A stretch of 64,000 nt of DNA from positions 245,434 to 309,433 of IMG/VR virus record IMGVR_UViG_3300037010_002844, one strand, 5' to 3'. A model generated the notes under the pieces. That model searched no databases and was not told where the DNA came from. It saw nothing but the letters and a program-made list of their open reading frames with translations. Positions 1 to 64,000 of this stretch are shown here, piece after piece (positions within the stretch are counted from its first letter, which is position 1; the number at the start of each line of letters is the position of its first letter). Both the position numbers and the translations under genes were made by a program.

Positions 1-204
1 CAAACCCTTCAAGGATGAGCGTTATCCGAGAAATGTAGCCTCTTCTTCACGCGGCAGCGACATGGATGCCGCGTTGTCACTGATGTCAGGCTCGACCGAC
101 AACTACGTGTCGAGCAAACAGAGGTCACAGGCGACGGGTTGGGATTATGATACTGCGGCGGCGGTCGGCACCGACTCGATCGCTTTCGGAGGCATGACAT
201 ACTG

Positions 205-3200
205 ATGCCGGCTTCATCGACCCAACTTCGTAAAGCACCTCAGCGCAGATTTGAGGACTACACCCTCAATCGAATCGTCAGTCCTGAGGTGGGCCTGTAT
301 CCGATCGCAACTTCTGCGATGACGGAAGTTCCGGGCTGGACAACCTCGGGACCGACGGGCGGGGCTCCTGGCGCTGATGACGGTCCGTCGATCAATCTCG
401 ACCTGGGATTTGTCTTTCACTTCGACGGCATCGACTACACTCAAATTGAGGTGACCCCCAACGGCGTCGCCGTGTTGATCGATCCGGCCACGAGCCCGAT
501 ATCAGGTACAGTCATCGGTGACTGTACGTTTGTCACCTACGACAACTCTTCGATCAGGTCGCCTTTCAACGCCACTGCCAATCACGTGTTGCTGTGTGTC
601 TGGTTTGACGACCTTCGCAACCTGTACAAGACAGGAAAAGATTTCCGCGATGATTTTCCGTCTCAGATCACGGATCAGCAACTGCTATATCAGCAGCGTG
701 GCCTTGATCTGCCGAACGAGCGTTACAATGCCGTCGAGTACGGCATCAAGTATGCCTATGTCACGACGAAGGAAGGCATCCGGGCGACGGTATTTCGTTG
801 GAACTCATTGAGCAACTTTTCGTTCGCAGGTTCAAAGCTGCGCTTTGATCTTGTCATCTACGAAAACGGCGTCATCGAGTATCGCTACCACACGCGCATC
901 GGCATCTACAAGACCGACCCAGTGCACCTAGAGTCTGCGACCATCGGCGTCTTCCTGAACAACGATCCCAATTCGCCGAGTTACTGGCGATTCCGCGACT
1001 TCACGGTCGGGATGGGTTACCGTGACCAGGATCGCACGCCGTACAGGTTGGGCGGTTACGTGTACGATTCAACGTATGTCGATGGCCTATCGTCAGTGCC
1101 GTACACCGTCAACCTGACGCCGGAACTTCACTGGCCCGGTCTCAACAGTGAAGGCTGCGTAATGCGGTTCACACCGCCGCAGAACCGTCGCAAGATTCTG
1201 CCCCGTAGAGAGCTCGCTCAGCGTGACGCAAGAACCTCGTATCCTCTGGCGGCCAGGACTGGCGACGGGGACAGGTTGGGCACGCGTTTGAGTGCGTTCG
1301 ATGATCGTCGAACGTTGACCTACGTTCCCGGCGTGGTCGTCGACTATCCGACGACAATTCCTCGTCGTTATGCTGACTCTGAACCAGGAGCACCTGACAG
1401 GATCAACCTGTTCGGTAGCATGGAGGTCACTGGCAGCATCATCAAAGGAAATGCTGACACGTTCATTGGCAATGAACCCAAGCAATTCATCACGCCATTT
1501 TCTGACCATGAACGACCCGAGCAGTCCAGGTCGAGCCAGGTATACTATGCCACGGGCTCAAACGTCGACATCTTCGGCGATAACCTGAAGGAACCGCTGT
1601 CAGCCAAGACTCAGATTAAACTCGAGCTACCGATTGAATATGCGACCTGGATGTTTGAGACAACGTCCAGCATCTATTACTACAATGTGCAGTCACGCGG
1701 GTGGTACGTTCCTCGAAACGTTGTCACGAATCTTGGACACGGAAATTACGACCTGAGTGATCCGCTGGCGGCGCTCGATTACCTCGTCAATCCTGAAGAT
1801 GCTCGAGGTTTCGGTGCGCTCGGCAACTCCATCTCATCTGGATCACACAACCAAAATCTGGGACAGCAGACAGACGCCGTGTTGGGATTCAGTAGCCCAC
1901 CACCGTTCAATCTCAACCTCGACAAGCTAAGCAGCATTCTGTCAAGGCAGTACCCGAATAGTGTCCAGACGAATCCGAAATACCTTGCGACCTCAGACGA
2001 GCAGTTTGAACTGCCCATCAACCACCCATTCTTGATCGAGAAGGTCATCTTCGAGATTCCGATGACAATGGGTCCTGGCTGGTTCAACGATAGAACGACC
2101 ACAAGCGTTCCGATTACTTCAGCCTATAACGGTGGCATCAACTTCTATACGTACGACTTCGCTGGCCCTGCAATCACGGTCTCGCTCTTCAACCAACAGC
2201 AAGCCGGGCCCAACACGTACCGCGACCTGATCACGTCAGGAACCGTCATCCCGTTGGGTGATAACTACGCAAACGTCAAGGCGACCAAGGTCTACTACTA
2301 TACCGGCATAGGCATTCTGCCAGCCTGGATCTTCTCTCCTGAAGGCTTCGTCTCATACAACGCCACGCCCTCGAGCGTTGTGCGACCTGATGGTGACAAC
2401 TACTTCACGGGTAGCATCGAGATTCCGACCATCGCGGGCGTTTCAAATGGAATTATTGCAGAGTACACGTCTATCTTTGCAGACCCTGACATCGAAAGCA
2501 ACCGCGTCAATGTGTTGAAGTGGTTGACGAGCCCAACCGTCGACGTCAATTCGACGACCGAGATCTTCGAAGGCGGTAGCGGCATCACTGTCGTCAAGGA
2601 CGTTGATCCATTTGGTCGAGCCGCGACCGGGTTCAACCCCTCGGGACGCTCAGTATTCGGAAAAGAGTTCGTTACCACTCAGACGTCTATCAACTCACGA
2701 GGACAGTTCAAGAATCCCCTCTTCATCTCTGCCTCGACCACCTCATCGACGAGCTCACTGCCGCAGAACTACCAAAACGCGATCAATGATCCCAACTTCG
2801 TTGCCGCAGTCATCTCTGCCATCAACGTCGGCAGCACCTACCCGTCACCCTATCTGGTCCTGCCTGGCGATAAGTTGACGTTGGCGCTTTCCAAGATGCG
2901 ACCGTCGATCTTCACAAACGGTCAGGACAATTTGACGTCGTCGTTGCCGGTGGATTACTTCACCGCATCACTACGTCACGATGTGACACTGCCGACGGGG
3001 ACCATCAAGATCACGTTGTACGGCACGTTGCTGCGGGAATCAAGGGAACGACACAGCACATTGAACCAGCCACTGAGTTCTGACACAATTCACGAGACGA
3101 TCGGCGATGATCCTGTACTCGATCAGTACAACGTAGAGTACCCTGGTTCGTACTGGGGGACGTACACGGACGACTACATCACCGGAAGCATGTTGTCGAT

Positions 3201-4473
3201 CGTCTCGTCAGGAGGCAGCCGCTACTTTGTGACCGGCTCGCGGGGCAAGGTCTTTCAGAGGTTGGATGCTCGTTCGCAGCCCGCGCCCGCCTCTTCTCCA
3301 ATCACCTCGTACGAGGTTCAGCAGAACAACTCGAAGTCATTCAGATTGCAGCCGTGGTACGAGCGAGCAAACCGGCCCATTGTCACTCAGCTCCTGTCTG
3401 ATTCTGAGACATACTATGATTCTATGGTTCCAGACCTCGCGCAGTGCCTCAAGGCAAGTGGCAATGGAATCTGGATCTTGAAGAATGGCGACGTTCCACC
3501 CGCGCCGTTTGACTCGACGAAAGTCAAGGTAGGTCCAACAGTGGGCTACCTCTATTTCAACAATCAAGTGGACTCGGCTAGCGAGACAATCGAATCCCTC
3601 GCTAACGGCGTTTGGACGTGGTCTTATCCATTTGAGCCGCGCTACAGCGACATTCCTCGCTCAATAGGCATGTCAAAGTCGCTGGTGGCTGAGCGCGAAT
3701 ACTCGAGTGGGTCAAACATGATCTCTCCGATCACCCCGCACGAAATCGACACGTTCTATCCAATCTTTGTTGGCACTACGCCTCACGTTGGATTCTTTGA
3801 AGATTATCTACACTTGGCATTGAATCAGTTCGCCATCTCCTGGCAGATCGCTGCTGACGTTGACCTTCGAAGATCGTCGCCCTATTACCTCACCAGCTCA
3901 CTGTCGCCAGATGATATGATCAGGGTCATGTATGGCTATGGTGACATCAACACCATGGTGCCCCAAAAGGTCACCGGAAGTTGGCCTAACGTCACGCCAG
4001 ATTATACGTCATCGTCAGTGGCGGGTTGCAACAATCAACCTGCTTGGCGTGACCAAGAAATTGCAAAGGGCCTATACGCAACGTACCTGGTCGGTCCGAT
4101 CATCAGAGGTTGGAAATACGGGCTCTATAACGGACTGCCGGTCAAGAGCCACGCTACGTTCCGTCGTGATCGTTACGGTCAAAACCGTGATATGCTCGAG
4201 CAGCGCCCGTTCACCAAGTACTACCAGGCGACCGACACCGCCGACAATAAGGCTGGAGTTCTACGCAGTGCGGTGCAAGTTACCTTCGTCGACTCACAAG
4301 GCAGGATCACACCGCCAGAAAACACCTGGTCGCAGAACTTGAGCACTGAGGCTACATCGTCGATGCCGTACTTTGACGGTCAAGCCGTGAATCGCCCAGA
4401 CCCCAACCCGGCGGCGCTAAACCAGTCGATCATCACGTTCACGTCCAATGTCTTTGGCAACTTGACGGTCTAA
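205..4473 (+). CDS. Large virion structural protein (tail/baseplate-associated), 1422 aa
   Basis: Long ORF rich in T/S/G/P/Y with recurrent TGS/SGS motifs typical of huge-phage structural proteins; no catalytic motif recognised. Confidence 0.6.
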   Translation: MPASSTQLRKAPQRRFEDYTLNRIVSPEVGLYPIATSAMTEVPGWTTSGPTGGAPGADDGPSINLDLGFVFHFDGIDYTQIEVTPNGVAVLIDPATSPISGTVIGDCTFVTYDNSSIRSPFNATANHVLLCVWFDDLRNLYKTGKDFRDDFPSQITDQQLLYQQRGLDLPNERYNAVEYGIKYAYVTTKEGIRATVFRWNSLSNFSFAGSKLRFDLVIYENGVIEYRYHTRIGIYKTDPVHLESATIGVFLNNDPNSPSYWRFRDFTVGMGYRDQDRTPYRLGGYVYDSTYVDGLSSVPYTVNLTPELHWPGLNSEGCVMRFTPPQNRRKILPRRELAQRDARTSYPLAARTGDGDRLGTRLSAFDDRRTLTYVPGVVVDYPTTIPRRYADSEPGAPDRINLFGSMEVTGSIIKGNADTFIGNEPKQFITPFSDHERPEQSRSSQVYYATGSNVDIFGDNLKEPLSAKTQIKLELPIEYATWMFETTSSIYYYNVQSRGWYVPRNVVTNLGHGNYDLSDPLAALDYLVNPEDARGFGALGNSISSGSHNQNLGQQTDAVLGFSSPPPFNLNLDKLSSILSRQYPNSVQTNPKYLATSDEQFELPINHPFLIEKVIFEIPMTMGPGWFNDRTTTSVPITSAYNGGINFYTYDFAGPAITVSLFNQQQAGPNTYRDLITSGTVIPLGDNYANVKATKVYYYTGIGILPAWIFSPEGFVSYNATPSSVVRPDGDNYFTGSIEIPTIAGVSNGIIAEYTSIFADPDIESNRVNVLKWLTSPTVDVNSTTEIFEGGSGITVVKDVDPFGRAATGFNPSGRSVFGKEFVTTQTSINSRGQFKNPLFISASTTSSTSSLPQNYQNAINDPNFVAAVISAINVGSTYPSPYLVLPGDKLTLALSKMRPSIFTNGQDNLTSSLPVDYFTASLRHDVTLPTGTIKITLYGTLLRESRERHSTLNQPLSSDTIHETIGDDPVLDQYNVEYPGSYWGTYTDDYITGSMLSIVSSGGSRYFVTGSRGKVFQRLDARSQPAPASSPITSYEVQQNNSKSFRLQPWYERANRPIVTQLLSDSETYYDSMVPDLAQCLKASGNGIWILKNGDVPPAPFDSTKVKVGPTVGYLYFNNQVDSASETIESLANGVWTWSYPFEPRYSDIPRSIGMSKSLVAEREYSSGSNMISPITPHEIDTFYPIFVGTTPHVGFFEDYLHLALNQFAISWQIAADVDLRRSSPYYLTSSLSPDDMIRVMYGYGDINTMVPQKVTGSWPNVTPDYTSSSVAGCNNQPAWRDQEIAKGLYATYLVGPIIRGWKYGLYNGLPVKSHATFRRDRYGQNRDMLEQRPFTKYYQATDTADNKAGVLRSAVQVTFVDSQGRITPPENTWSQNLSTEATSSMPYFDGQAVNRPDPNPAALNQSIITFTSNVFGNLTV

Positions 4474-4476
4474 ACG

Positions 4477-5745
4477 ATGCCGACGAAGGACGACGCAGCG
4501 CACTCATTCTTTGTGTTCGTCAAGGACGTCAACACGGGCAAGATCTCGCGTGTTGCCTTTCCGGGCGCCGTGCAGGTCGGCATGGCCGGCAATCCAACCG
4601 AACTGTCTGTGTTGGGCAGTCTGTCTGTCAACGTGACGACGTACCGAACCGCGCCAGCGAACAACGGCATCATCAACCTGAAGCCGTACGACACCGTCGC
4701 CTGCATTATTAACGCATACACACCGTCAACAAACATCATTCGCGTCAACCTGCCGGCCAAGCCCAGGGATGGTCAACTTCACTTCATTAAGGATGTTTCT
4801 GGCAGCGCAGGCAACGCTAGAATCGACGTCTACGGCAGCGCCGATGGTAAGACGCCGATCGATGGCAGTGCGTCACCCGTCAGTATGACTACACCATACG
4901 ACTCGTGTGGCTTTGTCTGGTCTGGCCCGGAACGCATCTGGATCCTGTTGACGAAGACTGGCACCAGCGGGGGCGGGGGTGCGACCAATGGTGCTGGTGG
5001 AGGAGCCGCATCGCTTTATCCTCTCGATTCACACGACAAAATCTTGTGGAAGTTTGACGACACTACACCAGGAGGTCCGTACCTCAACTATGGAACTATA
5101 GTTGGCTATGATGCAACGCAGCTTGGCACTGCAGGTCAAGATATCCCGTGTCAATTTGGTCGAGTGACACAGTGCGTTTTTCACTCTGGTTGGTCGTACC
5201 TTGGCGGCCCAGCTGGAACATCAGGTAACCTATCACCGACGGGTAGCTTCACTGTTGCTGGTTGGTTTAAGCTCTTGGCCGCATCTGATACGTTATTGTT
5301 CTACAAACGGTATCGCATTACAGGGTCGGCTTACGGCTGGTTTGCGCCATTTGCCACTGTGTTGATGACCTGGCACTCTGACAATACCACGTCATTGTAC
5401 CTCACATTGGGCCCCGACGGAGCAGGCACACGTTTTCAGTTTGACACGCCCAAGATTATCCCGTATGGAGAGTGGGTCTTCGTAGGTCTGACGTTCGATC
5501 AAGCTGACAGCAAGTATCGAGTGTATGTCAACGGTAATCTCGTCTATACGTCACCCGCATTTGGCAGTAGCACGATCGATTGGAACAATGCGGGAGCAGA
5601 CGCTTGCGGGAGCTGGTGCACCGGGTCAGATCCCAATAACAGCGAGTACCCGAACACTTACGTCAATGCCTTGCGCGTGTGCGACGTGGCACGACCAGGT
5701 TCTTGGTTCACCGCCGTTTTTGCAGCAGAGAACGGTCGCTACTAA
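4477..5745 (+). CDS. Tail fibre/receptor-binding protein with C-terminal LamG (ConA-like) domain
   Basis: Gly-rich linker then WKFDD...FTVAGWFK...GEWVFVGLTFD...RVYVNG LamG pattern; N-terminal LP..P.DG....IKD..G.A motif common in phage fibres. Confidence 0.7.
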   Translation: MPTKDDAAHSFFVFVKDVNTGKISRVAFPGAVQVGMAGNPTELSVLGSLSVNVTTYRTAPANNGIINLKPYDTVACIINAYTPSTNIIRVNLPAKPRDGQLHFIKDVSGSAGNARIDVYGSADGKTPIDGSASPVSMTTPYDSCGFVWSGPERIWILLTKTGTSGGGGATNGAGGGAASLYPLDSHDKILWKFDDTTPGGPYLNYGTIVGYDATQLGTAGQDIPCQFGRVTQCVFHSGWSYLGGPAGTSGNLSPTGSFTVAGWFKLLAASDTLLFYKRYRITGSAYGWFAPFATVLMTWHSDNTTSLYLTLGPDGAGTRFQFDTPKIIPYGEWVFVGLTFDQADSKYRVYVNGNLVYTSPAFGSSTIDWNNAGADACGSWCTGSDPNNSEYPNTYVNALRVCDVARPGSWFTAVFAAENGRY

Positions 5746-5936
5746 GGCTTCTCAACCAGAATCACTTGGGGTTGAGGAGCTCGCTTTAGGTACTCGTACC
5801 ACCGCTCGTGGCGTAGTCGCTCTTGTTCTGCCTTGTCGACGGGCGGACCATCATTGCGAGTAACCACGACGTCTTCCCCCTCACTGCCCAAATCAATTAC
5901 GATCATGTTAACCTCCGAAACGTAAGTATCGGGCAC
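5742..5936 (-). CDS. Hypothetical protein
   Basis: 64-aa ORF filling the gap between two genes. Confidence 0.45.
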   Translation of the reverse strand: MPDTYVSEVNMIVIDLGSEGEDVVVTRNDGPPVDKAEQERLRHERWYEYLKRAPQPQVILVEKP

Positions 5937-6037
5937 CCTCTAACCACCGTAACACATTCCGGGCCCGTGGGAAGGCCCAAATGGAACACGGGGGCACCCA
6001 CGAATATTCGCGTAATACCCCCGGTTGTGTTCAGCCT

Positions 6038-7309
6038 TCAGCGGCCGATCTTATTCAGGATGGTGTCGTAGGACGAGGCGTTGAGCTTTTCCTTGGACGC
6101 CATCAACTCACACCACTCGCGGGCATTGGCCGCACGGCTTTCCCACAAGTTGAAGTAGGGCGCCGCCCAATCGTTGGACTGCATCACCTTCTCAGCGAAG
6201 AGCTTCCGCGAACCCGCTGCGTAATCACGCCAGGCCTCGAAGTTGCGATCGACAGAGATGAGATACTCGCGCACCGCAGCCTGCATCGAACGCAGCTCCC
6301 CAGCCACGTCGGCCTCGACCAACGGGATGACGTCATCAATCGTGCCGCGGATGATGGCCTCGACTGCGGATCGCTTCGAGACAGTCACTAGGTCCTTCGC
6401 TTTGGAAGACAGGACCCAGGCCCGAGACTTGACCTTCTGACGGTTGAAATTCGAGTCAACGACGACCGCGCCTTCCAACTTTGATGGGTCCGCCGCCTCA
6501 ACAAACGCTGCCAGCGCCTTCGGTTCCGACAACTTCCAACGCTGCGGCCGGTTGACGTGCTGCAGTTGCAGCTCCTCGATGACCGATTCATTGCCCGATG
6601 CCGTGTGACGAATCGCCAACAGCGTCACACGAGGCTCGTCATAGCGAACCACGATGCGGTTGTGCGGGCTCGTTAGCTCGAAGACGTACGTCAGTTCCTT
6701 GTTGAGATGAACGACCTGATCGAAGTCGCTCGGAACCCAGTCTAGCTTTTGGCCCGAGTTCGCCTCACGGGTCTCGATCAGGGCCTTGAAGAACAGGTCG
6801 CGGAACGTCATGTTGCCGATCGACATGTCATCCTTGCGGATCGGCAGGTCAGCCTCGGGAACCGACCGCGTACCGACGTGCCACTGACCATGAAGTTCGT
6901 CCCAGTAGACGATGCAACACGTGCCATCGAGCTTCTCGTAGACGCGGAGCTCGGGATCCGACCAGTCGACCCCCGCGGCCGCGACATCGCCGTGGTTGTA
7001 GAAGCGATTCATGGGCCAGGCCAACAGCTCGCAGTCGCCTACGACGCGGTCGCGCCACTTTGCTGTCGACAGAGGCGCGCCACCACGCCGGGCCTCATCG
7101 TGGAGGAACTGCTCCGTCTGCTCGCGAGATGGACGAATCACCATGCCGCGGCACTGTTCCATCAAGGCATTGCCCGACTTCGCCAAGATCTGATCATAGT
7201 TGAGTGAGAACTTATCGAAGCGCGAGTTGGGCCGCGCACAGACACCGTGCTCGTCCTCGAGCTCACGGAACGTATGGGAACGCAGGTACTCCAACACCAA
7301 CGGCTTCAT
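6038..7309 (-). CDS. T4 Rnl1-like RNA ligase
   Basis: Nucleotidyltransferase motif I EKLDGT, RFYN, FELTSPHNRIVVRY, EGAVV, KVK; own promoter upstream. Confidence 0.88.
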   Translation of the reverse strand: MKPLVLEYLRSHTFRELEDEHGVCARPNSRFDKFSLNYDQILAKSGNALMEQCRGMVIRPSREQTEQFLHDEARRGGAPLSTAKWRDRVVGDCELLAWPMNRFYNHGDVAAAGVDWSDPELRVYEKLDGTCCIVYWDELHGQWHVGTRSVPEADLPIRKDDMSIGNMTFRDLFFKALIETREANSGQKLDWVPSDFDQVVHLNKELTYVFELTSPHNRIVVRYDEPRVTLLAIRHTASGNESVIEELQLQHVNRPQRWKLSEPKALAAFVEAADPSKLEGAVVVDSNFNRQKVKSRAWVLSSKAKDLVTVSKRSAVEAIIRGTIDDVIPLVEADVAGELRSMQAAVREYLISVDRNFEAWRDYAAGSRKLFAEKVMQSNDWAAPYFNLWESRAANAREWCELMASKEKLNASSYDTILNKIGR

Positions 7310-7386
7310 CTCATGCCTCCTAGTTACTCTAGCATACCATGCCGGGACGGACTAATACACTGCGTCGAGACCATGTACGATTATAC

Positions 7387-8010
7387 ATGCAATCCAAGAC
7401 GAAACTCTTGAAAGAGTGCGTCGAGGGTCTCGTCCTGGAAGTCATCGGCCCGCGAAAACTGCGTGTGTTCGACTTCGATGACACTCTGGCGCAGACAGGT
7501 TCCAAGGTCTGGGTCATTCGACCCGATGGTTCGCGGAAGTCATTGTTGCCGGGAGAATTTGCTGTCTACCAGCCTACGCCCGACGAGCAGTTTGACTTCA
7601 CTGAGTTTGGTCAGTTGATCGAGCCCAAGGCCTACGTCTGGACGGGCCGCGTCCTAAAGAACATCTACGACAAGTACGGACCTAGTGGTGTCGTCATCCT
7701 GACAGCACGCCACGCGACAGCGCCCATTCATCAGTTCCTGCATCAAGCAGGATTTGACGGGATTGAGGTCATTGCTCTGGGCACCTCCAACCCGCAGGCC
7801 AAAGCCAATTGGATCGATGCCCGCATCGTGCGTGATGACCTGCACTTGATTGAGTTCTTTGATGACTCGAGCAAGAATGTTGAGGCAGTCCGCGCCCTGC
7901 AGGACAAACACCCTGACGTCAAGGTGATTGCGCGACACATTGTGCACCAGTCGAAGCCGATGCCACACCCATATCCTCCGCTGCAACCGCGATCAAGGAA
8001 CAAGATTTGA
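7387..8010 (+). CDS. HAD-superfamily phosphatase with N-terminal leader motif
   Basis: VFDFDDTL (motif I), ILTAR (II), K (III), FFDDS..N (IV); probable start MQSKTKLLKECVEGLVLE. Confidence 0.8.
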   Translation: MQSKTKLLKECVEGLVLEVIGPRKLRVFDFDDTLAQTGSKVWVIRPDGSRKSLLPGEFAVYQPTPDEQFDFTEFGQLIEPKAYVWTGRVLKNIYDKYGPSGVVILTARHATAPIHQFLHQAGFDGIEVIALGTSNPQAKANWIDARIVRDDLHLIEFFDDSSKNVEAVRALQDKHPDVKVIARHIVHQSKPMPHPYPPLQPRSRNKI

Positions 8011-8280
8011 TTGCGTAGATGCCGTTAGAGGTTAGACACAGCGACCACTGATCTTCTGCGCGGTTGAGTACGATGAATAGCCCGCCGGGATCATCGCTCG
8101 GCTGCATTTGCATTTCGTCGCGCAGTATCTGGTAGACTTTGGCATCGTCTCAACGAGGACGATCATCACTGTATCATGCTTCAAGCGAAGCGATGGGTGA
8201 CGAAGTCCGCCTCTGTCAAGCGCTTGACGATGATAGCCTCGGCATGAGTCCTCTCATACATGTCGATGAATCTGACCAGA

Positions 8281-8742
8281 TCACCCGTCTTCAACGTCGC
8301 TTCCATCAGGATCCTCCTCATCTGGATCGTCGCTGCCGTCCTGGAACAGAGCATCCAAATCGAGGCGCCACTCAGCCTCAGAGGTCAGCAGCCTGGTGCG
8401 CGTGAGTTCGTCTTCAATATCGCGAAAGATGAACGTATCATCAGCGACCCAACCGTGATCGACTGAGACAACCAGCCCAGAGGCGTTCTTGGTCGGTGAG
8501 CCCTTGGCGAACCTCACGTAGTCGAGACGTCGATAGCGATCGGCTCCCTCGTGAGCGAACTCACAACCACGCCACTCAACTTCAAGAAAGTCACCGGGCA
8601 ACAACGTCACCACTGACGAGCCATCTGGATCGGGACCTGCACCCACGTCGTTTAGCCAGAGGTAGAGCGCCTCGGCAGAATCGAAGAACCTGAAGGGCTT
8701 GCCCAACGCCTTGTTCTTCAACTCAATGCGGATTTTTTTCAC
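8281..8742 (-). CDS. Hypothetical protein with acidic tail
   Basis: 153-aa ORF co-oriented with neighbours. Confidence 0.6.
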   Translation of the reverse strand: MKKIRIELKNKALGKPFRFFDSAEALYLWLNDVGAGPDPDGSSVVTLLPGDFLEVEWRGCEFAHEGADRYRRLDYVRFAKGSPTKNASGLVVSVDHGWVADDTFIFRDIEDELTRTRLLTSEAEWRLDLDALFQDGSDDPDEEDPDGSDVEDG

Positions 8743-8751
8743 GGTGTTCCC

Positions 8752-9141
8752 TCAATTGATCGTGTGGCTAGAAGAGTTGCCCACCAATCCTAGGTAATCC
8801 GTGAGTCGCCTGATGCTCTCGGCATTGGGAACGTCGTCCCAATCTTCTTCCTTCATCAGGGTCCCTCGGATTGAGTTGAGGGTGTCTCTTGGCTGTGACT
8901 TGATGAGGTTCTTTTCAGCATTGACGATTGCCGCCGCGCAGTGATGATCGCACATGGCAACGTTGAGGCGCTTGTGCCGGACTGTCGCCGGAACACTGCA
9001 CTCCCCTGCGTTACACCTCTCAACCTGAGGAATCAGCAGCTTAACAACGTCGAAGAAACCGTCAGACAGGGCGTTAATTAGCCTCTCATGACGCATAACC
9101 AACTTTGCAAGTGCTACCTTCACGTCAGGACGATCTGCCAT
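8752..9141 (-). CDS. Hypothetical protein (possible Zn-binding)
   Basis: 129-aa ORF with Cys/His cluster; TAGAAT -10 element 6 nt before ATG. Confidence 0.6.
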   Translation of the reverse strand: MADRPDVKVALAKLVMRHERLINALSDGFFDVVKLLIPQVERCNAGECSVPATVRHKRLNVAMCDHHCAAAIVNAEKNLIKSQPRDTLNSIRGTLMKEEDWDDVPNAESIRRLTDYLGLVGNSSSHTIN

Positions 9142-9177
9142 GGGATGATTCTACTCCATGCCCACGTGTACTTCAAC

Positions 9178-9252
9178 GGTCCGACCGTCCGGAATTGAAC
9201 CGGCTTGGCGCGCTTATAAGACGCGCTCGGAGGACCACTCCGACCCGGGCGG
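9178..9252 (-). tRNA. tRNA-Ile(UAU)
   Basis: Anticodon loop CTTATAA in GCGT/GCGC stem, TTCAATT T-loop. Confidence 0.7.
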
Positions 9253-9260
9253 TTGTTATG

Positions 9261-9878
9261 TTACCGTAGAGTCCGGAACAACTCGTTATTGTCGCCGCAG
9301 TAAGCCTTCAGCTTGTCGAACCAGGCCCGCGACTTCTGCTTGAACATCACGGGTGCCTTGGTTTTCTTGTCGTTCTTGCCTTTGCAGACGACGCCTTCAA
9401 AGGTCATGCCGGGCAGCGAACCGTCCCGAACGCTCTCTATGAAGGCTTCCGTCACTTCGCCTTCGTACAAGACCTTGGCGTGGTCGAGGTGACCAAACAA
9501 CTTCAGGTAGAGCTCAGGCTCCAGAATGCCGGCGCCGAAGGGCGCCACGTCGATCAGGGTTACCGTCTGGTCTTCCTTGAGGTCGTGCATGCCGAAGGCA
9601 CTATTGGGCCCCCAAAATTCGAAGAAGCAGCAGGCCGAGACCCACTTCGATTCCTTGAGCACCTCGTCGATGCCCTTGCCGTACTTGTCGTTGATCAGTC
9701 CGGGCACCTTACCGAAGACAGGATCGGATGCGTCCACTAGCCGCGTGCGGGTGCCGAACTTGTAGAAGCCTTTTTTGCGCGACCACTCGGCGCGGACGTT
9801 GGACCCGTCGAGCTTGTCGAAGGCGACGATTGGGACTCGGCACTCGGTGGCGTAGGGGATTGAGGGATATGATTTCAT
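9261..9878 (-). CDS. RNA ligase (compact Rnl2/Rnl5-like nucleotidyltransferase)
   Basis: YPSI...FDKLDGSN motif I, FFEFWG, FEGVVCK, MFKQK; start taken at MKSYPSI. Confidence 0.8.
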   Translation of the reverse strand: MKSYPSIPYATECRVPIVAFDKLDGSNVRAEWSRKKGFYKFGTRTRLVDASDPVFGKVPGLINDKYGKGIDEVLKESKWVSACCFFEFWGPNSAFGMHDLKEDQTVTLIDVAPFGAGILEPELYLKLFGHLDHAKVLYEGEVTEAFIESVRDGSLPGMTFEGVVCKGKNDKKTKAPVMFKQKSRAWFDKLKAYCGDNNELFRTLR

Positions 9879-10019
9879 GACTTTCTTCACAGAAAAACAT
9901 TCGTCGCCATCGATGTCATCGATAGCCCTAGATCGTCGGTGGTACGATACCACTACGCCACGATCACAAAAGCTTTCACATGTAGGCCATTGGGGACGGC
10001 CTTGGTGGTGATTACTTGC

Positions 10020-10093
10020 TGGAGCGGGTCACCGGAATCGAACCGATCTCTCTAGCTTGGAAGGCTAGGGCACAACCACTATACCAGACCCGC
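10020..10093 (-). tRNA. tRNA-Gly(UCC)
   Basis: Cloverleaf, loop CTTCCAA, CCA end. Confidence 0.9.
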
Positions 10094-10103
10094 ACTTGAA
10101 TTT

Positions 10104-10178
10104 TGGAGCAGGTGATAAAATTCAAACCCACGACCATCTCATTGGCAACGAGATGTTCTACTACTGAACTACACCTGC
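10104..10178 (-). tRNA. tRNA-Gly(GCC), T-arm degenerate
   Basis: Loop TTGCCAA, CCA end; T-stem mismatched. Confidence 0.65.
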
Positions 10179-10203
10179 ACTGTGCTATTGTAACCTGCGT
10201 CCC

Positions 10204-10587
10204 TCAACCTGCTCGCCTCAAACGTCGGTTGTATGAGTTCTTTGCTGCCGCGCGCTGACCAGGCTTCCACTTCAACATATTCTTCCATCCGGTCAGAGCA
10301 TCAACCTCATCGCCGCCCTTCAACGGGATCCTGGTGGGTGGGTCCATGTCCTCATACGGGCTCGCGGGTTCTTCGGGCGAGACTTCACCATCGAGCGGAG
10401 GATTCTCTAGAGGAGGCTCCACGATGTCATCATCCATGTAATCGTAGCCTTCTTCGTCGTAGAGGTCCGAATACTCAGGCTCAGGCTCAATCTGCTGCTT
10501 ACGGGTCGACTTATCCCAAGTCGGATACGATTCTGCCAAGACAACCTCTTTAATGAGGTTCCTCAGTTTGCCAAGGGTAATCTTCAT
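10204..10587 (-). CDS. Acidic protein with MKITxxxLRxLIKE leader (putative internal virion protein)
   Basis: MKITLGKLRNLIKEVVL; ATAGTTA 6 nt upstream of ATG. Confidence 0.7.
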   Translation of the reverse strand: MKITLGKLRNLIKEVVLAESYPTWDKSTRKQQIEPEPEYSDLYDEEGYDYMDDDIVEPPLENPPLDGEVSPEEPASPYEDMDPPTRIPLKGGDEVDALTGWKNMLKWKPGQRAAAKNSYNRRLRRAG

Positions 10588-10599
10588 GTCCAGTAACTA

Positions 10600-11002
10600 T
10601 GGCGGAAGAGGAGGAATTCGAACCCTTGGGGCCCTCCCCGCTACCTTTGCGATAACCTCCAATATTTCCGTCACGTTTAGCTGCTTCACGAATACGTTGT
10701 CGTCGAACGACATCCTTTTCAGGAGAGGAGGCTATGCCACGACAATTAAGATTATTCGTGAGTGCTATCCTAATTTACTCGCGCACTTCGGGAGAAGTTG
10801 TCTGCCCGTGACTCCAACTTTTCTTTCCTAAGATTCCGCGTGGATGTTCACGACCCTCAAGGGGATTCTTGCCTCGTTTATGTGAAGCATCTCGTTCTTT
10901 CTTAGCGGGACATGCATTGACACTAGTGTTGCAACACCAGCGTTTTGTGCTTATGAAGAATTTCACTCCTTCGTTGCCACATCCATAATCACATTGAGGC
11001 AT
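10600..11002 (-). pseudogene. Homing-endonuclease-like remnant fused by deletion to the 3' half of a tRNA-Ser
   Basis: MPQCDYGCG...EVRE*IRIAL...GNIGGYRKGSG runs directly into GGTTCGAATTCC-TCCTCTTCCGCCA. Confidence 0.65.
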
Positions 11003-11050
11003 TTAGAATCATGCTTTGCATGTAAATGGTGTAAAGCGCCTGTTCTAACT

Positions 11051-11139
11051 TGCGGAAGGTGCGAGAGTCGAACTCGCAATAGGCTCATCACCTATGTCGG
11101 TTTTCAAGACCGATGGGCCTGCCAATGCCCAAACCTTCC
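11051..11139 (-). tRNA. tRNA-Ser(UGA)
   Basis: Loop CTTGAAA, long variable arm. Confidence 0.85.
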
Positions 11140-11142
11140 AAG

Positions 11143-11342
11143 TCACTTCTTCTTCGGCTTCTTGATTTCGTTCACCGTCTCCGGGTGCTTTTTTCGTGAG
11201 TGTTCGTGGTAACAATCGATGCAGACGATCACTGCACACTTGATGCAGATCCACACTTCTGACGTGTCAGAGGCGTGCCAGCGGACGGACGCACTCTCTT
11301 TAATTCAACCTTCGAACTACAGCTTGGACAGGGAATGATCAT
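11143..11342 (-). pseudogene. Frameshifted paralog of the Zn-finger protein at 11443-11694
   Basis: MIIPCPSC...[frameshift]...EVWICIKCAVIVCIDCYHEHSRKKHPE..KPKKK parallels MQTICPNC...EIWLCLKCPVIVC...CYASHLEKAHPE...KKK. Confidence 0.65.
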
Positions 11343-11344
11343 CC

Positions 11345-11429
11345 GGCGGAAGCGGGGATTTGAACCCATGATCCTTGCAGACCCTTCGGTCTAGCAAACC
11401 GGTCGAATAAACCACTCTACCAATCCTCC
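11345..11429 (-). pseudogene. Degenerate copy of tRNA-Ser(GCU)
   Basis: Shares TAGCAAACCGGTCGAATAAACCACTCT with 11697-11786 but stems are broken. Confidence 0.65.
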
Positions 11430-11442
11430 AATATACCACACT

Positions 11443-11694
11443 CTACTTTTTCTTATTTTTCTTGCCACCTTTCGTGGGCCCAGGTTTGAGGCCATAGACT
11501 TCTGGATGGGCCTTCTCGAGGTGGCTTGCATAGCAAGGAACGCTGTTACCATTCCCGAGATCGATGGGATTTCCGCAGACAATGACTGGGCATTTGAGGC
11601 ACAGCCAAATCTCGGTCCCGTCATTGCTTAGCCCACGCACGGGTGCCGAGTTGGCAATGACCTCATGACGGCAGTTGGGACAAATCGTCTGCAT
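11443..11694 (-). CDS. Small Zn-finger protein
   Basis: CxxC...CxxC...C...C..H...H pattern, Lys-rich tail. Confidence 0.6.
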   Translation of the reverse strand: MQTICPNCRHEVIANSAPVRGLSNDGTEIWLCLKCPVIVCGNPIDLGNGNSVPCYASHLEKAHPEVYGLKPGPTKGGKKNKKK

Positions 11695-11696
11695 GA

Positions 11697-11786
11697 TGGC
11701 GGAAGCGGGGGGATTCGAACCCCCGAGGCCCTTTCAAACCCTCCGGTTTAGCAAACCGGTCGAATAAACCACTCTCGCACGCTTCC
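11697..11786 (-). tRNA. tRNA-Ser(GCU)
   Basis: Loop TTGCTAA, long variable arm, GCCA end. Confidence 0.9.
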
Positions 11787-11796
11787 AAGTTCGTTC

Positions 11797-11883
11797 GGGT
11801 CGGAGCAGAGGGATTCGAACCCCCGTGAACCCTATGGGCCTCCTGGGTGTAAACCAGGCATTCTACCGCTGAACTATGCTCCG
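11797..11883 (-). tRNA. tRNA-Val(UAC) with long variable arm
   Basis: CCTGG-TTTACAC-CCAGG; variable hairpin GGCCC-ATA-GGGTT. Confidence 0.75.
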
Positions 11884-11911
11884 ATTGCGGGGGATAGCAC
11901 CCCCGCTCGCC

Positions 11912-12298
11912 TCAAATCAACTTCAGGTTACCTGTGATCCTGTCGAGCAGCGCACCCTCGCATGGTCCGAAGGCTGCACAAGTCAATGTCGGAACTCCAT
12001 TGAACTCTGTCCTTCCGGCGTCGATGATGGGATGCACCTCGACGTCCTCAATTTCTGCCTTGAAGATGAGGTCCTTCAAGGCATCTTCCGAATCCACACC
12101 CACCACGATCTTGGTGAAGGAACCCGACAACCATGTGGCCTCTGCGGGTGTCAGCTTGATGACGACCTCGTCTCCACGTTGCGCTTCGTTGTTGTCAACG
12201 AGAAACTTCATCGAAGCATGGGCGACCTGGGCGGCCAATTTGCCCTTTTTCATGTTCAGGTCCTTTCGTACGACGATGACCTGCTTCACGTCACTCAT
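11912..12298 (-). CDS. pth2: Peptidyl-tRNA hydrolase, Pth2 family
   Basis: KQVIVVRKDL.M.KGKLAAQVAHAS...KIVV...IDAGRTE...T..A.GP...ITG.LKL; GGAGG SD before start. Confidence 0.93.
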   Translation of the reverse strand: MSDVKQVIVVRKDLNMKKGKLAAQVAHASMKFLVDNNEAQRGDEVVIKLTPAEATWLSGSFTKIVVGVDSEDALKDLIFKAEIEDVEVHPIIDAGRTEFNGVPTLTCAAFGPCEGALLDRITGNLKLI

Positions 12299-12456
12299 GG
12301 TGTCCTCCGGCTTGTCAAGGATCGGTCTCGTGCCTTTCGGCACGGGCTTCCCCCTCGGCTCTTCGCCGAATCTCGGACGCTTGCGCGTCTTGGGAGTTGA
12401 TAGGTCTTGCGGGCGCATAACCGGCCTTGATAAGTATCGGAAGTTCGAGGTTCAGT

Positions 12457-12786
12457 TCACTTGCTGGGGCGCTCCGCCTTTTCTTGTGCGCGACGTTCCT
12501 TCGCCTTCTGCTTCACCTGCTCAGCGGGCGCAGTTCGCTTGCCAATGCCGGTCAACGGCTTGGACTCTGCGAGAGCCACCGCGATCCGGGCGCGCTGCTT
12601 CTGGGCACCAACACCCTTGCCAAGCCGGCCGTCGAGGCTGGCGAGCTGTTCCCGAGGCGACAGCTTCTGCCACACCGTGAGGCGTTCCTTCGCCTCTTTT
12701 TGACGCAGCTTGCGCAGATCGGGCCGCGGGCCGCCGCCGGTGAACTTACGGACGTTGTTGAGCTTCTTGGTAGCCTTCAGGTTCAT
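12457..12786 (-). CDS. Basic hypothetical protein
   Basis: 109-aa K/R-rich ORF with SD. Confidence 0.65.
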   Translation of the reverse strand: MNLKATKKLNNVRKFTGGGPRPDLRKLRQKEAKERLTVWQKLSPREQLASLDGRLGKGVGAQKQRARIAVALAESKPLTGIGKRTAPAEQVKQKAKERRAQEKAERPSK

Positions 12787-12804
12787 GTGATTCCGTTTCC
12801 TTCT

Positions 12805-12993
12805 TCAGTCAGGTGACTTTGGATGTGGAGGTGGCGCTGGATAGCGACACGTGGGGTTGACGTAGACATAACCTTCTTCGAGAAGACGAGTGCAAGGATC
12901 GCGGCGTCGCACCTTGGGAATGTCCCATTCCGTGTAGCAACCAGCGACAGCGAGGGTCGCAATCGCAATCACCGTGACGATTAGCTTCTTCAC
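12805..12993 (-). CDS. Small putative lipoprotein
   Basis: MKK + hydrophobic stretch + VAGC lipobox. Confidence 0.5.
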   Translation of the reverse strand: MKKLIVTVIAIATLAVAGCYTEWDIPKVRRRDPCTRLLEEGYVYVNPTCRYPAPPPHPKSPD

Positions 12994-13181
12994 ATGGCCC
13001 TCATCTCCCGAAGGAGCTTCGAGTAGTCCATCTGCCGGAACCAGATGCCATTGTGGCTCTCTTTGATGCGATTGTACATGTCCGAATCAACATCGATGAT
13101 CTTGGGGCTGCCGCTGGGTCGGTTATACTCATCTAGGACCTCCTTGAGCATCTTGGCCCAATAGTCCTTCTCGAATGCCAC
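12990..13181 (-). CDS. Hypothetical protein
   Basis: 63-aa ORF overlapping the next start. Confidence 0.5.
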   Translation of the reverse strand: MAFEKDYWAKMLKEVLDEYNRPSGSPKIIDVDSDMYNRIKESHNGIWFRQMDYSKLLREMRAM

Positions 13182-13340
13182 GTGGTCTGCCTCGGTCAGG
13201 TGAAGCGTGGCCCCGTCAGGGCGACAGCTCCAACCTCGTTCAAACTCGTTCCATTCTTAGGAGACGACCGGAAATCGCTTTTGCCTTCGCCATGCGTGGC
13301 CTCTTGATTCAAGATACCATACCGACCGCTCGAGTTACAC

Positions 13341-13420
13341 TGGCACCCCTGGCGAGAGTCGAACTCGCATGTGTCCAATTACGATTTCACCTGCTTAGAA
13401 GGCAGAGTCGATACAGGGGC
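13341..13420 (-). tRNA. Non-canonical (D-loop-relocated) tRNA-Arg(UCU)
   Basis: 7-bp acceptor, T-arm, GCCA, loop CTTCTAA; no D-hairpin, D-loop-like TAATTGGA 3' of the anticodon arm. Confidence 0.8.
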
Positions 13421-13424
13421 ATGA

Positions 13425-13502
13425 TGGCACCCCCGACAGGATTCGAACCTGCATGTGTCCGTTAGCTTTCTCGTGCTTCGAAGGCACGCGGCATACGGGG
13501 GC
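13425..13502 (-). tRNA. Non-canonical (D-loop-relocated) tRNA-Arg(UCG)
   Basis: Same architecture, loop CTTCGAA, TAACGGA segment. Confidence 0.8.
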
Positions 13503-13509
13503 GTGATGG

Positions 13510-13589
13510 TGGCACCGCTGGAGGGATTCGAACCCACGTGCATCCAGCTACCCTTTCAACGGTTTAGGAAACCGAGGGGATACAGCGGC
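13510..13589 (-). tRNA. Non-canonical (D-loop-relocated) tRNA-Arg(CCU)
   Basis: Same architecture, loop TTCCTAA, TAGCTGGA segment. Confidence 0.8.
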
Positions 13590-13594
13590 ATAGT

Positions 13595-13671
13595 TGGCCT
13601 CCCCGGTGGGATTTGAACCCACGACCTCGTGCTTCGGAGACACGCGCTCTGATCCGCTGAGCTACGGGGAG
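13595..13671 (-). tRNA. tRNA-Arg(CCG), canonical
   Basis: Normal D-arm GCTC-AGCGGATCA-GAGC, loop CTCCGAA. Confidence 0.88.
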
Positions 13672-13730
13672 AAATTCTTGCTAACGTGATAGCCTCCTTT
13701 GGTGGAAGTCATGCGATCTTTCTCGTGTCA

Positions 13731-13831
13731 AACGTGCTTCACCTGATGCAGGATTCGAACCTGCTGCCCCGGATCACGAGCCCGGTGTGTTAACCCATAC
13801 ACCATCGATGGTTACTAATTGTGCGCACGTC
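13731..13831 (-). ncRNA. AGUA/GAA-clamp element with tRNA-body cargo
   Basis: ACGTGC/GCACGT outer stem, AGTAACC...AGGTGAA, internal D/anticodon/T arms, no acceptor stem. Confidence 0.65.
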
Positions 13832-13838
13832 ACTGTTC

Positions 13839-13953
13839 AATCAACTTCACCTTCATTCGAGGCAGGAATCGAACCTGCAACCCCCTGAGTACAAGTCAGG
13901 TAAGCTACCATTGCTCCACTCGATGTCTAACTGGCTGTAGGTTACCGTTGATT
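13839..13953 (-). ncRNA. AGUA/GAA-clamp element with tRNA-Thr(UGU)-like cargo
   Basis: AATCAAC/GTTGATT outer stem, GGTAACC...AGGTGAA, loop CTTGTAC. Confidence 0.7.
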
Positions 13954-14038
13954 GGTACGGTCGGTGGGACTTGAACCCACACAGGTATTGCCCCACTGGT
14001 ACCTGAAACCAGCGCGTCTGCCATTCCGCCACGACCGC
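13953..14038 (-). tRNA. tRNA-Leu(CAG)
   Basis: Loop TTCAGGT, long variable arm, ACCA. Confidence 0.9.
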
Positions 14039-14592
14039 GTGTATCACTTGAAGAATAACTGCACGAGGCCATAGAGACCCAACGCAGCAGTAGCCAGAAT
14101 GAGGGCCACAAGCGCGTACCCGGTCGCTACCAGGACGTACCAACTTGCCCTCTTTACGTCTTCGAATTTCATCGCTACACCTTGAATACTCTATCACCCT
14201 CCTGTCGCTTCGTTCACAGCTCGCGAGAGCGAGACCCACCACCTCCGCGCAAACTTCGTGACAAAGAACATCGCTGACAATCGCTTGGAACGCCACACGC
14301 GCTGTGCGAAGGCGCTGGGCGAGTATGACGAGGTGATCGTCTTGCCTCTGTCGAGGGCATACTTGATGGCAGCCGCGCACATGGCGATGCCGAGACCGCG
14401 ACCACGGTATTCTTTTTCAGCAATGAGTGCGTCTCAAGGACCTTGACATTACGCTTCGCCGCACGAACGAACGACTCACAGACATTGACGTAACCAATCT
14501 GGTCGAGCCCGTGAAAGAGCTTGACGCGGTAGCCACCCGTGTTGGTCCTCTTCGGCGGTGACCTGTATTTTGGTGACAGGCGACCCGAGGCG

Positions 14593-15054
14593 TCAGGGAA
14601 TGTCATCGAGGGCTGACTCTGCATCAACTTCGGCCCTGATTTCATCACGAACCTCCTGCAAGATACGACCCAACCAATTCTGTCCCTGCCCGCGACAAAC
14701 GCCCCAAAACTTATCGTTCCAGTGGTTGCCCTCGATGAGCTCAGCATCCTCAGTCGCCAGCAACATCTCGCGGAGCAGCGGGTTCTCGAACTTGGCCTTG
14801 ACGAACTTTCGCATCAAGTCGACCTTGACCTGGTCCCAATCCTCGCGGAGGGTGACAGAGCGGCCGAGCTTCTTGGCCTCGGCCGCCGTCTTCGACTTGC
14901 GCACCATCTCACGTTGCGTCTCGTCTAGGGTCTTGGCAGCCTGATAGGCATGCTCAACCGTGGCATAATGCCGGCCGTCGACGATGATGGTGGATGGATG
15001 AAAGTTCGACAAGAACGCGAACTCATTGATGAACCTGTCGATCTTTGCTGACAC
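14593..15054 (-). CDS. NADAR family (YbiA-like) hydrolase
   Basis: FLSNF...Y.TVEHAYQA.K...AKKLGR...W...M...AKF...LL.T...L.E...D.FWG...G.N.LG..L..VR. Confidence 0.92.
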   Translation of the reverse strand: MSAKIDRFINEFAFLSNFHPSTIIVDGRHYATVEHAYQAAKTLDETQREMVRKSKTAAEAKKLGRSVTLREDWDQVKVDLMRKFVKAKFENPLLREMLLATEDAELIEGNHWNDKFWGVCRGQGQNWLGRILQEVRDEIRAEVDAESALDDIP

Positions 15055-15095
15055 TTTGGCCTCCGCCTCACCCTATCAAAGGGAACGGCAACTGT

Positions 15096-15765
15096 TCACC
15101 AGTCACCCTTGAGCCACTTCGACAGGTTGTACTTCTGACCTGTCCTATGGTCAGTGACCAGGTCGTCCTGTGTCCGGTAGGTTCGTACCTTGTCGCCGCG
15201 CTGACCTGAGCCCACCTGTTGCTTGCGCTCGTTGGAGCGCTCGCGGTAGAGCCGTTCAGACTCAGCCTCGTAGAGGCGAGCGGCCAAGACCTTGAAGGCC
15301 ATCGCCCGGTTCTGGTGCTGCGAGCGCTCGTTGTCAATGCGAACCTGAAAGCCGGTGGGCTTGTGGACCGCGATGACGCACGACTCTGTCTTGTTGCGAT
15401 TTTGGCCGCCCGGACCCGAGCCTCGGGCAGTGGTGATTTCCACATCACGGGGGTCTAGTGCCTGGCCGATGACGGTGTCTGGGTTTAAGACCGCGACCGT
15501 CACTGTCGACGTTTGCACACGACCACGCTTTTCTGTCGGTGGAACGCGCTGCCACCTGTGCCCGCCGCCTTCATTTGCAAAGGTCTGCAGGGTTCCTGGG
15601 CCGGAGACAGAGAGCATCACCATCCCTGGTCGATCATCGATTACAGTCGCCTCAAAGACCCCTCCGGGCCGCCGCGTTGGCGTATGCCCGGAGCTGCTCC
15701 TGAACGAGAAGTCTTGCGTCCTCGCCGCCCTCGGCGGCCCTGATCTCGATGATGACAGTTTCCAT
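15096..15765 (-). CDS. Class I peptide release factor (short, lacking domain 1) expressed via a +1 programmed frameshift
   Basis: ORF1 METVIIEIRAAEGGEDA...RRGL ends at CTT-TGA; the +1 frame continues EATVID...EGGGHRWQRVPPT...GSGPGGQNRNKTES...ERSQHQNR...KVRTY. Confidence 0.9.
15652..15666 (-). promoter_or_regulatory. prfB-type +1 frameshift signal
   Basis: CGG AGG GGT CTT TGA G = internal SD + CUU UGA. Confidence 0.88.
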
Positions 15766-15766
15766 G

Positions 15767-16078
15767 TTAGTCCTCCACGGCAACGAGGATGCCGAAGACG
15801 GTCTTCCTCGTGCACCAACCGTTGATGTGGCCGTGATTGTTGCTGATCTGGTAGCGACCATCGCTGCCGATAGCTGACACCTTGTGAAGCATCTGGATGC
15901 CGTTGACCTTGCACAGGACAACGTCGTCAACCTCGACCAACGTTTCGTCCGTGACAGGGGCGACCGTGACCAGCTGCCCGCTGCAGATCCGCGGGACCAT
16001 ACTGTTCCCGTGTGGGCGAAACTTGACCGTCTGACCCTCACGTAGAGCCTGGACGTTGAAGAGAGATCAGTCTGTCAT
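15767..16078 (-). CDS. S24/S26-like peptidase-fold protein with in-frame TGA at codon 4 (readthrough or pseudogene)
   Basis: ATG ACA GAC TGA TCT...FRPHGNSMVP...D.VLCKVNG..LHKV. Confidence 0.65.
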
Positions 16079-16080
16079 GA

Positions 16081-16158
16081 TGGTTCCTGTTGAGATGGGA
16101 CTCGAATCCACGATTCCCCACGTATGAGATGGGTGCTGTTGCCGCTGAGCCATTGGGA
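16081..16158 (-). pseudogene. Degenerate tRNA with CAU anticodon
   Basis: CCCAT-CTCATAC-GTGGG; acceptor stem irregular. Confidence 0.5.
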
Positions 16159-16242
16159 GGCCAACCTGCGCTCACCTACAGGGGGTGGGCATCACGCGCC
16201 AACCCAACTCGAGTGGTTACTTCTACGAAGATCTCTTCATTC

Positions 16243-16325
16243 TGGTACCAGAGGCGGGATTTGAACCCGCACGCTTTTGGCGCTCCGCTCTAAACGGAGT
16301 GTGTCTGCCGTTCCACCACTCTGGC
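16243..16325 (-). tRNA. tRNA-Leu(UAG)
   Basis: CTCCG-TTTAGAG-CGGAG, ACCA. Confidence 0.9.
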
Positions 16326-16535
16326 ATTTCTACCGCAGTAGGTAGGTGTTTGACTGTGGCAATTGGGACACAGCATGCGAAAATTTTCAAGCCTGTGATC
16401 CCGTGGATTCCGGTTCACATGATCAACATGAACGCAGAGATGTTTCCTCTCTATTCTGGGAATCCGCACTCTTCACACTCATTTTCTTAAGTCCCGATCT
16501 AATCAGACTTTTCTTCAGCCAAGCGTTCACCCACA
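16326..16535 (-). pseudogene. HNH homing endonuclease remnant
   Basis: CEECG...HVDHVNRNPRDHRLENFRMLCPNCHSQTPTYCGRN with upstream in-frame stops. Confidence 0.8.
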
Positions 16536-16622
16536 GGTCTCCATGACCTGTGCTGGTGGACACCGCCGATAACAGCACTTGCTGCCATCCTGGGAGTTTC
16601 ACCCGAGCCAGTGGTTACTTGC

Positions 16623-16698
16623 TGGCGCGCCCGGCAGGATTTGAACCTACGTAAACTTGTTTCGTAGACAAGTGCCTCATCCACTAGGCTACGGGCGC
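16623..16698 (-). tRNA. tRNA-Arg(ACG)
   Basis: Loop CTACGAA, GCCA. Confidence 0.9.
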
Positions 16699-16707
16699 AT
16701 GATTTAG

Positions 16708-16792
16708 TGAGGTGAGTCGTAAACCGGGTTTGTTCACCCTAAGCGGGTGGACGATCATTCCTCTTGGTTGACAGTTACCTGTCCCCACCTCA
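16708..16792 (-). ncRNA. RNase P RNA 3'-domain fragment (P18-P19-P4' like)
   Basis: GACAG-GTAA-CTGTC, AGAGGAATGATCG, CACCC/GGGTG, AACAAACCCGGTTTA; closed by GAGGTGGG/CTCACCTC. Confidence 0.6.
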
Positions 16793-16799
16793 AAGGTTG

Positions 16800-16899
16800 A
16801 AACGCTTCACCTTCACGATCGGATTCGAACCGACGACCCAGTAGTTGGACACCACCTGCTCTACCAGACTGAGCTACGTCTCATGAGTTACTTACGTTT
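16800..16899 (-). ncRNA. AGUA/GAA-clamp element with tRNA-body cargo
   Basis: AAACG/CGTTT, AGTAACT...AGGTGAA; canonical D and T arms, scrambled anticodon arm. Confidence 0.65.
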
Positions 16900-16900
16900 C

Positions 16901-16986
16901 TGGTGCCAGTGGAGGGATTCGAACCCTCACGCTTGTGGGCGGCGGTTTTTGAGACCGCTGTGTCTGCCTGGTTCCACCACACTGGC
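16901..16986 (-). tRNA. tRNA-Leu(CAA)
   Basis: Loop CTCAAAA, ACCA. Confidence 0.9.
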
Positions 16987-17014
16987 ATTACGTTGAATAT
17001 TCTCGAGTCAATTC

Positions 17015-17106
17015 TGGTGTCGATGACAGGGGATCGGACCTGCCTAGAGAAGTTACCCTAACTAGGGTCTGAGACTAGCGCGTCTGCCTAATTCCTCCAC
17101 GGCGAC
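17015..17106 (-). tRNA. tRNA-Leu(CAG), divergent T-loop
   Basis: Loop CTCAGAC; T-loop TCCGATC. Confidence 0.6.
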
Positions 17107-17118
17107 GTAACTAATGCT

Positions 17119-17193
17119 TGGTGACCCCAGCGGGTTTCGATCCCGCTTCTCCTGGTTGAAAGCCAGGCGACTTAGCCACTGGTCGATGGGGCC
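17119..17193 (-). tRNA. tRNA-Glu(UUC)
   Basis: Loop CTTTCAA, ACCA. Confidence 0.88.
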
Positions 17194-17330
17194 ATACTTG
17201 GCGATTGCACGTGTTAGCAACTTACCACTACCCATGCACCCATCATCGAGATCATCAGACGAGTGTTTCCCGACGTAGACCTTTCCGTTAAACGAGATTT
17301 TCGATGCAGTAGACGTAATGAAACACGATC
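17194..17330 (-). pseudogene. GIY-YIG (SegB-like) homing endonuclease remnant
   Basis: NGKVYVGKHSSDDLDDGCMGSGKLLTRAIAKYG, truncated at the tRNA-Glu 5' end. Confidence 0.8.
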
Positions 17331-17367
17331 TATTTATCGACAACTTCGATATTCGATCGAGTTGCAC

Positions 17368-17443
17368 AGGGTGAGCGAGGGGATTCGAACCCCCACCTTC
17401 AGGGCCACAACCTGACGTGCAGAACCACTATACCACGCCCACC
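17368..17443 (-). tRNA. tRNA-His(GUG)
   Basis: Loop TTGTGGC, G-1. Confidence 0.88.
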
Positions 17444-17503
17444 ATAGACCGGACTTTTTGGGGAGTCCGGCGGACCCTGCGATCACCCGAAGGGTCGCAA
17501 ACT

Positions 17504-17623
17504 TCAGCTGTTAGATTTCTCGGACGCTGCCTTGACCTTCTTGACGATGAAGACCACCGCTGCAACAGCTGCGGCCGTAAGTGTTGCGACAGTTGCCACC
17601 CTGACAAGCTTGGAAAATTGCAT
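17504..17623 (-). CDS. 39-aa Ala/Val-rich peptide at the head of a tRNA operon
   Basis: GTGTAC-N18-TAAGGT-N6-ATG; MQFSKLVRVATVATLTAAAVAAVVFIVKKVKAASEKSNS. Confidence 0.55.
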   Translation of the reverse strand: MQFSKLVRVATVATLTAAAVAAVVFIVKKVKAASEKSNS

Positions 17624-17662
17624 AATGCTACCTTACCACCCTCGTCAGAGGGTGTACACAGT

Positions 17663-17755
17663 TGGCGGAAGCGAAGGGATTCAAACCTCTGGGCCCATGA
17701 GGACCCTCCTGCTAAGCTTCGAGACAGGTGTGATAAACCGTTCTACCACGCTTCA
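17663..17755 (-). tRNA. tRNA-Ser(CGA) with 4-nt anticodon-loop insertion (possibly pseudo)
   Basis: CCTGT-CTCGAAG-CTTA-GCAGG. Confidence 0.55.
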
Positions 17756-17756
17756 A

Positions 17757-17831
17757 TGGAGCTGATGGTCGGACTCGAACCGACAGTCTGCTGCTTACAA
17801 GGCAGCTGCATCGCCATTATGCTACACCAGC
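17757..17831 (-). tRNA. tRNA-Thr(UGU)
   Basis: Loop CTTGTAA, CCA. Confidence 0.9.
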
Positions 17832-17832
17832 A

Positions 17833-17937
17833 TGAATTTTCACTTGCACGGAATCGAACCGTTCTACTCGCTTTTTAGGCAAATGTGCTACCGTTACACT
17901 AAGTCAGACGCGTTAGCGCCCAAGAGTTACTAACTCT
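17833..17937 (-). ncRNA. AGUA/GAA-clamp element with tRNA-body cargo
   Basis: GAGTT/AATTC outer stem; AGTA-ACT...AGT-GAA (compensatory change relative to ACC/GGT). Confidence 0.65.
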
Positions 17938-18010
17938 GAGCGGCCGACAGGAATCGAACCCGTGAGATTCTCCATGGCAAGGAGACGCCGTACCACTGGG
18001 CCACGGCCGC
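17937..18010 (-). tRNA. tRNA-Gly(GCC)
   Basis: Loop TTGCCAT. Confidence 0.85.
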
Positions 18011-18137
18011 ATTGCGATCGATCTTTCACCTTCGACAGGAGGGACTTGAACCCCCACCACCCCTCGCGAGGCGAGCCGGTTTTCTGCCGGCCGTGTATGC
18101 CGATTCCACCACTGTGCTGTGTGGTTACTTGAGCAAT
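18011..18137 (-). ncRNA. AGUA/GAA-clamp element with Leu-like tRNA cargo
   Basis: ATTGC/GCAAT, AGTAACC...AGGTGAA; Leu-type D-arm and variable arm. Confidence 0.65.
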
Positions 18138-18212
18138 CGGAGCTGACACCGAGAATCGAACTCGGGATTCTTCCGTACCAAGGAAGCGTGATGCCACTTA
18201 CACCATGTCAGC
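18138..18212 (-). tRNA. tRNA-Thr(GGU)
   Basis: Loop TTGGTAC. Confidence 0.87.
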
Positions 18213-18217
18213 AAAAC

Positions 18218-18373
18218 ATTTCTCTAGCTTTCACCCACCGGGACTCGAGCCCACAAACCCTAGTTCGACATCAAGTGTCGACCGAGTCGCCGGGTTTTTA
18301 CGCCGATCGCGTTTGCCATTCCACCACTACACACGATTGCTCGCAGTAGGCATCTGGATTACTCGCGAAGAGA
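18218..18373 (-). ncRNA. AGUA/GAA-clamp element with enlarged Leu-like tRNA cargo
   Basis: AGTAATC...GGGTGAA; GGTGGAATGGCAAACG D-arm, expanded variable arm. Confidence 0.55.
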
Positions 18374-18375
18374 TT

Positions 18376-18449
18376 AGAGTCGAGGGCGAGAGTTGAGCTC
18401 GCAGACACCTGTTTTGCAGACAGGCCGCTCTCCAATGGCGTACCTCGAC
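18376..18449 (-). tRNA. tRNA-Cys(GCA)
   Basis: Loop CTGCAAA. Confidence 0.8.
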
Positions 18450-18490
18450 ATGAGATCGGTTGTACCACACCGATCGAGTGGTTTGCACTG

Positions 18491-18877
18491 TTAGTAGCTG
18501 GACTGATCCATTCCGCCCGAGCAGGCCTGGCACATATACTTGCCTTCGACCTGCTGCAGCTGGTTAGACGGGACCATTTCACCACAGCCCTCGCAAGGAT
18601 CAAACGAACCGTCCACCTCATTGATTTCGCGGTAGTCGCCCTGCTTCCAAGCCTTGAGTTCGGCCTGTGAGATCTTCTGGAATGATTCATTCATTCCTGA
18701 GCGGCTGTTGGGCCCCTTTGGCATACTGACCAAACTGTTCTTAGGATCACGCGGATTCTGCACGTCGATCTTGGTAGGTGCACCGTAGAGGTGTTCTTCC
18801 TTTTCGACGGGCCAACCGTAGCACTCCTTGACAACGTTGCGGATGATCTGCCGCAGCTCAGACAACCTGATCTTCAT
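18491..18877 (-). CDS. Protein with MKIRLSELRQIIR leader and C-terminal Zn ribbon
   Basis: Leader motif, CxxC...CxxC; ATACTTA 6 nt upstream. Confidence 0.75.
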   Translation of the reverse strand: MKIRLSELRQIIRNVVKECYGWPVEKEEHLYGAPTKIDVQNPRDPKNSLVSMPKGPNSRSGMNESFQKISQAELKAWKQGDYREINEVDGSFDPCEGCGEMVPSNQLQQVEGKYMCQACSGGMDQSSY

Positions 18878-18891
18878 ACGATCTAAGTATG

Positions 18892-18972
18892 TGGTCCACC
18901 CTCTCCCTCTCAGGATTGAATCGAGGCCTCCTGGGTTTCAACCAAGTGCGCTACCATTACGCCAAGGGTGGA
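18892..18972 (-). pseudogene. Degenerate tRNA-Phe(GAA)
   Basis: Loop TTGAAAC; T-arm disrupted. Confidence 0.55.
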
Positions 18973-18982
18973 TGCATGAAAT

Positions 18983-19060
18983 CCGGTCCCCAAGGTCGGA
19001 GTCGAACCGACATCTCCTGTTCTTCAGGCAGGCGCTAAAGCCACCCCGGCTACTCGGGGA
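18983..19060 (-). tRNA. tRNA-Phe(GAA)
   Basis: Loop CTGAAGA. Confidence 0.82.
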
Positions 19061-19136
19061 TGGAACGTGTCGTTGGTTCCAACCCAACATTTCCGGATTT
19101 GCTTTTTCCGGCGTCTTGCATTAGACGACACATGCA

Positions 19137-19209
19137 TGGGTGACCGACGGGAGTTGCACCCGCACTTGTCTGATTCACAGTCAAATGACCCGTTATCGGG
19201 CGGTCACAG
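19137..19209 (-). tRNA. tRNA-His(GUG), shortened D-arm
   Basis: Loop CTGTGAA. Confidence 0.6.
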
Positions 19210-19281
19210 TCAGGATGGTGGGACTCGAACCCACGGCTCCCTCGCTCCAGACGAGGTTGTCTGCCGCTGACTTACATCCTG
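19209..19281 (-). tRNA. tRNA-Pro(UGG)
   Basis: CCTCG-TCTGGAG-CGAGG. Confidence 0.8.
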
Positions 19282-19333
19282 AATTTGATGGCACCGTGAA
19301 ACACGGCGAGATTTCGAGTTGGCCATCACGACG

Positions 19334-19409
19334 TGGAGCTGGCGATGGGAGTCGAACCCACATGATCCTCCTTACGAGAGAGGCGCATCTGCCTTTGTGC
19401 TACACCAGC
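19334..19409 (-). tRNA. tRNA-Thr(CGU)
   Basis: Loop CTCGTAA, CCA. Confidence 0.88.
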
Positions 19410-19531
19410 ATGTGGGGTGCTTGTACACCCCACGTTTCTCACTCGACGCTGAGAATCACCCCTGTGCCGACCGTCTTACTACCCTCGCCGGTGAATCCGG
19501 TTTCAGAGGTATGCCATCGCCACGTGGCGAT

Positions 19532-19610
19532 TGGTCGGAATGGCCGGATTCGAACCGGCGACCCCCTGTCCCCCAGACGGGTGCGCTAAACCAAACTACG
19601 CTACATTCCG
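19532..19610 (-). tRNA. tRNA-Pro(GGG)
   Basis: Loop CTGGGGG, ACCA. Confidence 0.9.
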
Positions 19611-19620
19611 ATGTGAAACT

Positions 19621-19695
19621 TGGTCAGGGTGGGGAGACTTGCACTCCCGTCCTCCTCGATCCGAACGAGGCCGTCTGCTTCTGACTTACACCCTG
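19621..19695 (-). tRNA. tRNA-Pro(CGG)
   Basis: Loop TTCGGAT, ACCA. Confidence 0.85.
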
Positions 19696-19699
19696 ATAG

Positions 19700-20011
19700 C
19701 GTCGATCGACTGATCGTCTAGGAGAAGGGCATCACTCCCTCTCACCTACCTCGCAGCAGTCGCGTTGTTCCGTCATAGGACTCAGCAGTTAGCTAGACCG
19801 CCTCAACATCCCAGCAGGAATTTACCTGCATGCACCCCAGCTCTGATCCGGTATTGTCGGTGCACTGTCTCTCGTGAGAATAGGGAACTGCCTGATCCCA
19901 CGTCGGACGACGTTACGCTTCCATGCGCCTCGGACCTGACCAGTTCCCGGTGCCAGTGCCTTTCCCCGAGCAGGGATGAACTTCAGCCACGAGACGATCA
20001 GACGATCGACG
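19700..20011 (-). ncRNA. ~310-nt structured ncRNA of unknown family
   Basis: 20-nt terminal inverted repeat (1 mismatch), internal GGGAACTG/CAGTTCCC helix, sits exactly between two tRNAs. Confidence 0.6.
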
Positions 20012-20085
20012 GTCGGCACGATGGGATCTGAACCCACGACCTCTGCTGTGTGAGAGCAGCGATCTAGCCCCTGAGCTAAGTGCCG
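20010..20085 (-). tRNA. tRNA-Val(CAC)
   Basis: Loop CTCACAC. Confidence 0.8.
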
Positions 20086-20087
20086 AT

Positions 20088-20185
20088 TAGTGGACCCGGC
20101 GGGATCGAACCGCCCTGTCGGGTGCCCGTAACCTCCTGACATGGAGGAACAGCAACACCGTGTATGCCCGTTACACCACGGGTCC
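20088..20185 (-). tRNA. tRNA-like RNA with elongated anticodon arm (GUC in apical loop)
   Basis: GGACCCG/CGGGTCC acceptor, normal D and T arms, anticodon arm about 20 nt longer than normal. Confidence 0.6.
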
Positions 20186-20186
20186 A

Positions 20187-20216
20187 TTGGAACGCAGGTT
20201 GTCAGAGAACAAGGAA
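20187..20216 (-). promoter_or_regulatory. boxA-like antitermination element
   Basis: TTCCTTGTTCTCTGACAACCTGCGTTCCAA, repeated at 44222-44251. Confidence 0.6.
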
Positions 20217-20240
20217 GAACGGACCTTGCGGTCTGTTTCC

Positions 20241-20317
20241 TGGTCGGGGAGGTCGGATTTGAACCGACAACATCGTGCACCCAAAGCACGCGCACTACCA
20301 GGTTGTGCTACACCCCG
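20241..20317 (-). tRNA. tRNA-Pro(UGG)
   Basis: Loop TTTGGGT, ACCA. Confidence 0.9.
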
Positions 20318-20525
20318 ATGAGTTTCTTCTGTCTGTCTGCCGGTTGTCTCTGCCCGGCTGCGCCACTTTCAACCCCTATGGGGGTGCGGCGACCGAAACG
20401 GCAACGACAACGTGGTCACAGACAAGAGGCAACAGAGGCTTTCGCCTTCCATGCTCATCATCGTCGTTGTGGTTCCGCGTGACATTGTAAATCTCGTTTT
20501 CGGTTAGGAGTGAGTTGTAGTGACT

Positions 20526-20601
20526 CGGTGACCCTAACGGGATTCGAACCCGGGTCGCCAGCGTGAGAGGCTAGCATCCTGAGCCGTTAGAAGATAGGGC
20601 C
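20526..20601 (-). tRNA. tRNA-Glu(CUC)
   Basis: Loop CTCTCAC; first gene after promoter GTGTAC-N18-TACTGT. Confidence 0.88.
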
Positions 20602-20698
20602 ATTTGATGGCCTTGCAACCATCGTGAACATACAGTATCATGCTCCTTGGGTCTCGTACACTGCTTTTTTCACTTTTTTCGATGGGCTCTCTGCGAAC

Positions 20699-21472
20699 TT
20701 ATGCGGGAGGCTGGCGGTAGACGGTCTGCGCGCCCTCAGACGAAATCCCAAGCGAAAGATTAGCGTCGGCGAGGATCACGGGCAACCGCATCGTCGTCCC
20801 ATCCAGCTCGCAGTCTAGGCTCACCAGCCTCAGACCGTGGCTGTAGTCGGCGTACGTGTTCTCATGGCCTAGGTACAGAGGCTGGATCGGCCGCCCATTG
20901 AGCTGCTGCCAACCATAGATGGCGACCTGCTTCGTCTGACGCTCCAAGCGCTGCGTCATGACGACATCCTTCTTGTGACCCGCGGTCAACTTGGTGGCAT
21001 CGAGCTTCATCATCTCGAGTTGCTTGTTGATGCGCTGGTTGTGAATGACCAGACGCTCAGTTGTCATCATTGACGCATCATAAGGCGGGCCCCATGGGAG
21101 AGGTTGCAGCTTGTTGACCGCTGCGGCCCAAATCAGGTCAGACATCCTAGTCGTCGGTAGCATGCAATCCCACGCATCGCACACCTGCTGCGCCGCGAGC
21201 GGAGACAACGAGGTACGTAGGTAGTCAGCATTAGTGCCGATGCACAACACGTCGGGCATCACGTGGAGCGTCAGAGTGTGCGTCTGGTTGTCGGCTGAGC
21301 GAAACGTCGTCGTCACGTCGACAAATGATCGCATGTGCGCAGGCACGTTGCCCGCGAGCAAGGCTGCGACGGCGTGAGCGTCACGGGTGATGTGATCCAT
21401 GCCCGTCACTTCGCTGACGAACTGTGCGGCGGTGATCGGCGTCTCGGAAACTGGGATGATGGGCGATGTCAT
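20699..21472 (-). CDS. Conserved hypothetical protein (possibly cell-wall acting)
   Basis: 257 aa with motifs AGHKKDVV, VAIYGW, PIQPL, H...YADYSHG.RLV. Confidence 0.75.
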   Translation of the reverse strand: MTSPIIPVSETPITAAQFVSEVTGMDHITRDAHAVAALLAGNVPAHMRSFVDVTTTFRSADNQTHTLTLHVMPDVLCIGTNADYLRTSLSPLAAQQVCDAWDCMLPTTRMSDLIWAAAVNKLQPLPWGPPYDASMMTTERLVIHNQRINKQLEMMKLDATKLTAGHKKDVVMTQRLERQTKQVAIYGWQQLNGRPIQPLYLGHENTYADYSHGLRLVSLDCELDGTTMRLPVILADANLSLGISSEGAQTVYRQPPA

Positions 21473-21483
21473 GGCAGCTTTAA

Positions 21484-21726
21484 CTAGCTGCCAGCTGACC
21501 CACTCATGGCCGACTCAGCGGGATAGGCGAGGCTTCGGTGGTCCAGCGCGGAGTCAGACCTCTTACCGAGTTCAGCTTTGACATCGTGGATCTTTGTCGC
21601 ATAGCTTGCGCGAAGCTCCGGCGACGTGGTGCCCGATAGGAGGGCATCAGCCATGACGAGGTAACCGCGCAAGGCATCGACGGACCAATGAGCGTACGTC
21701 ACAGGTCGTCTCCGGCGCTGGCCCAA
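21484..21726 (-). CDS. Hypothetical protein
   Basis: 80-aa ORF overlapping upstream gene. Confidence 0.5.
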   Translation of the reverse strand: MGQRRRRPVTYAHWSVDALRGYLVMADALLSGTTSPELRASYATKIHDVKAELGKRSDSALDHRSLAYPAESAMSGSAGS

Positions 21727-22121
21727 CGTTCATACTCGTTTTCAACGTCAACGCCCACCCACCGTAGCCAGTCATCACAGCGCTGCCTGATCAGTTGCTC
21801 CATCCAGAGCTTGATGAACGACTCACCATGAGGCCACGTGGACTCTTCGGACATGTCGACCTCCTTGCCATTGATCTTGACAACGACATGCCAGACTGCC
21901 GAGGTGAACAGTGACTGGTATAACTCGTGAGCTTCAACGCGGTAATCCCCGATGGGCCAATCGATTGCCTCCTCGTGAGCATCGACAATGCTCGAAACAA
22001 CGTCTAGGTCGAACCCGCTCAAATCAATCATGTCGTGCGTCCTGTGTGTTTCATCATATAACACCCGATTGCGCGTGCCGGGTACCATTCCGAACGTCGA
22101 CAGATACGTATCTGCAGTCAC
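21699..22121 (-). CDS. Hypothetical protein
   Basis: 140-aa ORF. Confidence 0.6.
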   Translation of the reverse strand: MTADTYLSTFGMVPGTRNRVLYDETHRTHDMIDLSGFDLDVVSSIVDAHEEAIDWPIGDYRVEAHELYQSLFTSAVWHVVVKINGKEVDMSEESTWPHGESFIKLWMEQLIRQRCDDWLRWVGVDVENEYERWASAGDDL

Positions 22122-22141
22122 CGCAATGACGGCGCAGGCAT

Positions 22142-24337
22142 ATGACCATCAGAGACAAGACTCGATCACGAAAGACGTACTCGTTCTACCGGTCTCCTCC
22201 CGTGGTCGAGGCCATGGTAGCCGCGGCCGTGACAGGATGCCCGGGGTCTAAATTGCAAACCTTCAACAACATCGCAGAGTTGGCGGCATTCGACGTTGCA
22301 GCGGCCGCGGCGACCGGCTGCGCCTCCCGCGGCATGATCGCTTACGTCAAGTCAGTCGGCGATTACTTCTCGCTGCTGCCTTTTTCATCGTTCCTTGATC
22401 CAACAACGCAGCCCACTATGTTTCCGTATTCAGGTACGCACACCGACGCGGTGCCTGCCAACGGGACCATCGCACCGTATCCCTTGATGTACTGGCTACG
22501 ATTGAGGTTGAGCCGCGAATGGTCTGCACAGCAGACTTGGTGGGTCAATGCCGACTACGGCTACGATGAGAACGACGGCAAGACGCCCGAGACAGCGCTG
22601 CGTACCATCGACGAATTGACGCTACGCTTGCTTAGCCGCCCAGATGGCCTTGAAGGCGACTACGTTGTCAACGTCACGTCACAGGTCACATCGTCGGTTC
22701 AGGCAAAACTTGGCGTCAACGTCAAGTTTGCGTCCGGCAGCATCAAGTTCGAAGGCTACCGCACCTACGGTGGTGGAGGGCCCGGTTACGGAATCACTGC
22801 GCTCGATCCGTGGCAGTACGGACGCCACGTGTACATCTCACAGATCGGCTATGCCGACTACGGAGCCACCGGAAGCATTGCGTACGGTTACCAGGCACGT
22901 GGTGATGGAGGATCGATCTTGATGATTCCGATGATCTCGTCGTCGTACGATGCCTACAACATCGAACCTCCATTCAAAAAGCCGCAGTGCATCTTTGTGG
23001 AACCCAAATTTGAGGGTTCGCAGCCAATGTTCTTCGGTTGGTTCATGGAAGAGGTCTACGATAACACGTATGCCAGCGCCACGTCGTTCAAGTACATGAT
23101 CACGCCTTTTCCGCGGGAAGGTGACACCAACTCACAGTATGCCCGAGCTGGTCTACACATGTGGCCCGATGCGCAGCCGGGCGCGGGTGGACCCTATGCT
23201 GGCCCATACGCACCCATGTGGCCAACTGACTGGGGCACTGGCACTCAACTTAAGGTTTACAACGTTGACTTCGCAAAGATCAACACGAGTGAGGTCTCTG
23301 TCGAAGGCGCTGGCACCTGCGTCTTCCACTCGCTTGATGTGGGAATAGCTGGAGAACTCGAGTTCTTCAACAATAAGATCGCACCAGACATGACTGTGAC
23401 GGGTGACGAGGCCTCAAGGCTGATCTTCACTAAGTGTAATGTTTTCAATACCCTGGGCAAGCTTATCATCCAAGGTGGACCCATCACGTTCAACGCATCG
23501 TTGTTGACGGCTGTGCCATACACCGAAAATTACCCAGAAGGCTTTGGAGCCAACCCTGGTCCACCCATGGGCAAAGGCTGGTTCTATTGCAGTGACAAGT
23601 CGCCCATCGTCATCTTCCAAGACGCAAGGGTCGGATTCAGCCTCTCTGGCATCACGGGCACTGATCAGGGTCAATTCATGCCAAAACTGGAAGGCATTCC
23701 TCTGCCCAACAACGTCTACATGAAGGACTCACTGTTGGAGGTCGACGATAGCTCGCTGTTCAACGTCAACTTCTCGATGGAACGTTCTAAACTCAGCCTG
23801 GGTGCCAAGGCTGACGCCGGCATGCCGCGGCCCTCAGCTTGGCACAAGACAGATACCTCAGGTCATCCAGACGATGCTGGTTGTCCTGCCGCTGTGACTG
23901 GGTGTGTCTTCTCAATGGACGGTGATTCCATAGTCGACGTGGGATCATTGATCGATGGCGACACAGTCATGGATGGTGCCAACAATGGTATTTACACGTT
24001 GAACCCGTGGTTTACGAGAATTGATCGTTTGGGATATCCCAAGTCAGTCTTTGAACTTCGTAACCAAAATTCGACCATCTACACGCCGTACTCGACACCA
24101 AGTTACTCTCCTGCACCGCCCCCTACCGGCAGCATCATCTTGGATTACATCACCGAAGGGTCTATGCCGCAAGAGCGCCAGTGGTATGACACGCCCATCG
24201 TCGACACACTGACTGGCACTAGAATCGTGCCAGGCATCTTGCCGTGGACGGTGTTGACGGGCTCGGGTGCTTGGGCTGCGTCTCCCAATGGCAAAGGTCC
24301 AATGCCAATGCCGAAGCAGATACCCGGACCTTGGTGA
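22142..24337 (+). CDS. Virion structural/tail-spike-like protein
   Basis: 731 aa; WWVN...G.DENDG.TP.TALRTI motif typical of the start of beta-helix spikes. Confidence 0.6.
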   Translation: MTIRDKTRSRKTYSFYRSPPVVEAMVAAAVTGCPGSKLQTFNNIAELAAFDVAAAAATGCASRGMIAYVKSVGDYFSLLPFSSFLDPTTQPTMFPYSGTHTDAVPANGTIAPYPLMYWLRLRLSREWSAQQTWWVNADYGYDENDGKTPETALRTIDELTLRLLSRPDGLEGDYVVNVTSQVTSSVQAKLGVNVKFASGSIKFEGYRTYGGGGPGYGITALDPWQYGRHVYISQIGYADYGATGSIAYGYQARGDGGSILMIPMISSSYDAYNIEPPFKKPQCIFVEPKFEGSQPMFFGWFMEEVYDNTYASATSFKYMITPFPREGDTNSQYARAGLHMWPDAQPGAGGPYAGPYAPMWPTDWGTGTQLKVYNVDFAKINTSEVSVEGAGTCVFHSLDVGIAGELEFFNNKIAPDMTVTGDEASRLIFTKCNVFNTLGKLIIQGGPITFNASLLTAVPYTENYPEGFGANPGPPMGKGWFYCSDKSPIVIFQDARVGFSLSGITGTDQGQFMPKLEGIPLPNNVYMKDSLLEVDDSSLFNVNFSMERSKLSLGAKADAGMPRPSAWHKTDTSGHPDDAGCPAAVTGCVFSMDGDSIVDVGSLIDGDTVMDGANNGIYTLNPWFTRIDRLGYPKSVFELRNQNSTIYTPYSTPSYSPAPPPTGSIILDYITEGSMPQERQWYDTPIVDTLTGTRIVPGILPWTVLTGSGAWAASPNGKGPMPMPKQIPGPW

Positions 24338-24384
24338 ATTTTGAGCGCAAAGTCAAGACAGATCCTGTGAGAGAAAACTAGACA

Positions 24385-27174
24385 ATGAAAACGTACGCAC
24401 GTCCAACACAACGCCCCGGTTGGTTCTACCGTCTGACGACACTGTCGGGAAGCGTGGGTTACCTGGGACCGCTCAGCGTCTACAAAGGACCGGGTGACAT
24501 CGGCGCGCATAACCCACCTTACAGCACTCAACGACCCACGGTTGGTTGGGACGTGGCACTATGGGTCGATGGTGGCAATGACGTTGACGAAGTGAATCAA
24601 GTCGGCAGAAACACGCAGGTGTTTGCGGGCGACGTGGTCATCTCAGGCAGCCTCAGCATCCTTAACTCTAACTGCAATGAATGGTCAAGTAACAACGCTG
24701 GTCCCGCGGGAGGTCTGCGCTTCAACACCAAGTTGGCCAAGTACGCAGCGGGCGAAATTTCTCCAGGTTGGCGCACGAACGATCTGCAGTATTTCCTTGA
24801 CGATAAGATCAATCAAGACGCGTATGGCAAATTGCCAAGCGCCGCCACAGCGCTGATCAACCTGATCGATGCCAGCGGCGCGCAGCAGCTTAGCATCGAT
24901 CCAGATGGCAACAGCCCTGCGTTCATTGCGCTGCCGAGCCTCAGCGACACTGGGCAGCTTTCAAAGACTGACAATTTGCCCATAACGAGTTGGTCTTCTG
25001 GGTCGATGTTGCGCTACAAGAAAATCGATCCGAGTCCCAACTCAGTGCACATCTATACGCCATTGCCTCTAAAGGATGCTCAACGAGGCACGCAGATCGA
25101 TGTCATCTCAGGCTCGGGCTACGTGTCTGATAATGATCCAGATACACTCGAGAACGAGTATCCTTCTTCGTACGTCCTCAAGGCACAAGGTGACGAGGTC
25201 ACGTTCGTTGCTTGGGGCGGTGCCTGGCACGTGATCGGTGGAGGCAACGAGATCAGCAGCACGAGATACGCCCCGGGTGATTCAGGAGCTGGCAAGAAGG
25301 CGACGTTGTTCTCACGAGGCGGCGTATCTGGTGGCCGCTACGCAGATGATTCATTCGACTATCGGCACAGCAATCGCTCGTACATCAGCGGATCAATGAC
25401 GATCGGTTATTGGGATGGCACGGACCAGGACCACCCGACACTCACCGACACCGCCAACTACGAAAAGGCTTTTTCTTGCGCAGCCTTGTTGGATGAGGAG
25501 CTCTTCTTCACTGCAGGAACGGGTGAAGGTGAAGGTGAAGGCGAACTATTGTCGTTCAATCAGTTCACGGGTCGCTTCACCGATTGGCTCACGTTGGCAG
25601 GCACGAAGAATGATGGACCAGGGCCGTCGTCAATCAGTGCAAGAAATGCGTCAGACATCCTGGCACTCAAGAATTGGTTCAATGGCCAGCAGCTAGCGGT
25701 CGTCCATGCCAACGCATTCTTCTTGTTGAGCCTGGGCAGCGACAGTATCTGGCCAGTTCCTTCATACAACTACACGTACAAGTACTCGGTAGTCGCCGGT
25801 ACGTTCCAAGACGCACGTTTGTGCTACTCGCCTATCGGTCAGAGTTCAAAGGACAAGATGGGGCAGATCTTCCTGTTTGCGCCCGTTCTAAAGTCGATCT
25901 TGGGCTTTGATGGCAACAAGAACTCCCCTGGAACAGTGCTGCTGGACTTCACGGGTCGCCAATTTGACACGCCGTTGTGCGGTTGCGTCGACAACGAAGG
26001 CTACCTGTGGGTCGCCGTCGCGCAGAGACACATTGAAAACGCAACGACATGCAGGCTAGAGAAGTACAGGATCAGCAGTTGGACCAATGAGCTGGTCCCA
26101 AGCCCAGTCGTCACCATTAAATTTCCCAATATCATAGATTTGGTCTTCGACGGCAAGCACGTCTGGGTCCTGGATGCCCTGTCAGCTCCCAAAATCGAAG
26201 GACCCTCAGCGCCCCAGGGAACTGTGTGGAAGGTTGATCCTCGAGCTGGCTGCATTGTCGGCAAGGTCACATCGACGCCCGCGGGGGGCAGCTTCATTGA
26301 TTTTAAGAATGCTGGTTACAATAACGTTTCAGGGGCCAGGCAGTACCTACGTCTCGCGTTCGATGGTCAATACCTTTGGGTCAACTCGGCGGTCAACCCC
26401 TTGTACAGCGAAAATTGGTACCAGGGCAACACATACATGATCGATCCTGACAGCTGCACGATCGTCAGTCAACCCGGGCTTGGTACCACGACGGGCGCAA
26501 TCGTCCCAGTGTCGCCCGGGACTGCAATCGTCAGCCACGGTCAATCAGGGACATTTGCCACGATTGACCTCGAGGTGACGTCACCCGAACCGTCCCTGTC
26601 GATCTCGGGCATCTCGTGGATGGACCAACCGCTGCCAGTTCGATTTGGCGGCGGCACTTCCAACGAGTATGTCCTCAACTTGACGGCAGGTTACAGCGAG
26701 ATCAATGGCGTAAATGCTTTGACGTATCTTCCTATCGGCGCGTGCCGCCTGTGGCACCCAATCAGGGCAGCCTGGCACTCCAAGAGGTATTCATTTCCGG
26801 GCGGTGGTGCGACGCGGACCGTGTATGCCGACAGAGGCAGGTCTGACAAGATTCGTGCTTATCTCCGAGGCTGCATGTGGGCCGACAACAACGTCGGCGG
26901 GGGCGGTCCCGGCAACGTAGCGGTGAAACTGATTGACACCAATGGTGCTGTCGGTTCACCGGGCGCCACTATCTATCGATCAAGCGTCGTCGACACCACG
27001 ATTACCGCGCCTGGGTTCTTTGAGGTCGAGCTGCCGTCAGTGACGGCGTGGCTGGCGGATCAGGGTCCCAGCGTTGAGTTCCTTGATGTTCTGGCGGGTG
27101 CCTGGAACCCTGCGGCACCCGCCGCCGGCGCGGGTTTTGTCCTCAAGCTTGAACTGGTGCTACGATGGCTGTGA
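24385..27174 (+). CDS. Tail fibre-like protein with beta-propeller repeats
   Basis: 929 aa; repeated FDG..(V/L)WV motifs, GDVVISGSL. Confidence 0.65.
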   Translation: MKTYARPTQRPGWFYRLTTLSGSVGYLGPLSVYKGPGDIGAHNPPYSTQRPTVGWDVALWVDGGNDVDEVNQVGRNTQVFAGDVVISGSLSILNSNCNEWSSNNAGPAGGLRFNTKLAKYAAGEISPGWRTNDLQYFLDDKINQDAYGKLPSAATALINLIDASGAQQLSIDPDGNSPAFIALPSLSDTGQLSKTDNLPITSWSSGSMLRYKKIDPSPNSVHIYTPLPLKDAQRGTQIDVISGSGYVSDNDPDTLENEYPSSYVLKAQGDEVTFVAWGGAWHVIGGGNEISSTRYAPGDSGAGKKATLFSRGGVSGGRYADDSFDYRHSNRSYISGSMTIGYWDGTDQDHPTLTDTANYEKAFSCAALLDEELFFTAGTGEGEGEGELLSFNQFTGRFTDWLTLAGTKNDGPGPSSISARNASDILALKNWFNGQQLAVVHANAFFLLSLGSDSIWPVPSYNYTYKYSVVAGTFQDARLCYSPIGQSSKDKMGQIFLFAPVLKSILGFDGNKNSPGTVLLDFTGRQFDTPLCGCVDNEGYLWVAVAQRHIENATTCRLEKYRISSWTNELVPSPVVTIKFPNIIDLVFDGKHVWVLDALSAPKIEGPSAPQGTVWKVDPRAGCIVGKVTSTPAGGSFIDFKNAGYNNVSGARQYLRLAFDGQYLWVNSAVNPLYSENWYQGNTYMIDPDSCTIVSQPGLGTTTGAIVPVSPGTAIVSHGQSGTFATIDLEVTSPEPSLSISGISWMDQPLPVRFGGGTSNEYVLNLTAGYSEINGVNALTYLPIGACRLWHPIRAAWHSKRYSFPGGGATRTVYADRGRSDKIRAYLRGCMWADNNVGGGGPGNVAVKLIDTNGAVGSPGATIYRSSVVDTTITAPGFFEVELPSVTAWLADQGPSVEFLDVLAGAWNPAAPAAGAGFVLKLELVLRWL

Positions 27175-27446
27175 AATCTACCACACAAATCATCTCAAGG
27201 GCTCGACTACAGGCGGCACTCGACGCAGCATCTCGTGATCACGAGCAGGTTTGGATCAGGCCTCTCGTCGATCGTTGGTCGAACGTCGGTGGAGCCTTCA
27301 GGGTGATGTTGACGGGGTCCCTGTCGGGAACGTTGTCGTCAATTTTGACGCCCGACGTCATCCTGACTTCCGACTTCACAGGCTCGCTGACGCTAGCGCC
27401 CTCGGGATCCGCGTCCCCACCTCCCACGCCCGTCGACTGTGTCTGA
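27165..27446 (+). CDS. Hypothetical structural-module protein
   Basis: Overlaps upstream stop; TGS/SG motifs. Confidence 0.55.
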   Translation: MAVKSTTQIISRARLQAALDAASRDHEQVWIRPLVDRWSNVGGAFRVMLTGSLSGTLSSILTPDVILTSDFTGSLTLAPSGSASPPPTPVDCV

Positions 27447-27644
27447 TCAGTTGGCGCTGCTGTAGCGATACCAGACCTTGTCCTCGTCGTGGTCGTATAC
27501 GCGGCTCAGGCCGAATTCACCCCAGTCAAGGGTGATAACCCAACGTGCCTCGCAGTCCACGTAGTTGACGTCAATCACGCGAGGGATGATGTCCCGTCTC
27601 CCGTAAACCACGACCAATGCACCCTTCTCGATCGGCTGCTTCAT
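27447..27644 (-). CDS. Hypothetical protein
   Basis: 65 aa, promoter motif upstream. Confidence 0.6.
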   Translation of the reverse strand: MKQPIEKGALVVVYGRRDIIPRVIDVNYVDCEARWVITLDWGEFGLSRVYDHDEDKVWYRYSSAN

Positions 27645-27705
27645 CCCTTAATGGTACTCTGAGGGTCCAAATGTGTTACACCCGTGACACACAGAATATT
27701 CGCGC

Positions 27706-27954
27706 TTATTGAGATGAGGTATCCGTCACCACCTGGACTAGAAATGCACCAAGGGCCCAACCGCCACCGCGGGGGCCCAAGACATAGACGCAGCGACCAT
27801 CGTGGCGGTCGAGCGAAATGACGAGTGCGACATCCTTGGGTTCAAGGATGTTGATGACGTGACTCATGGTCGCGGGTCCCGCGGGAGACGCTGTCAATTC
27901 CACCGCCCCGGCGATGGACGCGGCCTTGACCAGGTCGCCTGCTCTAAGCCTCAT
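27706..27954 (-). CDS. Hypothetical protein
   Basis: 82 aa, SH3-like GDLV start. Confidence 0.55.
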   Translation of the reverse strand: MRLRAGDLVKAASIAGAVELTASPAGPATMSHVINILEPKDVALVISLDRHDGRCVYVLGPRGGGWALGAFLVQVVTDTSSQ

Positions 27955-27970
27955 AAGAGCAAGTAGGACC

Positions 27971-28642
27971 TCACTCCTTCTTGTTGGCGAACAGTTCCTT
28001 GGTGGCTTCGATTCCCTCGTTGATGATGCGGACCAACGTCCACATCACCGCCACCAGAATCGCCATCAACGTGGCATTCTGGTGCTTAAGAAAGGCGCCA
28101 ACGAGGCAAAAGGCCACGAGCAGCGCCCACAGGATCGCCATCACGTTGGCGAACTTGCTTCGATTTTCCATTTCACTCGACCTTCGCCGACGCGCCCTTG
28201 ACAAGGCTGCCAAGCACGGTGAGACCGAACGCCAACCAGAACGCCCGGAAGACGTCGGTGAGCGGGTGGAGCCCGGTGACGGGCACAAGATCCCAGTTCC
28301 AGCCCGCATAGAGGAAGACGCTGCTGATCAGCGCCATGAGGGCGCAGAGCAACAGGGTGACGAGGACGAGAAGGCCCGCAACGGTGACGCGCTGCAGCAT
28401 GATATGATTCCTTTCTTTCAGTTGGTGTCGAACAACGCGAGGACCTCTGCGAGTAGCACGCCCGACAGTAGGAACAGGCCAAAGGCATGCAGGGTGATGA
28501 GAGAGTTGACGATTGTGGCCACGATGGCCCATCCCACGCCACCGGCCGCGATGCCGAACAGCGGCGCGGCGACGAGGAACTTCATTCCCTTCGGGAAGAG
28601 CAGGCCGAGACCCATCATCGTCAAGATGAACAGAATGTGCAT
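27971..28642 (-). CDS. Three small membrane proteins in tandem (27971-28171, 28173-28400, 28418-28642)
   Basis: Consecutive short ORFs, each with two hydrophobic segments. Confidence 0.55.
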
Positions 28643-28649
28643 GGTACCC

Positions 28650-30071
28650 TCAGCGCCAGGCGCCGGTCATGGGCTTCGTGTCGTCCAGGTAAACCTGAAG
28701 CTCATCGCTGTTGAAGAGCAACTTGTGACCCTTGCTCAGGACCCAACCACGCTTCACCCGCGAGCCACGAGGAGCGCTGCACTCGCCATCGGTCATGATG
28801 AGGTAGCCGTCCCAACGACCACGGTTCTTGACGTCGTTGACGATGTCAGATGGGGCGTTGAAGTCGGTGCCACCCATTCGAGTGCGCTTGATCTTCGGGT
28901 TGGTTCCCTTCTTCCATTCGAAGATCTCGCGGACGTCGGCGCCGCAGTCGAACGGGAGAATGTCGACACCCACGCGCTTGGTCAGCGTGGCCAGCTCATC
29001 GAAGAACATCGACATCTGGCCGTCGTCGACGGACCCTGATTGGTCGATGGCAACGAGGATGCGAGCCGTGTAGCCTCGCTTGACGCCCGGGTGAATGTAT
29101 GGGTAGCGACGGTTGATGCGCTTGATCGAGGTAGTGCGTTCACCACGCATCAGCGAGCCAACGAACTGGCGAAGGACCGCGCGCCAGTCGACGATGGTGC
29201 TGATGCTGCGACGGATCTCAGCCTGGATGTGTACCGGAATGCTGCCCCAACCGTTGGGCTTCCCGTCGGCGTTGGCGACGGCCTTTTCGACCATCGCCTT
29301 GATCTTGCCTTCGACGTAGTCGACCTGATCGTCCGGGACATCGTCCCAACCATCATGGTCATCAAGCGTGCCCAGGACGCTGTCGATATCGAAGCCGCTG
29401 CCATCGGCATCGCAGGAGCCGCCCGACTGCTTCTGCTTCTTCTGTGCGATTTCGTTGAGCTTGTTGAAGTAGAACTCAGTCGCCTGGTCCTTCGGGAACT
29501 TCTCGATGATGTCCGAGAACTCCTCGATGGCCTTCTTGCGTTCCGGAGTCAGCGCCGCGAACTGCTTCGGGTCGACCCAGGGTCGCTGCCCGGGGATCAG
29601 CGCGCTCTTCGGCAGTGGACGCGCGTCGAGGCGGTCGTCCTCCTGTCGCATGCCGGCCGAGGAGACGATCAGCGAGTTGATTGCAAGGTCGCCTGCGATA
29701 TTGTGTCGGACGGCGAGTTCCCGCTTCGCTGGGCGCCGGTGCGTTAGGTGGCCGAACGTCAGGTGGTCGAACTCGTGGCGAACCACACCGCGAACCTCCC
29801 AGTTGGAGAGCGGCGTGCACTCGATTTCCTCGCCCGTCTTCTTGTCGGTGTACTTGCCGCCCGCGAAGAAGACCGGGTTGTAGTACATGACGAACTCATC
29901 GTTTACCACGTCGAAGGTGACCGCAGCCGTCGGTATGTCGAGCGTCGCCACCTTACGCAGGTGACGCGAGATCTCGGCATAGTAGGCGTTCTCCTGGAGG
30001 AAGACCAGCAGGTGGCGTTCGATGTTGAACGTTGGGTCGTTCGGACCGCAGGGGTTCCAGTGGGAGTGCAT
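28650..30071 (-). CDS. Metallopeptidase + VWA domain protein (DUF2201-like)
   Basis: HEFDH (HExxH), N.A.DLAIN, MIDAS DQSGS, GGTDF, TDG; start set by promoter ATGCAA-N18-TACAGT-N6-ATG. Confidence 0.85.
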   Translation of the reverse strand: MHSHWNPCGPNDPTFNIERHLLVFLQENAYYAEISRHLRKVATLDIPTAAVTFDVVNDEFVMYYNPVFFAGGKYTDKKTGEEIECTPLSNWEVRGVVRHEFDHLTFGHLTHRRPAKRELAVRHNIAGDLAINSLIVSSAGMRQEDDRLDARPLPKSALIPGQRPWVDPKQFAALTPERKKAIEEFSDIIEKFPKDQATEFYFNKLNEIAQKKQKQSGGSCDADGSGFDIDSVLGTLDDHDGWDDVPDDQVDYVEGKIKAMVEKAVANADGKPNGWGSIPVHIQAEIRRSISTIVDWRAVLRQFVGSLMRGERTTSIKRINRRYPYIHPGVKRGYTARILVAIDQSGSVDDGQMSMFFDELATLTKRVGVDILPFDCGADVREIFEWKKGTNPKIKRTRMGGTDFNAPSDIVNDVKNRGRWDGYLIMTDGECSAPRGSRVKRGWVLSKGHKLLFNSDELQVYLDDTKPMTGAWR

Positions 30072-30376
30072 GATATTACTGTACCCCATCGAAGGTGTGT
30101 TTTGCATAGCCCGCGCGATCGCGGAGCTCGCGCACGCAGGTTCCCCTGCGATGATAGGAACGCCCGCGCCAAGCGCGGCGCTCGGGATTGAATCGAGTGC
30201 GCTTCATGAAGTCATCCTACCCGGTCAGGTCCGGCCTTTGCACCGCTCTGGGTGCCCTCACGTGACCCACCGTGCCGTTTTCACAAGCCGGACGGGGTTT
30301 CCCATTGCTGACCACACGAGAAGACACGGTGGGATTACACTGTCATTGAAATCCGTGAGATTCTACTGTGCAAATC

Positions 30377-31633
30377 TCACTTTTCCCTAGCGATCGCCAC
30401 GCCACCCATGGTACCCACCTCGATGACCTTGTGGGTCCCGACCGGCAGCGACTTGAACTCGCTGACATCGTGAGGCGTGTAGTCATGGTTCTCGTGGTCG
30501 TCGTCATCGGTAAAGACGACGTTGAGCTCTAGCGATTCGCCCGCAGTCCGCTCCTTCTCGCTGTCGTGAACGTTGGCATTGAGGGCGAGTTGGTCGCTCG
30601 TCGGGCTGTGCGGCGCAGTGTCATTGCCTGCCGCGACCACGTTACGATTGAACGTCCACTCCCAGACTCGCCAGGAGTAGTACGCCTGGTAGACGGGATC
30701 GTTGCGATAGCGCGCTTCCCGGCGAGTTCCCGTCCGAGTACAGTACTTCGTCGAGCATGATTGCCCGCCGCCGGTGCAGACGGTGTCGCCGCCGGTGCAG
30801 GTTGCAGAACCGTTCTTGTTTGAAGTGCAAGACCGCGAGGTCTTAGAACAGGTTCGCGGGATTTGCGTGCACGTCTGCCCACAGGCCTCCTGGTACATAT
30901 AAGAAACCGTGTCGTAGTGGTCGAGGACGTGGTTGTAGTGGTGGATGCGTTCGCCCTCGTTGTTAACGTTAAGCGCGTCAAGGGGCGGCGACCACCCATC
31001 GTGGTGATTGATCTGGTAGCGCTGGACCTCGACCGTGTCGGTCCATCGCGTGGCGGTGACGACCGAGTAATGCGTCACGGTGTGAAAGATGAGATAGAGA
31101 ACGAGGCTGATGAAGGCGATCGCACCAGCAACGCCTCCCACAATGCCCCAAAGAACCTTGGACGGCGGATGCCATCCCATGTCTTCCTCGTACATCAGTT
31201 GGCTCGCCCGCTTCTTGACGACGGGCTTCGGAGGCCAATCCTGTGACTGCTTGGTCACCCGGCGTTCAAACTCAGAATGATTGCGTCCGCCGAGGACGTC
31301 CTGTTCGGCCGCAGAGATCGGCAACTTCGACGCTTCCTCGATCTCCTGGATGACTTTCTCGGAATGAGCGGGTGAACCGCAACGCTGGCAACTGTCGTCC
31401 ACTTTCCATTGCGAAGAACCGCAGTACTCGCAGTGCCGGTCCTCGCCGCCCTCGAACTTGTTCAGCAGTTCGGCATCGCGCACGGCGGCCTCGTGAGAGA
31501 TATCGTCCGGCAGCCACTCCTCCACGTCAGGAGTTCGAAATTGACCGCAGTTGTAGCAAGCCTTGTAGCGTCCCAGGACGGTGCTACGGCAGGCAGGACA
31601 CTTCCACAGCATTTCTACAATGTCGACGGGCAT
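30377..31633 (-). CDS. Zn-ribbon membrane protein with Cys-rich extracytoplasmic domain
   Basis: N-terminal CxxC pairs, one TM, Cys/Thr-rich C-terminal region. Confidence 0.75.
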   Translation of the reverse strand: MPVDIVEMLWKCPACRSTVLGRYKACYNCGQFRTPDVEEWLPDDISHEAAVRDAELLNKFEGGEDRHCEYCGSSQWKVDDSCQRCGSPAHSEKVIQEIEEASKLPISAAEQDVLGGRNHSEFERRVTKQSQDWPPKPVVKKRASQLMYEEDMGWHPPSKVLWGIVGGVAGAIAFISLVLYLIFHTVTHYSVVTATRWTDTVEVQRYQINHHDGWSPPLDALNVNNEGERIHHYNHVLDHYDTVSYMYQEACGQTCTQIPRTCSKTSRSCTSNKNGSATCTGGDTVCTGGGQSCSTKYCTRTGTRREARYRNDPVYQAYYSWRVWEWTFNRNVVAAGNDTAPHSPTSDQLALNANVHDSEKERTAGESLELNVVFTDDDDHENHDYTPHDVSEFKSLPVGTHKVIEVGTMGGVAIAREK

Positions 31634-31642
31634 GTGATTTCT

Positions 31643-32143
31643 TTAGCGAACGACGGCCAAATAGGCGATGGGCAGCAGGAAGGCGATGTGCAGGAACTGG
31701 TCCATCGTGATCATCAGGACCAGACCCCGAGGAGTCAGGGCGAAGGCCTTGAGGGCCTCTTCGTTGGTGCGATACCTGGGCGACTCGATGACGCGGTCAG
31801 ACCAACCCACGGGAGCCGGCAGGTCCTTACCCACAGAATCGAATTGAGGCGCCTTTCGCAGGAACTTGGCCCACAGTAGTACCGGCACATAGGAGTCGAT
31901 GACGTAGTGTGAAGCGAAGAGAATTACCATCGACCACTCGAAGGCCCCGTCTGGGAAGCTCGCCCACCAGAACAACGGAACGAACACCAGGGCATACTTG
32001 AGACAGTGCCAGGCGCGGACTAGCCTGTCATTGGACTTTTGCATTTCCTCTTTGTGCGACTGGAAGACCCAATCTGCGAGGAAATGCCAGAAGACGAGGA
32101 CTGCAAAGACGCCGCCGACTTTCGCGAACATGTTCAAGGCCAT
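31643..32143 (-). CDS. DUF3307-family membrane protein
   Basis: HFLADWVFQ...H...SHYVID...DQFLH. Confidence 0.8.
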   Translation of the reverse strand: MALNMFAKVGGVFAVLVFWHFLADWVFQSHKEEMQKSNDRLVRAWHCLKYALVFVPLFWWASFPDGAFEWSMVILFASHYVIDSYVPVLLWAKFLRKAPQFDSVGKDLPAPVGWSDRVIESPRYRTNEEALKAFALTPRGLVLMITMDQFLHIAFLLPIAYLAVVR

Positions 32144-32376
32144 TACTCGTTGTCGTACTCGCAGTACGTGTTCTTGTCCCAATCCCAGTGACGGTCATCG
32201 TAGACCGACACGCCAAAATAGAGTGGACCCAGCTCCACATGGAATCTCAGACCTGGATGGTCGCCCTTCGTGGTGAATGAGAACCTGACCGAAAAGTCGG
32301 TCTCATTGTCGCGGGCGGCGTCGACCTCCACGTGTTTGTGGCGAGTGAACGGAACGTCGAATGCAATGGACTTCAC
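32143..32376 (-). CDS. Hypothetical protein
   Basis: 77 aa, coupled to ligase stop. Confidence 0.6.
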   Translation of the reverse strand: MKSIAFDVPFTRHKHVEVDAARDNETDFSVRFSFTTKGDHPGLRFHVELGPLYFGVSVYDDRHWDWDKNTYCEYDNE

Positions 32377-33731
32377 TGGGCCATCTCCTTGGCGAGGTAC
32401 GCCTCGCCCGCGGCTATCACCTTAGGATCCACGTCGCCGGGCGACCGAACGCGAATGTAGACTGGAAAGCGAACCTTGCCGTCGACAGTGAGCCCGTCCT
32501 TCGTCAGTGGGTCAGGTTGGCCTTCTACCTCAACGATCTTGCCCAACCAAGAGTCAGCCATCTCAAGCATGATCTCGGCACGCAGCTTGTCAGAGAAGCC
32601 CCCGCCCACGCGAGTGACCACGCCGTTGGGCAGCACCACGTTGAAGCCACCGAAAAGTCCCTCGCGTTTGGTACCGCGGCGACCCTCGTACCAGCCCACT
32701 ACGACGCCCTCGAAGGTCGTCACGGGCTTCAGCTTCAGGATGTTCCGCGAGCGGTCCCACTCGTAGGTGGAATCGAGCGTCTTCAGCATGACACCCTCGT
32801 ACCCCTCATTCATGCACTTGGCGAAGAAGGCCTTGAGCTCAGCCTCGTCCTTGGCCATGATGTGGGGCACCTGGCGCACACAGCCGGTGTTGACCATTTC
32901 GACCACGGTGGCGACCAGCTCGCAGCGGTCTGAATAGATGACCGTCGTCTCTTGGTCGATCCAATCGTCGACTGCCATCGCGTCGAAGACGTTGTAGAAT
33001 ATGTTGCTGTCGTCCTTCTTGTTCTTGGACGACATCAGGACACTACTGGACTCGTTCCAGTCCTCGCCCATCGCCTCGCCGTCGAGGACGACGTTGTCGT
33101 ATTCTGCGGCTTCCAACGCGGCCTTGATTCGCGGCAGGGTCTCGAGCTCGGTGCCATTGCGGGTGAAGAACGTGACCCTGCCGTCCTTCTTCACCGCGAT
33201 GCAACGCAGACCGTCAAGCTTGGGCTCCACGCGTACGGGATATGCGATCTTCTCGAGGATCTTGATGCCCTCGCCTTTGACGAAGGTGCTCTTCACCGAA
33301 GACGCCAGGGCAACGGCGAAGCTCTTGATGGTGCCAGGCCAGATCTTGTTGACCGTCGACTCCTGGACGCCGCAGCGCAGGTTCTTCAAGAGGATTCGAA
33401 GGCACCACTTCTGCTGGCGAGCGTCCATCAGCTGAAACGCCGCTGAGACCGTGAACTTGGCCTCGTTACCCGTCAACTTCCGCGACGATAGGTCGGGAAG
33501 GAGGACGTCGAGAAACGCCGTCAGCGTCTTGTCGTCGCCCACGGGGGCACTCGCCTGTGCCTGAGGCATCTTGAACTTGTTGACGTAGTAAACCATGTAC
33601 GGGTCCTGGGCCGCTGCGAAGACGCGGCGGAGCAGCTCGTTGTCGCAGTTGCGCTTGAGGATGTCGCGCTTCGCGTTTGAACCCGCGGTGGTCTCGAGAC
33701 TCTCCAGGATGTCGATGACGGTATCGCTCAT
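32373..33731 (-). CDS. lig: ATP-dependent DNA ligase
   Basis: EPKLDGLRC, VLDGE, VFD, EGVMLK, LKLKP, OB-fold VGGGFSD...RFP. Confidence 0.95.
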   Translation of the reverse strand: MSDTVIDILESLETTAGSNAKRDILKRNCDNELLRRVFAAAQDPYMVYYVNKFKMPQAQASAPVGDDKTLTAFLDVLLPDLSSRKLTGNEAKFTVSAAFQLMDARQQKWCLRILLKNLRCGVQESTVNKIWPGTIKSFAVALASSVKSTFVKGEGIKILEKIAYPVRVEPKLDGLRCIAVKKDGRVTFFTRNGTELETLPRIKAALEAAEYDNVVLDGEAMGEDWNESSSVLMSSKNKKDDSNIFYNVFDAMAVDDWIDQETTVIYSDRCELVATVVEMVNTGCVRQVPHIMAKDEAELKAFFAKCMNEGYEGVMLKTLDSTYEWDRSRNILKLKPVTTFEGVVVGWYEGRRGTKREGLFGGFNVVLPNGVVTRVGGGFSDKLRAEIMLEMADSWLGKIVEVEGQPDPLTKDGLTVDGKVRFPVYIRVRSPGDVDPKVIAAGEAYLAKEMAQ

Positions 33732-33775
33732 GGCTCTAGTTTACCCCAACGTGAGGAGGGAATACACTGACACTG

Positions 33776-34000
33776 TCAGACGGCAATGAAAAAGGTCGCT
33801 TTTTCGATTGCGAACTCAATATCAGTCAGGAACTCCACGATGACGACCCGCGAGCAGCATGTCACCTTCACCGGGCGTCCTTCGGGTTTCAGGCGCAAAA
33901 ACGTGCTGGCGGTGCCGCCATTCTTCTGGGCATCATCCTGGAGGAATGCGATCCACTGAATGAGCCCGTCCTCGCTTACGAGAGGCTCTTCGAGTTCCAT
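33776..34000 (-). CDS. Hypothetical protein
   Basis: 74-aa ORF. Confidence 0.5.
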   Translation of the reverse strand: MELEEPLVSEDGLIQWIAFLQDDAQKNGGTASTFLRLKPEGRPVKVTCCSRVVIVEFLTDIEFAIEKATFFIAV

Positions 34001-34483
34001 TGCGACTTCTCAGCCGAGATCGGCCTCGGCCTGAAACTCGCGCTTGTGATTTCGAGCACCCCCGCGAGGTGCGCGGCGATCCTTCATCGGACCACCCTTA
34101 CAGTTGAGGATCATGCCGAGCGTGACGAGCTCACGCGGCTCCTTCATCTTGTGCTTGCGAATCTTGCTTGCCATGATGGGTCGATCCTACCAGGTTCGGA
34201 GTGATAAATACACTCACGAATCTTCGATTTGGACCCGAACGTCTCATAGAGAGCTTTTTCGGGCTTGGCGGGCTCGAACTTCGTCATGTGCCAACAACGA
34301 TACCCTCGCGGGCCTCCGCACGAGTGGTACGTGCCGAGGTACTTCGAATCCCGCGAGAGCACGTCCTTCTTCGACATCCTCACGATGTCGATGACGGTGT
34401 GGTTGCCACAGTTAGGACAGACCCGCGACCATATCACCTGGTCATAGCGGGCCTTGTCGAGTCGATTCGCCGCTTGGAGGACA

Positions 34484-34720
34484 TCAGGCACCGCCCTTGG
34501 GCTCGAAGAGCTTCCGCAGCGACTCGTAGAGTGCCCACGAGTTCTCAACATCGAGGCGCGCAGCCATCGACTCGCCTTCAACGTTGACCATGGTGATGTC
34601 GATCGCCCAAACACGCGTGTCCACGTGGATCTGCAGGTCGACGTCGCCGGACTCAGCTTCGAAAACCGTCTTCCACTTGTCGTAATACAGGTTGAAGTCG
34701 ATGACGTTGTCTCGCGACAT
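34484..34720 (-). CDS. Hypothetical protein
   Basis: 78-aa acidic ORF. Confidence 0.55.
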   Translation of the reverse strand: MSRDNVIDFNLYYDKWKTVFEAESGDVDLQIHVDTRVWAIDITMVNVEGESMAARLDVENSWALYESLRKLFEPKGGA

Positions 34721-34724
34721 GGTT

Positions 34725-34907
34725 TCACCAACCTAGGATCTTCGCCGCGACGATGGCGTGGTGCGCCTCGTAGGAGCGAAAGCCACTGTCGACCAGAAGT
34801 TGATGGACACGGGCCTCTTCGAGACCGAATTCAAGGCAGGCACGAGCACGCAGGATGGCGCCTTCGAGGCGGCCACTGCTGTTGTGCTTCAGGCTCACCG
34901 TGAACAT
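34725..34907 (-). CDS. Hypothetical protein
   Basis: GTGTAT-N18-TACACT-N6-ATG. Confidence 0.6.
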   Translation of the reverse strand: MFTVSLKHNSSGRLEGAILRARACLEFGLEEARVHQLLVDSGFRSYEAHHAIVAAKILGW

Positions 34908-34960
34908 AGTCTTAGTGTATCACAGCGCGAGCTGAAGATACACTGCTCGCGGGCAATTTC

Positions 34961-35371
34961 TCATGGGAGTTGCAGGGTGCAACGAACCTTTTGCGCAAGG
35001 CTCGGGAGCTCGTCAGCCAACTCTTCATAGACAGGCCACGTTCGCTGGACCATCCGGTGACAGGTGTAGTATGACATGCGCCCCAAGGTCTCGATGGTCT
35101 CACGGTGTTCAGCGATGGCACCTGGCATGATTGTCGCGGTCCAGAGGACCCAGTCGCCGATTCGTTGAAAGTGCTCGAAGTTCCCGTGATCACGGGCATT
35201 GGCAAAGGCCACCACGATCGAGCGATCGCTCAGATCACCATCTGCACGCTTAAAGCTGCTCAACACGCTGACCACATAGGCCCTGGCATCAGGACTGCAG
35301 TTGACCGCCTCGAGGCGCTCAGCGAACCAGTCATCGAGCCTGACCACGATCTGCACCGTCCCCATCAACAA
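34961..35371 (-). CDS. Conserved hypothetical protein
   Basis: 136 aa, FQRIGDWVLW motif. Confidence 0.65.
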   Translation of the reverse strand: MLMGTVQIVVRLDDWFAERLEAVNCSPDARAYVVSVLSSFKRADGDLSDRSIVVAFANARDHGNFEHFQRIGDWVLWTATIMPGAIAEHRETIETLGRMSYYTCHRMVQRTWPVYEELADELPSLAQKVRCTLQLP

Positions 35372-35385
35372 TATGTATGCCCTCG

Positions 35386-35742
35386 TCAGTCACCGTAAAC
35401 CTTGCTCAGGTAAGAACGCAGTTGGTCAGCGGCGCGCTCTCCCGAGGTCACAATTTCACGGAGGCGCTCGTCGTCAATCCCGAGGTGATTGATCCGATCG
35501 ACCAGCCGTTGGATCTCATAGGCACCCTGCAGTGCACCGAGCGAGTGGGCTCGCTTAGCGTATTCCTGCGCGGCCCTGATGACGGGTTGGGCCTCGAGCG
35601 ACTTGGGCTCGGATTGTTGCAGGGTCGCGGAAACACCACGCCCTCGCTTTCGATTGCGGCCATTCGTCGGCGCCGCCTTTGCCGTGCCCGGCATCTCGAT
35701 CATCACGCGTCGAGGCCGTTGGCAGTTCGCCGGTTCACTCAT
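35386..35742 (-). CDS. Hypothetical protein
   Basis: 118 aa. Confidence 0.6.
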   Translation of the reverse strand: MSEPANCQRPRRVMIEMPGTAKAAPTNGRNRKRGRGVSATLQQSEPKSLEAQPVIRAAQEYAKRAHSLGALQGAYEIQRLVDRINHLGIDDERLREIVTSGERAADQLRSYLSKVYGD

Positions 35743-36163
35743 TTGCGTTGCCTTGTTGGTGGCCTTCCTTCTTTTTTCTCGCCTTTTTCGTGGGACCTTT
35801 CAGGGCCCCAGACTGGACCGCGAGCAGACCGTCGATCTGACCTGGCTCAGTCAAGACGACGACCTCGCCATGTTGAGCGTCTTCGGCGTCTACGTCGATG
35901 ACTTCACCCGTCGATTCCTTGATGACCTTGGGCGCCTCGAGGACAACGACGCCCTCCGGGGGCGAGCTGACACGAACGACGACGACTTTTTCGAAGTCTT
36001 CGCGTTCTGGCGGCGCGACGCCCATGCGTTCACACCGGGCAAGGAGCCCTTCGTATGTGGTGATGCCGAACTCATTGAGGTACGACCGGAGCGCCGTCTT
36101 GCGGCGGCGCAGCAGATCAGTCAACCTTAGGCGCGGCAAGTTCTTAACGTGAATCCTGCTCAT
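35735..36163 (-). CDS. Hypothetical protein
   Basis: 142 aa. Confidence 0.6.
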   Translation of the reverse strand: MSRIHVKNLPRLRLTDLLRRRKTALRSYLNEFGITTYEGLLARCERMGVAPPEREDFEKVVVVRVSSPPEGVVVLEAPKVIKESTGEVIDVDAEDAQHGEVVVLTEPGQIDGLLAVQSGALKGPTKKARKKKEGHQQGNANE

Positions 36164-36206
36164 CCTGTCTCCGGTTAGGTGCCGCGGGGCGCGGCCGTAG
36201 TACTAA

Positions 36207-36521
36207 CTATGGCTCCGACCGCACGCGGATCACGCGACGGCGAGCTTCGATGGCATGGAGCACTTCAGCGACACCCTGCTGGAAATCGGGCGACTTGGCG
36301 ATCTCGTCAATGCGCTTCTCGGTCAGCTCGAGACCGTAGCGCTCTGAGAGCGCACCCGCAAACTTCCGCATGACGCGGAGGACATAGTTACGGGCCGAGG
36401 AGTGGTTCATAGAGAACCCGAGTTCTGTCATGATATCCGCGATCTCGCGGTAGTTGACGCCCTCGTCCTCCGCCACAGTGGAATACCCACGCTCGACCTT
36501 GGTGCCCTTCTTCAGTGCCAT
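36207..36521 (-). CDS. HTH DNA-binding protein (sigma region-4-like)
   Basis: GVNYREIADIMTELGFSMNHSSARNYVLRVMRK. Confidence 0.65.
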   Translation of the reverse strand: MALKKGTKVERGYSTVAEDEGVNYREIADIMTELGFSMNHSSARNYVLRVMRKFAGALSERYGLELTEKRIDEIAKSPDFQQGVAEVLHAIEARRRVIRVRSEP

Positions 36522-36565
36522 GCCTTTTCCTCTTCCTCTGTTGTACCACCATTGCGGGTGGAGCT

Positions 36566-36853
36566 TCACTCGTCGCCAGCCGGAGTGCGACCGACGATTC
36601 CCGGACGTCCGCGCGTCGGAGTCAACCGTCCTGCGGGTGAGCGCATGCGATCGATAGGCACGCCGAACTGCTGCTGCCTGAATGCGTTGAGGCGCTTCTC
36701 GAGGTCGGTCTCTTCCTCTGGCGTCTCCTCACGGGCAAACAAACGCTTACGAATGTTGACCTCGGTGATGACCTTATAAGCGTGCGCACAGGCGACAATC
36801 AGGCAAGCCAGGCCGATTCCAACGCACATCAGGAAGACGCCGATCTCAATCAT
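36566..36853 (-). CDS. Single-TM hypothetical protein
   Basis: MIEIGVFLMC... hydrophobic N-terminus. Confidence 0.5.
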   Translation of the reverse strand: MIEIGVFLMCVGIGLACLIVACAHAYKVITEVNIRKRLFAREETPEEETDLEKRLNAFRQQQFGVPIDRMRSPAGRLTPTRGRPGIVGRTPAGDE

Positions 36854-36990
36854 CGTCTTTTTCTCTTCTTCGTAGTGACTCAGCCTGAGTGATTGTTCTG
36901 AGCACAAGAAGCAGGACGAGGGCGATGAGGCCGCCGATGAATACGCCACCTAGTGAGGCAAAAACATCGACGACTCCACCGCCCATGCCA

Positions 36991-37793
<803 letters not shown>

Positions 37794-37794
<1 letters not shown>

Positions 37795-38180
37795 CAGCGG
37801 TACACCATCACGAACTTGAGGTTGTCGAAGTCGGCCGCGGGCAGATCGCGCTCTTCTTCGGCAAAGAGGCGTGCCTGCTCCCTGATGAAGGCCTCGTGCG
37901 CCTCGCGACGACCACGCCGGAGCTGAATCTCACGGCGAATATAGGCGATCTCTTCCTCCCATGGACGGGCATCGAGCCGCGATTCCACGACCTTGACCCG
38001 GTCGGCCTCGAGGGCATTGAGACGTCCATAGACGTCCTCGTCCATCATCCCCGCGAGGATGTCCATGTTGATGACCTCTGGCACCGCGACCGGGTACCGA
38101 GGACGCTGCGGCTCAACGTAGTGGTTGTGAAACGTTTCATGCTGCGACTGCCGCTGAGATGACTTCTTGTTCTTCGACAC
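37794..38180 (-). CDS. Hypothetical protein coupled to sigma gene
   Basis: 128 aa, TGATG overlap. Confidence 0.65.
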
Positions 38181-38257
38181 CGTGTACCTCCGATTGACTC
38201 AACCTTTACAACTGCGTGTGTTGATTCTATGCTACAGGCGTGGCTTATACACCACTT

Positions 38258-38647
38258 CTACTTCGCGCGTTTCTTAACAGGCCTAATTGCGTTGGCATCT
38301 TGGACGATCACGGGTAGACACTCGTCATAGACGATGCAGATGCCGGTGTGCGTCTTGGAGCCCACCTTGACAATCACGTCGACGACGTTGATGTCGCGCT
38401 CGTCCTCGTGATGCTCTTGGTTCTTGGTGATGCGAATGACCTCGAGCAGCTTGCGACGCTCGGCGCCAAACTCCACCGTAAACTCCTGTCCTTCCTTGAT
38501 GGTGATGTCGAGAGGCAGCTGGACTGTGTGTGGTTGAGGCTGCTTGGCGAGCGCGGCCTCGTAGTTGTCGCGGTACTGATTGGCCCACGAGGCGGGCCAG
38601 ATCATGAGCCGCACGTTGCTCAGAGCCTTGAAGGTCCCAGCCTGCAT
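38258..38647 (-). CDS. Hypothetical protein
   Basis: 129 aa. Confidence 0.6.
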   Translation of the reverse strand: MQAGTFKALSNVRLMIWPASWANQYRDNYEAALAKQPQPHTVQLPLDITIKEGQEFTVEFGAERRKLLEVIRITKNQEHHEDERDINVVDVIVKVGSKTHTGICIVYDECLPVIVQDANAIRPVKKRAK

Positions 38648-38871
38648 CAGGGCACCTTGATACGGTACGTTCGACTGAGATCTGACAGGGCACGGACGAA
38701 GGCCAAGGCCCGGGCCATCTGCCCCTGCGAGTCACCACGAACCACGGAGGTCGCCAACTTGTCTGCCAGGCCCAAGGCCTCGAGCATCGCCGCCTGTGCC
38801 TCGTCATTGAGAGGCTGCTTAGGTCCAGGTTTGCCGACGGTTCCACGGACCTCAGCGATCGTCTTCGCCAT
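38647..38871 (-). CDS. Hypothetical protein
   Basis: 74 aa, SD present. Confidence 0.55.
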   Translation of the reverse strand: MAKTIAEVRGTVGKPGPKQPLNDEAQAAMLEALGLADKLATSVVRGDSQGQMARALAFVRALSDLSRTYRIKVP

Positions 38872-39035
38872 GTTCAGTGTCCTTTCACTTGGTAGACGCG
38901 CTCGGTGCCGCCGCAGGCGCTGAATACCAAGACGGTTGTCGCCAAGATGACCGCAAACGGGCCGGGCCCGTCATCGTAGTATGACATGTTGTTGACCTTC
39001 AGTCTACCATCCAGTGATGGTGGTTTGCACTTCCA

Positions 39036-39278
39036 TCACTTGTCGAAGATTTCCTTGAAGGTGCGCAGGATGTGACCTGCGTGGCGACCGCGCCAAGTGA
39101 TGCTAGCACTGTCAATTGCATTGATCGGAATCTCCTGGACTTCCTGGAGGCGCTGCAGTTCCTTGCCACTGGCCTCGACAGAGACGAGCTTGCCGTTGAG
39201 CGTGGGCCATGATTGTCCCGCCGTGTAGGTCTGAACAATGTCCTGCCTGTTGATGTTGACGATAATCCTCAACATCAT
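39036..39278 (-). CDS. Hypothetical protein
   Basis: 80 aa. Confidence 0.55.
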   Translation of the reverse strand: MMLRIIVNINRQDIVQTYTAGQSWPTLNGKLVSVEASGKELQRLQEVQEIPINAIDSASITWRGRHAGHILRTFKEIFDK

Positions 39279-39352
39279 TCCCTCGTCTCACCACAGGTCA
39301 TTGCACTATAACCTCTAAGCGAGGGTCTGTACAACATTGGTAAAATCTGTGC

Positions 39353-39769
39353 TTAAATCGCAAAGCGAATGACCTGCTTGATCTCGGTCTTCTTGTCGTG
39401 GTACGCCGCGAACTCGCCGGTGCGGTCCTTGACGATGGAGTAGCGACCATCGGGCATCAACTCCCAGATGAAATCGACATTACGTTCCAGGCCCGCGGGC
39501 GAGGGCATGATCAGCCAGGGCAAGCGCTCGAGGCGAGCGATCCTTGTCAGGTGGAGGCGTCCGTCGGTGTCAACGCCGAGCCACGAAAATGGCAGCGACA
39601 ATGCATTGAAATCGTTCACGCACTTGCGGACCATGCTGCGCGTCTTCGACCTGCGTTCTTCGCTGCGATTTTCGCCCATCATGTGAACGATGGCCTTGAT
39701 CTGCCGGACCAAGGCCATCGTTTCCCGGTTCCTGTTCGTTGACCAGGCCCGCTCACGTTCAAGCTGCAT
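39353..39769 (-). CDS. Hypothetical protein
   Basis: ORF from MQLERE. Confidence 0.5.
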   Translation of the reverse strand: MQLERERAWSTNRNRETMALVRQIKAIVHMMGENRSEERRSKTRSMVRKCVNDFNALSLPFSWLGVDTDGRLHLTRIARLERLPWLIMPSPAGLERNVDFIWELMPDGRYSIVKDRTGEFAAYHDKKTEIKQVIRFAI

Positions 39770-39800
39770 GGTCTTTTTTACCACGCAACTCAACGGTTTT

Positions 39801-40397
39801 TCACTGGCAATCGGCGGGCTTCCACGCGCGGATCGCGGTGACTGCGTCAGCCTGTGAAATCGCACCCGACTTCAGGCCCGTGTAGACTTTGTCCTCCACC
39901 ACATCCTTCTTGTTGGCATCCGAGAGTGGCTGGGGCCACAGGTTGGTGACGTCGTTGGCGCCGCCGGCGGCCAACGGGATGTAATGGTCGAACTCGTACT
40001 TCGAGTAGTCGGCCTCTGCGATGCCGTAGGCCTTGGCGACGGTGTCCTTCATCTTCTTGGTGATGTGGCGCTGACAGTAGGCGATCTTGCCCGGGTAGCG
40101 CAGCTCCTTAAAGTCAGGATCGTCCTTAGTGCACAGCTTGCCCGGCGTCAACGCAGGATCGGGCAACCGCCGCTTCCCATCTGAGGTAAGACACGGCGTT
40201 GCCACTGAGACCTCGACCGATGAGTCGACCCCTGCGTCCACAGAGGCCTCGACGTCTGCACCGGCGCCAGAAGCGGAAGTAGATGCAGACGCGGAAGAAG
40301 TCACTCCAGTCTCGTAATCGCTGGACGGCAGTGTCGATGACTGGCACGCAACGAACGAGAACACGACTGCAACGGTGAGAATCGATTTCTTTAGCAT
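39801..40397 (-). CDS. Lipoprotein with HNH-like domain
   Basis: Signal + FVAC lipobox, Ser/Ala linker, YEFDHYIPL..GG.N...NLWPQ. Confidence 0.75.
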   Translation of the reverse strand: MLKKSILTVAVVFSFVACQSSTLPSSDYETGVTSSASASTSASGAGADVEASVDAGVDSSVEVSVATPCLTSDGKRRLPDPALTPGKLCTKDDPDFKELRYPGKIAYCQRHITKKMKDTVAKAYGIAEADYSKYEFDHYIPLAAGGANDVTNLWPQPLSDANKKDVVEDKVYTGLKSGAISQADAVTAIRAWKPADCQ

Positions 40398-40404
40398 GCG
40401 CCCA

Positions 40405-40600
40405 TCATACTACGGAGACGGGCTGGTGTTCACTGGCTGGTCGACTGTCTTTTGTGAACAATATTCTTGCCGCAAAAGTCTTAGTTTGAGAGTGACAATT
40501 CTGAACGTACGTGTGATGTCGTGAATCCACAAGCACACTTGATAGAACAGAATCTACCCGATCCATACGACCCATCATGGGGATTCTGACACTTTTCACA
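40405..40600 (-). pseudogene. HNH endonuclease remnant
   Basis: NCHSQTKTF matches the NCHSQTPTF tail of 44788-45285. Confidence 0.5.
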
Positions 40601-40658
40601 CAAACTCATGTTTTACGTGTTCGAACTTAGTTCGAAACACAACTCAGTTCAAGCGGTT

Positions 40659-40734
40659 TGGATCAGGGAGTGGGATTCGAACCCACATTTTTTCCGTTCA
40701 AAGCGGAAGGTCCTGCCGTTAGACGACCCCTGAA
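40659..40734 (-). tRNA. tRNA-Gln(UUG)
   Basis: Loop CTTTGAA. Confidence 0.85.
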
Positions 40735-40822
40735 TGATTCATGCTGCCTTGTCCTGCCTGGTATAGACGATCGATCAACGTGGCTGTAACCTACGTTCCA
40801 ATTGTCCCGAATATTCTCGGGA

Positions 40823-40898
40823 TGGCTGGGAGAGGTGGATTCGAACCACCGTGAGCAGAGTCAAAGTCTGCCATCCTTGCCGCTGAATGATCTCCCAA
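40823..40898 (-). tRNA. tRNA-Gln(UUG)
   Basis: Loop CTTTGAC, GCCA. Confidence 0.9.
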
Positions 40899-40910
40899 TG
40901 TTTACATTTA

Positions 40911-40988
40911 TGGCTGCCCGCCCAGGATTCGAACCTGGATTTTCTACGTTCAGAGCGTAGGGTCCTCCCATTTAGACGACCGGACAAT
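40911..40988 (-). tRNA. tRNA-Gln(CUG)
   Basis: Loop CTCTGAA, GCCA. Confidence 0.88.
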
Positions 40989-40989
40989 A

Positions 40990-41093
40990 AGCGTCACCGT
41001 GGTCTGGATCGAACAGACGTTGCGATAGCAGCCGCATTCGCTTTCGCGTGGTAAGATTCTGTGAACCTCACAACTTTCCTCAAACACGGTGAC
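40990..41093 (-). ncRNA. tRNA-like RNA with 9-bp terminal stem and T-arm but no D/anticodon arm
   Basis: GTCACCGTG/CACGGTGAC; GTCTG-TTCGATC-CAGAC. Confidence 0.55.
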
Positions 41094-41170
41094 TGGCAGG
41101 GGTGCTCGGATTCGAACCGAGACGAGCCGTTTTGGAGGCGGCCATGCTAGCCGTTGAACATCACACCCCT
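41094..41170 (-). tRNA. tRNA-Trp(CCA)
   Basis: Loop CTCCAAA, GCCA. Confidence 0.9.
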
Positions 41171-41191
41171 GTGAACTGAGAAGACGTATCT

Positions 41192-41267
41192 TGGCACCGG
41201 CGAGGGGGATTCGAACCCCGTTTCCGGGTAGACAGCGCGGCGTCCTAGCCACTGAACGACGCCGGCA
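41192..41267 (-). tRNA. tRNA-Asp(GUC)
   Basis: Loop CTGTCTA, GCCA. Confidence 0.8.
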
Positions 41268-41283
41268 TGATGAATGAAGAACT

Positions 41284-41357
41284 TGGCGGAGACGACGGGA
41301 TTCGAACCCGCGTACATTCCCTAGACAGGGGAGTGGCCTCCAGTGGCCCACGCCTCC
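41284..41357 (-). tRNA. tRNA-Asp(GUC)
   Basis: Loop CTGTCTA, GCCA. Confidence 0.85.
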
Positions 41358-41408
41358 AAGAAAACCCGATCACGCTGAGCTTCGCGTCGGGGTCATTAGT
41401 TCGTTCTC

Positions 41409-41453
41409 GCATTCACCTTCCGAGTGTTTAGCCCGGCTCAGGCGGTTACATGC
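41409..41453 (-). ncRNA. Short AGUA/GAA-clamp element (hairpin cargo)
   Basis: GCA-TGTAACC...AGGTGAA-TGC. Confidence 0.5.
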
Positions 41454-41587
41454 GCACCCCATCACAGCGTACCCGACGTGACAAATTCATTCAGCCTTCG
41501 TGAAATGATCATCAATGCGGTGGTACACCACCGGTCAGATGTCCTGTTCAACCCGTGCCTATTCGAGCTTACCACGCTGTGAAGCGT

Positions 41588-41663
41588 CGGTGGAGCTGAT
41601 GGGATTCGAACCCACGACCTCCTGCGTGCAAGGCAGGCGCTCTCCCAGTTGAGCTACAGCCCC
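41588..41663 (-). tRNA. tRNA-Ala(UGC)
   Basis: GGGGCTG, G3:U70, loop CTTGCAC. Confidence 0.93.
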
Positions 41664-41789
41664 AAATGTTCTCGGGTGTCTTTGAAGATACTTCACCAAT
41701 GATTAGATCGAGGGCCTTTTTATCGATCTACACCCAAGATTCGGCTTTCACCTGCAAAAGGCGCCCTCTGCCCAAACGGTTACTGGCTA

Positions 41790-41865
41790 CGGTGGAGCTG
41801 AAGGGATTCGAACCCTCTACCTCCTCGTTGCGAACGAGGCGCTCTCCCAACTGAGCTACAGCCCC
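41790..41865 (-). tRNA. tRNA-Ala(CGC)
   Basis: Loop TTCGCAA. Confidence 0.92.
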
Positions 41866-41945
41866 ATGAAATAGGATTTTTACGATGAACTTTGACCTGA
41901 GAGGCGTTTGTCCGGTGGCCGGGTCTGATCATCACTATTCCATCT

Positions 41946-42021
41946 TGGTGGAGCACAAGGGATTCGAACCCATCACCTCTTGCATGCCGTGCAAGCGCTC
42001 TTCCAACTGAGCTAGTGCCCC
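41946..42021 (-). tRNA. tRNA-Ala(GGC)
   Basis: Loop ACGGCAT, ACCA. Confidence 0.85.
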
Positions 42022-42214
42022 GCGTGCCAACAGTTACTTTGCCCGCCTCATATATGATTTCAGAGGAACATTTCATTTCACCTATTGACTTGTCCGGATC
42101 TGCGTGCATTTTCTCTGTCTAATCCTGACAGGACTTTGTCGCAGCATCCTCAGTAGTTCGGTCGCTATTGGCTTAGCGGCCTAGCAACAGGATAATCCCC
42201 GTGAGGGGGAAGTT

Positions 42215-42973
42215 TCACTTCTTGCGTCTCTCCGTGATCGTGTTGATCTTACCGCCACCACGAACGTTCGACATGCCAAGATCAATCAGGACCAGCGTCC
42301 CATCGTCACGGGTCATCATATTGCCCGCATGGTAGTCGTGAAAGTCGATGCCGAGTTCCGTCAGCGTGTTGAACATGTCGCGGAGACCGTACTTGGTGAC
42401 CAGCGCATTCCACTTGCTGTTGATGTCCTTGACGAACTCTTGAGCCTCTGGCGAGTTCAGGTTGCCGCCGTACTTCTTCTTGACTTGAGAGACGATAAAC
42501 TCCTTCGTCAACTTCTTGGCATTGTCCCAAGAGCCCTCGGCTCGCTTGATCCAGATTGGTAGACCCGTGGCAACAAGAGCGTTATTGAAGGCCTTGGCCT
42601 CGTCCTTCGGAAGCGGTTGCAACTTTTCCTGCAGGATTCCGAAAAATCCCGTGTCGCCAAAGCGCCACACCGCGTAGAAGTGAACGACGTTCTTGATGTC
42701 CTTACCTACCAGCGCCGAGGCTGCCTCAGCCTCCTTGTCGTCATTGGTCACCTTCAGGACCTTGCCCCCGCCGATGTCCAAGGCGGTTCCACGCGTTCCC
42801 GTTCCGAGAACAGGCAGTGAATCGATCTTGTTGACGTTGAGACCCAACTTGGCCATGCCCTTTGGGAACTTCTTCAACAGTTCCTTGGACTTATCAGCAT
42901 CGATCGCCTCACCTTCGCGGATGAGGATCTCGAGCAGCGTCCTAAGCCTACCTACCGTGATGACGATTGCCAT
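42215..42973 (-). CDS. Protein kinase-like (Ser/Thr/APH fold) with N-terminal leader motif
   Basis: LGTGTRG, VLKVT..E, DYHAGNMM, LIDLG; N-terminus MAIVITVGRLRTLLEILIRE. Confidence 0.85.
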   Translation of the reverse strand: MAIVITVGRLRTLLEILIREGEAIDADKSKELLKKFPKGMAKLGLNVNKIDSLPVLGTGTRGTALDIGGGKVLKVTNDDKEAEAASALVGKDIKNVVHFYAVWRFGDTGFFGILQEKLQPLPKDEAKAFNNALVATGLPIWIKRAEGSWDNAKKLTKEFIVSQVKKKYGGNLNSPEAQEFVKDINSKWNALVTKYGLRDMFNTLTELGIDFHDYHAGNMMTRDDGTLVLIDLGMSNVRGGGKINTITERRKK

Positions 42974-42991
42974 GCAATAGGTTATTCGTTT

Positions 42992-43066
42992 TGGTGTGCC
43001 TGGAGGGATTTAAGCCGAACGTCTCTGGATTATGGGCCCCAGCGGGAACCGTCCCTCCTCCGGGTC
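42992..43066 (-). pseudogene. Degenerate tRNA(CAU)
   Basis: Loop CCCATAA, ACCA end, broken T-arm. Confidence 0.5.
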
Positions 43067-43076
43067 AATCTAATAC

Positions 43077-43152
43077 TGGTAGCGGGAGACGGAATCGAAC
43101 CGCCGACCTCTAGGTTATGAGCCTAGCAAGCTACCGCTGCTCTATCCCGCTA
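43077..43152 (-). tRNA. tRNA-Met(CAU), initiator-like
   Basis: GCGGGA-TAGAGCAG.GGTAGCT, loop CTCATAA, 1:72 mismatch. Confidence 0.88.
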
Positions 43153-43162
43153 TGATCTATCT

Positions 43163-43237
43163 AGGTGGGTCCGGAGGTAATCGAAACCCCACGCGCCAGT
43201 TTAAAAGACTGGTCTCTTCCACTTGAGTTACGGACCC
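43163..43237 (-). tRNA. tRNA-Lys(UUU)
   Basis: Loop CTTTTAA. Confidence 0.85.
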
Positions 43238-43240
43238 AAT

Positions 43241-43341
43241 ATCACACCTTTCACCTGCTACCCCCGGATTCGAACCGAGGTCTTGCAGGTTCAAAGCCTG
43301 CTGTGCTACCATCACACTCGCATTTGGTTACTTGCTGTGAC
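43241..43341 (-). ncRNA. AGUA/GAA-clamp element with tRNA-Gln(UUG) cargo
   Basis: TCACA/TGTGA, AGTAACC...AGGTGAA; intact D, anticodon (CTTTGAA) and T arms, no acceptor/CCA. Confidence 0.7.
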
Positions 43342-43417
43342 TGGTGCGCGAGGGTGGAGTTGAACCACCGACCCCCAAGGATAATCCTTGGTGCTCTTCT
43401 GCCTGAGCTACTCGCAC
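43342..43417 (-). tRNA. tRNA with non-canonical anticodon loop (GA-TTA-TC)
   Basis: Intact body with ACCA; CCAAGGA-TTA-TCCTTGG. Confidence 0.7.
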
Positions 43418-43418
43418 A

Positions 43419-43493
43419 TGGTGGGGAGGGCAGGACTTGAACCTACGACCCCCGGCTTATTCTGCCGGCGCTCTTTCACTGAGCTACCTCCCC
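43419..43493 (-). tRNA. tRNA with non-canonical loop AG-AAT-AA
   Basis: Intact body with ACCA; lacks U33. Confidence 0.7.
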
Positions 43494-43538
43494 GTGACCG
43501 TCACTGTACCCTGTCCGCTAGAACGTGTACACTGACTT

Positions 43539-43615
43539 AGTGCGTCTGGTGGGATTCGAACCCACGACCTTCTAGGTAAGAACTAGTTGCTCTGGTTCCA
43601 CTGAGCTACAAGCGC
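43539..43615 (-). tRNA. tRNA-Lys(CUU)
   Basis: Loop TTCTTAC. Confidence 0.85.
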
Positions 43616-43621
43616 ATGAAT

Positions 43622-43676
43622 GATCGAACCTCACCTTCGACTTCATGTGTCGTGTTGAGTGGTTACTATTCGATCG
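43622..43676 (-). ncRNA. Short AGUA/GAA-clamp element (hairpin cargo)
   Basis: GATCGAA/TTCGATC, AGTAACC...AGGTGAG. Confidence 0.55.
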
Positions 43677-43752
43677 GTCGGTCCGGCGGGATTCGAACCC
43701 GCACCTGTCTCCTTAAGAGGGAGCTATGCAATACCAGTAACACCTCGGACCG
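43675..43752 (-). tRNA. tRNA-Lys(CUU)
   Basis: Loop CTCTTAA. Confidence 0.82.
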
Positions 43753-43871
43753 AGGTTGCGACGGAAGTTCTGCTGAGAGTTTGGCCGTCGCTCCGTGGGC
43801 TCTCATGTCTGCGCCATCGCAAGGCTACCGCTCCCACGATTACGGAGTCTGCGGTTTGTCTTGCTGACGGC

Positions 43872-43959
43872 TGGCTCACAGGGCAGGATTCGAACCCGCG
43901 TTAGGCTTTCACCGTTACGGGTTAACAGCCCGCTGCCTGGCCACTAGGCTACCTGTGAA
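43872..43959 (-). tRNA. tRNA-Asn(GUU) with long variable arm
   Basis: Loop CTGTTAA; variable GGT-GAAA-GCC hairpin. Confidence 0.82.
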
Positions 43960-43977
43960 TGATGATCCCAAAGGATC

Positions 43978-44067
43978 TGGCTGCGTCGGAAGGAGTCGAA
44001 CCCTCATCCCCTCGATTAACAGTCGAGTGCACTGCCTCTCCGGCTTTACGGTTGTGCTACGACGCAA
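43978..44067 (-). tRNA. tRNA-Asn(GUU) with D-loop insertion
   Basis: Loop CTGTTAA; extra CCG-TAAAGC-CGG hairpin in the D-loop. Confidence 0.8.
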
Positions 44068-44142
44068 TGGCTCCGGCACAAGGATTCGAACCTCGATGAT
44101 CTAGTAAACAGCTAGACGTCCTCCCGTTGAACGATACCGGAA
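44068..44142 (-). tRNA. tRNA-Asn(GUU)
   Basis: Loop CTGTTTA, GCCA. Confidence 0.85.
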
Positions 44143-44143
44143 T

Positions 44144-44220
44144 GTGGCCCCCGAGGACGGATTCGATACCGTCATATCCGACCTAAGGCGGCCGGCGCTC
44201 GAGCTTGAGCTACTCAGGGA
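44144..44220 (-). tRNA. tRNA body with undetermined 8-nt anticodon loop
   Basis: CCGGC-CGCCTTAG-GTCGG, GCCA end. Confidence 0.5.
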
Positions 44221-44221
44221 T

Positions 44222-44251
44222 TTGGAACGTAGATTGTCAGAGAACAAGGAA
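44222..44251 (-). promoter_or_regulatory. boxA-like antitermination element
   Basis: 30-nt near-identical copy of 20187-20216. Confidence 0.6.
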
Positions 44252-44267
44252 AGGCATGCACCTTGCC

Positions 44268-44357
44268 TGGTGTAGCGGGTGGGATTCGAACCCACAATGT
44301 TCACCACATTGGGACCCGGGTTACAGCCGGGCGAGCACACCGTTGCTCAACCGCTAC
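44268..44357 (-). tRNA. tRNA-Tyr(GUA)
   Basis: Loop CTGTAAC, long variable arm. Confidence 0.87.
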
Positions 44358-44380
44358 ATACAGTCGATCATCGAGATGAT

Positions 44381-44465
44381 CGGTGGAGTGCCTAGGAGTC
44401 GAACCTAGTTGTGCACAGCAAACTGATTTACAGTCAGCCCCCGAGCCCTACGGGACTAGCACTCC
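44381..44465 (-). tRNA. tRNA-Tyr(GUA)
   Basis: Loop CTGTAAA, long variable arm. Confidence 0.87.
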
Positions 44466-44685
44466 ATTTGGAGGACCCACTGCTGTCGACCACCGGTTCA
44501 GTTTCGATTTTGGCTTCTTCCTGCCATCATCTCAGCTGCCCCGGAAGCGGACGGGGCAGCGAGGCCCCCATCACACTTGCGTATTGGCATACGCGGTGGC
44601 ATTATCTTGCCACTGCTTCTGCTGATACTGCTTGTTGACGTTCGTTTTCATGACAGTTTCTTCTTCGTACGACCCTTACGGGCTT

Positions 44686-44761
44686 GGTCGACCGGGGGAG
44701 AGTCGAACTCCCGACAACACGTGTATCAGACGTGTGCTCTAACCGACTGAGCTACCGGTCG
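44686..44761 (-). tRNA. tRNA-Ile(GAU)
   Basis: Loop CTGATAC, ACCA; first gene after promoter. Confidence 0.9.
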
Positions 44762-44787
44762 GTTGCTGTTACTGTAAGGATACTCTA

Positions 44788-45285
44788 TCAGGTTTCAGTT
44801 TCTTGTACACACTCTTTTTTAGTTTCGAGTACTTTTTGTCTTCCATGACGTTTGCGGTTCTTCCAACCGAAGGTTGGTGTTTGAGAATGACAGTTAGGAC
44901 ACAAGAACCTTAGGTTGGTTCGTTCTTGATTCCTGTTGTCGCCGTCAATGTGATCAACCTGCAATGTCAATGACCTGCCGTTGTGAACAGGCGGTTGGCC
45001 GCAACACTCACATCGATAATCACGGCCAATTTCTAGAAGGAGATCTCGTAGATTTCCAGGTTTCTCACGATCCTTCACCAGGATTTCATCGATTGATTTT
45101 GATCGCCGGCCTCGGTTCCAGGCATGGCGTGTTCCGTCCTTGTAACCACGATTTGGATCGCCACCTTCATGAACTTGCCAGATGTGGGCTCGCAGGCCCA
45201 TTAACTTGAAAGTACGTGGACAGTGTGGGCAAGGATAAGTTAGAGCACTCGATTGCTTCATCCACTCTAATGATAACAGTTTCAC
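44788..45285 (-). CDS. HNH homing endonuclease with N-terminal C2H2 finger
   Basis: CPHC...H...H; CECCG...LQVDHIDGD...NLRFLCPNCHSQT. Confidence 0.9.
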   Translation of the reverse strand: MKLLSLEWMKQSSALTYPCPHCPRTFKLMGLRAHIWQVHEGGDPNRGYKDGTRHAWNRGRRSKSIDEILVKDREKPGNLRDLLLEIGRDYRCECCGQPPVHNGRSLTLQVDHIDGDNRNQERTNLRFLCPNCHSQTPTFGWKNRKRHGRQKVLETKKECVQETET

Positions 45286-45306
45286 CCTACTGCTTCAGTT
45301 TTTCGC

Positions 45307-45687
45307 CTAAGCTTGCTTTTTTCTCTTCTGGGGACCCCGCGTGATCGTCAGCACGGAGTTGTCAGCGCGGATGCGACCCTTGTCGTTGCGCTCTTCACCT
45401 TGCCACCGGATCGTGCCTGTCACGGTCACGCCCCAGGGCTCAAGGTGACGGTCGATGATGTGGTTCAACCACTCAATGTAGTTGTAGAACTTCTCGCCGC
45501 CATCCCACTCTAGGTACTTGCGATCGCCCGTGACGATCCATTGGCAGTAGTAGCCAGGAAACGCCGGGTCCTCGGCAATGTTGCCGCCATGACGGGTTTC
45601 TGCCAGCTCGTGCATGACGGCAGACTCAACCTCGGTCAGTTGACGTGAGAACTTGAGGCGGCCTCTGAACTCGGTGGTGTAACCCAT
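45307..45687 (-). CDS. Conserved phage hypothetical protein
   Basis: MGYTTEF.G...PGYYCQW...WDGGEKFY.Y.EWL. Confidence 0.75.
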   Translation of the reverse strand: MGYTTEFRGRLKFSRQLTEVESAVMHELAETRHGGNIAEDPAFPGYYCQWIVTGDRKYLEWDGGEKFYNYIEWLNHIIDRHLEPWGVTVTGTIRWQGEERNDKGRIRADNSVLTITRGPQKRKKQA

Positions 45688-45869
45688 GACTGTTACTCTA
45701 ACACGGTCGTCTGAAGGTTTACACTGCCTCTTGTGAGGGCTTCAGGCGCTCTCACGACGTCGAAATCTCACCGCCATCATATAGACGACCCAGACGATCA
45801 TCGCCAATGCGTGAATGAAGTCAATGTATCACGCAATGCCGGGAGGTTGCATCATCACCAGTCGTCCCT

Positions 45870-47375
45870 CTAGTCATAGTTGTTATTCCATTCGACCTTA
45901 AAGACCTTGATGGGTCCGATGCCAACAACCTCTTTTTCATCTGGGAATTCATTGAAGCCGTCGACCTTGTAAAGCCCACCAGGACCCGTCAGGAAACGCT
46001 TTGGATTCTGTTCTGTCTTTGCGTGTAGGATGACGTTGAAGTTTCCATCACCCGAGCTCTTGAAGCCCTGTGCGACACTCTTGCTGGTCGACCACGAGGA
46101 CGAGCCACCCCGTGGAGTGAATGTAAACGACTTGGTCACAGAACCGTGATTAGACAGCTTCTTGACCTTCAGTGCCATCTTCAACCAGTCGGCGTTGACC
46201 GACATGCCACGATAGATGCTGCCGTTGGGCTCGTGAAAGACATCCTCGTACCATCCTTTATCGAGGAAGGTCTTCAGCAACTTGGCGTCTGCAGCGTTAA
46301 GTGGCTCGTTCTCGTTAAAGTGAGCGCTGATGTCGTTGTATAGCTCTTCTTCGCGTTCAGTGTCAGCCTCGAACGGTTTATTCTTACGGTGTCCCGGAAA
46401 GGCAAGCCGACCCAGGGGTGCCTTGGGCGGCGCCTCGGCAGCCTTCTCGACCTGTTCTTTTTCCTTGGCGATGATCTTCGGAACCTTCGCCAGGTCTGGC
46501 GGCAATGCGCGAAGGTTCGTCAGGAACCCGTCAAGCTGGTTCATCATGTTCTTTTTGCTAAATTCGTGGTTTGCCTTCTTGACCTGCGAAAACTTGAAGT
46601 CAAACAGCTTAACGATCTTGGCGACCGCGACCTTGGAGCTAAACTTTCCGTGAAAGTCATCCATGACTTGAGCATCACGTAGGACGCTCAATGATCCTAG
46701 CCGAGAGAACAAATTCTCTGCACGCGCCTTAGCGTTTTCACCTGAGCCATCGCGGGGCATGATGACATCGCGCAATTCTTGACTTCCGGCTAGCATCTCA
46801 GCGACCGTGGTTGCGAGTTCAACCACTTCGGCCTTCAACTTGGGATCGCCGGTAACAAACGCCTTCTCAAGCGTGGCATGTTGGACCAACGCTTTTTTCG
46901 CCAAGACTTCAAACTTGGCGAGCGAAGCAGACATGACCTCGGCGGTGGGTGCCGCGAGCGCTGCGACCGCAGTAGACAAGGCCTTGATGGCCTTCGCGGC
47001 CTTCTGCAGGCCCATCGCATCGACTACGACGTTGGTCGCTATCCTTTCCGTTCCGTGCTCGCCATAGATGACGCTATAAATGAACTCATTGACCTCAGCT
47101 TGAGGATCGGGATAGCTCGTCACAGCAGGAATGTGTGCATTGACGATTTTGCGAGCCTTCTCGTAAAACTTCTGAATGCCGTCGTACCACTTCTTGTTGA
47201 AGTCTGTCAGAGTACTTGTATTGCTGATCGAGTTGAACAACTTCTTGTATTTCTTCTCAAGTTCAGCGATCGGCTTGATCGCCTGAATCAAGGGGTCAAG
47301 CAGGCTCGGCATTTGAGCCCTCTTTGTTAGAGGCGACTTCTTGATCGAAGGAACAGACTTGAAGGGCGGCGGCAC
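45870..47375 (-). CDS. ADP-ribosyltransferase (R-S-E class, Alt/Mod-like) with large helical N-terminus
   Basis: IYRGM, SSWSTS..VA..F, EKEVV in the C-terminal domain; ATATTTA 5 nt before GTG. Confidence 0.78.
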   Translation of the reverse strand: MPPPFKSVPSIKKSPLTKRAQMPSLLDPLIQAIKPIAELEKKYKKLFNSISNTSTLTDFNKKWYDGIQKFYEKARKIVNAHIPAVTSYPDPQAEVNEFIYSVIYGEHGTERIATNVVVDAMGLQKAAKAIKALSTAVAALAAPTAEVMSASLAKFEVLAKKALVQHATLEKAFVTGDPKLKAEVVELATTVAEMLAGSQELRDVIMPRDGSGENAKARAENLFSRLGSLSVLRDAQVMDDFHGKFSSKVAVAKIVKLFDFKFSQVKKANHEFSKKNMMNQLDGFLTNLRALPPDLAKVPKIIAKEKEQVEKAAEAPPKAPLGRLAFPGHRKNKPFEADTEREEELYNDISAHFNENEPLNAADAKLLKTFLDKGWYEDVFHEPNGSIYRGMSVNADWLKMALKVKKLSNHGSVTKSFTFTPRGGSSSWSTSKSVAQGFKSSGDGNFNVILHAKTEQNPKRFLTGPGGLYKVDGFNEFPDEKEVVGIGPIKVFKVEWNNNYD

Positions 47376-47570
47376 AGGACTAAATATTCAGAGCGCTCGT
47401 CACTTCTTTTTGGGAGTTACCCCGTTCAGCACCTCGTCGGCTGCCACAATAACCGTGACGATGGCTGCACCCAACTTGAACCACGCCAAGACGCGGGGCG
47501 TGCGAAGCGAGGCGACAATACGAACGACCTTCTTCAGTGCATCCTTGTAGTCCATTTCAGATGTATCTCC

Positions 47571-47969
47571 TCAGGCTGGCTCGCGCCACCGTGAATGACG
47601 TTTTTCTAGCAGCGCGGCAATGACCTCTTGAGCGCGCTCGTCCAAGTTCTTGGCATCGTGGTGGATGCCCTTCGTGTTGTTGCAACGCTCGCACGCCAGC
47701 GCCAAATTGTGCAAGTCGGTTCCACTGCCGCCCGCTGTCAGCGGCATAATGTGCTCAATGGTGGCCTCAGTGCGTCCTGACATCGTCACGGTCAACATGG
47801 TGCCGCAGTGGATGCACTTTCCCACGTGAATCGACGGGTCAGTGTAGCCCACATAGAAGCTGTTGTCGGTCCGGACGATGTCGAGCACCAATTGTTCCCT
47901 TGAAGAACCTTTCGGCCTCGGGTCAGTGGCTTCTGCCTTCGACTTTTTGCCTTTTTTCTTGAGGCCCAT
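47571..47969 (-). CDS. HNH endonuclease
   Basis: CIHCG...TIEHIMP...GG.....NLALACERCNN.KG. Confidence 0.88.
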   Translation of the reverse strand: MGLKKKGKKSKAEATDPRPKGSSREQLVLDIVRTDNSFYVGYTDPSIHVGKCIHCGTMLTVTMSGRTEATIEHIMPLTAGGSGTDLHNLALACERCNNTKGIHHDAKNLDERAQEVIAALLEKRHSRWREPA

Positions 47970-48007
47970 GGTGTCAACAATACCATGGTCGGAATGTGGC
48001 GTTCAAC

Positions 48008-48376
48008 CTACTTAGGCGGTGCTTGCCCCTCGGGCGTTTCTGCTTCGCCTTCAGTACCTTCTTTGCCCGTGAGTTCATCGGCAGGCATCCCGTCAGGCGC
48101 GTCCTCGCCCGGCGTGTTGACCGCGTTATCGGACGGGGGCTTCTGGCCGATGTAGACGGCCGCATCATCGGGTCGAAATGGGTCGCCGTCGCCGCCCATG
48201 GGTCGACCAGGCGACTTGTACCAAAATCCGTGGATGTCAGCGCCACGCTCAATTTCGTATGGATAGAACCCGTCGGGTTTGGTCGGATCGGTGCCCGAGG
48301 CACCGGTGGGTCCGCCGAACTCGCGAAGCAGGACGCCACGGATGATGCGACGGAGTTCGCCAAGCCTGATCCTCAT
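48008..48376 (-). CDS. Protein with MRIRLGELRRIIR leader
   Basis: Leader motif, Pro/Gly/acidic body. Confidence 0.72.
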   Translation of the reverse strand: MRIRLGELRRIIRGVLLREFGGPTGASGTDPTKPDGFYPYEIERGADIHGFWYKSPGRPMGGDGDPFRPDDAAVYIGQKPPSDNAVNTPGEDAPDGMPADELTGKEGTEGEAETPEGQAPPK

Positions 48377-48798
48377 CGCCGTGCCCCTTCACGGCGAGCG
48401 GCAGAGCGATGCTTGAAGGCCGACTGCTCGGCCTCGATGGCCCGTTCGTCGCAGTCATTGGCTGACTTGTTGTCGCCCAACTTAGCGAACAACGTGGAGG
48501 CCTTGTTGAAGTATCCGTAGGCACGCATGAAGGTGTTGTCCGCGTGGAGGTAATCGGACCGCGAGGCATAACCCTGGGCAACTGACATGGCCTTAAGGCC
48601 ACGCTCACGGTAGAACTCGGCCTCGTGTCGACCGGGATCGAGCTGACCCGATTCTTCCTCATCGACCTCACCGAGGCGCTCGAGGTCCTCTTCATCCGCG
48701 GGTTCACCGCTGTTGGCGGCCCACTTGCCGGGCGGAACGGCCTCCTGGTTGAGCGCCTCACGAATGATCTGGCGAATGCCGGAAAACGTCGATGCCAT
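48373..48798 (-). CDS. Protein with IRQIIREAL leader
   Basis: ATAGTTA 5 nt before ATG of MASTFSGIRQIIREAL. Confidence 0.68.
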   Translation of the reverse strand: MASTFSGIRQIIREALNQEAVPPGKWAANSGEPADEEDLERLGEVDEEESGQLDPGRHEAEFYRERGLKAMSVAQGYASRSDYLHADNTFMRAYGYFNKASTLFAKLGDNKSANDCDERAIEAEQSAFKHRSAARREGARR

Positions 48799-49009
48799 GC
48801 AAGTAACTATCGAGTCAGTTCTGCCCAACGTGCCTCGAGAAACCGAGAGTACACTAACAACGCTAGACCATAGCACCCGACGTGGGATATCGTTGGCCTC
48901 GACCAGCAACGTCTCACCCGATTCTGTGACGCCCATGTCTAGGACGTAAGTGGCCGCGTACGTGTTGGTATCATCCGGGAAGTTTCTTGTCGAGCATGTC
49001 TCATCGTAT

Positions 49010-49450
49010 CTAACGCGAGGCCAGCATTACACCGATGAGGACCAGGCCGATGCCAATCACTGACTTCAATGATGGTTGCTCGCCCAGGAACAACGCCGAC
49101 AACATCAAGGTGATAATGGGTGACGCCGAGCCCAATGCGCTGACGAGCCCCACGTCGTTGCGAATCTGCAGGGCATACATGAAGGCGATGGAGCCCACGA
49201 TGTTCAAGCAGACCGCCGCGATCGACCACAACATCCCGCGAGCGTCCCAGTCATTGTGTTGGACGAGATTCTGTTGGAGCAGGGCTAGATACAACGGGAT
49301 CAATGCTGCGTGGATGATTCCCGAGATGGCCTCGAATTGCAGAGGGCGCAGACGATTCAGCGCAACCTTGCGCATCAACGTGACGATGCCGAAGACGACC
49401 GTGGAAAAGCCGATCAACAGCGCCCGCTCTCGGGAGATTGGATCGCTCAC
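49010..49450 (-). CDS. EamA/DMT-family small transporter
   Basis: About 5 TMs, SPIIT..LS.LFLGE.......GI.LVLIGV. Confidence 0.85.
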   Translation of the reverse strand: MSDPISRERALLIGFSTVVFGIVTLMRKVALNRLRPLQFEAISGIIHAALIPLYLALLQQNLVQHNDWDARGMLWSIAAVCLNIVGSIAFMYALQIRNDVGLVSALGSASPIITLMLSALFLGEQPSLKSVIGIGLVLIGVMLASR

Positions 49451-49469
49451 TTAATGAAGTATCCCGACG

Positions 49470-49904
49470 TCAGCCTGGAACTCGAACATCGATGTTGATC
49501 CACCACGGGGGCATCGGCGGTTGCACGCTGAACTTCACGTGGATCTCACCTGATTCTGCAGGATGCGATTCAAAGATGACGCCGTTACCTCGACCGTCGT
49601 TGGAGACGATCAATGCCTTGATGTTTCCCAATTTGTCCAAGACTGGGTCGCCGGGCGCAGCGCCCAGCTCTAGGTCGTTGACCTCGCGTAGGGCCGGCAC
49701 GCGACCCGCCCTGACAGATTCGATCTTGAATTTGTTGATGGTGCCACCGGTGACGAGGTTGTGCAGCGTCGAATTTACGGCGCTCTGGATGGCGCCCACG
49801 TTGAACGCCTTGTCAGGACCGAGGATATAGTTGTTGCACGTCCTCTTGACGAGGTCAGCGACCAACTTTCGAACGCGAGCAGTCTCGAGTTCAACTGACG
49901 CCAT
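49470..49904 (-). CDS. Hypothetical protein
   Basis: 144 aa, SD upstream. Confidence 0.6.
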   Translation of the reverse strand: MASVELETARVRKLVADLVKRTCNNYILGPDKAFNVGAIQSAVNSTLHNLVTGGTINKFKIESVRAGRVPALREVNDLELGAAPGDPVLDKLGNIKALIVSNDGRGNGVIFESHPAESGEIHVKFSVQPPMPPWWINIDVRVPG

Positions 49905-49952
49905 CACAGTTCCTCTCTTTCCTCTCCACTCCGTCCATGAGAGCATCGTACA

Positions 49953-51239
49953 TCAGCCGGTCTCAAATAGACTGACGTAACGCTGTGCCACACGGTCCCA
50001 CGTGTTTTCGTCAATGTAACGCAGCTGACGTTCCACCTGATCATGGCGCGCCAACGGGTTCGAAAACATCCTGTCGAGCGCCTCAGCGAGCGCCTCGGGC
50101 GTGTCAGCCTTGAGGGTGGGCACGTCAGAAAAGTGGTTGACGTTGGTGGTGACCACAGGGGCACACTTCGCCATCGCATAGCGTGCGGCGCCCGAGACGC
50201 CGAAGACCTCGTGAGCGGGGTGCGAGACGTACGGGAAGATGACGGCAGCGTTCGTCCGAATGTATGAGTCCAAGGCGGCATCGCTCTGGTAGCCCCTGAT
50301 GATCGCCACGTTATCGCGGAGGCCCAGGGAATCAACGAGGCGCATCAGCTCATCGTAGTAGACCTGGTGCTCGACGGCGTTGAAGGGCGACTCAGAGAAC
50401 AGGCCTGTGAAGAAAACGTCCTCGTATTTCTTCTTGAGTTCCGCGGCAGCTCGAATCGACAGTTCCCAACCTTTATAGCGAAAGCCGAAGCCGAACTGCA
50501 TGAAGGTGTGATCAGACTTGTAGAAGTTCCACAGGCGTTCCTTGGAATCGACGGGCTGGCAACCGTGTGGGATGACAGTGACCTTGCCGGGCACGCCCTT
50601 TTCTTCCTTGAGGACCTTTGCTGCGCCCTCGAGGTGGACGACGATCTCTGGAATCGCGGCCTCAACGATCGTCTTGTCGCGGTGGTGAAAAACGCTGTGC
50701 ATTGTGACAACGGGCCGCGTCCACTGCGACAGCCGCGCCATAAAGGGCAGCCACCGGCTGGCATCGGGCCAGATGCCGAACTCGTGTTGAATCCAGACGA
50801 TATCGGGAGCATACGCCTCGAGCTCGCGCTCCAGATCGGCCAAAGATTCGCCACGCTTCCAACAGGAGACGACCTTCTCGTGAGGAAGCAACACTTCGCC
50901 CATCACATGGACGGGCCCAGTCGGCTTGTCATTGCGCTCGATGAACAGCTTGAAGTCACCCACGCGGCGGGCGACCGCGGGCCACAGTTGCTCAGAGTAG
51001 GTGGCGATGCCGCAGCGCATCTTCCAGTTGCCGACGAACGCCACGCGCAGGTGTTTGGCAGGCCTGAAGACCTGCCGCGAGACCAGGTGACCGTTGTTGA
51101 CACGGTAGCCCGTGATCAATTCTGCGTTGGTCAACCCGTCGAGGCCTTCAGGAACCTCGATGACCGTCAGATTGGGACCGCTGAACCGGTGCGTTGACAC
51201 CGTAACAATGTGATCACCTCGAGCGCCAATCCACCTCAT
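49953..51239 (-). CDS. GT4-family glycosyltransferase
   Basis: CGIATYS, PDIVWIQHEFGI, IPHG, FGF...KG, FPY......SGA...AMA...PVVTT. Confidence 0.9.
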   Translation of the reverse strand: MRWIGARGDHIVTVSTHRFSGPNLTVIEVPEGLDGLTNAELITGYRVNNGHLVSRQVFRPAKHLRVAFVGNWKMRCGIATYSEQLWPAVARRVGDFKLFIERNDKPTGPVHVMGEVLLPHEKVVSCWKRGESLADLERELEAYAPDIVWIQHEFGIWPDASRWLPFMARLSQWTRPVVTMHSVFHHRDKTIVEAAIPEIVVHLEGAAKVLKEEKGVPGKVTVIPHGCQPVDSKERLWNFYKSDHTFMQFGFGFRYKGWELSIRAAAELKKKYEDVFFTGLFSESPFNAVEHQVYYDELMRLVDSLGLRDNVAIIRGYQSDAALDSYIRTNAAVIFPYVSHPAHEVFGVSGAARYAMAKCAPVVTTNVNHFSDVPTLKADTPEALAEALDRMFSNPLARHDQVERQLRYIDENTWDRVAQRYVSLFETG

Positions 51240-52282
51240 TTGACCTCCAGACCATCGATGAAAGATCTCACTGCTGCATCGTATCCATCGGTGGGAGGAA
51301 CGTACTGCTCACCTGAGAGCAACAATTTTCTGAACGCAACGTGAAGGTCTGCCTTGGAGATGGCGTTGAATGGCACCGCTGCAGTGGGTTGAAAGTGCTC
51401 GTCCGGCCTCAACTTGTCATGGTGGTGAATCGACAGGCATGGAACGTTGGCCATCCTCGACAGAATCGCGCCGTGAAATCTCTGTGAGATGACAGCGCGG
51501 TACGAGGAAATCGTGGCGGTGGCGACCGTCGACAGCGTCGACAGTGTCTTGCCCCTCAGGAACTGGGTACGGCGATTCCGCATGCGACCGATGATCTCAG
51601 CCGCAGGCCAGGCATCGTCCTGATATGGGTTAAGGCAGCAACCGACGAACTCGGGCAACCAGCCGTCCGCGACGATGTCGTCGAGAAACTGCGCAAACTC
51701 ATTCTTGAACAATTCCCAACCCACGTGAGACCAGTGAGGGCCCGTGTGGTCAGGAACCGTCTCCACGTTGGGAAGAACCAACAGGCGTTTCGACGAGGCC
51801 CAGGAACTGTTCTGAACGGCGCGGAAGGAAGGCAGGGTGAAGACCGCATCAGGCAATGAGACCCAAGCGTCAGTAATTCCTAGCTGTTGCTTGATCTGGT
51901 CGCCCCTCGCTACCGACGAGCGGTGGACAACCAGGCGAGCGCGCTTGAGCAGCTCATGGTGACCGTGGTGAATGCTGGTCTCAAGGCCGACGGAGACATA
52001 AGCCAGCGGCATATATGCCATGTCGATGCTGGGATCAATGTCGGGCGGACCGTCCAGCAGCGAGCCTCCACCGATGATGAGGCCGTGCAGGCCCGCAGCG
52101 GTCCGCGGGGTTAACGTGCCCGACAGCGGAACAGGTTCGGCACCGGCGGCCTGGATCTGGTTGCAGATAGCAGCGCGGAGCAACTCGTCACCGACGTTGC
52201 CCCGCCCGATCCATCCCAGGACGCCGACCCTCAGGGCGCGGTGATGCTCCACTTGACCGTCCTCGGGTATGCCACACGCCAC
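51236..52282 (-). CDS. Polysaccharide pyruvyl transferase (true start may be internal)
   Basis: GW.GRGNVGDE, IIGGGSL, PDAVF, SQRFHGAILS....VP. Confidence 0.85.
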   Translation of the reverse strand: MACGIPEDGQVEHHRALRVGVLGWIGRGNVGDELLRAAICNQIQAAGAEPVPLSGTLTPRTAAGLHGLIIGGGSLLDGPPDIDPSIDMAYMPLAYVSVGLETSIHHGHHELLKRARLVVHRSSVARGDQIKQQLGITDAWVSLPDAVFTLPSFRAVQNSSWASSKRLLVLPNVETVPDHTGPHWSHVGWELFKNEFAQFLDDIVADGWLPEFVGCCLNPYQDDAWPAAEIIGRMRNRRTQFLRGKTLSTLSTVATATISSYRAVISQRFHGAILSRMANVPCLSIHHHDKLRPDEHFQPTAAVPFNAISKADLHVAFRKLLLSGEQYVPPTDGYDAAVRSFIDGLEVK

Positions 52283-52584
52283 TTGATCCGCAGGACCAGG
52301 ATGTCCTTCTGATCGTGGTGCGGGTGGTGGCTATGGTGCTCGTGTGAGTGACACGGGCGAACGACAACCTCCCAGTCGAGCCAGTCATCGTCTGACCCGT
52401 CGGGATTGCAGGGGTAACAGCCTTCTTCAATCGGGCCGAGGTCCACCTTGATGTGTTGTTCAGGGTGGTGATAGACACCGCGAGAACGAATCAGGTCATC
52501 CTCAATGTCAACCTCGCCGGTGCCGACCGCGAGAACCTCTCCTCTGACTGTAGTCCTCATGATGACCCTACCTTTTGAACCCAT
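52231..52584 (-). CDS. Hypothetical His-rich protein
   Basis: 117 aa; ATACTTA upstream. Confidence 0.6.
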   Translation of the reverse strand: MGSKGRVIMRTTVRGEVLAVGTGEVDIEDDLIRSRGVYHHPEQHIKVDLGPIEEGCYPCNPDGSDDDWLDWEVVVRPCHSHEHHSHHPHHDQKDILVLRIKWRVAYPRTVKWSITAP

Positions 52585-52611
52585 GGAGATGATAAGTATC
52601 GTCCTTCTTCC

Positions 52612-53106
52612 TCAGGGAGAGGTCAGGTGCCGCGAACGAACGTACAACCTTTGTTGCGCCCTGGCGCCGTTGCGGTACTGTTGCAGGTCTTCCATCATGA
52701 CGGAAAACATCTCGACTGTGCAGTCGTTGTCCTCGAGGGCGCGCTGAAAGGCCTCGGCGACCTCACCGTCCTCAAAGATGCCGATGATCCCATCGAATGC
52801 GCCCTCGATGGCGTCCTTTGCCTCCTTCAGGCCGCAACCCGTGTACTCACGGATGATCTTGATGGAAGCGATCTTCTTTGCAGGGTCGAAGTTCGTCAGC
52901 CTGACGATACACGGGGTCTGGCCCAGGTTGAACATCCGCGAGATGGCCATGCCGGTGAACTTGAACCACTCGGCGATTTTGATAAGCTCCACGTCATCGG
53001 CGAAGGTGATCCAACGTCCGTCTTCTTCTGAGCCGACTGAAAACGAAATGCGCAGGCGTGTGGAACGTGGGCGGTGCTCGCCCGACTGCAGGTCATTGTC
53101 GTTCAT
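52612..53106 (-). CDS. Protein with ribosomal bL12 (L7/L12) C-terminal domain
   Basis: KKIASIKIIREYTGCGLKEAKDAIEG...AE.F..ALE. Confidence 0.82.
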   Translation of the reverse strand: MNDNDLQSGEHRPRSTRLRISFSVGSEEDGRWITFADDVELIKIAEWFKFTGMAISRMFNLGQTPCIVRLTNFDPAKKIASIKIIREYTGCGLKEAKDAIEGAFDGIIGIFEDGEVAEAFQRALEDNDCTVEMFSVMMEDLQQYRNGARAQQRLYVRSRHLTSP

Positions 53107-53694
53107 TTCAAAATAATACCTCAGGTTGATGTCAATATTCACTGCAGCGCGTCTCAGTGACCAACACAGCATCTCGTGTATAAAGATGAGTTCCATGGGG
53201 AACCATCTTTGAGCTTCTCTTGCAACTTAATGCCGCTAAGCGCGATGGGGCCGATGGCGATGCATTATGCCTCATCTTCGTACTCACCGAAGCCCTCTAG
53301 GTCATAGAGGCCGTCGTTGCCATTGATGCGTTTGCCCTTAACATCAAATGGATGTAGGACGAAAGTGCAGATGGACGCGGCGCAGGTAGAGTACAACAGG
53401 CCTGAACATACGAATTTATCACCGCGCAGTTAGGTGACCAATCAATCGACTTTTCGACTAATTTCCGAGGGTCTCTCACGAGGGTTGGCGCCATGGGATG
53501 CATGGGCTTGCCCTTATAGGTGTACAAGACCCTAAGCGCGTCAATACGGACCGGTCATCCACGTGAATAGCTCAACTGAGCCTTTCACTGCGAATACGTC
53601 TCTCATCGGGCAGGCCAGTGAGTGAGCGCAGTCCTTGATGATTCCATGAAACCCGCGTGCCCACCATCATATCACCGCGCGAGATGGTGAACTT

Positions 53695-53979
53695 TCATCG
53701 ACCCCGCGAGCCGGATCCCATGACGTAGAGCATCGAACCCGTCAGCAGGCCATTTTCGACCGCGATGATGGCAGGAGGGGTCTCAGGATCGCGGGACCAC
53801 GAGGCCGAGACGAAATCGCGGCCGCGATGAGTCACAGAACCTGAGGGAATGGCACCTTCAGGGATGCCCAACCTGAGGCCCTGCAGCTTCCAGGGCACCG
53901 TCAGTAGAGAGCCCGACAGAACACAAGGTGGGTTCCAGCAGCCGTTCCAGAGCAGATGATGTACCACGGGAAAAGACAT
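53695..53979 (-). CDS. Hypothetical protein
   Basis: ATACTTA 5 nt upstream of ATG. Confidence 0.55.
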   Translation of the reverse strand: MSFPVVHHLLWNGCWNPPCVLSGSLLTVPWKLQGLRLGIPEGAIPSGSVTHRGRDFVSASWSRDPETPPAIIAVENGLLTGSMLYVMGSGSRGR

Positions 53980-54028
53980 GCCTCTAAGTATGGCCCGACC
54001 ACATGATCAAGAAGCGCTCGTCTCATCG

Positions 54029-54370
54029 TCATTCTGCGGCCTTGACGGTGCTGCGCAGCTCGCGGTCTGCATCACAGGCGAGCTCGCGTGTAAAGTGGTC
54101 GGCCTGATCCAACAGTGCCTCAACCGCGAACCAAAGATCCAACGAGTCTCGCGATTCGCAGAGGCTAAGTAGCTGGCCTGCATACCACTCGAGGGTCTCG
54201 CGGGATCCCTCTGCCAGCTTGCGGCCCACATGGGCTCCAGGAGTGAAGCCCAGGGTCCGCAGGGAGTAGGCGGCTAGGTCACGGGCCTCGGGCCCGTGGA
54301 GACTTAACAGCGAACACGTTAGGAGGACGTCGGTCCTGAGGAGCTGCTCTTCACGGGTGTGGTTGACCAT
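54029..54370 (-). CDS. Hypothetical protein
   Basis: 113 aa, promoter-like motif upstream. Confidence 0.6.
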   Translation of the reverse strand: MVNHTREEQLLRTDVLLTCSLLSLHGPEARDLAAYSLRTLGFTPGAHVGRKLAEGSRETLEWYAGQLLSLCESRDSLDLWFAVEALLDQADHFTRELACDADRELRSTVKAAE

Positions 54371-54559
54371 GTTTCATGTGTATCCCATGTTGGTGCACAG
54401 TTTCACAGGAGGGCACTTGAATTTTCTCGAAAAATCCCGCGTGAAATTTGCGCACAGTGGGCCCAGAGGGAAAGGCAGTTCGATCGGGAAATTGCCTGCG
54501 TCGTATGTGATGCCTTAGCGCGGGAGGCCTCCCGAGAAGGCCCCACAAAGGCTGCCAGA

Positions 54560-54695
54560 AGGGGCGGGGCCCCGCCCCCTATTTAGGGGGCCATTTAGGG
54601 GGTCCCGAAGGGGCCCTTTTAGGGGGCTGAAATAGGGGGCCCTGATGGCCCCGTTGAAGAGCCCCTCTCGCGGGTGGGGCCGGCGCCCCCCCCCA
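54560..54695. repeat. GC-rich non-coding region with four TAGGGGG repeats and palindromes
   Basis: TAGGGGG at 54584, 54596, 54620, 54633; GGGGCGGGGCCCCGCCCC palindrome. Confidence 0.7.
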
Positions 54696-55335
54696 CGTCA
54701 CTAGATCATCTCCACGTTGTGGCGGACAGCGAACCATGTCGTACATGACGGTGTCGGTCCCCGGTGCCGCGTGTAGTGACCCTCCGTCAGGAAGACTTCC
54801 TCATCGCGATGGCAGCGGCACGTCGCGGTTCGCTGAGGCACTACGACAGTGACCGGAAGAGGTGTGGTTGTCTCCGTCGTCATCTGTAATTGCTACTCGC
54901 AGGAAGAATTGTCTACTGCTGAACGAGCGTGGCAGCTCGAGACCGGATGCTTCGAGCTCGCAATGGCTTCACGGGCACCGCGGCTCCTACGAGGCGACCG
55001 TCACTGCCGGGCGAAAGGGTGGCGACCCTCTGACTGCCATGATGAAGAGCACGTCTCCGCTCGCCGGCCTGTCGCCCGAAGAACGGAGAGAGTACTTCCG
55101 AGCCGCCGGCGGGGCGCGGCAAAGAGCAGGCAACACACCTGAGTCGTGCTCAGTCATTGAAGACGACGATGTAAAAGCGGCAGCAACTCCCCGCCTCTCG
55201 CGCTGACCGCGACGGCGGACCCTCAGGGTCGACTGGAACTCGGGTACATCATCTGCTGCTGGGCGGCTTCCATGATCTCTATCCAGACACCCCAAATCAG
55301 TCGGGAGACTTGCGCGGTCTTCGGCGCACCCTGCG

Positions 55336-55614
55336 TCACCAGTTCTCCACGTTGTAGCGGACAGAGGAGACCAGCCGCTCGCCGCCCAGCGGACCAACGC
55401 GGACCAGGTCGTACGTGACCACGTCGGCCCCTCGGCGCCGCGTGGAGTGGAACGCCTTGGCCGCCGACTTAGCCTCGGCCTCCGTGGCGTGGCCCTCCGT
55501 CAGGAAGACTTCCTCATCGCGGCAGCAGTCCTCCTCGTGGCCGCAGCACGGGCAGCAGAGGCACTCGTAGTAGCCCTTGACCTTGTACGTGACCGGCTTG
55601 GTGTTCTTGCTCAT
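55336..55614 (-). CDS. Cys-rich early protein
   Basis: CLCCPCCGHEEDCC; leaderless promoter. Confidence 0.65.
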   Translation of the reverse strand: MSKNTKPVTYKVKGYYECLCCPCCGHEEDCCRDEEVFLTEGHATEAEAKSAAKAFHSTRRRGADVVTYDLVRVGPLGGERLVSSVRYNVENW

Positions 55615-55646
55615 GATCCAGTTATATCCGGTTCGCTGTTGAAGAT

Positions 55647-56294
55647 TCACCGAGCCTCCAGGTGCCGCGGGTCGATCCAGTCGCCCTGGGCATTGCGGTC
55701 CCGCCAGCTGGCGTCCGGCTTCAGCAGCACGCGGCCGCTGTGGTGGATGTAGGCGATGGTGCCCAGCGTCCCGGGCTTCACCTTGCTGCCGCTCTTGACC
55801 CGCATCTGCTTGCCCACCTCGGGGCGGTCACGGGCTTCCTTCAGCCTGCGGGCCTGCTCTTCTGCTTCCCGCTTCGCCTGCTTCTCAGCGGCTTCCTTGG
55901 CGTTCTGTTCCTGGATCGCGGTCCATGCCTCCAGGTCCTGGAACAGTTCCGGGATCGCCAGCGCGATGTAGTCGACCGAGGGCTCGCGGTGGGGCAAGCC
56001 ACGCCAGGTGAAGATGTTGGTGCAGTCGACCCAGGCGAACCGGTCGGCGGGAGCGAGCTGCACCACAGGATTGGTCTCGGACTCGGGCAGCCCGGATATC
56101 GTTGTTTGCTCCCGCCCGAGCCAGACCAGCGCCTCCGTGACGGTGCAGCTGCGGAAGTCCGTGTAGTCGAGCGTGTCCGAGAAGTTCCGGATGGCCACGT
56201 AGCTGCGAACCTTGACAACACGCCCGAGGTGGGTAATCTCAGACCGCTCGACGTTGCCGGTGTTCGGATTGGCGTAGGTCTCGATGATCGGCAT
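55647..56294 (-). CDS. Early protein with coiled coil and C-terminal SH3/KOW-like domain
   Basis: GTGCAA-N18-TAGACT-N6-ATG; 215 aa. Confidence 0.75.
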   Translation of the reverse strand: MPIIETYANPNTGNVERSEITHLGRVVKVRSYVAIRNFSDTLDYTDFRSCTVTEALVWLGREQTTISGLPESETNPVVQLAPADRFAWVDCTNIFTWRGLPHREPSVDYIALAIPELFQDLEAWTAIQEQNAKEAAEKQAKREAEEQARRLKEARDRPEVGKQMRVKSGSKVKPGTLGTIAYIHHSGRVLLKPDASWRDRNAQGDWIDPRHLEAR

Positions 56295-56935
56295 GAGTCT
56301 AGTCTACCACGATCGCCCCGCACATTGCACAGATTTCCGCGACAATTCTCCAGAGGACCGTGAAGCCGACACCTCCCGTGAGGCAGCCTCGCAGTCGGAG
56401 TTCGGACCCGTCACGGGAGGCGAACCCGGGAAAGAAGCATAGACGTCGATCGTCCCGCCGCGGTGCCTGAAGTGGCGACTTCCATGATCGTCGCACCTTC
56501 TCATTGCCTCGCGGCGTATCTCCAGATACGGATCTCTGTCTCTATCTCTGTCTCTGCCCAGCTGACGTTGTGGACCGTGGACCAAGCACACATTGACCGT
56601 AAGGGTCACCCGGACGTTCTTAGAGTCCGCGCCACGATGGAGGCAGTCTTCTTAACAGCGGGCTTCTTGACCGTGTTTAGATCATGTCTCACGCCGCCCG
56701 TGGAGATTCACAGTCAGTCTGCGTTCCATTGTCCCGTCTTTACCATGTGCTTGACCAGCGAGCCGAGCTTCGTCTGCGGCTTCTCGTTCAAGACAAGAAA
56801 GGCATAGATGATCAGAACGCAGGCTCCCGCTGCAAGCAATCGCTTACTATCGTCCGTCATTGGGCCTTGAAGAAGTCATCGACTGAGCAACCGTGGCTCT
56901 CAGCCCGCAATGCTGCCACTGCGGGCGCTCTGGCT

Positions 56936-57190
56936 CTAAGGCTCGTGGTGCGTCTGCACCGTCTTGATGTTGACGGTGACCTTCCCGCTCTCGCCCAAGG
57001 CAGTGAAGACGCGCTTGAGGCGGTCGCTCTCCTCGTCGGTGTCGAACTCGCGGTTGACGTCGATGTCATCGTCGTTGAGCGTGAAGGGGATGTTGTACTC
57101 GTTGCACAGGATCTGTAGGGCCCGAGCGAAGGAGGTCTTGCCCGAGGCGCAGGGTCCGGAGATGACGATGTTGAGGGTCCTGTTCTTCAT
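56936..57190 (-). CDS. Small protein with P-loop-like motif
   Basis: IVISGPCASGKT; 84 aa. Confidence 0.6.
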   Translation of the reverse strand: MKNRTLNIVISGPCASGKTSFARALQILCNEYNIPFTLNDDDIDVNREFDTDEESDRLKRVFTALGESGKVTVNIKTVQTHHEP

Positions 57191-57935
57191 GGCTTTACTC
57201 TATCCTATCATGTCGCAGGGTTAGTGTTCACTCAGCAACGTGCGATTCACGCTTGAAGTGGTACCACCACGTGGACCCAAGCACGATGACCGTGACCAGG
57301 TCCCAACCCTGGTCACCCTTTTCTTTCAGGAAGATCTCGAGCTTGCCATGAGGCAACTCGAGAGGACTCAGACGCATGACATTGTATTCGAAAGTCTTCA
57401 CGAGCTTGTCCTGTCTTGAGGGTCAGACGGGTTCACTTCATCATGAAGAAGATGAAGACGCTGCTGCTCACGATGAGCAGATTCATCACGATGAAAAAGA
57501 TCGTGACCTCGCGCCAATCGACGTTGCCCAGGAAGGGAGTGCGACCTTTGTTGAACATGATCTTACTGTACCACTCAAGTCAGAGGGAGTTCACAGAGGA
57601 TTCATCACAACATGTCGGGGTTCCGCTGATGATCCTATGTCCGCCTCAGGTCACAGTCGAGGCTCGGGCAGCTCTCTCTCTCCAAGTCCGTGATCCGCTG
57701 CAGTGCAATCGCAAACTGAGATTCCAGCTCTGTGACCCGGGATTCCAAGGACTTTCTCCTGCTCGCGGTCTTGAGCCTGTGCTACGTGCCCGTGAACCGG
57801 GCAGTCTGGTTCTTCCGCGATGAAGGGCCCGCGAGGCGGCGGTCCTGAGCACGTCCCTGCTTTCCATCATAAAGTCGCATCCCTCCGGCGACTCGCATGA
57901 TATCGAGCTTCCTGTGTCGCGCGCTACCTCACACA

Positions 57936-58178
57936 TCAACGCCCAGACGGGCGCGGGTTGGCGAGGCACTCGATGTCTCCACAGGTACAGTCCCAATGGA
58001 CGAACTGCATGCCCTTGATGTAGTGCCGCGTGCCCTTGCTGCGGTTGTTCTGCGAGTGCTTCACCGCCTCTTCCCAGCGGATGTGCCGCATGCGGGACTG
58101 CGGGAGGAAGACACCACCGTTGGCCTTGAAGCCACTGTCGCGGCGGATCTTGTTGCTGACACGTTCGTAGATCCTCAT
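57936..58178 (-). CDS. Early hypothetical protein
   Basis: Leaderless promoter motif. Confidence 0.65.
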   Translation of the reverse strand: MRIYERVSNKIRRDSGFKANGGVFLPQSRMRHIRWEEAVKHSQNNRSKGTRHYIKGMQFVHWDCTCGDIECLANPRPSGR

Positions 58179-58256
58179 GTCTCTACTCTACCCCGATCGC
58201 AGTTGAAGATTCACCGGGACTGAGTCACCCGGTTGAACTGTGGAACAAGGTTCATC

Positions 58257-58511
58257 TCAGTTATCGACGCGGGAGCTCAAGTAGCGGACGATTCGCTGGT
58301 ACCCGTCGACCATGCCGGTATCCGCGTCCAGGATCAGGTCGGCCAGGAAGGGATCGTGCTCGCGGAGGGCGTTCAGCATCTGGGCATAGCGATCGTCCTG
58401 CGCGGCAGCCGTAAGCTGGTCGGCCATGACGCTATGCGACGCCAACAGCTGCGTGATCGCGGTGTTGAACTCCTGTTTCGACAAGGCGGGCTTCTTGGGC
58501 TTGCTCATCAT
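58257..58511 (-). CDS. Early hypothetical protein
   Basis: Leaderless promoter motif. Confidence 0.65.
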   Translation of the reverse strand: MMSKPKKPALSKQEFNTAITQLLASHSVMADQLTAAAQDDRYAQMLNALREHDPFLADLILDADTGMVDGYQRIVRYLSSRVDN

Positions 58512-58532
58512 GGGTTAATCCTATGCTCAGAG

Positions 58533-58763
58533 CTAGGGCTTTTTCACTGTGGCACGGCAGAGGTTTCTGGTGTCCGCGGACTTGATGAACTCACACCAGC
58601 TCGGGTCCTTCTTGGTTGTCGCCAGGCAGAAGTTCCGCCCGTCGGGATCCTTGATGAACTCGCAGTTGCTCGTTGCGGCCCGCGCCGTCATCAAGAAGAG
58701 CAACACTGTCAGCCCAATCAAGGCTGCGAAGACCAGCATCAGGAACTTCTCACGGGGCATCAA
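58533..58763 (-). CDS. Small secreted Cys-repeat protein
   Basis: Signal peptide; repeated CEFIK..D.RN.C.AT. Confidence 0.65.
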   Translation of the reverse strand: MMPREKFLMLVFAALIGLTVLLFLMTARAATSNCEFIKDPDGRNFCLATTKKDPSWCEFIKSADTRNLCRATVKKP

Positions 58764-58840
58764 AATATTCTTTGATATTGTAGAATGGTTCTACACCACC
58801 TAAGCACTCGGGACCAGTCTTGAAACTGGCGCCTCTGATC

Positions 58841-59026
58841 TGGTCCCCCACCCAGGAGTCGAACCTAGTCGATTCACCGTCAACCCTGGAGGGCGCCGCT
58901 ACCCGCGAGCCTTTTTGACGATGTGGGAGAGAGTTGAAGGGAAAGTTTTTTACGAGCGTTGCATCCCAATTGCTCGAATTGAAGTGGTCTCTTTTTGATT
59001 CGGCTGGGAGACCGTGACCAGCCAGT
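58841..59026 (-). ncRNA. Pseudoknot-containing RNA ending in an anticodon-less tRNA-like domain with CCA
   Basis: Own promoter GTGAAC-N18-TAGAGT with no ATG; two H-type pseudoknots; CTCCCAC/GTGGGGG-A-CCA acceptor and CTAGG-TTCGACT-CCTGG T-arm. Confidence 0.72.
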
Positions 59027-59068
59027 GAGTCTACTCTATCCAAATCGTGGTGGAGAGTTCACTGTCTC

Positions 59069-59296
59069 TCAACCGTACTTCTTCAGCTCTGCCAGAGCCC
59101 ACCGCTTCAGCTCGGGCTCGAAGCGCTCCACCCGCGAGCGCGTCTCAGGATCCAGGTCAGGGTCCTCCGCCAGTGCGAAGAAAATGCTCTCGAGGTGATC
59201 CACCGCGCCCTCACCGTCCTGCGAGCCACAGTCACTCGCGAGCCCTTCCCACGCCGCCGCGACCGCACACTTGAAGTCTCGTTCGGTGATTGCCAT
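59069..59296 (-). CDS. Early hypothetical protein
   Basis: Leaderless promoter motif. Confidence 0.65.
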   Translation of the reverse strand: MAITERDFKCAVAAAWEGLASDCGSQDGEGAVDHLESIFFALAEDPDLDPETRSRVERFEPELKRWALAELKKYG

Positions 59297-59328
59297 GAAT
59301 CTATCCTACCCTGTTCAGAGGCGAAGGT

Positions 59329-59535
59329 TCACTGCGCCCACCGAGCCGCGCCCAGCATCTCCTTGCTCGAGAGGATCTCTGCGTCGAGCATCAGCATATC
59401 GTGGCTCAGCCAACGCCGGGCCCGCTTGATCGCCTCACCTTCGGTGGCGGCCTTGATCTTGATGGCGCTGGGCTTCACTGCGACCGCACCGAGCTTGCGG
59501 AAGAGAACGCGGAAGATGCGAATGTCAGGCGGCAT
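59329..59535 (-). CDS. Hypothetical protein
   Basis: 68 aa, coupled to upstream ORF. Confidence 0.55.
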   Translation of the reverse strand: MPPDIRIFRVLFRKLGAVAVKPSAIKIKAATEGEAIKRARRWLSHDMLMLDAEILSSKEMLGAARWAQ

Positions 59536-59701
59536 CGAGCTGCTCCTTCATGGCGTCCCGGGCCTCGATACGCTTGGCGCGGCGGTTGATGGCGCGCTTG
59601 ATGCGGGCCGCGGGCTTGCTGAGTCCACCGCCACAGTCCTTGCTGGTGTAGCGGCCGGCTTCTTCCCAGTGCTTGTTGGCGATCTTCTTCCAGGTGGCCA
59701 T
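59525..59701 (-). CDS. Early basic 58-aa protein (not in ORF track)
   Basis: GTGCAA-N18-TAGAGT-N6-ATG; MATWKKIANKHWEEAGR... Confidence 0.65.
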   Translation of the reverse strand: MATWKKIANKHWEEAGRYTSKDCGGGLSKPAARIKRAINRRAKRIEARDAMKEQLDAA

Positions 59702-59719
59702 GTGTCTACTCTACCACGA

Positions 59720-60073
59720 TCAACCGGGAGTTTGCACCAGGCCCGCCTTGACTGCCGCGAGCTCCGCGAGCTGGGTTCGGGCATATGTGTGGGCCAGCTT
59801 CCGCGCCTGCTCCAGGTGGATGCCGGTGAGGTGGTTCCCGCGGGCCAGCCACTTGCCGTAGTAGGCAATGCGATGCCCATGACTGTGACGGACGCCCACT
59901 TGGTTGTTAACGTGAGTGCTCTCGGTCGCCTTCTCGGAAGTGGTCTGGCGCTCGTAGAGGACCTTGATGGCACGCTCCACCGCGGCAGGATTGGCGTCCA
60001 GGGACGCGCGGACCTTCGCGGTCATCTCAGAGCGAACCTTGCTAGAGAGCTTGATGCGAGCGGGGTGGGCCAT
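59720..60073 (-). CDS. Early hypothetical protein
   Basis: Leaderless promoter; LYERQT..E...T...N.VG motif. Confidence 0.72.
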   Translation of the reverse strand: MAHPARIKLSSKVRSEMTAKVRASLDANPAAVERAIKVLYERQTTSEKATESTHVNNQVGVRHSHGHRIAYYGKWLARGNHLTGIHLEQARKLAHTYARTQLAELAAVKAGLVQTPG

Positions 60074-60105
60074 GATTTGATTCTATCCCGATCGATGTTG
60101 AAGAT

Positions 60106-60399
60106 TCACGGAGTCGCGCGGATCGTGAGACCCTCCACGTTGGTGAGCCCGAGCTCCTTGGCCGACCAGGGCGTGAAGATGACGTCAACGGTGCACTTCC
60201 ACTTCGCGGTGGCCAAGAACTGGGTGATGGCTTTGGCGATCTCCGAGGTGTGGCGGCACTTCCCGAAGCGCTGAGCGCCCTCGCAGGTGCAGCGTCCACG
60301 GTTGTCCAGCCGGTAGACGCGATCGTCAAATGGGTTGTCCGAGAAGACGTATGCCATCGTGGTGTGGAGAGACTCTCGGTGGGCCTTGATCCGTGCCAT
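60106..60399 (-). CDS. SWIM-type Zn-finger early protein
   Basis: CTC.......CRH; leaderless promoter. Confidence 0.7.
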   Translation of the reverse strand: MARIKAHRESLHTTMAYVFSDNPFDDRVYRLDNRGRCTCEGAQRFGKCRHTSEIAKAITQFLATAKWKCTVDVIFTPWSAKELGLTNVEGLTIRATP

Positions 60400-60603
60400 G
60401 AGACAATCCTACCTCAGTTCACCAAGGATTTGCACCGTCACCCGTGAGGCCCTCTCAGGCCCGGTAGGTAGGAAACCCTGTCCTGACCGGGAAGGCACTC
60501 ACGGGGGTCACTGGTGGGTCCGGTCAGGGGTCCCGCTTGGGCAGTGATCGATCATTGCATCGAGTTCGTTGTTCTGGCTCGTGTTCTTCCCCTCTCTCTC
60601 CCC

Positions 60604-60969
60604 TCAGTCGACCGAGCACATCAGCGCTTCCTGGACCAGCGTCTGGTTGAGGCCCTGCTTGAAACCGTGGAACGTGCGCCAGGTGAAGCGCTTGGTGGGC
60701 TGCCCGTAACGCTTGAAGTTCCACCGCTCGTCCGCGATGATGGACTTGACGAGCTTCAGCACGTCCTTCGGGGACGAGGACTTTGCCTTCATGTGGAGGC
60801 GCTCCTCGAAACCCGTGGTGTCGCCGGATCCGTCCATGCCGCCAACCGGCGAGCTGGAAGAGACGATCACGTGAACCAGGCGGGTATCTGCGTCGAGCTG
60901 GACCTCCATGCGATCCGTGTACCGCGAGTCACCTGCGATGTTGGCGTAGATGTAACCGAGTTGGATCAT
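60604..60969 (-). CDS. Early hypothetical protein
   Basis: Leaderless promoter motif. Confidence 0.7.
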   Translation of the reverse strand: MIQLGYIYANIAGDSRYTDRMEVQLDADTRLVHVIVSSSSPVGGMDGSGDTTGFEERLHMKAKSSSPKDVLKLVKSIIADERWNFKRYGQPTKRFTWRTFHGFKQGLNQTLVQEALMCSVD

Positions 60970-61060
60970 GGGTCTAGTCTACCTCATCTTCTGGGAGAAA
61001 TACACAGCCCCGTGAGAGCTTCTAGCGCTCGCGGGCTTGCAACTCATTGCACTGCTTGGG

Positions 61061-61273
61061 TCAGTCGTCGTAGCGACTGAAGTACTTGCCGCAGCACGGG
61101 CAGCTGGCATTGTTCCCGAGGCCCGGGTGGGAGCACCACTCGCGAGTCTCAGCGAGCAGCGCTCGACTGAGCTTGAGCTCGGTCTCCAACGCTTTGATGT
61201 GCTCCAGGACGCTCTGAACCGCGGGCGCGACCTGGTCCTGCGTCATCGGGAACTCAATCTTCGGGATCGCCAT
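61061..61273 (-). CDS. Small coiled-coil/Zn-binding protein
   Basis: MAIPKIEF...WCSHP...CPCCGK. Confidence 0.6.
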   Translation of the reverse strand: MAIPKIEFPMTQDQVAPAVQSVLEHIKALETELKLSRALLAETREWCSHPGLGNNASCPCCGKYFSRYDD

Positions 61274-61379
61274 CACTTCTTCTCTTTGCGTTTGAAGGGC
61301 CCCTCGTGGAGGATCGCCTGCTTGATCTGCTCGCGGGTTTTGGCCATGTCTCTGTTGTACCTTGTTTCGTTGTTGAAGT

Positions 61380-61598
61380 TCACAGCTGCGCGGCACGCTG
61401 GAGGCAATCACGCCACTCTCGGCAGAAGTAGTCCCACTCCTCGTGGCTGGGATCACGGCCCAGCACGCCCGAGACAGTGCGGCGGACTGCGTGGTCGGGC
61501 TCGTGGCCCAGTTCAGCCCACTCCTCGGCCATGCCGCTGCCGATCGTGATGTCCCAGGCCGTGCTCTCGAGGATCCGACGGGTGCCTTGGTTGACCAT
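61380..61598 (-). CDS. Early hypothetical protein
   Basis: Leaderless promoter motif. Confidence 0.65.
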   Translation of the reverse strand: MVNQGTRRILESTAWDITIGSGMAEEWAELGHEPDHAVRRTVSGVLGRDPSHEEWDYFCREWRDCLQRAAQL

Positions 61599-61945
61599 GA
61601 GATTATCCTACCATGTTCAGATGTGAATTTGCACTCGCAACGGACATTGGACGGTGCCCACCAGCCACGCCACGTGATCCACGAGCGTCATCAGCACCAG
61701 CTCGAGGCGGGCCATGCGCTTCTAACTTGTCCGCGAGGCCTATTGTAGGCCCAAGTCACAGACGATTTGCACAATGACACACGTGAATACTCACGGGCCC
61801 AAGTGGGGTAACCCATTACCCTGACATGAAAGCACTCACGTGGGTCCCACGGGGGCTGTGACCGTGGCCCGAAACGGGGTCAAGGCCTGACCCAGTGAGG
61901 ATCGCGGCCTTGACTGTTGGAGTTTACCTTGTGAACTTCTGCGAA

Positions 61946-62593
61946 TCAGGCGTCCGTGCCCGTCGCCTCACGATCGGCCGCAGCCAGTGGCTCGACGTCC
62001 GAGGTGAAGCAGTACACCGGCTTGTTGACGCCCTCGATCTCGACGTAGCAGCGGATGCGCTGCGCCTTGGTGACCGTACCCGTCTTGCCGATGAAGCGCG
62101 GGTCGCCGCCAACGATGGTGACCGTATGACCGGCCTCGATCCTCGTGTCCAGTGCTCGCTCCGTCGCCTTGACGCGGTTGAAGTGCTGGATGTGCAGCGC
62201 CAGGCTCGCCAGGTCGGCGCGGCCCAGGTTCGCGGTCGCATCACCGAAGAGGATCTGCGCGGCACCCGCGAGCTGCGGAAGCTTCTCGCCTGCCTTGGTG
62301 ACCTTGCTCATGTGCGCCGGCTTGCGGGCTGCCAGCTTCTCGGCGCGGGCCTTCTCGCGGGCCGCTGTCTTCGCAGCCTTGCGCTCCGCGCGCTCCGCCT
62401 CGAGCTTCGTCTTGCGGGCCTCGCGCTCTTCGTCGGTGAGCTTCGGCTTCGCAGCTGCCCTCGCGGGCTTCTCCGCCTTCGTCTCCGCGGTCTTCGTCGC
62501 GGTCTCGCCCTTGGCCTTGGCCGCTGCGCGGGCCTTGGCCGCCGCAATCGCTGCATCGATCTTCGAGGTCTTCTCGTCCGACTTGTCACTCAT
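61946..62593 (-). CDS. Ala/Lys-rich protein with C-terminal KOW/SH3-like domain (possible nucleic-acid binder)
   Basis: Histone-like N-terminal half; G.TVTIVGG...GKTG.V; strong SD and promoter. Confidence 0.75.
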   Translation of the reverse strand: MSDKSDEKTSKIDAAIAAAKARAAAKAKGETATKTAETKAEKPARAAAKPKLTDEEREARKTKLEAERAERKAAKTAAREKARAEKLAARKPAHMSKVTKAGEKLPQLAGAAQILFGDATANLGRADLASLALHIQHFNRVKATERALDTRIEAGHTVTIVGGDPRFIGKTGTVTKAQRIRCYVEIEGVNKPVYCFTSDVEPLAAADREATGTDA

Positions 62594-62705
62594 GGTGTTC
62601 TCTCCGTGAATCCTTGGTTTTGGTGGGTGCCAGCTTGTAGGTTGAATCTATGTCACACCGCAGGTGCTTTACACCCACGAAGTTCGCAAAGATTCGTTGA
62701 TGATT

Positions 62706-62945
62706 TCAGGCATCGAGCTCGAACCAGGTCTCGACCAGCGCCTTCGCGTGGGGCTTGCGCTGCTTGACCGTGATGCTGCCGTCGTCGTTGACGCTCTCGA
62801 CGGTGGCCGGGACGTCCTTGCGGAAGGCGCTCGCCTCCCCATCCTTTTCCGCGACGAACCCGTAGAGGACGCCCTTGTGGCAGAGGGCGAGGGTACCCAT
62901 GGTCGAGTAGATGCGGCGCGGCGAGTCGGAGGTCTTCATGCTCAT
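62706..62945 (-). CDS. Early hypothetical protein
   Basis: 79 aa, promoter upstream. Confidence 0.6.
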   Translation of the reverse strand: MSMKTSDSPRRIYSTMGTLALCHKGVLYGFVAEKDGEASAFRKDVPATVESVNDDGSITVKQRKPHAKALVETWFELDA

Positions 62946-63024
62946 GGTGTGCTCTCTTCCGTGGTGGTAAGGTTGGAGGGGGCTTGATTAGCCTATCACG
63001 TGATCTGGGGAACTTGCACTGCGT

Positions 63025-63288
63025 TCAGTCATTGAAGATGTGAAGCCGGGTGCCCTGCTCGTCGGCCGACTTGTAGATCCAGGCAGCGATCTCGCCGTCG
63101 TTCACCTCGGTGTTCTCGTAGAGGAAGTCCTTGGTGCGCCCGGTGCGGTGGCTCTGAACCGTCAGCTTCATCGGGGCGCACCAGTCTGGGCTCATGCAGG
63201 CGATGCTGGAGGCCTCCGTGATGCCAACGTTATCCTTCCAGATGAAGATGAAGCCAGGGATGACCGGGATGTCGCAGGAAGTTTCCAT
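63025..63288 (-). CDS. Early hypothetical protein
   Basis: Leaderless promoter motif. Confidence 0.68.
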   Translation of the reverse strand: METSCDIPVIPGFIFIWKDNVGITEASSIACMSPDWCAPMKLTVQSHRTGRTKDFLYENTEVNDGEIAAWIYKSADEQGTRLHIFND

Positions 63289-63320
63289 GGTTCTAGTCTA
63301 CCACGATCCTCACTAAAGGT

Positions 63321-63506
63321 TCACATCTCGCGGGTGATGATCTCCTCATCGTCAACGTCTTTGTTCCAGACGTTGATCGACAGGCACCGCGCCTTCTAGG
63401 AGGCGAGCTCTGTTGCTTCCTCCTCCGTCGCAGCCTCGACCTCAACGCCCCGCGAGAGGCGTTGGATGACCTTAACGGTCTAGGTGCGGACCTTGGGCTT
63501 AGGCAT
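63321..63506 (-). pseudogene. DpnD/PcfM-like gene with two in-frame TAG codons
   Basis: MPKPKVRT*TVKVIQRLSRGVEVEAATEEEATELAS*KARC...; intact promoter. Confidence 0.6.
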
Positions 63507-63580
63507 GTCTAGATCCTAAACACGCCGGGACTTGAAGATTCACAGTGCAAACTTTCGTCCATGTGTGGTAGACTAGAACC

Positions 63581-63805
63581 ATGGAAACCATCCAGTGCCG
63601 GACCTGCGGCGGCGTCGCCCATCCCGCGACCGGGTGCGCCTACACCGCGACCTTCATCGTCTGCGGGCCGTGCACCCGCGAGTTCTGGGCCTGGCTGCGC
63701 TCGCGGGTCAACAGCCGCCCGAGTCGGCGCCACGGTGGCCCGAGCTTTTACGATCACGTCAACCGCGTCGCTCCCCCTGTGCAAATCCACCACGAAACGG
63801 AGTAA
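63581..63805 (+). CDS. Early Zn-finger protein
   Basis: GTGCAA-N18-TAGACT-N6-ATG; CxxC...CxxC. Confidence 0.7.
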   Translation: METIQCRTCGGVAHPATGCAYTATFIVCGPCTREFWAWLRSRVNSRPSRRHGGPSFYDHVNRVAPPVQIHHETE

Positions 63806-63814
63806 GATCTAATC

Positions 63815-64000
63815 ATGGCCAACACCACCAACGAAATCATCGGCTACCGCGTCGTCAACACCCGTGACCAGGTCTTCGTCGACCATAACCCTAGCTTCTC
63901 TGGGTCCGGCAACTTCCAGACCTCCCGTGAGCCGACGCCCATCTCGCGCGGCGATGCCTTCCGGCGCCTCGCGGCCTTCCTCGATGCCTTCCCCGAGGAA
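63815..64000 (+). CDS. Early hypothetical protein (runs off window)
   Basis: GTGCAA-N18-TAAGAT-N6-ATG; MANTTNEIIGYRVV. Confidence 0.6.
   Translation, partial: MANTTNEIIGYRVVNTRDQVFVDHNPSFSGSGNFQTSREPTPISRGDAFRRLAAFLDAFPEE

Follow-up and report, generated by a model that had tools for sequence, protein, structure and literature searches.

The locus and its RNA element

The window, by which we mean the whole 64-kb stretch of DNA that was analysed, makes up the end of the 309 kb IMG/VR contig IMGVR_UViG_3300037010_002844. Some 47 tRNA genes lie in it, every one on the minus strand, and they form two arrays (10.0-20.6 kb and 40.6-44.8 kb). A sigma factor and tail-fibre-like proteins are also encoded; most other open reading frames belong to no family. 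This gene content is the profile of a huge phage. Among the tRNA arrays, and likewise on the minus strand, lies an RNA repair and translation module (6038-7309, 9261-9953, 11912-12418, 14593-15054 and 32373-33731) consisting of a T4 Rnl1-type ligase, an Rnl2-like ligase, a PTH2 peptidyl-tRNA hydrolase, a NADAR protein and an ATP-dependent DNA ligase, which suggests that the module defends the phage tRNA pool against host anticodon nucleases.

The translation genes have some unusual members. ARAGORN calls a suppressor tRNA with anticodon UUA, reading UAA, at 43342-43417 and, at 20090-20185, a 96-nt tRNA whose anticodon appears to have four bases (gttc), both on the minus strand; together with the phage's release factor, these hint at stop-codon reassignment or recoding. 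The gene at 11054-11139 (minus strand) scores above the Rfam gathering threshold for tRNA-Sec (54.3 bits versus 47) and is tRNA-Ser(tga) according to ARAGORN; since its anticodon is not UCA, it is probably a long-arm tRNA-Ser. The release-factor-like gene is of class I, with the C-terminal part of PCRF and the RF-1/GGQ domain, and it is short, the source's gene call giving 175 aa; upstream of this, about 100 codons give a low-complexity translation. In relatives, about 440 nt separate the match to residues 1-49 of the release factor from the main match downstream, and stop codons occur in frame ahead of the conserved part; a miscalled start, a frameshift or an insertion could explain this.

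An RNA element of about 89 nt lies in the first array, 5 nt upstream of tRNA-Arg (Table 1). On the minus strand, 5' to 3', it consists of UGAGGUGGG, GACAG-GUAA-CUGUC, AACCA, AGAGGAAUGAUCGU, C-CACCC-GCUUA-GGGUG, AACAAACCCGGUUUA, CGA and CUCACCUCA, and AGAGGAAUGAUCG is found at 16764-16752. The first-pass annotation had listed a GUAA hairpin, J18/2, a P19 hairpin and a signature sequence in the order of bacterial rnpB, and all of these are indeed present, in that order, on the minus strand. The ends of the element pair over 9 bp, one G.U included (16792-16784 with 16716-16708), and the fold is more stable than those of shuffled sequences (MFE -33.5 kcal/mol, z -3.0 to -3.5). The identical element is present in two assemblies made independently from other sequencing runs, with 100% identity over 20.5 kb, so that an assembly artefact is excluded; for the same reason these assemblies carry no evolutionary signal.

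Table 1. Coordinates of the element, its neighbours and the phage genes compared with it
Feature	Position	Strand	Basis or remark
Whole element	16704..16792	minus	3'-terminal ~89 nt of a class A RNase P RNA gene (probable rnpB remnant); RF00010, model R1, positional orthology
Closing helix, 5' strand UGAGGUGGG	16784..16792	minus	homologous to J17/18 + 5' base of P18; fold, pairwise and multiple alignments
P18 hairpin, 5 bp, GNRA loop	16770..16783	minus	cmscan and cmsearch alignments
J18/2 + P2 3' strand, AACCAAGAGGAAUGAUCGU	16751..16769	minus	RF00010 and alignments to relatives
P19-position hairpin	16735..16749	minus	fold, alignments
CR-V / P4 3' strand, AACAAACCCGGUUUA = AACA-AACCCGGUUUA	16720..16734	minus	RF00010 and alignments
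P1 3' strand CUCACCUCA = 3' strand of closing helix	16708..16716	minus	cmscan to RF00010 P1 3' strand; fold
tRNA-Arg(acg), directly 3' of element	16623..16698	minus	orthologue of relatives' tRNA-Arg(tcg) abutting the rnpB 3' end
tRNA-Leu(caa)	16901..16986	minus	orthologue of relatives' tRNA-Leu abutting the rnpB 5' end
Acceptor-less pseudo-tRNA, directly 5' of element, in place of the rnpB 5' part	16815..16879	minus	Rfam tRNA 37.7 bits, model positions 5-66 only
Decayed tRNA-Met(cat)	16095..16152	minus	D-arm identical to L036 orthologue; acceptor strands CCUCCCA / CUCAACA not complementary
Release-factor-like gene (PCRF + RF-1/GGQ), synteny anchor	15096..15914	minus	source's gene call only 15096-15623
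Release-factor homologue, L034	9418-9564 + 10001-10678		L035, L036, L037 likewise split
Full-length rnpB, close clade, L034	8238-8592		RF00010
Full-length rnpB, close clade, L035	7879-8226		RF00010
Full-length rnpB, close clade, L036	7816-8173		RF00010
Full-length rnpB, close clade, L020	6074-6431	minus	RF00010
Full-length rnpB, L085	8363-8711	minus	RF00010
Full-length rnpB, L010	4462-4786		RF00010
Full-length rnpB, L007	4030-4350		RF00010
Full-length rnpB, L058	2904-3244	minus	RF00010
Full-length rnpB, L023	3890-4207		RF00010
Full-length rnpB, L087	3463-3786		RF00010
Full-length rnpB, L042	3892-4258		RF00010
Full-length rnpB, L065	7749-8036		RF00010
Full-length rnpB, L077	9394-9683		RF00010
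Full-length rnpB, L089	2415-2698	minus	RF00010
Full-length rnpB, L047	2048-2384		RF00010

How strong is the resemblance to RNase P RNA? In a search of the whole 64-kb window, RF00010 found the element on the minus strand at 21.2 bits (E 0.012), and the local search with this model (RNaseP_bact_a) that had been proposed as a check on the first-pass annotation gave 26.1 bits and an E value of 4.5e-7, as a 5'-truncated match; the lack of any local score, which would have spoken against that annotation, was thus not observed. The alignment takes in model positions ~283-367 only, that is, P18, J18/2, the 3' strand of P2, the P19 region and the 3' strands of P4 and P1. Because some 270 nt of the model are missing, the element scores far under the curated cut-off, a gathering score of 100 bits. 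R1, a covariance model of the 3' domain built in this analysis, scores it at 68 bits. Homology was mapped by semi-global pairwise and trimmed alignments, the gap of ~270 nt being too large for MAFFT. By semi-global alignment, the element is homologous to full-length phage genes from TTGAGGTG through the 3' end; its J18/2-P2 stretch AGAGGAAUGAUCGUCCA is identical over 17 nt to that of one such gene, from phage contig L034, and the stretch AGAGGAATGATCGTCCA is likewise identical between the two. P18 has the GNRA tetraloop that serves as a criterion for class A, although its lower stem is mismatched.

What is missing relative to a full-length gene, ~270 nt, comprises the 5' strand of P1, P2-P17, CR-I to CR-IV and the specificity domain. 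The specificity domain (P7-P14) and the L15 loop of P15 are absent, and the upstream flank is a pseudo-tRNA. The earlier statement that the window holds no 5' half agrees with our searches, as the RNase P models gave no other match at E <= 1 in the 64 kb and a fuzzy search for CR-I came back empty. The 38 nt upstream of the element resemble the 5' end of rnpB not significantly better than shuffled sequence does (shuffle p 0.17-0.69), and so lend no support to the idea that a true P1 5' strand has been retained. A megablast of the region against deposited phages gave no match, and an exact 18-mer of J18/2-P2 matched the source contig alone in IMG/VR.

Could the resemblance be due to chance, or the element be an unusual tRNA-like gene of the array? 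It does lie within a tRNA array, it is of tRNA-like length and it has a terminal helix. Neither ARAGORN nor the Rfam tRNA models make a call on it, however, which rules out a tRNA-like gene; the E value of the local RF00010 match, together with the collinear identity to the 3' ends of related phages' rnpB genes and the exact synteny described below, makes a chance resemblance hardly tenable.

RNase P RNA genes at the same place in related phages

With the release-factor gene, ~800 nt from the element, as synteny anchor, related loci were collected from IMG/VR and from metagenomes. For the metagenome scan the N-terminal parts were omitted from the anchor alignment, the L036 and L037 translations having in-frame stops. 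Six of the closest relatives, with release factors 68-74% identical, are L034/L029, L035/L066, L036/L015, L020, L092 and L134, and in each of them the class A RNase P RNA is complete, at 348-358 nt. Four of these genes (in L034, L035, L036 and L020) score 255-277 bits with the full Rfam model; those of L092 and L134 were identified by their CR-I and 3' motifs and by R1 scores of 82.7-83.8 bits. The relatives' rnpB lies on the tRNA strand, ~1.4-1.8 kb upstream of the release factor, and adjoins the flanking tRNAs with gaps of 2 nt.

In the relatives the array runs Gly, Thr(tgt), His(gtg), Glu(ttc), Leu(gag), Leu(cag), rnpB, Arg(tcg), Leu(tag), Met(cat) and, further on, the release factor. In the window, on the minus strand, the succession reads Gly, Thr(tgt), His(gtg), Glu(ttc), Leu(caa), a pseudo-tRNA, the element, Arg(acg), Leu(tag), a pseudo-tRNA-Met and the release factor. 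The matching tRNA orders place the element exactly in the rnpB slot. Ten genes are common to the window and the relatives in the same order, at 35-71% amino-acid identity; besides the release factor they are NADAR, PTH2, orf109, the Rnl2-like ligase, orf129, orf153, Rnl1, orf128 and orf140. Since so many genes are shared in order, these phages are true relatives and not chance carriers of a similar RNA. A comparison with related phages for an intact gene had been suggested with the first-pass annotation, and it thus turned up an intact class A rnpB at exactly the element's slot in the tRNA array.

The element shares with the rnpB genes of these relatives its slot between tRNA-Leu and tRNA-Arg, its position upstream of the release factor and its strand, that of the tRNAs, and its 3' domain is collinear with theirs and partly identical. 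It differs in that the relatives' genes are complete and without P19, whereas the window keeps the 3' quarter only, a pseudo-tRNA replacing the 5' part. The P19 hairpin, absent from the closest relatives, is found in the rnpB genes of other phage loci (L077, L007, L006 and L048), where it has GCAA loops. A comparison with bacterial class A RNA (RF00010; for example the M1 RNA of E. coli) gives much the same picture. The order and sequence of P18 with its GNRA loop, J18/2 (AGAGGAAUGA) and the 3' strand of P2 agree, as do the optional P19, CR-V with the 3' strand of P4, and the 3' strand of P1, but ~270 nt are absent, CR-V is damaged and P4 cannot form. The intact genes at the same array slot strongly support the suggestion that the element is what a deletion left of a phage rnpB.

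Lesions, self-closure and origin

The R1 alignment contains 48 viral 3' domains, 39 of them distinct. The element breaks four of the 13 columns that are invariant in the 38 other distinct domains, while 36 of 37 intact sequences break none. Two of the broken columns result from a 1-nt deletion in the ACAGAA of CR-V, one from a C-to-U change in the GCUUA of the 3' strand of P4, and one lies at the 5' edge. Against the invariant ACAGAACCCGGCUUA of CR-V and the P4 3' strand, the deletion and the C-to-U change are both unique among the 38 other 3' domains. In the lower part of P18, three pairs of the relatives' 8 bp stem have become one pair and two G.A mismatches. The element nevertheless keeps 17 of the 22 columns that are at least 90% conserved in intact genes, and P18 and P19 are still clean hairpins. 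Such preservation exceeds what one would expect of long neutral decay, the phages' proteins being only ~70% identical to those of L034, and it may reflect either a recent deletion or continuing selection.

Is the altered P4 strand perhaps a working variant found elsewhere? A scan for GGAATGA...AACAAACCCGGTTTA in one genome each from 185,579 bacterial and archaeal species gave two chance matches and no rnpB. The variant is therefore not a working type seen in these cellular genomes, and no host gene with this 3' end is present in the set. This result bears on another possible origin. In temperate phages, attachment sites in tRNA or tmRNA genes are usually 3'-terminal fragments of the small stable RNA gene, and the element, a 3'-terminal fragment of such a gene inside a phage genome, might be an attP-type copy of a host rnpB 3' end that restores the host gene upon integration. 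We consider this highly improbable. It resembles attP sites in being such a fragment, but differs in that there is no matching rnpB among the 185,579 species' genomes and no integrase among the neighbouring open reading frames, the nearest genes being the release factor, NADAR and PTH2; moreover, the lesions at invariant positions would inactivate the reconstituted gene, and the slot is orthologous to that of a complete phage rnpB.

The element is not alone in its truncation. The pseudo-tRNA directly upstream receives no ARAGORN call and its acceptor strands do not pair. Five acceptor-less tRNA-like elements, on the minus strand at 16815-16879, 16095-16152, 17848-17901, 43263-43318 and 43988-44038, match the internal tRNA model only (roughly positions 5-66) and have no pairable acceptor stem. 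With tRNA cores kept and ends replaced, they look more like products of recombinational truncation than of uniform decay. Pseudogenes and fragments of tRNA genes in phage arrays are thus the nearest likeness to our element: at least five acceptor-less remnants lie in the array, with the conserved interior kept and the ends lost. The element differs from them in deriving from rnpB and not from a tRNA gene.

Does the truncated form occur anywhere else? In 83 syntenic loci (560 kb), R1 found no second mini copy, its matches being two extra full-length genes and the window itself, and nhmmer found none over the other fetched loci, which include 89 further loci. A degenerate 3' motif gave 31 loci in IMG/VR, all of them full-length rnpB or chance matches and none a mini form, and the 14-mer of P18, GGACAGGTAACTGT, proved unspecific there, with no RNase P 3' domain among the matches listed. 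The sole other copies of the truncated form come from the same strain, as the 100% identical assemblies.

The first-pass annotation also offered a function, that of a decoy for RnpA. J18/2, the 3' strand of P2 and J19/4 belong to the part of the RNA that the bacterial RNase P protein occupies, and one can picture the remnant exapted as a small RNA that binds or titrates host RnpA or otherwise modulates tRNA processing during infection. The J18/2-P2 segment and both hairpins are unexpectedly well kept, the fold stands out from shuffled sequences (z = -3.0 to -3.5), a terminal helix of 9 bp would shield the RNA from exonucleases, and its place in a transcribed tRNA array would provide for its production and for its release by tRNA processing. 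But the mini form is a singleton, with none in the 83 syntenic or other fetched loci, it has unique lesions at invariant positions and a weakened P18, its closure is mostly inherited, and its neighbours are decaying too. Altogether, a functional small RNA seems unlikely. A more specific proposal, that the remnant is kept as a nuclease-resistant, self-closed mini-RNA that presents J18/2, P2-3' and J19/4 and binds the host RNase P protein or a phage factor so as to retune tRNA 5' processing, seems quite unlikely, though if it were true the phage would have turned a broken ribozyme gene into a protein decoy.

How much weight should be given to self-closure? The ends do pair over 9 bp, and to this extent the description of the element as self-closed holds; as a matter of design it was overstated. 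In intact relatives the base of P18 reads GAGGUG and the 3' end C[A/G]CCUC, the counterpart of the 5' closing strand being TTGAGGTG, from J17/18 and the 5' base of P18. When 3' domains of relatives are excised and folded alone, that of L036 closes by these sequences, while those of L034 and L020 fold preferentially into the complete 8 bp P18. In the element, lower P18 has lost pairing, which leaves GAGGUGGG free to pair with the authentic 3' strand of P1. Judged by this comparison, most of the closing helix is inherited sequence. It has 9 bp, against 5-6 bp available in the relatives, and the extra 2-3 pairs are weak evidence at best. Underlying the closure is the resemblance of the P18 base (GAGGUG) to the lost 5' strand of P1, which lets the ends of the element pair. 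In L035, the P1 5' strand is GAGGCAGGG and the P18 base GAGGUGCAC; by analogy, the lost P1 5' strand must have resembled GAGGUG. Because of this likeness, a deletion between short direct repeats is a plausible origin, and it would give exactly the junction observed.

A further suggestion was a split RNase P RNA, of which the element would be one half, the 5' half lying elsewhere in the phage genome and assembling with it in trans. The terminal helix and the GNRA-looped P18 could in principle dock onto a separate catalytic fragment, and the covariance-model scan covered 64 kb of the 309 kb contig. The CR-I / P4 5' strand (GAGGAAAGUCC), on the other hand, is absent both from the window (RNase P models, with no second match at E <= 1, and fuzzy search) and from the 309 kb contig (motif scans, which covered the 245 kb outside the window). 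These scans took in the whole viral collection, the entire contig included. The CR-I motif AGAGGAAAGTCSGRGC was found in 64 contigs and AGAGGAAARTCCGGG, which permits the change compensating the element's C-to-U, in 65, and the source contig is in neither set; nor is it among the viral contigs with the canonical 3' motif. Lacking a CR-I motif on the contig, a split gene with a recognisable 5' half is very unlikely. The CR-V deletion in the 3' strand of P4 is seen in no working gene, and the relatives have one-piece genes in this very slot. We therefore do not retain the split-gene suggestion.

We conclude that the element is a 5'-truncated, non-functional pseudogene of a phage-borne class A RNase P RNA gene, a reading to which we assign a probability of roughly 0.78. 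Four marks of a pseudogene are found here: homology and positional orthology to the intact genes of related phages, loss of indispensable parts, relaxed constraint, and a truncated form that is not conserved elsewhere, this last point being judged without a close but non-identical relative, as the other copies are 100% identical. P4, formed by CR-I and CR-V, is the universally conserved active-site helix of RNase P. With no P4 5' strand there would be no catalytic core, and the element would not be a ribozyme. Naturally reduced RNase P RNAs do exist, such as the type T RNA of Pyrobaculum (RF02357) and the minimal mitochondrial RPM1 RNAs, which have little beyond P1, P4 and P18. To our knowledge, all reduced but active RNase P RNAs keep both strands of P4, with CR-I and CR-V. 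The element is like them in its small size, its P1-like closure and its retention of P18, and unlike them in having the 3' strand of P4 only, and that damaged.

A scenario for this pseudogene is that an ancestral huge phage had a complete rnpB between tRNA-Leu and tRNA-Arg, as its relatives still do, and that a deletion or rearrangement, plausibly between the short direct repeats at the P1 5' strand and the P18 base, removed the ~270 nt from the P1 5' strand through P17, including CR-I, the P4 5' strand and the specificity domain. The few lesions at invariant positions suggest that the deletion happened late compared with the divergence from the relatives sampled. No promoter or terminator dedicated to the element was found, and as it lies so close to tRNA-Arg it is most likely co-transcribed and freed by tRNA end-processing. 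The remnant is probably still transcribed as part of a polycistronic tRNA precursor. It would come free as an inert spacer RNA once host RNase P has cut at the 5' end of tRNA-Arg and the tRNA-like element upstream has been processed at its 3' side.

RNase P RNA genes in the tRNA arrays of huge phages

Viral contigs with a full-length class A RNase P RNA embedded in a tRNA array number at least 15; they reach 463 kb in length, and the RNAs score 146-277 bits. Beyond the close clade, 11 further viral loci have full-length RF00010 matches (146-255 bits) directly between tRNA genes. In L065 the gene at 7749-8036 is flanked by tRNAs at 7670-7740 and 8037-8111, and in L007 the gene at 4030-4350 by tRNAs at 3949-4020 and 4357-4429; gaps between phage rnpB and tRNA genes are often 2-10 nt. 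Several of the phage genes are unusually short, at 288-325 nt.

Some array-embedded genes depart further from the standard structure. In L058 (2904-2973) and L086 (3983-4052) P18 is replaced by a few nucleotides, and the phage RNase P RNA of L078 (1995-2055) is without P18 and J18/2; these are natural P18-less variants. The 385 kb huge-phage contig L067 (IMGVR_UViG_3300009709_000001) has, in a tRNA-rich region, a GOLLD RNA (RF02032, 212 bits) at 5070-5488 on the minus strand, and also an RNase P-like gene below the Rfam gathering score, with CR-I at 3073-3088 and its 3' domain at 2784-2856.

Have such genes been described before? In the searchable full-text literature we found no paper linking RNase P RNA with phage genomes, and a blastn search of 50,697 deposited phage records gave contaminant-like matches only. 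Phage-encoded RNase P RNA thus appears to be undescribed, with the reservation that absence from the sources searched is not proof of novelty. One deposited record deserves separate mention. Microcystis phage MaAM05 (L333 = MW495066.1), deposited as a complete 274 kb phage genome, has an unannotated partial rnpB match at 112323-118478. We considered it as a cultured jumbo phage with rnpB and rejected it: the match sits among fabI, engB and mtgA, so that the region looks bacterial and the record may be chimeric or contaminated.

By itself the element is most likely a dead gene fragment, and an ordinary one; its value is as a pointer to the rnpB genes of huge phages. These are natural compact RNase P RNAs for study. 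The phage of the window indicates that rnpB can be lost, and it offers a natural knock-out for asking when a phage needs an RNase P RNA of its own. If the phage rnpB genes are active, huge phages bring with them the ribozyme for 5'-end maturation of their own 40-60 tRNAs, and the known viral take-over of translation would extend to tRNA processing.

What the first reader, a model, noticed from the sequence alone, without database searches (positions are those of the whole stretch)
19700..20011. About 310-nt structured RNA embedded in the tRNA array
Seen: CGTCGATCGACTGATCGTCT (19700-19719) and AGACGATCAGACGATCGACG (19992-20011) form a 20-bp closing stem with one mismatch, exactly filling the gap between tRNA-Val and tRNA-Pro. 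Internal helices include GGGAACTG/CAGTTCCC and GCAGG/CCTGC, and there is no credible ORF. A segment GGTCAGGTCC...GGAAGC loosely recalls SRP helix 8. Inference: a large ncRNA released by tRNA processing, analogous in setting to GOLLD/ROOL RNAs, family unrecognised.
Basis: partly seen in the sequence, partly recalled or inferred. Interest (0 to 1): 0.68.

Follow-up and report, generated by a model that had tools for sequence, protein, structure and literature searches.

The report
New structured RNA in phage tRNA array
A roughly 312-base gene wedged between transfer-RNA genes of a 309-kb phage encodes a previously undescribed, intricately folded non-coding RNA that six related soil and sediment phage lineages also carry, but its function is unknown.

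Summary
A 20-bp stem with one U.U mismatch (window 19700-19719 / 19992-20011) closes a ~312-nt element that fills the gap between two tRNA genes. The functional strand is the minus strand, the same as all 47 tRNAs called in the window. The order is tRNA-Val(cac), then the element, then 4 nt, then tRNA-Pro(cgg).

I found six further distinct copies in related huge-phage contigs. Every copy starts at the CC after a tRNA discriminator base. Every copy ends 3-5 nt before a tRNA or a long tRNA-like gene.

A seven-sequence alignment supports a 12-helix fold:
- 96.7% of cells are paired.
- 25 pairs carry compensatory changes, against 12.3 +/- 2.0 in shuffles and 1-8 in slid controls.
- G.U intermediates and better folding of the tRNA-sense strand point to RNA rather than DNA.

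There is no conserved ORF and no codon periodicity. No Rfam family matches, even at E<=10. The SRP-like stretch is simply one strand of a covarying helix.

The element is single-copy and is patchily present among close relatives. It lies in an island of tRNA-repair and ribosome-rescue genes.

Best reading: a new family of stable RNA excised by tRNA punctuation, comparable in setting to GOLLD/ROOL and the phage T4 stable RNAs. Expression and function remain untested.

The parts
19696..20012 (-). Whole element: about 312 nt from the CC after the tRNA-Val discriminator to the end of the closing stem, plus a 4-nt spacer (CUAU) before tRNA-Pro(cgg)
   Evidence: Homologues at L005:11216-11531, L113:5373-5690, L121:4395-4712, L124:2028-2348, L129:3654-3968 and L132:4334-4650
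19990..20011 (-). P1 closing helix, 5' arm (20-22 bp with the 3' arm)
   Evidence: 95.5% of cells paired. Stem positions 10 and 11 read G-C/U.U (window), A-U/C-G (L005) and G.U/U.G (L113, L121, L124)
19700..19721 (-). P1 closing helix, 3' arm
19964..19975 (-). H2 hairpin (CCCU / GGGG)
   Evidence: C-G to U-A covariation in 3 sequences
19932..19960 (-). H3 hairpin (GGCACUGGC / GUCAGGUCC).
   Evidence: 100% paired, 2 pairs with double changes
19941..19948 (-). GGGAACUG in the H3 loop, the 5' partner of a proposed loop-loop (kissing) helix
   Evidence: 94.5% paired with 19883-19890; one double change (L132) and one break (L005) (and by eye)
19883..19890 (-). CAGUUCCC in the H7 apical loop, the 3' partner of the loop-loop helix
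19915..19927 (-). Long-range helix H5, 5' strand (CGCAUGGAAGCGU)
   Evidence: pairs with 19752-19765; C-G / U-A / U-G covariation at one pair; 100% paired
19744..19771 (-). Most conserved block (GGAACAACGCGACUGCUGCGAGGUAGGU). It holds the H5 3' strand and an unpaired Shine-Dalgarno-like AGGUAGGU
19867..19908 (-). H7 hairpin, the most variable arm
   Evidence: 7 of 10 pairs carry compensatory changes
19830..19865 (-). H8 hairpin with a 22-nt loop holding the conserved GAC...UCAGAGCU
   Evidence: 100% paired, one A-U to G-C change
19814..19829 (-). H9 hairpin GCAGG-UAAAUU-CCUGC
   Evidence: 2 pairs with double changes; L124 has a 3-nt loop insertion
19777..19812 (-). H10/H11 arm ending in a 7-nt loop CUAGCUA with the palindrome UAGCUA (19790-19796)
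   Evidence: 7 pairs with double changes. The loop is conserved in 6 of 7 sequences; L132 differs at its 3' end
19722..19743 (-). H12 hairpin just inside P1
   Evidence: 2 pairs with double changes
20011..20085 (-). Upstream tRNA-Val(cac). Its ..GA-CC runs straight into P1, and the A of CCA is replaced by the stem
19621..19695 (-). Downstream tRNA-Pro(cgg), 4 nt after P1

Best explanation
The element is the gene of a new family of structured non-coding RNA, about 312 nt long, carried by a clade of huge phages from soil and sediment. Shown: it is conserved in seven distinct contigs and has a covarying fold. The fold comprises a 20-22 bp terminal helix, two 5' hairpins, a long-range helix enclosing a five-way junction with almost no linker nucleotides, a 3' hairpin, and a probable 8-bp loop-loop contact. 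It is strand-specific (tRNA sense), non-coding, and single-copy. Inferred: it is co-transcribed with the tRNA array and cut out by tRNA punctuation. The 5' end would be made by 3' processing of the abutting tRNA (RNase Z, or another endonuclease followed by CCA completion). The 3' end would be made by RNase P cleavage at the tRNA or tRNA-like gene 3-5 nt downstream. The long terminal helix would then clamp both ends and protect the RNA from exonucleases, or it could serve as an RNase III site. The conserved single-stranded blocks would be the working surfaces. These are the AGGUAGGU stretch, the UAGCUA palindromic loop and the GAC...UCAGAGCU loop. The gene sits inside an island of 50 tRNAs, an RF1-like factor, Pth2, NADAR and two RNA ligases, and the phage also carries a tmRNA. 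My favoured guess is therefore a stable trans-acting RNA that takes part in the phage's takeover or protection of translation. It could be a scaffold or decoy for a ribosome-directed or tRNA-directed factor, and it may self-associate through its palindromic loop. The stated confidence applies to the shown and biogenesis-level claims, not to this functional guess.
For: Homologues and position. Covariation: in two sequences, 10 compensatory pairs and 0 broken, with consensus energy -119.2 against a null of -80.6 +/- 6.0 (0 of 300 simulations reached it). In seven sequences, 96.7% of cells are paired and 25 pairs carry double changes, against 12.3 +/- 2.0 in shuffles (0/500) and 1-8 in slid controls. 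Strand and RNA nature: 12 G.U pairs in the window copy; consensus energy -119 kcal/mol on the sense strand against -99 on the antisense strand; G.U/U.G intermediates in P1. Non-coding. No known family. Single copy, with arms not reused elsewhere. Conservation above neighbours: 81% nt identity to L005, against a median of 68% for shared tRNAs and 52% aa for the adjacent protein. tRNA abutment in all copies. No promoter or terminator signal next to it. Translation and tRNA-repair context.
Against: There is no evidence of transcription or of discrete ends. The only runs holding this DNA are four DNA metagenomes. Only seven distinct sequences are known, and three of them are close to each other, so some helices (parts of P1, H3, H5 and H8) hardly vary. 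Presence is patchy even among close relatives: a phage whose neighbouring protein is 88% identical lacks it. The RNA is therefore dispensable, or it moves by recombination. The CC that follows the tRNA discriminator may hinder RNase Z (my own knowledge), so the 5' cut is uncertain. The proposed function is a guess from context.
Confidence: 0.75

Rival explanations
1. It is a cis-acting spacer of the tRNA precursor. On this view it is a long RNase III or RNase E processing platform, or a fold that times or insulates maturation of the neighbouring tRNAs, with no function once released.
For: A 20-bp perfect duplex is a plausible RNase III substrate (my own knowledge). It always abuts tRNAs with 0 nt on one side and 3-5 nt on the other. 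It is dispensable in close relatives.
Against: Twelve helices, a five-way junction and long invariant single-stranded blocks are far more than a cleavage site needs. Relatives process the same tRNA pairs without it: in L010, Val is followed by Pro after 1 nt. The flanking tRNAs differ between copies (Val-cac, Val-tac or Pro-ggg upstream; Pro-cgg, Pro-tgg, Pro-ggg or a tRNA-like gene downstream), while the element stays constant.
Confidence: 0.12
2. It is a mobile DNA element, either a MITE-like sequence with 20-bp terminal inverted repeats or a cassette spread by homing endonucleases. On this view the apparent RNA fold is incidental.
For: Terminal inverted repeats and sharp homology boundaries at the arms. 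Patchy distribution among close relatives. It is more similar between phages than the surrounding tRNAs. GIY-YIG and HNH genes lie in relatives' arrays.
Against: There is one copy per genome, and the arms occur nowhere else in the 309-kb genome. In IMG/VR the arm pattern recurs only in the homologue, plus two chance hits inside coding DNA. There is no consistent target-site duplication. The phage has no reverse transcriptase, and I saw no transposase in the Pfam, NCBIfam or PHROG scans of array ORFs. Eleven internal helices covary, with G.U pairs that would be mismatches in DNA, and the sense strand folds better. Lateral spread by recombination is compatible with an RNA gene and does not replace that reading.
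Confidence: 0.07
3. It is a divergent member of a known RNA class: SRP RNA, RNase P RNA, tmRNA, 6S RNA, Y RNA, a group I intron, GOLLD or ROOL.
For: A superficial GGUCAGGUCC...GGAAGC resemblance to SRP helix 8. GGGGAAAGG after a hairpin faintly recalls the J3/4-P4 region of RNase P (my own reading). Y RNAs also have paired ends.
Against: No Rfam model scores at E<=10 on either of two copies. The SRP-like stretch is a covarying Watson-Crick strand. The phage has a bona fide tmRNA elsewhere, at 93 bits. It has no Ro/TROVE gene. The element is not inside a gene, as an intron would be.
Confidence: 0.03
4. It encodes a small protein.
For: Mechanical ORFs of 88-90 aa exist on the opposite strand in the window and L005 copies.
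Against: The ORFs differ in extent and frame between copies. The alignment has 1- and 2-nt indels. There is no third-position bias (24/23/16). Substitutions concentrate in unpaired columns (45 of 140, against 24 of 180 in paired columns) and preserve pairing.
Confidence: 0.01

Closest known systems
GOLLD and ROOL RNAs (large ornate RNAs of phages and prophages)
   Same: They are large, intricately folded, non-coding RNAs of unknown function. They are encoded by phages and often lie in or next to tRNA islands (PMC12286853; PMC5737381). They are patchily distributed.
   Different: There is no sequence or structure match (Rfam CMs). This element is much smaller: about 312 nt, against roughly 580 nt (from my own recall) and more than 800 nt. 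It is closed by a 20-bp terminal helix and is bounded exactly by tRNAs. Whether it oligomerises is unknown.
Phage T4 stable RNAs 'species 1' and 'species 2' (rnaC, rnaD) in the T4 tRNA cluster (my own knowledge; no paper was retrieved here)
   Same: They are non-tRNA stable RNAs of unknown function, co-transcribed with phage tRNAs and released by the tRNA-processing machinery.
   Different: The T4 RNAs are about 120-140 nt and are unrelated phage RNAs. No comparison of sequence or fold was possible with the tools.
tRNA-punctuated RNAs in general (mitochondrial transcripts, MALAT1-mascRNA) (my own knowledge)
   Same: The ends of a non-tRNA RNA are defined by RNase P and RNase Z acting on abutting tRNA structures.
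   Different: Those are eukaryotic or organellar systems. Here the arrangement is inferred only from gene anatomy.
Bacterial and phage Y RNAs (YrlA) bound by Ro/Rsr
   Same: The 5' and 3' ends pair in a long stem. Some are phage-encoded and lie next to tRNA-like modules.
   Different: The phage has no Ro/TROVE gene. There is no Rfam Y RNA or YrlA match. This element is two to three times longer.

Membership tests
SRP RNA (Rfam bacterial small and large SRP, archaeal SRP) | Match to the family covariance model, including helix 8 with its conserved symmetric and asymmetric loops and GNRA tetraloop | tested here: not met
   No SRP model scores at E<=10 on the window or L005 copy
SRP RNA | The GGUCAGGUCC segment behaves as a conserved non-Watson-Crick loop | tested here: not met
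   It is the 3' strand of helix H3 and pairs with CACUGGC. Two of its pairs covary, and one G is A in L005
GOLLD / ROOL | Match to the Rfam covariance models | tested here: not met
   No hits at gathering score in the whole 309-kb genome, and none at E<=10 on the element
GOLLD / ROOL | Phage-encoded and associated with tRNA islands | tested here: met
   This is a setting, not homology
tmRNA | tRNA-like domain plus tag reading frame, detectable by ARAGORN or Rfam RF00023 | tested here: not met
   Not called on the element. The phage's real tmRNA is at G000:162403-162774
RNase P RNA | Match to the bacterial, archaeal or type-T covariance models (P4 core, CR-I to CR-V) | tested here: not met
   No hit at E<=10. 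No complement to the candidate P4 5' strand near the 3' end (by eye)
Y RNA / YrlA | Ro (TROVE) partner gene and a match to the Rfam model | tested here: not met
Group I intron | Inserted in a host gene; match to RF00028 | tested here: not met
   It lies between complete tRNAs with no model hit
MITE / TIR transposon | Terminal inverted repeats | tested here: met
   20-nt arms
MITE / TIR transposon | Multiple dispersed copies sharing the ends; target-site duplication | tested here: not met
   Single copy and no other arm matches. The flanks differ between copies and show no duplication
Retron ncRNA | Adjacent reverse transcriptase | tested here: not met
   No RVT_1 domain in the genome
Stable RNA released by tRNA processing (functional class) | A discrete transcript with ends at the RNase P and 3'-processing sites | not testable with these tools
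   No RNA run holds the sequence. Only the anatomy supports it, in 7 of 7 copies

The most novel reading that the evidence does not exclude
The RNA is an active player rather than a passive stable RNA. One option is an RNA-only assembly of the GOLLD/ROOL type, built through its palindromic UAGCUA loop. A second is a ribosome-binding or tRNA-enzyme-binding decoy that shields the phage's translation apparatus from host tRNA-directed or ribosome-directed defences. A third is a molecule whose clamped ends are sealed into a circle by one of the two phage RNA ligases encoded in the same island. Any of these would make it a new functional class of phage RNA.
Probability: 0.15. Interest if true: 0.85.

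Novelty: new variant of a known kind. Interest (0 to 1): 0.62.

Why it matters
Large, elaborately folded bacterial and phage RNAs are rare. Each new class (OLE, GOLLD, ROOL, raiA, HEARO) has opened questions about what RNA can do without protein. This one has three practical advantages. At about 312 nt it is small enough for chemical probing and cryo-EM. Its ends are precisely defined by tRNA punctuation. It sits in an island of tRNA-repair and ribosome-rescue genes in huge phages, whose investment in translation is itself unexplained (PMC7162821). Its presence or absence among near-identical arrays offers natural controls for testing a fitness role.

Tried and rejected
**Known families**
- Rfam at gathering score on the window and the rest of the genome, and at E<=10 on two copies, returned only tRNAs and one tmRNA.

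**Sequence and pattern searches for more copies**
- blastn against INPHARED phages found no match.
Six were exact or degenerate patterns covering four conserved blocks, the arm pattern and a loop-based structural pattern. They recovered only L005/L006, apart from two chance hits to the arm pattern inside coding DNA and one unrelated protein-gene family hit by the structural pattern.
- The one metagenome scan gave 23 chance hits. Two scans of GTDB genomes gave 0 and 4 chance hits.
- These patterns were drawn from only two sequences. They turned out to miss the later homologues by single substitutions.

**Covariance-model searches**
- Models R1 and R2 were run over 46 loci and about 40 whole IMG/VR records of relatives. 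They found nothing beyond L005/L006.
- Relatives of a virus record cannot be drawn.

**Other checks**
- The 316-nt gap after tRNA-Val in L014 is not a structured analogue (z = -1.2).
- A scan for other long inverted repeats next to tRNAs found none. The 24-bp repeat at 63281-63588 is a pair of divergent gene starts.
- No partner gene was found in the phage for Ro/TROVE, RNase III or reverse transcriptase.
- GATC enrichment in the element is not special, because the genome has twice the expected GATC count.
- Complementarity of H10/H11 to the tRNA-Val D and anticodon arms is strong in L005 but is not kept in the window copy (by eye). I dropped it.

**Expression**
- The four runs that hold the DNA are all DNA runs, and they show no variants in the element.

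**Literature**
- No description of this RNA was found.

Full report
**Setting.** The window is the last 64 kb of a 309,433-bp IMG/VR virus record that CheckV rates 91% complete. ARAGORN tRNA genes in the window, all on the minus strand, in two arrays at 10.0-20.6 kb and 40.7-44.8 kb. The whole genome has 50 tRNA/tmRNA calls, one of them a tmRNA at G000:162403-162774 that Rfam confirms at 93 bits. Between the tRNAs lie several translation and repair genes:
- an RF1-like protein at 15096-15914
- a NADAR protein at 14593-15054
- a Pth2 peptidyl-tRNA hydrolase at 11912-12418
- an Rnl2-like RNA ligase at 9261-9953
- a T4 RnlA-family ligase at 6038-7309

The only relative in the cultured and deposited phage collection is a 485-kb uncultured huge phage. 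Four DNA metagenomes from sediment and microbial mats hold the sequence. This is the kind of translation-gene-rich huge phage described in PMC7162821.

**The observation.** The arms 19700-19719 and 19992-20011 are 95% complementary and 272 nt apart. They fill the gap between tRNA-Pro(cgg) 19621-19695 and tRNA-Val(cac) 20011-20085. On the tRNA strand, the order is as follows:
1. tRNA-Val ends ..GA-CC.
2. The second C opens the stem.
3. The stem closes about 312 nt later.
4. Four nucleotides (CUAU) precede G1 of tRNA-Pro.

The sense-strand fold is -132.6 kcal/mol with z = -3.2. No promoter-like or terminator-like site flanks the element. Every ORF over the region is mechanical.

**Homologues.** A protein 700 nt upstream (window 20699-21472, minus strand) served as an anchor. 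Relatives of it in IMG/VR gave 46 syntenic loci. Only one phage, seen in two samples as L005 and L006, holds the element. That copy is 81% identical over 317 nt, whereas the anchor protein is 52% identical and shared tRNAs have a median identity of 68%.

Exact-pattern scans of IMG/VR, JGI metagenomes and GTDB genomes added nothing. Covariance models run over about 40 whole records of relatives also added nothing.

The big protein search on the anchor returned 461 relatives. Twelve contig look-ups followed. These yielded five more distinct copies, each detected by the model at 173-186 bits:
- L113 (JGI)
- L121, identical to L122 and L123; L125 has the same element but a different downstream tRNA
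- L124
- L129
- L132

The upstream neighbour is tRNA-Val(cac), tRNA-Val(tac) or tRNA-Pro(ggg). The downstream neighbour is tRNA-Pro(cgg, tgg or ggg). In L005 and L129 it is a tRNA-like gene of about 110-117 nt with a canonical T-arm. The 5' junction is always ..GA-CC-GUCGAUC, and the 3' spacer is always 3-5 nt.

**Structure.**
- *Two sequences.* RNAalifold gave 90 pairs, of which 10 had compensatory double changes and none was broken. In a simulation I re-dealt the same 63 substitutions at random. It gave a consensus energy of -80.6 +/- 6.0 against the observed -119.2, and 3.5 +/- 1.6 double changes with a maximum of 7 (0 of 300 runs reached the observed values).
- *Seven sequences (alignment A5).* The consensus keeps 90 pairs. 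Of all cells, 96.7% are standard pairs. Twenty-five pairs carry changes on both sides, against 12.3 +/- 2.0 in shuffles (0/500) and 1-8 in slid registers. Every helix except parts of P1, H3, H5 and H8 varies.
- *Long-range helix.* The helix between the two most conserved blocks (19915-19927 with 19752-19765) now shows C-G, U-A and U-G at one pair.
- *P1.* Positions 10 and 11 of P1 read G-C/U.U in the window, A-U/C-G in L005 and G.U/U.G in three others. This is the wobble-mediated path expected of RNA, not of DNA.
- *Strand.* The window copy has 12 G.U pairs. The sense strand gives a better consensus than the antisense strand (-119 against -99 kcal/mol).
- *Substitution pattern.* In the window-L005 pair, substitutions hit unpaired columns more often (45 of 140 against 24 of 180) and show no codon periodicity.
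GGGAACTG/CAGTTCCC joins the loop of H3 to the apical loop of H7. It is kept at 7-8 bp in all copies, with one double change and one break. I read it as a kissing-loop contact with modest support.

**What it is not.**
- *Known RNA families.* No Rfam family matches at E<=10 on two copies. The SRP-like words are one strand of the covarying helix H3. The phage's tmRNA is elsewhere in the genome.
- *Partner genes.* The genome encodes no Ro/TROVE protein, no RNase III and no reverse transcriptase.
- *Transposon.* There is one copy per genome, the arms are not reused elsewhere, and there is no target-site duplication. This argues against a MITE.

**Distribution.** The element is present in six of the anchor-protein lineages I could inspect downstream. 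It is absent from several close ones: L010 at 66% identity to the window protein, and L115-118 at 88% identity to the L113 protein. The arrays are mosaics. Individual tRNAs reach 87-93% identity between otherwise distant phages. GIY-YIG or HNH genes lie in relatives' arrays. Gain and loss by recombination is therefore likely, but the compensatory evolution shows that the RNA fold is under selection wherever the element is kept.

**Mechanism.**
- *Shown.* This is a conserved, strand-specific, non-coding fold bounded by tRNA genes.
- *Inferred.* It is co-transcribed with the array and excised by tRNA punctuation. The terminal 20-22 bp helix then clamps the ends. Invariant single-stranded blocks act as interaction surfaces: AGGUAGGU next to H12, the palindromic UAGCUA loop, and GAC...UCAGAGCU in the H8 loop.
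- *Guess.* From context, I favour a role in the phage's control or protection of translation.

The main rivals are a purely cis-acting processing platform and a mobile DNA cassette. Both are weakened by the complexity of the fold and its RNA-specific covariation. Nothing tests expression: the runs that hold the DNA are DNA runs, and their contigs show no variation in the element. I found no description of this RNA in the literature.

**Verdict.** This is a real feature and a new RNA family in a known niche, the phage tRNA island, which is also home to GOLLD, ROOL and the T4 stable RNAs. Its function is open.

Noticed in passing
window 20090-20185 (-), with spacer to 20240; L010:11210-11365; L011:12073-12217: ARAGORN calls this 96-nt gene 'tRNA-???' with a 4-base anticodon. 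It has a normal acceptor stem, D-arm and T-arm, but a long extended arm tipped by a CCUCC/GGAGG hairpin in place of the anticodon arm. It is conserved in two relatives with about 10 compensatory pairs. It could be an intron-containing tRNA or a tRNA-like RNA.
   Followed up: partly
L005:11532-11648 and L129:3969-4083: Long (110-117 nt) tRNA-like genes follow the element after 4 nt. They have paired acceptor ends and a GGUUCGAAUCC / GGUUCGAUUCC T-loop. Neither ARAGORN nor the Rfam tRNA model calls them.
   Followed up: partly
window 43342-43417 (-) and 15096-15914 (-): A suppressor tRNA with anticodon UUA (reads UAA) lies in the second array. An RF1-like protein of 272 aa matches only the C-terminal half of RF1, with weaker matches to PrfH and ArfB. 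Long ORFs read well in the standard code, so I assumed no recoding.
   Followed up: partly
window 6038-7309, 9261-9953, 11912-12418, 14593-15054 (all -): The tRNA array is interleaved with a T4 RnlA-family RNA ligase, an Rnl2-like RNA ligase, a Pth2 peptidyl-tRNA hydrolase and a NADAR-family protein. Together they form a tRNA-repair and ribosome-rescue island.
   Followed up: partly
window 63281-63304 / 63565-63588; L013:12225-12248 / 12514-12537: A perfect 24-bp inverted repeat 260 nt apart. Each arm holds the start codon and leader of one of two divergent genes (GUGGUAGACUAGAACC-AUG). A relative has the same arrangement with a related motif. It may be a shared promoter or leader signal of this phage group.
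   Followed up: partly
G000:162403-162774 (-), outside the window: The phage encodes a tmRNA (Rfam RF00023, 93 bits). Two further tRNAs lie near G000:228.8 kb.
   Followed up: yes
window 18735-18890 (-); L010:11799-11955: A small conserved ORF (MKIRLSELRQIIRNVV...) sits after a tRNA-like sequence at 18901-18971 that only Rfam detects, two genes downstream of tRNA-Phe. The stretch after tRNA-His (17216-17368) is also conserved in L005 and L007 and looks coding.
   Followed up: partly
window 18901-18971, 16815-16879, 13744-13806, 17848-17901 (-): Rfam finds four tRNA-like sequences at 29-43 bits that ARAGORN does not call. They may be degenerate or unusual tRNAs.
   Followed up: no
window 11052-11139 (-): tRNA-Ser(tga) scores above the gathering cut-off of the tRNA-Sec model (54.3 against 47 bits). 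It is 92-93% identical to the copy in L007, a phage whose anchor protein is only 47% identical. This is an example of the mosaic nature of these arrays.
   Followed up: no
L110:6433-7026, L113:7257-7823, L119:5021-5479, L125:2193-2627: Relatives carry GIY-YIG (SegE-like), HNH or PD-(D/E)XK genes inside their tRNA arrays. These are plausible drivers of cassette exchange.
   Followed up: no
L115:5590-6756 (and L116, L117): A relative that lacks the element carries an EF-Tu gene (388 aa) inside the same tRNA array.
   Followed up: no
whole genome G000: GATC occurs about twice as often as base composition predicts (2305 observed against 1178 expected).
   Followed up: partly

What the first reader, a model, noticed from the sequence alone, without database searches (positions are those of the whole stretch)
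58795..59062. Independently promoted early ncRNA: two pseudoknots plus an anticodon-less tRNA-like domain ending in CCA
Seen: the early-promoter consensus (GTGAAC-N18-TAGAGT) is followed by no ATG, with a predicted start near 59026. The RNA starts with an H-type pseudoknot (GGCTGG/CCAGCC; GGTCTC/GAGACC) and a probable second one (CGAGC/GCTCG; GGGA/TCCC). It then forms a domain with a 7-bp acceptor (CTCCCAC/GTGGGGG-A-CCA), one long helix (ATCGTCAA/TTGACGGT) in place of the D and anticodon arms, and a T-arm. Downstream CTGGTCCC and GAGGCGCC can pair with GGGACCAG and GGCGCC, suggesting a switchable or processed 3' end. Inference: the layout recalls the tmRNA TLD or plant-virus pseudoknot+TLS, but lacks the Ala G3:U70 pair and a tag ORF. 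It may be a decoy for SmpB, EF-Tu, RelA or tRNA-targeting defences, made at the start of infection far from the tRNA arrays.
Basis: partly seen in the sequence, partly recalled or inferred. Interest (0 to 1): 0.82.

Follow-up and report, generated by a model that had tools for sequence, protein, structure and literature searches.

The report
Phage-encoded non-decoding tRNA-like small RNA
A giant phage carries, behind its own promoter, a small RNA gene that keeps the amino-acid-accepting half of an arginine tRNA but has lost the ability to read codons; related phages keep it almost unchanged, so it is a working tRNA mimic of still unknown purpose rather than a dead gene.

Summary
The core of the finding is real. 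A promoter of the class that drives the neighbouring leaderless genes (GTGAAC-N18-TAGAGT) is followed by no start codon. An 89-nt tRNA-like domain (window 58929-58841, minus strand) has a 7-bp acceptor stem, a canonical T arm, A73 and an encoded CCA. I found homologues in seven other metagenomic phage contigs. They are 91-99% identical to each other, while the adjacent gene is 59-86% identical. Twelve of 26 base pairs carry compensatory double changes against the window copy. Rfam, ARAGORN and the tRNA and tmRNA models do not detect the element. One has an invariant UCCA loop that looks like an Arg(CCU) anticodon loop minus one base. The acceptor signature (C1-G72, U2·G71, C3-G70, A73) was found only in tRNA-Arg among phage tRNAs sampled. 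In the relatives the domain starts 2-3 nt after the promoter, with no pseudoknots and no encoded CCA. Pseudoknot 1 is therefore lineage-specific (p about 0.001). Pseudoknot 2 and the 3' "switch" are not supported. The best reading is an exapted, non-decoding tRNA-Arg mimic matured like a tRNA. Its partner and function are untested, and no RNA data were available.

The parts
59033..59062 (-). Promoter: -35 GTGAAC (59062-59057), 18-nt spacer, -10 TAGAGT (59038-59033). The predicted transcription start is A at 59026.
   Evidence: The same motif recurs 8 more times on the minus strand between 57.2 and 63.6 kb, each time with ATG 6 nt (once 11 nt) after the -10, so those mRNAs are leaderless. A related pattern gave 3 matches against 0.14 expected. 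The start site is inferred, not measured.
58986..59023 (-). Pseudoknot 1 (H-type): GGCUGG/CCAGCC and GGUCUC/GAGACC, A-rich loop 3, starting 3 nt from the predicted 5' end.
   Evidence: Perfect 6+6 bp. It arose in 26 of 20000 random leaders. A 39-nt block 58985-59023 is found with unrelated flanks on other low-depth contigs in runs X1 and X4. It is absent from all homologues of the tRNA-like domain.
58939..58976 (-). Proposed pseudoknot 2 (CGAGC/GCUCG and GGGA/UCCC).
   Evidence: The pairings exist, but this class of knot arose in 15% of random leaders and about 600 times per strand of the window. It is not conserved. Treat it as unproven.
58841..58929 (-). tRNA-like domain, 89 nt, in order:
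- acceptor 5' strand, 58929-58923
- helix 2, 58922-58916 paired with 58882-58876
- A-rich linker, 58915-58909
- hairpin a, 58908-58896 (G-rich pentaloop)
- hairpin b, 58894-58883 (UCCA loop)
- linker, 58875-58869
- T arm, 58868-58852
- acceptor 3' strand, 58851-58845
- A73, 58844
- CCA, 58843-58841
   Evidence: Detection is reciprocal. A model built from the window alone finds the relatives at about 33 bits. A model built from the relatives alone finds this site at 43.8 bits, E about 1e-8. On the alignment, 96.8% of cells are paired, 12 of 26 pairs carry double changes, 0 of 500 shuffles reach that, and slid controls give 1-3 pairs.
58761..58840 (-). 3' trailer between CCA and the next ORF. 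It holds a local hairpin (GCCAGU/ACUGGU) and CUGGUCCC (58817-58810), which is complementary to the acceptor 3' end plus CCA.
   Evidence: Read from the sequence. No terminator was predicted, and no canonical copy of the promoter lies before the ORF. A related strain diverges upstream of 58798. The trailer is not conserved in homologues.
58533..58760 (-). Downstream gene, probably co-transcribed: a 75-aa protein with a signal peptide and a repeated Cys motif.
   Evidence: 578 relatives at E<=0.001 in the representative protein library. It has no Shine-Dalgarno sequence and no promoter of its own. Genes downstream of the domain differ between relatives.
59069..59296 (-). Upstream 75-aa gene, the syntenic anchor that led to the homologues.
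   Evidence: 56-58% identical relatives P0002 and P0003. P0003 lies one gene upstream of the homologous RNA on L008.

Best explanation
This is a gene for a stand-alone, non-decoding tRNA mimic that evolved from a phage arginine tRNA.

Inferred from promoter geometry: it is transcribed from a promoter of the class that drives the surrounding small leaderless genes.

Shown by comparison: the RNA folds into an acceptor stem and a T arm like a tRNA. The D and anticodon arms are replaced by an extra 5-7 bp helix that carries two short hairpins. One has a G-rich loop and could dock on the T loop. The other has an invariant UCCA tetraloop that looks like an Arg(CCU) anticodon loop minus one base, so it cannot read a codon.

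Inferred from tRNA biology: RNase P trims the 5' side. That removes 97 nt here, which frees a pseudoknotted leader, and 2-3 nt in the relatives. The 3' end becomes CCA, which is encoded here and would be added after RNase Z-type cleavage in the relatives.

Inferred, not shown: the mature 85-89 nt RNA then acts in trans through its acceptor end, T arm and elbow, by occupying a factor that recognises tRNA-Arg or tRNA 3' ends. That factor could be a synthetase, a tRNA-tail or acceptor-directed defence enzyme, or a phage enzyme. The RNA would never enter decoding.
For: - Promoter without a start codon in a set where the other 8 copies have ATG at a fixed distance.
- Seven homologues, each directly behind that lineage's own promoter.
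- In L130 the next gene has its own leaderless promoter, so there the RNA is a separate transcription unit.
- Downstream genes differ between relatives.
- RNA identity is 91-99%, against 59-86% nucleotide identity for the neighbouring gene.
- Covariation: 12 of 26 pairs with double changes and 96.8% of cells paired.
- Stepwise compensation within the relatives: T stem CAGG/CCUG, then CGGG/CCUG, then CGGG/CCCG; hairpin a CGGGA/UCCCG against GGAC/GUCC.
- No conserved ORF on the RNA strand in L008.
- Among phage tRNAs ending GGG-A-C, all 7 that start CUC are tRNA-Arg. Their anticodon loop CUCCUAA, T arm and acceptor resemble this RNA.
- The phage also encodes 47+ tRNAs, two RNA-ligase-like proteins, a release factor and an L7/L12-like protein, so it invests heavily in tRNA and translation.
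Against: - No transcript data: no RNA run was listed for this sequence.
- The host is unknown.
- There are only two deep lineages, and the alignment used for pair counts was fitted to the model, so the compensatory changes mostly reflect one split.
- Folding energy of single sequences is not better than shuffles.
- In 4 of 7 relatives an ORF starts 1-13 nt after the domain, which also fits a cis role.
- The tRNA-Arg descent of hairpin b rests on about 6 nt.
- No partner protein was identified, so the trans-acting step is pure inference.
Confidence: 0.6

Rival explanations
1. It is a cis-acting tRNA-like processing or stabilising module, comparable to the t-elements of plant mitochondria. Its only role would be to attract RNase P and RNase Z, or to block 5' decay, and so define the ends and expression of the downstream mRNA.
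For: In L008/L128, L133 and L134 the next ORF starts 10, 13 and 1 nt after the domain, and no promoter motif is seen in those short gaps. In the window the next ORF has no promoter and no Shine-Dalgarno sequence. tRNA-like t-elements that shape mRNA ends are known (PMC1920247).
Against: The domain sits at the very 5' end of its transcript, so no upstream mRNA needs separating, and the promoter alone already makes leaderless mRNAs elsewhere. L130 has a separate promoter for the downstream gene. Downstream genes are not homologous between lineages. Loops and linkers are nearly invariant, with 91-99% identity, which a shape-only processing signal does not require.
Confidence: 0.2
2. It is an unusual but functional decoding or frameshifting tRNA-Arg. 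The extra helix would take the place of the D stem in the anticodon limb, and the short loop would still contact a codon.
For: Helix 2 (5-7 bp) plus hairpin b (3-4 bp) is about as long as a D stem plus an anticodon stem. The phage carries three D-arm-less tRNA-Arg-like genes with proper 7-nt loops at 13345-13589. The loop keeps U-C-C-A.
Against: The loop has 4 nt (6 at most if the closing pair opens) and in the window is closed by three G-C pairs. The Rfam tRNA model gives no match even at E<=10, and ARAGORN calls nothing.
Confidence: 0.07
3. It is a decaying tRNA pseudogene with no function.
For: It is tRNA-derived, and other degenerate tRNA-like stretches exist in the arrays.
Against: It has its own promoter in two lineages. 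It is far more conserved than the flanking genes. Compensatory changes occur in the remodelled parts.
Confidence: 0.04
4. It is a tmRNA-like or plant-virus-TLS-like element: pseudoknots plus a tRNA-like domain acting in ribosome rescue or as a 3' telomere.
For: A superficial layout of pseudoknots followed by a tRNA-like domain ending in CCA.
Against: There is no G3:U70, no tag frame, and both acceptor strands lie after the pseudoknots. ARAGORN and Rfam tmRNA models are negative. The pseudoknots are absent from all relatives. The phage has a DNA genome, so a 3' genomic TLS role does not apply.
Confidence: 0.02
5. The 97-codon open frame 59043-58750 encodes a protein.
For: The frame is open.
Against: It could start only at a TTG inside the -10 box, it has no in-frame ATG, and it overlaps the next gene. 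It has no PHROG match. No ORF lies on that strand across the homologous RNA in L008.
Confidence: 0.01

Closest known systems
Phage tRNA-Arg with a C1-G72 / U2·G71 / C3-G70 / A73 acceptor (mostly anticodon CCU; for example on L088, L031, L125)
   Same: The same acceptor signature. Acceptor stems are near-identical (CUCCCCG and CUCACCG against CUCCCAC and CUCACGG). The T arm core CAGGUUCGAnUCCUG is shared. Both have a 5-nt variable-loop-like linker. The loop CUCCUAA compares with CUCC-AG and UUCC-AA.
   Different: There is no D arm and no 7-nt anticodon loop. An extra 5-7 bp helix lifts two short hairpins. The RNA has its own promoter outside the tRNA arrays. tRNA models do not detect it.
tmRNA tRNA-like domain
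   Same: An acceptor stem plus a T arm with a helix in place of the anticodon arm, and a non-decoding tRNA mimic matured by RNase P (PMC11143913).
   Different: There is no G3:U70, no mRNA-like tag, and no pseudoknot ring between the acceptor strands. The D-loop analogue is replaced by a hairpin. Model searches are negative.
Pseudo-tRNAs and tRNA-derived small RNAs outside translation (Bacillus cereus tRNA-Other, PMC3399842; bacterial YrlA Y RNAs, PMC4201824; MALAT1 mascRNA and herpesvirus vtRNAs, cited from my own knowledge)
   Same: A tRNA-shaped RNA kept by selection that does not decode and is probably handled by tRNA-processing enzymes.
   Different: It is phage-encoded and sits at the start of a transcript from the promoter class of the neighbouring leaderless genes. 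Its lower half has a new architecture. Unlike YrlA, the 5' and 3' ends form a true acceptor stem with A73(-CCA), and no Ro-binding helix is present.
Phage RNase P substrates that are not tRNAs (phi80 M3 RNA, P1/P7 C4 antisense RNA; T4 species 1 and 2 RNAs, cited from my own knowledge)
   Same: Small stable phage RNAs with tRNA-like features that are cut out of longer transcripts (PMC11143913).
   Different: There is no detectable sequence relation and no antisense target is evident. Here the tRNA half is nearly canonical.
Plant mitochondrial t-elements
   Same: A tRNA-like structure next to an ORF that could define mRNA ends (PMC1920247).
   Different: Here it is at the 5' end of the transcript, it is highly sequence-conserved, and in one relative it is a separate transcription unit.

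Membership tests
tmRNA | tRNA-like domain with the alanine identity pair G3:U70 | tested here: not met
   Pair 3:70 is C-G in all 6 sequences. The only wobble is U2·G71.
tmRNA | Internal tag reading frame and pseudoknots lying between the two acceptor strands; detection by ARAGORN or the Rfam tmRNA models | tested here: not met
   No tmRNA was found by ARAGORN or by Rfam at gathering score or at E<=10. Both acceptor strands lie 3' of the pseudoknots.
Canonical tRNA | Cloverleaf with a D arm and a 7-nt anticodon loop; match to Rfam RF00005 | tested here: not met
   No RF00005 match at E<=10 in the window region, nor at E<=1 in four relatives. ARAGORN is negative. The loops have 5 and 4 nt.
Canonical tRNA | 7-bp acceptor stem, 5-bp T stem with a UUCRANY loop, discriminator base, 3' CCA | tested here: met
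   All are present in the window. The relatives keep the acceptor stem, the T loop and A73-C74. They do not encode the full CCA, and the first T-stem pair is G×A.
Phage tRNA-Arg of the CUC-acceptor type | C1-G72, U2·G71, C3-G70, A73 | tested here: met
   Invariant in all 6 aligned sequences. In the sample of phage tRNAs, 7 of 7 with this signature are tRNA-Arg.
Phage tRNA-Arg of the CUC-acceptor type | Arginine anticodon in a 7-nt loop (C35 identity base); charging by ArgRS | tested here: not met
   The loop is UCCA (4 nt), or CUCCAG/UUCCAA (6 nt) if opened, so one base is missing relative to CUCCUAA. Charging is not testable with these tools.
Plant-virus 3' tRNA-like structure | Located at the 3' end of an RNA genome; acceptor arm formed by a pseudoknot; aminoacylated | tested here: not met
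   The genome is DNA and the element is an internal gene with a promoter. The acceptor is a plain 7-bp helix of the 5' and 3' ends. Aminoacylation is not testable.
Bacterial Y RNA (YrlA) | tRNA-like module joined to a Ro-binding helix formed by the RNA termini; rsr gene nearby; Rfam match | tested here: not met
   The termini form an acceptor stem with a free A73-CCA. No RNA family matches, and none of the 20 neighbouring proteins scanned between 44.8 and 62.6 kb matched a Ro-type family.
Pseudo-tRNA / tRNA-mimic small RNA (functional class, not a sequence family) | tRNA-shaped, under selection, unable to decode | tested here: met
   Conservation and covariation and the absence of an anticodon loop. 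Expression and non-association with ribosomes were not tested.
t-element-like mRNA processing signal | Fixed position relative to an mRNA end that it generates | tested here: inconclusive
   The distance to the next ORF is 1, 10, 13, 80, 88 or 148 nt, and in one relative there is an intervening promoter.

The most novel reading that the evidence does not exclude
The RNA is an RNA-based counter-defence or hijacking device. It would be an abundant, non-decoding tRNA-Arg look-alike that either soaks up a host enzyme attacking tRNA acceptor ends, CCA tails or tRNA-Arg, or is arginylated and serves a reaction outside the ribosome. For tail-cleaving Cas12a3, the authors state that viral tRNAs cannot readily provide escape and that a viral answer is unknown. 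Such a decoy would be the first of its kind in phages.
Probability: 0.15. Interest if true: 0.85.

Novelty: new variant of a known kind. Interest (0 to 1): 0.62.

Why it matters
Phage tRNAs are currently explained as codon supplements or as replacements for tRNAs cut by host defences. A conserved phage tRNA derivative that cannot decode, yet evolves as slowly as a tRNA and has its own promoter, points to a third use of the tRNA shape by phages. It gives a concrete 85-89 nt molecule with which to test several things: RNA decoys against acceptor- or tail-directed defences, synthetase capture, and tRNA-dependent reactions outside the ribosome. It also shows that standard tRNA finders miss several tRNA-like genes in this genome, including three D-arm-less tRNA-Arg-like genes. 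tRNA counts in giant phages are therefore likely to be underestimates.

Tried and rejected
- Rfam at gathering score over the whole window, and at E<=10 over 58600-59200, gave only tRNAs elsewhere and two chance snoRNA matches.
- Rfam on four relatives gave nothing.
- ARAGORN found no tmRNA and no tRNA here.
- BLAST of the region and of two window proteins against 50,697 phage records found no relative; a near-mode search of window 40000-64000 matched only tRNA genes.
- Exact and degenerate DNA patterns in IMG/VR found only the source contig.
- The same degenerate pattern in 185,579 species genomes gave 6 hits. None matched the RNA model or any tRNA, so they are chance hits.
- Relatives found through the 117-aa gene (L003, L005, L006, L007) and through the zinc-ribbon gene (L143, L144, L152), and two of the 182-aa gene relatives (L135, L136), lack the RNA.
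- L041, L017 and L062 share the acceptor type but not the body. L041 lies in an odd tRNA array with repeated inserts. None was counted as a member.
- A search for RNA sequencing runs listed none. The DNA runs only confirmed the sequence.
- Minimum-free-energy folding was uninformative.
- A first structural model with a single bulged hairpin inside the long helix was replaced after the relatives showed two hairpins.

Full report
Setting. The window is the last 64 kb of a 309-kb IMG/VR contig, IMGVR_UViG_3300037010_002844. The same DNA is present in sediment and microbial-mat metagenomes. ARAGORN tRNA genes. The window also encodes two RNA-ligase-like proteins, a release factor, a sigma-70-type factor, a DNA ligase and an L7/L12 C-terminal-domain protein. 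No isolated phage in the reference collection is related, and the host is unknown. Around the finding all genes are small and lie on the minus strand.

The promoter. On the minus strand between 57.2 and 63.6 kb the motif GTGAAY-N18-TAGRRT occurs nine times. In eight copies an ATG follows 6 nt (once 11 nt) after the -10 box, so these mRNAs are leaderless. A related pattern is enriched, with 3 matches against 0.14 expected. The ninth copy (59062-59033) is followed by ACUGGCUGG and has no start codon. By analogy its transcript starts at 59026. "Early" is an inference from the gene neighbourhood; nothing measures timing.

The RNA in the window.
- Pseudoknot 1 (59023-58986) has two perfect 6-bp stems and an A-rich third loop. 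A knot of this quality arose in 26 of 20000 random leaders, and 7 occur in 128 kb.
- In DNA runs X1 and X4, a separate low-depth contig carries a 39-nt block (58985-59023) that coincides with this knot, with one mismatch and unrelated flanks. The knot therefore looks like a discrete module.
- Pseudoknot 2 is of a kind that arose in 15% of random leaders and has no support.
- The tRNA-like domain (58929-58841) has a 7-bp acceptor stem, a T arm with a UUCGACU loop, A73 and CCA.
- Folding energies are no better than shuffles.
- No terminator is predicted downstream.
- The next ORF (58760-58533) encodes a member of a widespread family of small secreted Cys-repeat proteins. It has neither a promoter nor a Shine-Dalgarno sequence, so it is probably co-transcribed.

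Homologues. The 75-aa gene just upstream has two distant relatives. On the contig of one of them (L008), a covariance model built from the window sequence alone found a match of 32.9 bits one gene further downstream. Relatives of the gene after it led to more copies on L128/L129, L130/L131, L132, L133 and L134. Relatives of the gene before it led to L149-L151. A model built only from these relatives, using a revised structure, finds the window domain at 43.8 bits, E about 1e-8, ahead of every true tRNA. Detection is thus reciprocal. No other copy lies in the window. None was found in more distant relatives, in IMG/VR or in the representative genomes. No Rfam family matches.

Structure. The consensus, in order, is:
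- a 7-bp acceptor stem;
- directly after it, helix 2 (7 bp in the window, 5 bp in the relatives);
- inside helix 2, a 7-nt A-rich linker;
- hairpin a, with 4-5 bp, a G-rich pentaloop and a different sequence in each lineage;
- hairpin b, GCCY-UCCA-RGGU, with an invariant loop;
- a 5-7 nt linker;
- the T arm;
- the acceptor 3' strand and A73.

On the six-sequence alignment, 96.8% of cells pair and 12 of 26 pairs carry changes on both sides. None of 500 shuffles reaches this, and sliding the partners by 1-3 columns leaves 1-3 such pairs.

There are caveats. The alignment was fitted to the model, and most double changes reflect the single split between the window and the relatives. Stepwise compensation is nevertheless seen within the relatives. 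The T stem runs CAGG/CCUG, then CGGG/CCUG, then CGGG/CCCG. Hairpin a is CGGGA/UCCCG in most and GGAC/GUCC in L134. Helix 2 shows A-U to G·U. The first T-stem pair is G×A in the relatives.

What is conserved and what is not.
- In every relative the domain begins 2-3 nt after that lineage's own promoter (GTGTAATCG-N17-TTAGAAT), or after about 15 nt in L132. There is no room for pseudoknots.
- After A73 only C74 is constant (CGG, CCG, CUG, CUA), so CCA would have to be added.
- The sequence complementary to the acceptor 3' end in the window trailer has no counterpart in the relatives.
- The following gene differs between lineages. It starts 1, 10, 13, 88 or 148 nt downstream, and in L130 it has its own leaderless promoter.
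- The RNA is 91-99% identical among the relatives, while the neighbouring gene is 59-86% identical in DNA and 30-88% in protein.
- No ORF crosses the RNA on its strand in L008.

Origin. A loose scan of IMG/VR for T arm plus GGG-A-C 3' ends returned more than 117 loci. Among the tRNAs ARAGORN calls there, the seven that begin CUC are all tRNA-Arg: five CCU, one UCU and one UCG. Those beginning CCC spread over 13 specificities. The CUC start gives C1-G72, U2·G71 and C3-G70 with A73, the invariant signature of this RNA.
- These tRNA-Arg genes share near-identical acceptor stems and the T-arm core with the RNA.
- Their anticodon loop CUCCUAA differs from hairpin b (CUCC-AG in the window, UUCC-AA in the relatives) by one missing base.
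- I therefore read hairpin b as a vestigial Arg(CCU) anticodon arm that has closed into a UCCA tetraloop. I read hairpin a as the D-arm counterpart and helix 2 as an added stalk. This step is inference from short matches.
- The same phage carries three tandem ARAGORN-missed tRNA-Arg-like genes without a D arm but with proper 7-nt loops, with anticodons UCU, UCG and CCU (13345-13589). Remodelled tRNA-Arg bodies are thus a theme in this genome.

Mechanism. Shown:
- a promoter without a start codon;
- a conserved, covarying tRNA-like fold;
- no decoding loop;
- no conserved ORF;
- independence from any particular downstream gene.

Inferred from tRNA biology:
- RNase P cuts at C1, which in the window would also release the 97-nt pseudoknotted leader;
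- the 3' end is trimmed to, or extended with, CCA;
- the mature RNA presents an authentic acceptor, T-arm and elbow surface.

Speculative: it acts in trans on a factor that recognises tRNA-Arg or tRNA 3' ends. [quoted passage not shown] That makes a decoy role plausible but unproven.

The main rival is a cis-acting processing module like plant mitochondrial t-elements (PMC1920247). It is weakened by four points: the position at the 5' end of the transcript, the separate promoter in L130, the variable downstream genes, and the near-invariance of loops and linkers. It is not excluded.

Known non-tRNA substrates of RNase P include tmRNA, plant-virus TLS, phage M3 RNA and the P1/P7 C4 RNA (PMC11143913). 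Pseudo-tRNAs outside translation are known in Bacillus cereus (PMC3399842), and tRNA-mimicking Y RNAs occur in many bacteria (PMC4201824). The present RNA belongs to that functional class, but it has a new architecture and a new setting.

Verdict. This is a real, conserved, previously undescribed phage small-RNA family. The two-pseudoknot and switch elements are not part of the conserved unit, and the tmRNA and TLS comparison is an analogy only. Expression, processing and function remain to be shown.

Noticed in passing
window 13345-13420, 13429-13502, 13514-13589 (minus strand): Three tandem tRNA-like genes that ARAGORN and Rfam miss. Each has a 7-bp acceptor stem, a T arm, G73-CCA and a 7-nt loop reading UCU, UCG or CCU (all arginine). 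None has a D arm. A short helix encloses the anticodon hairpin, and a GGA-containing linker precedes the T arm. They sit next to tRNA-Arg(CCG) at 13595-13671.
   Followed up: partly
window 43982-44066, 19140-19207 and 40995-41091 (minus strand): Further acceptor-plus-T-arm candidates inside the tRNA arrays that no tool called. One has a GUU (Asn) loop and an oversized D region. The tRNA count of 47 is an underestimate.
   Followed up: no
window 15096-15914 (minus) and 43342-43417 (minus): A phage-encoded class-I release factor (RF-1 and PCRF domains) together with a tRNA whose anticodon UUA reads the UAA stop codon. The pair suggests manipulation of stop-codon reading.
   Followed up: no
window 52612-53196 (minus): A 194-aa protein with a ribosomal L7/L12 C-terminal domain, the part of the ribosome stalk that recruits translation GTPases.
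   Followed up: no
window 6038-7309 and 9261-9953 (minus): A T4 Rnl1-type RNA ligase and a second, weaker RNA-ligase-like protein flank the first tRNA array. This is the classic tRNA-repair enzyme type.
   Followed up: no
window 57200-63600 (minus strand); L008, L128-L134, L149: The early-region genes are leaderless: the -10 box is followed by exactly 6 nt and then ATG. The related phages use the same geometry with a different upstream box (GTGTAATCG instead of GTGAAC). A sigma-70-type factor is encoded at 36991-37794.
   Followed up: partly
window 58985-59023; runs X1 and X4: A 39-nt block equal to pseudoknot 1 lies, with one mismatch and unrelated flanks, on separate contigs of about 200 nt. 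Their depth is about 2.5-2.9, against 8.9-20.5 for the phage in the same runs. It is not in IMG/VR.
   Followed up: partly
window 58585-58798; run X3: A 241-nt contig is about 92% identical over the small secreted-protein gene and diverges completely upstream of 58798. A related strain therefore has this gene behind a different upstream region.
   Followed up: no
L132 328-415 and L149 8069-8156: Between the tRNA-like RNA and the next gene these two relatives share an 88-nt segment with only 4 transitions. It ends in a T-arm-like GGG-UUCGAGU-CCC hairpin just before the ATG. It may be a second structured element.
   Followed up: partly
L017 4833-4720 (minus) and L041 3480-3960: L017 has a 110-nt element with the same CUC/GGG-A acceptor and T arm but a different body. 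It lies behind a GTGAAC box and directly before a GAGG-ATG gene start. L041 has an array of interrupted tRNA-like genes with a repeated GTTCTCGG insert.
   Followed up: partly
L062 23-106 (minus): A D-arm-less tRNA-Arg(UCU)-like gene with acceptor CUCCCCG/CGGGGGG. Its helix encloses the anticodon hairpin, the same ground plan as the finding but with a true 7-nt loop.
   Followed up: partly
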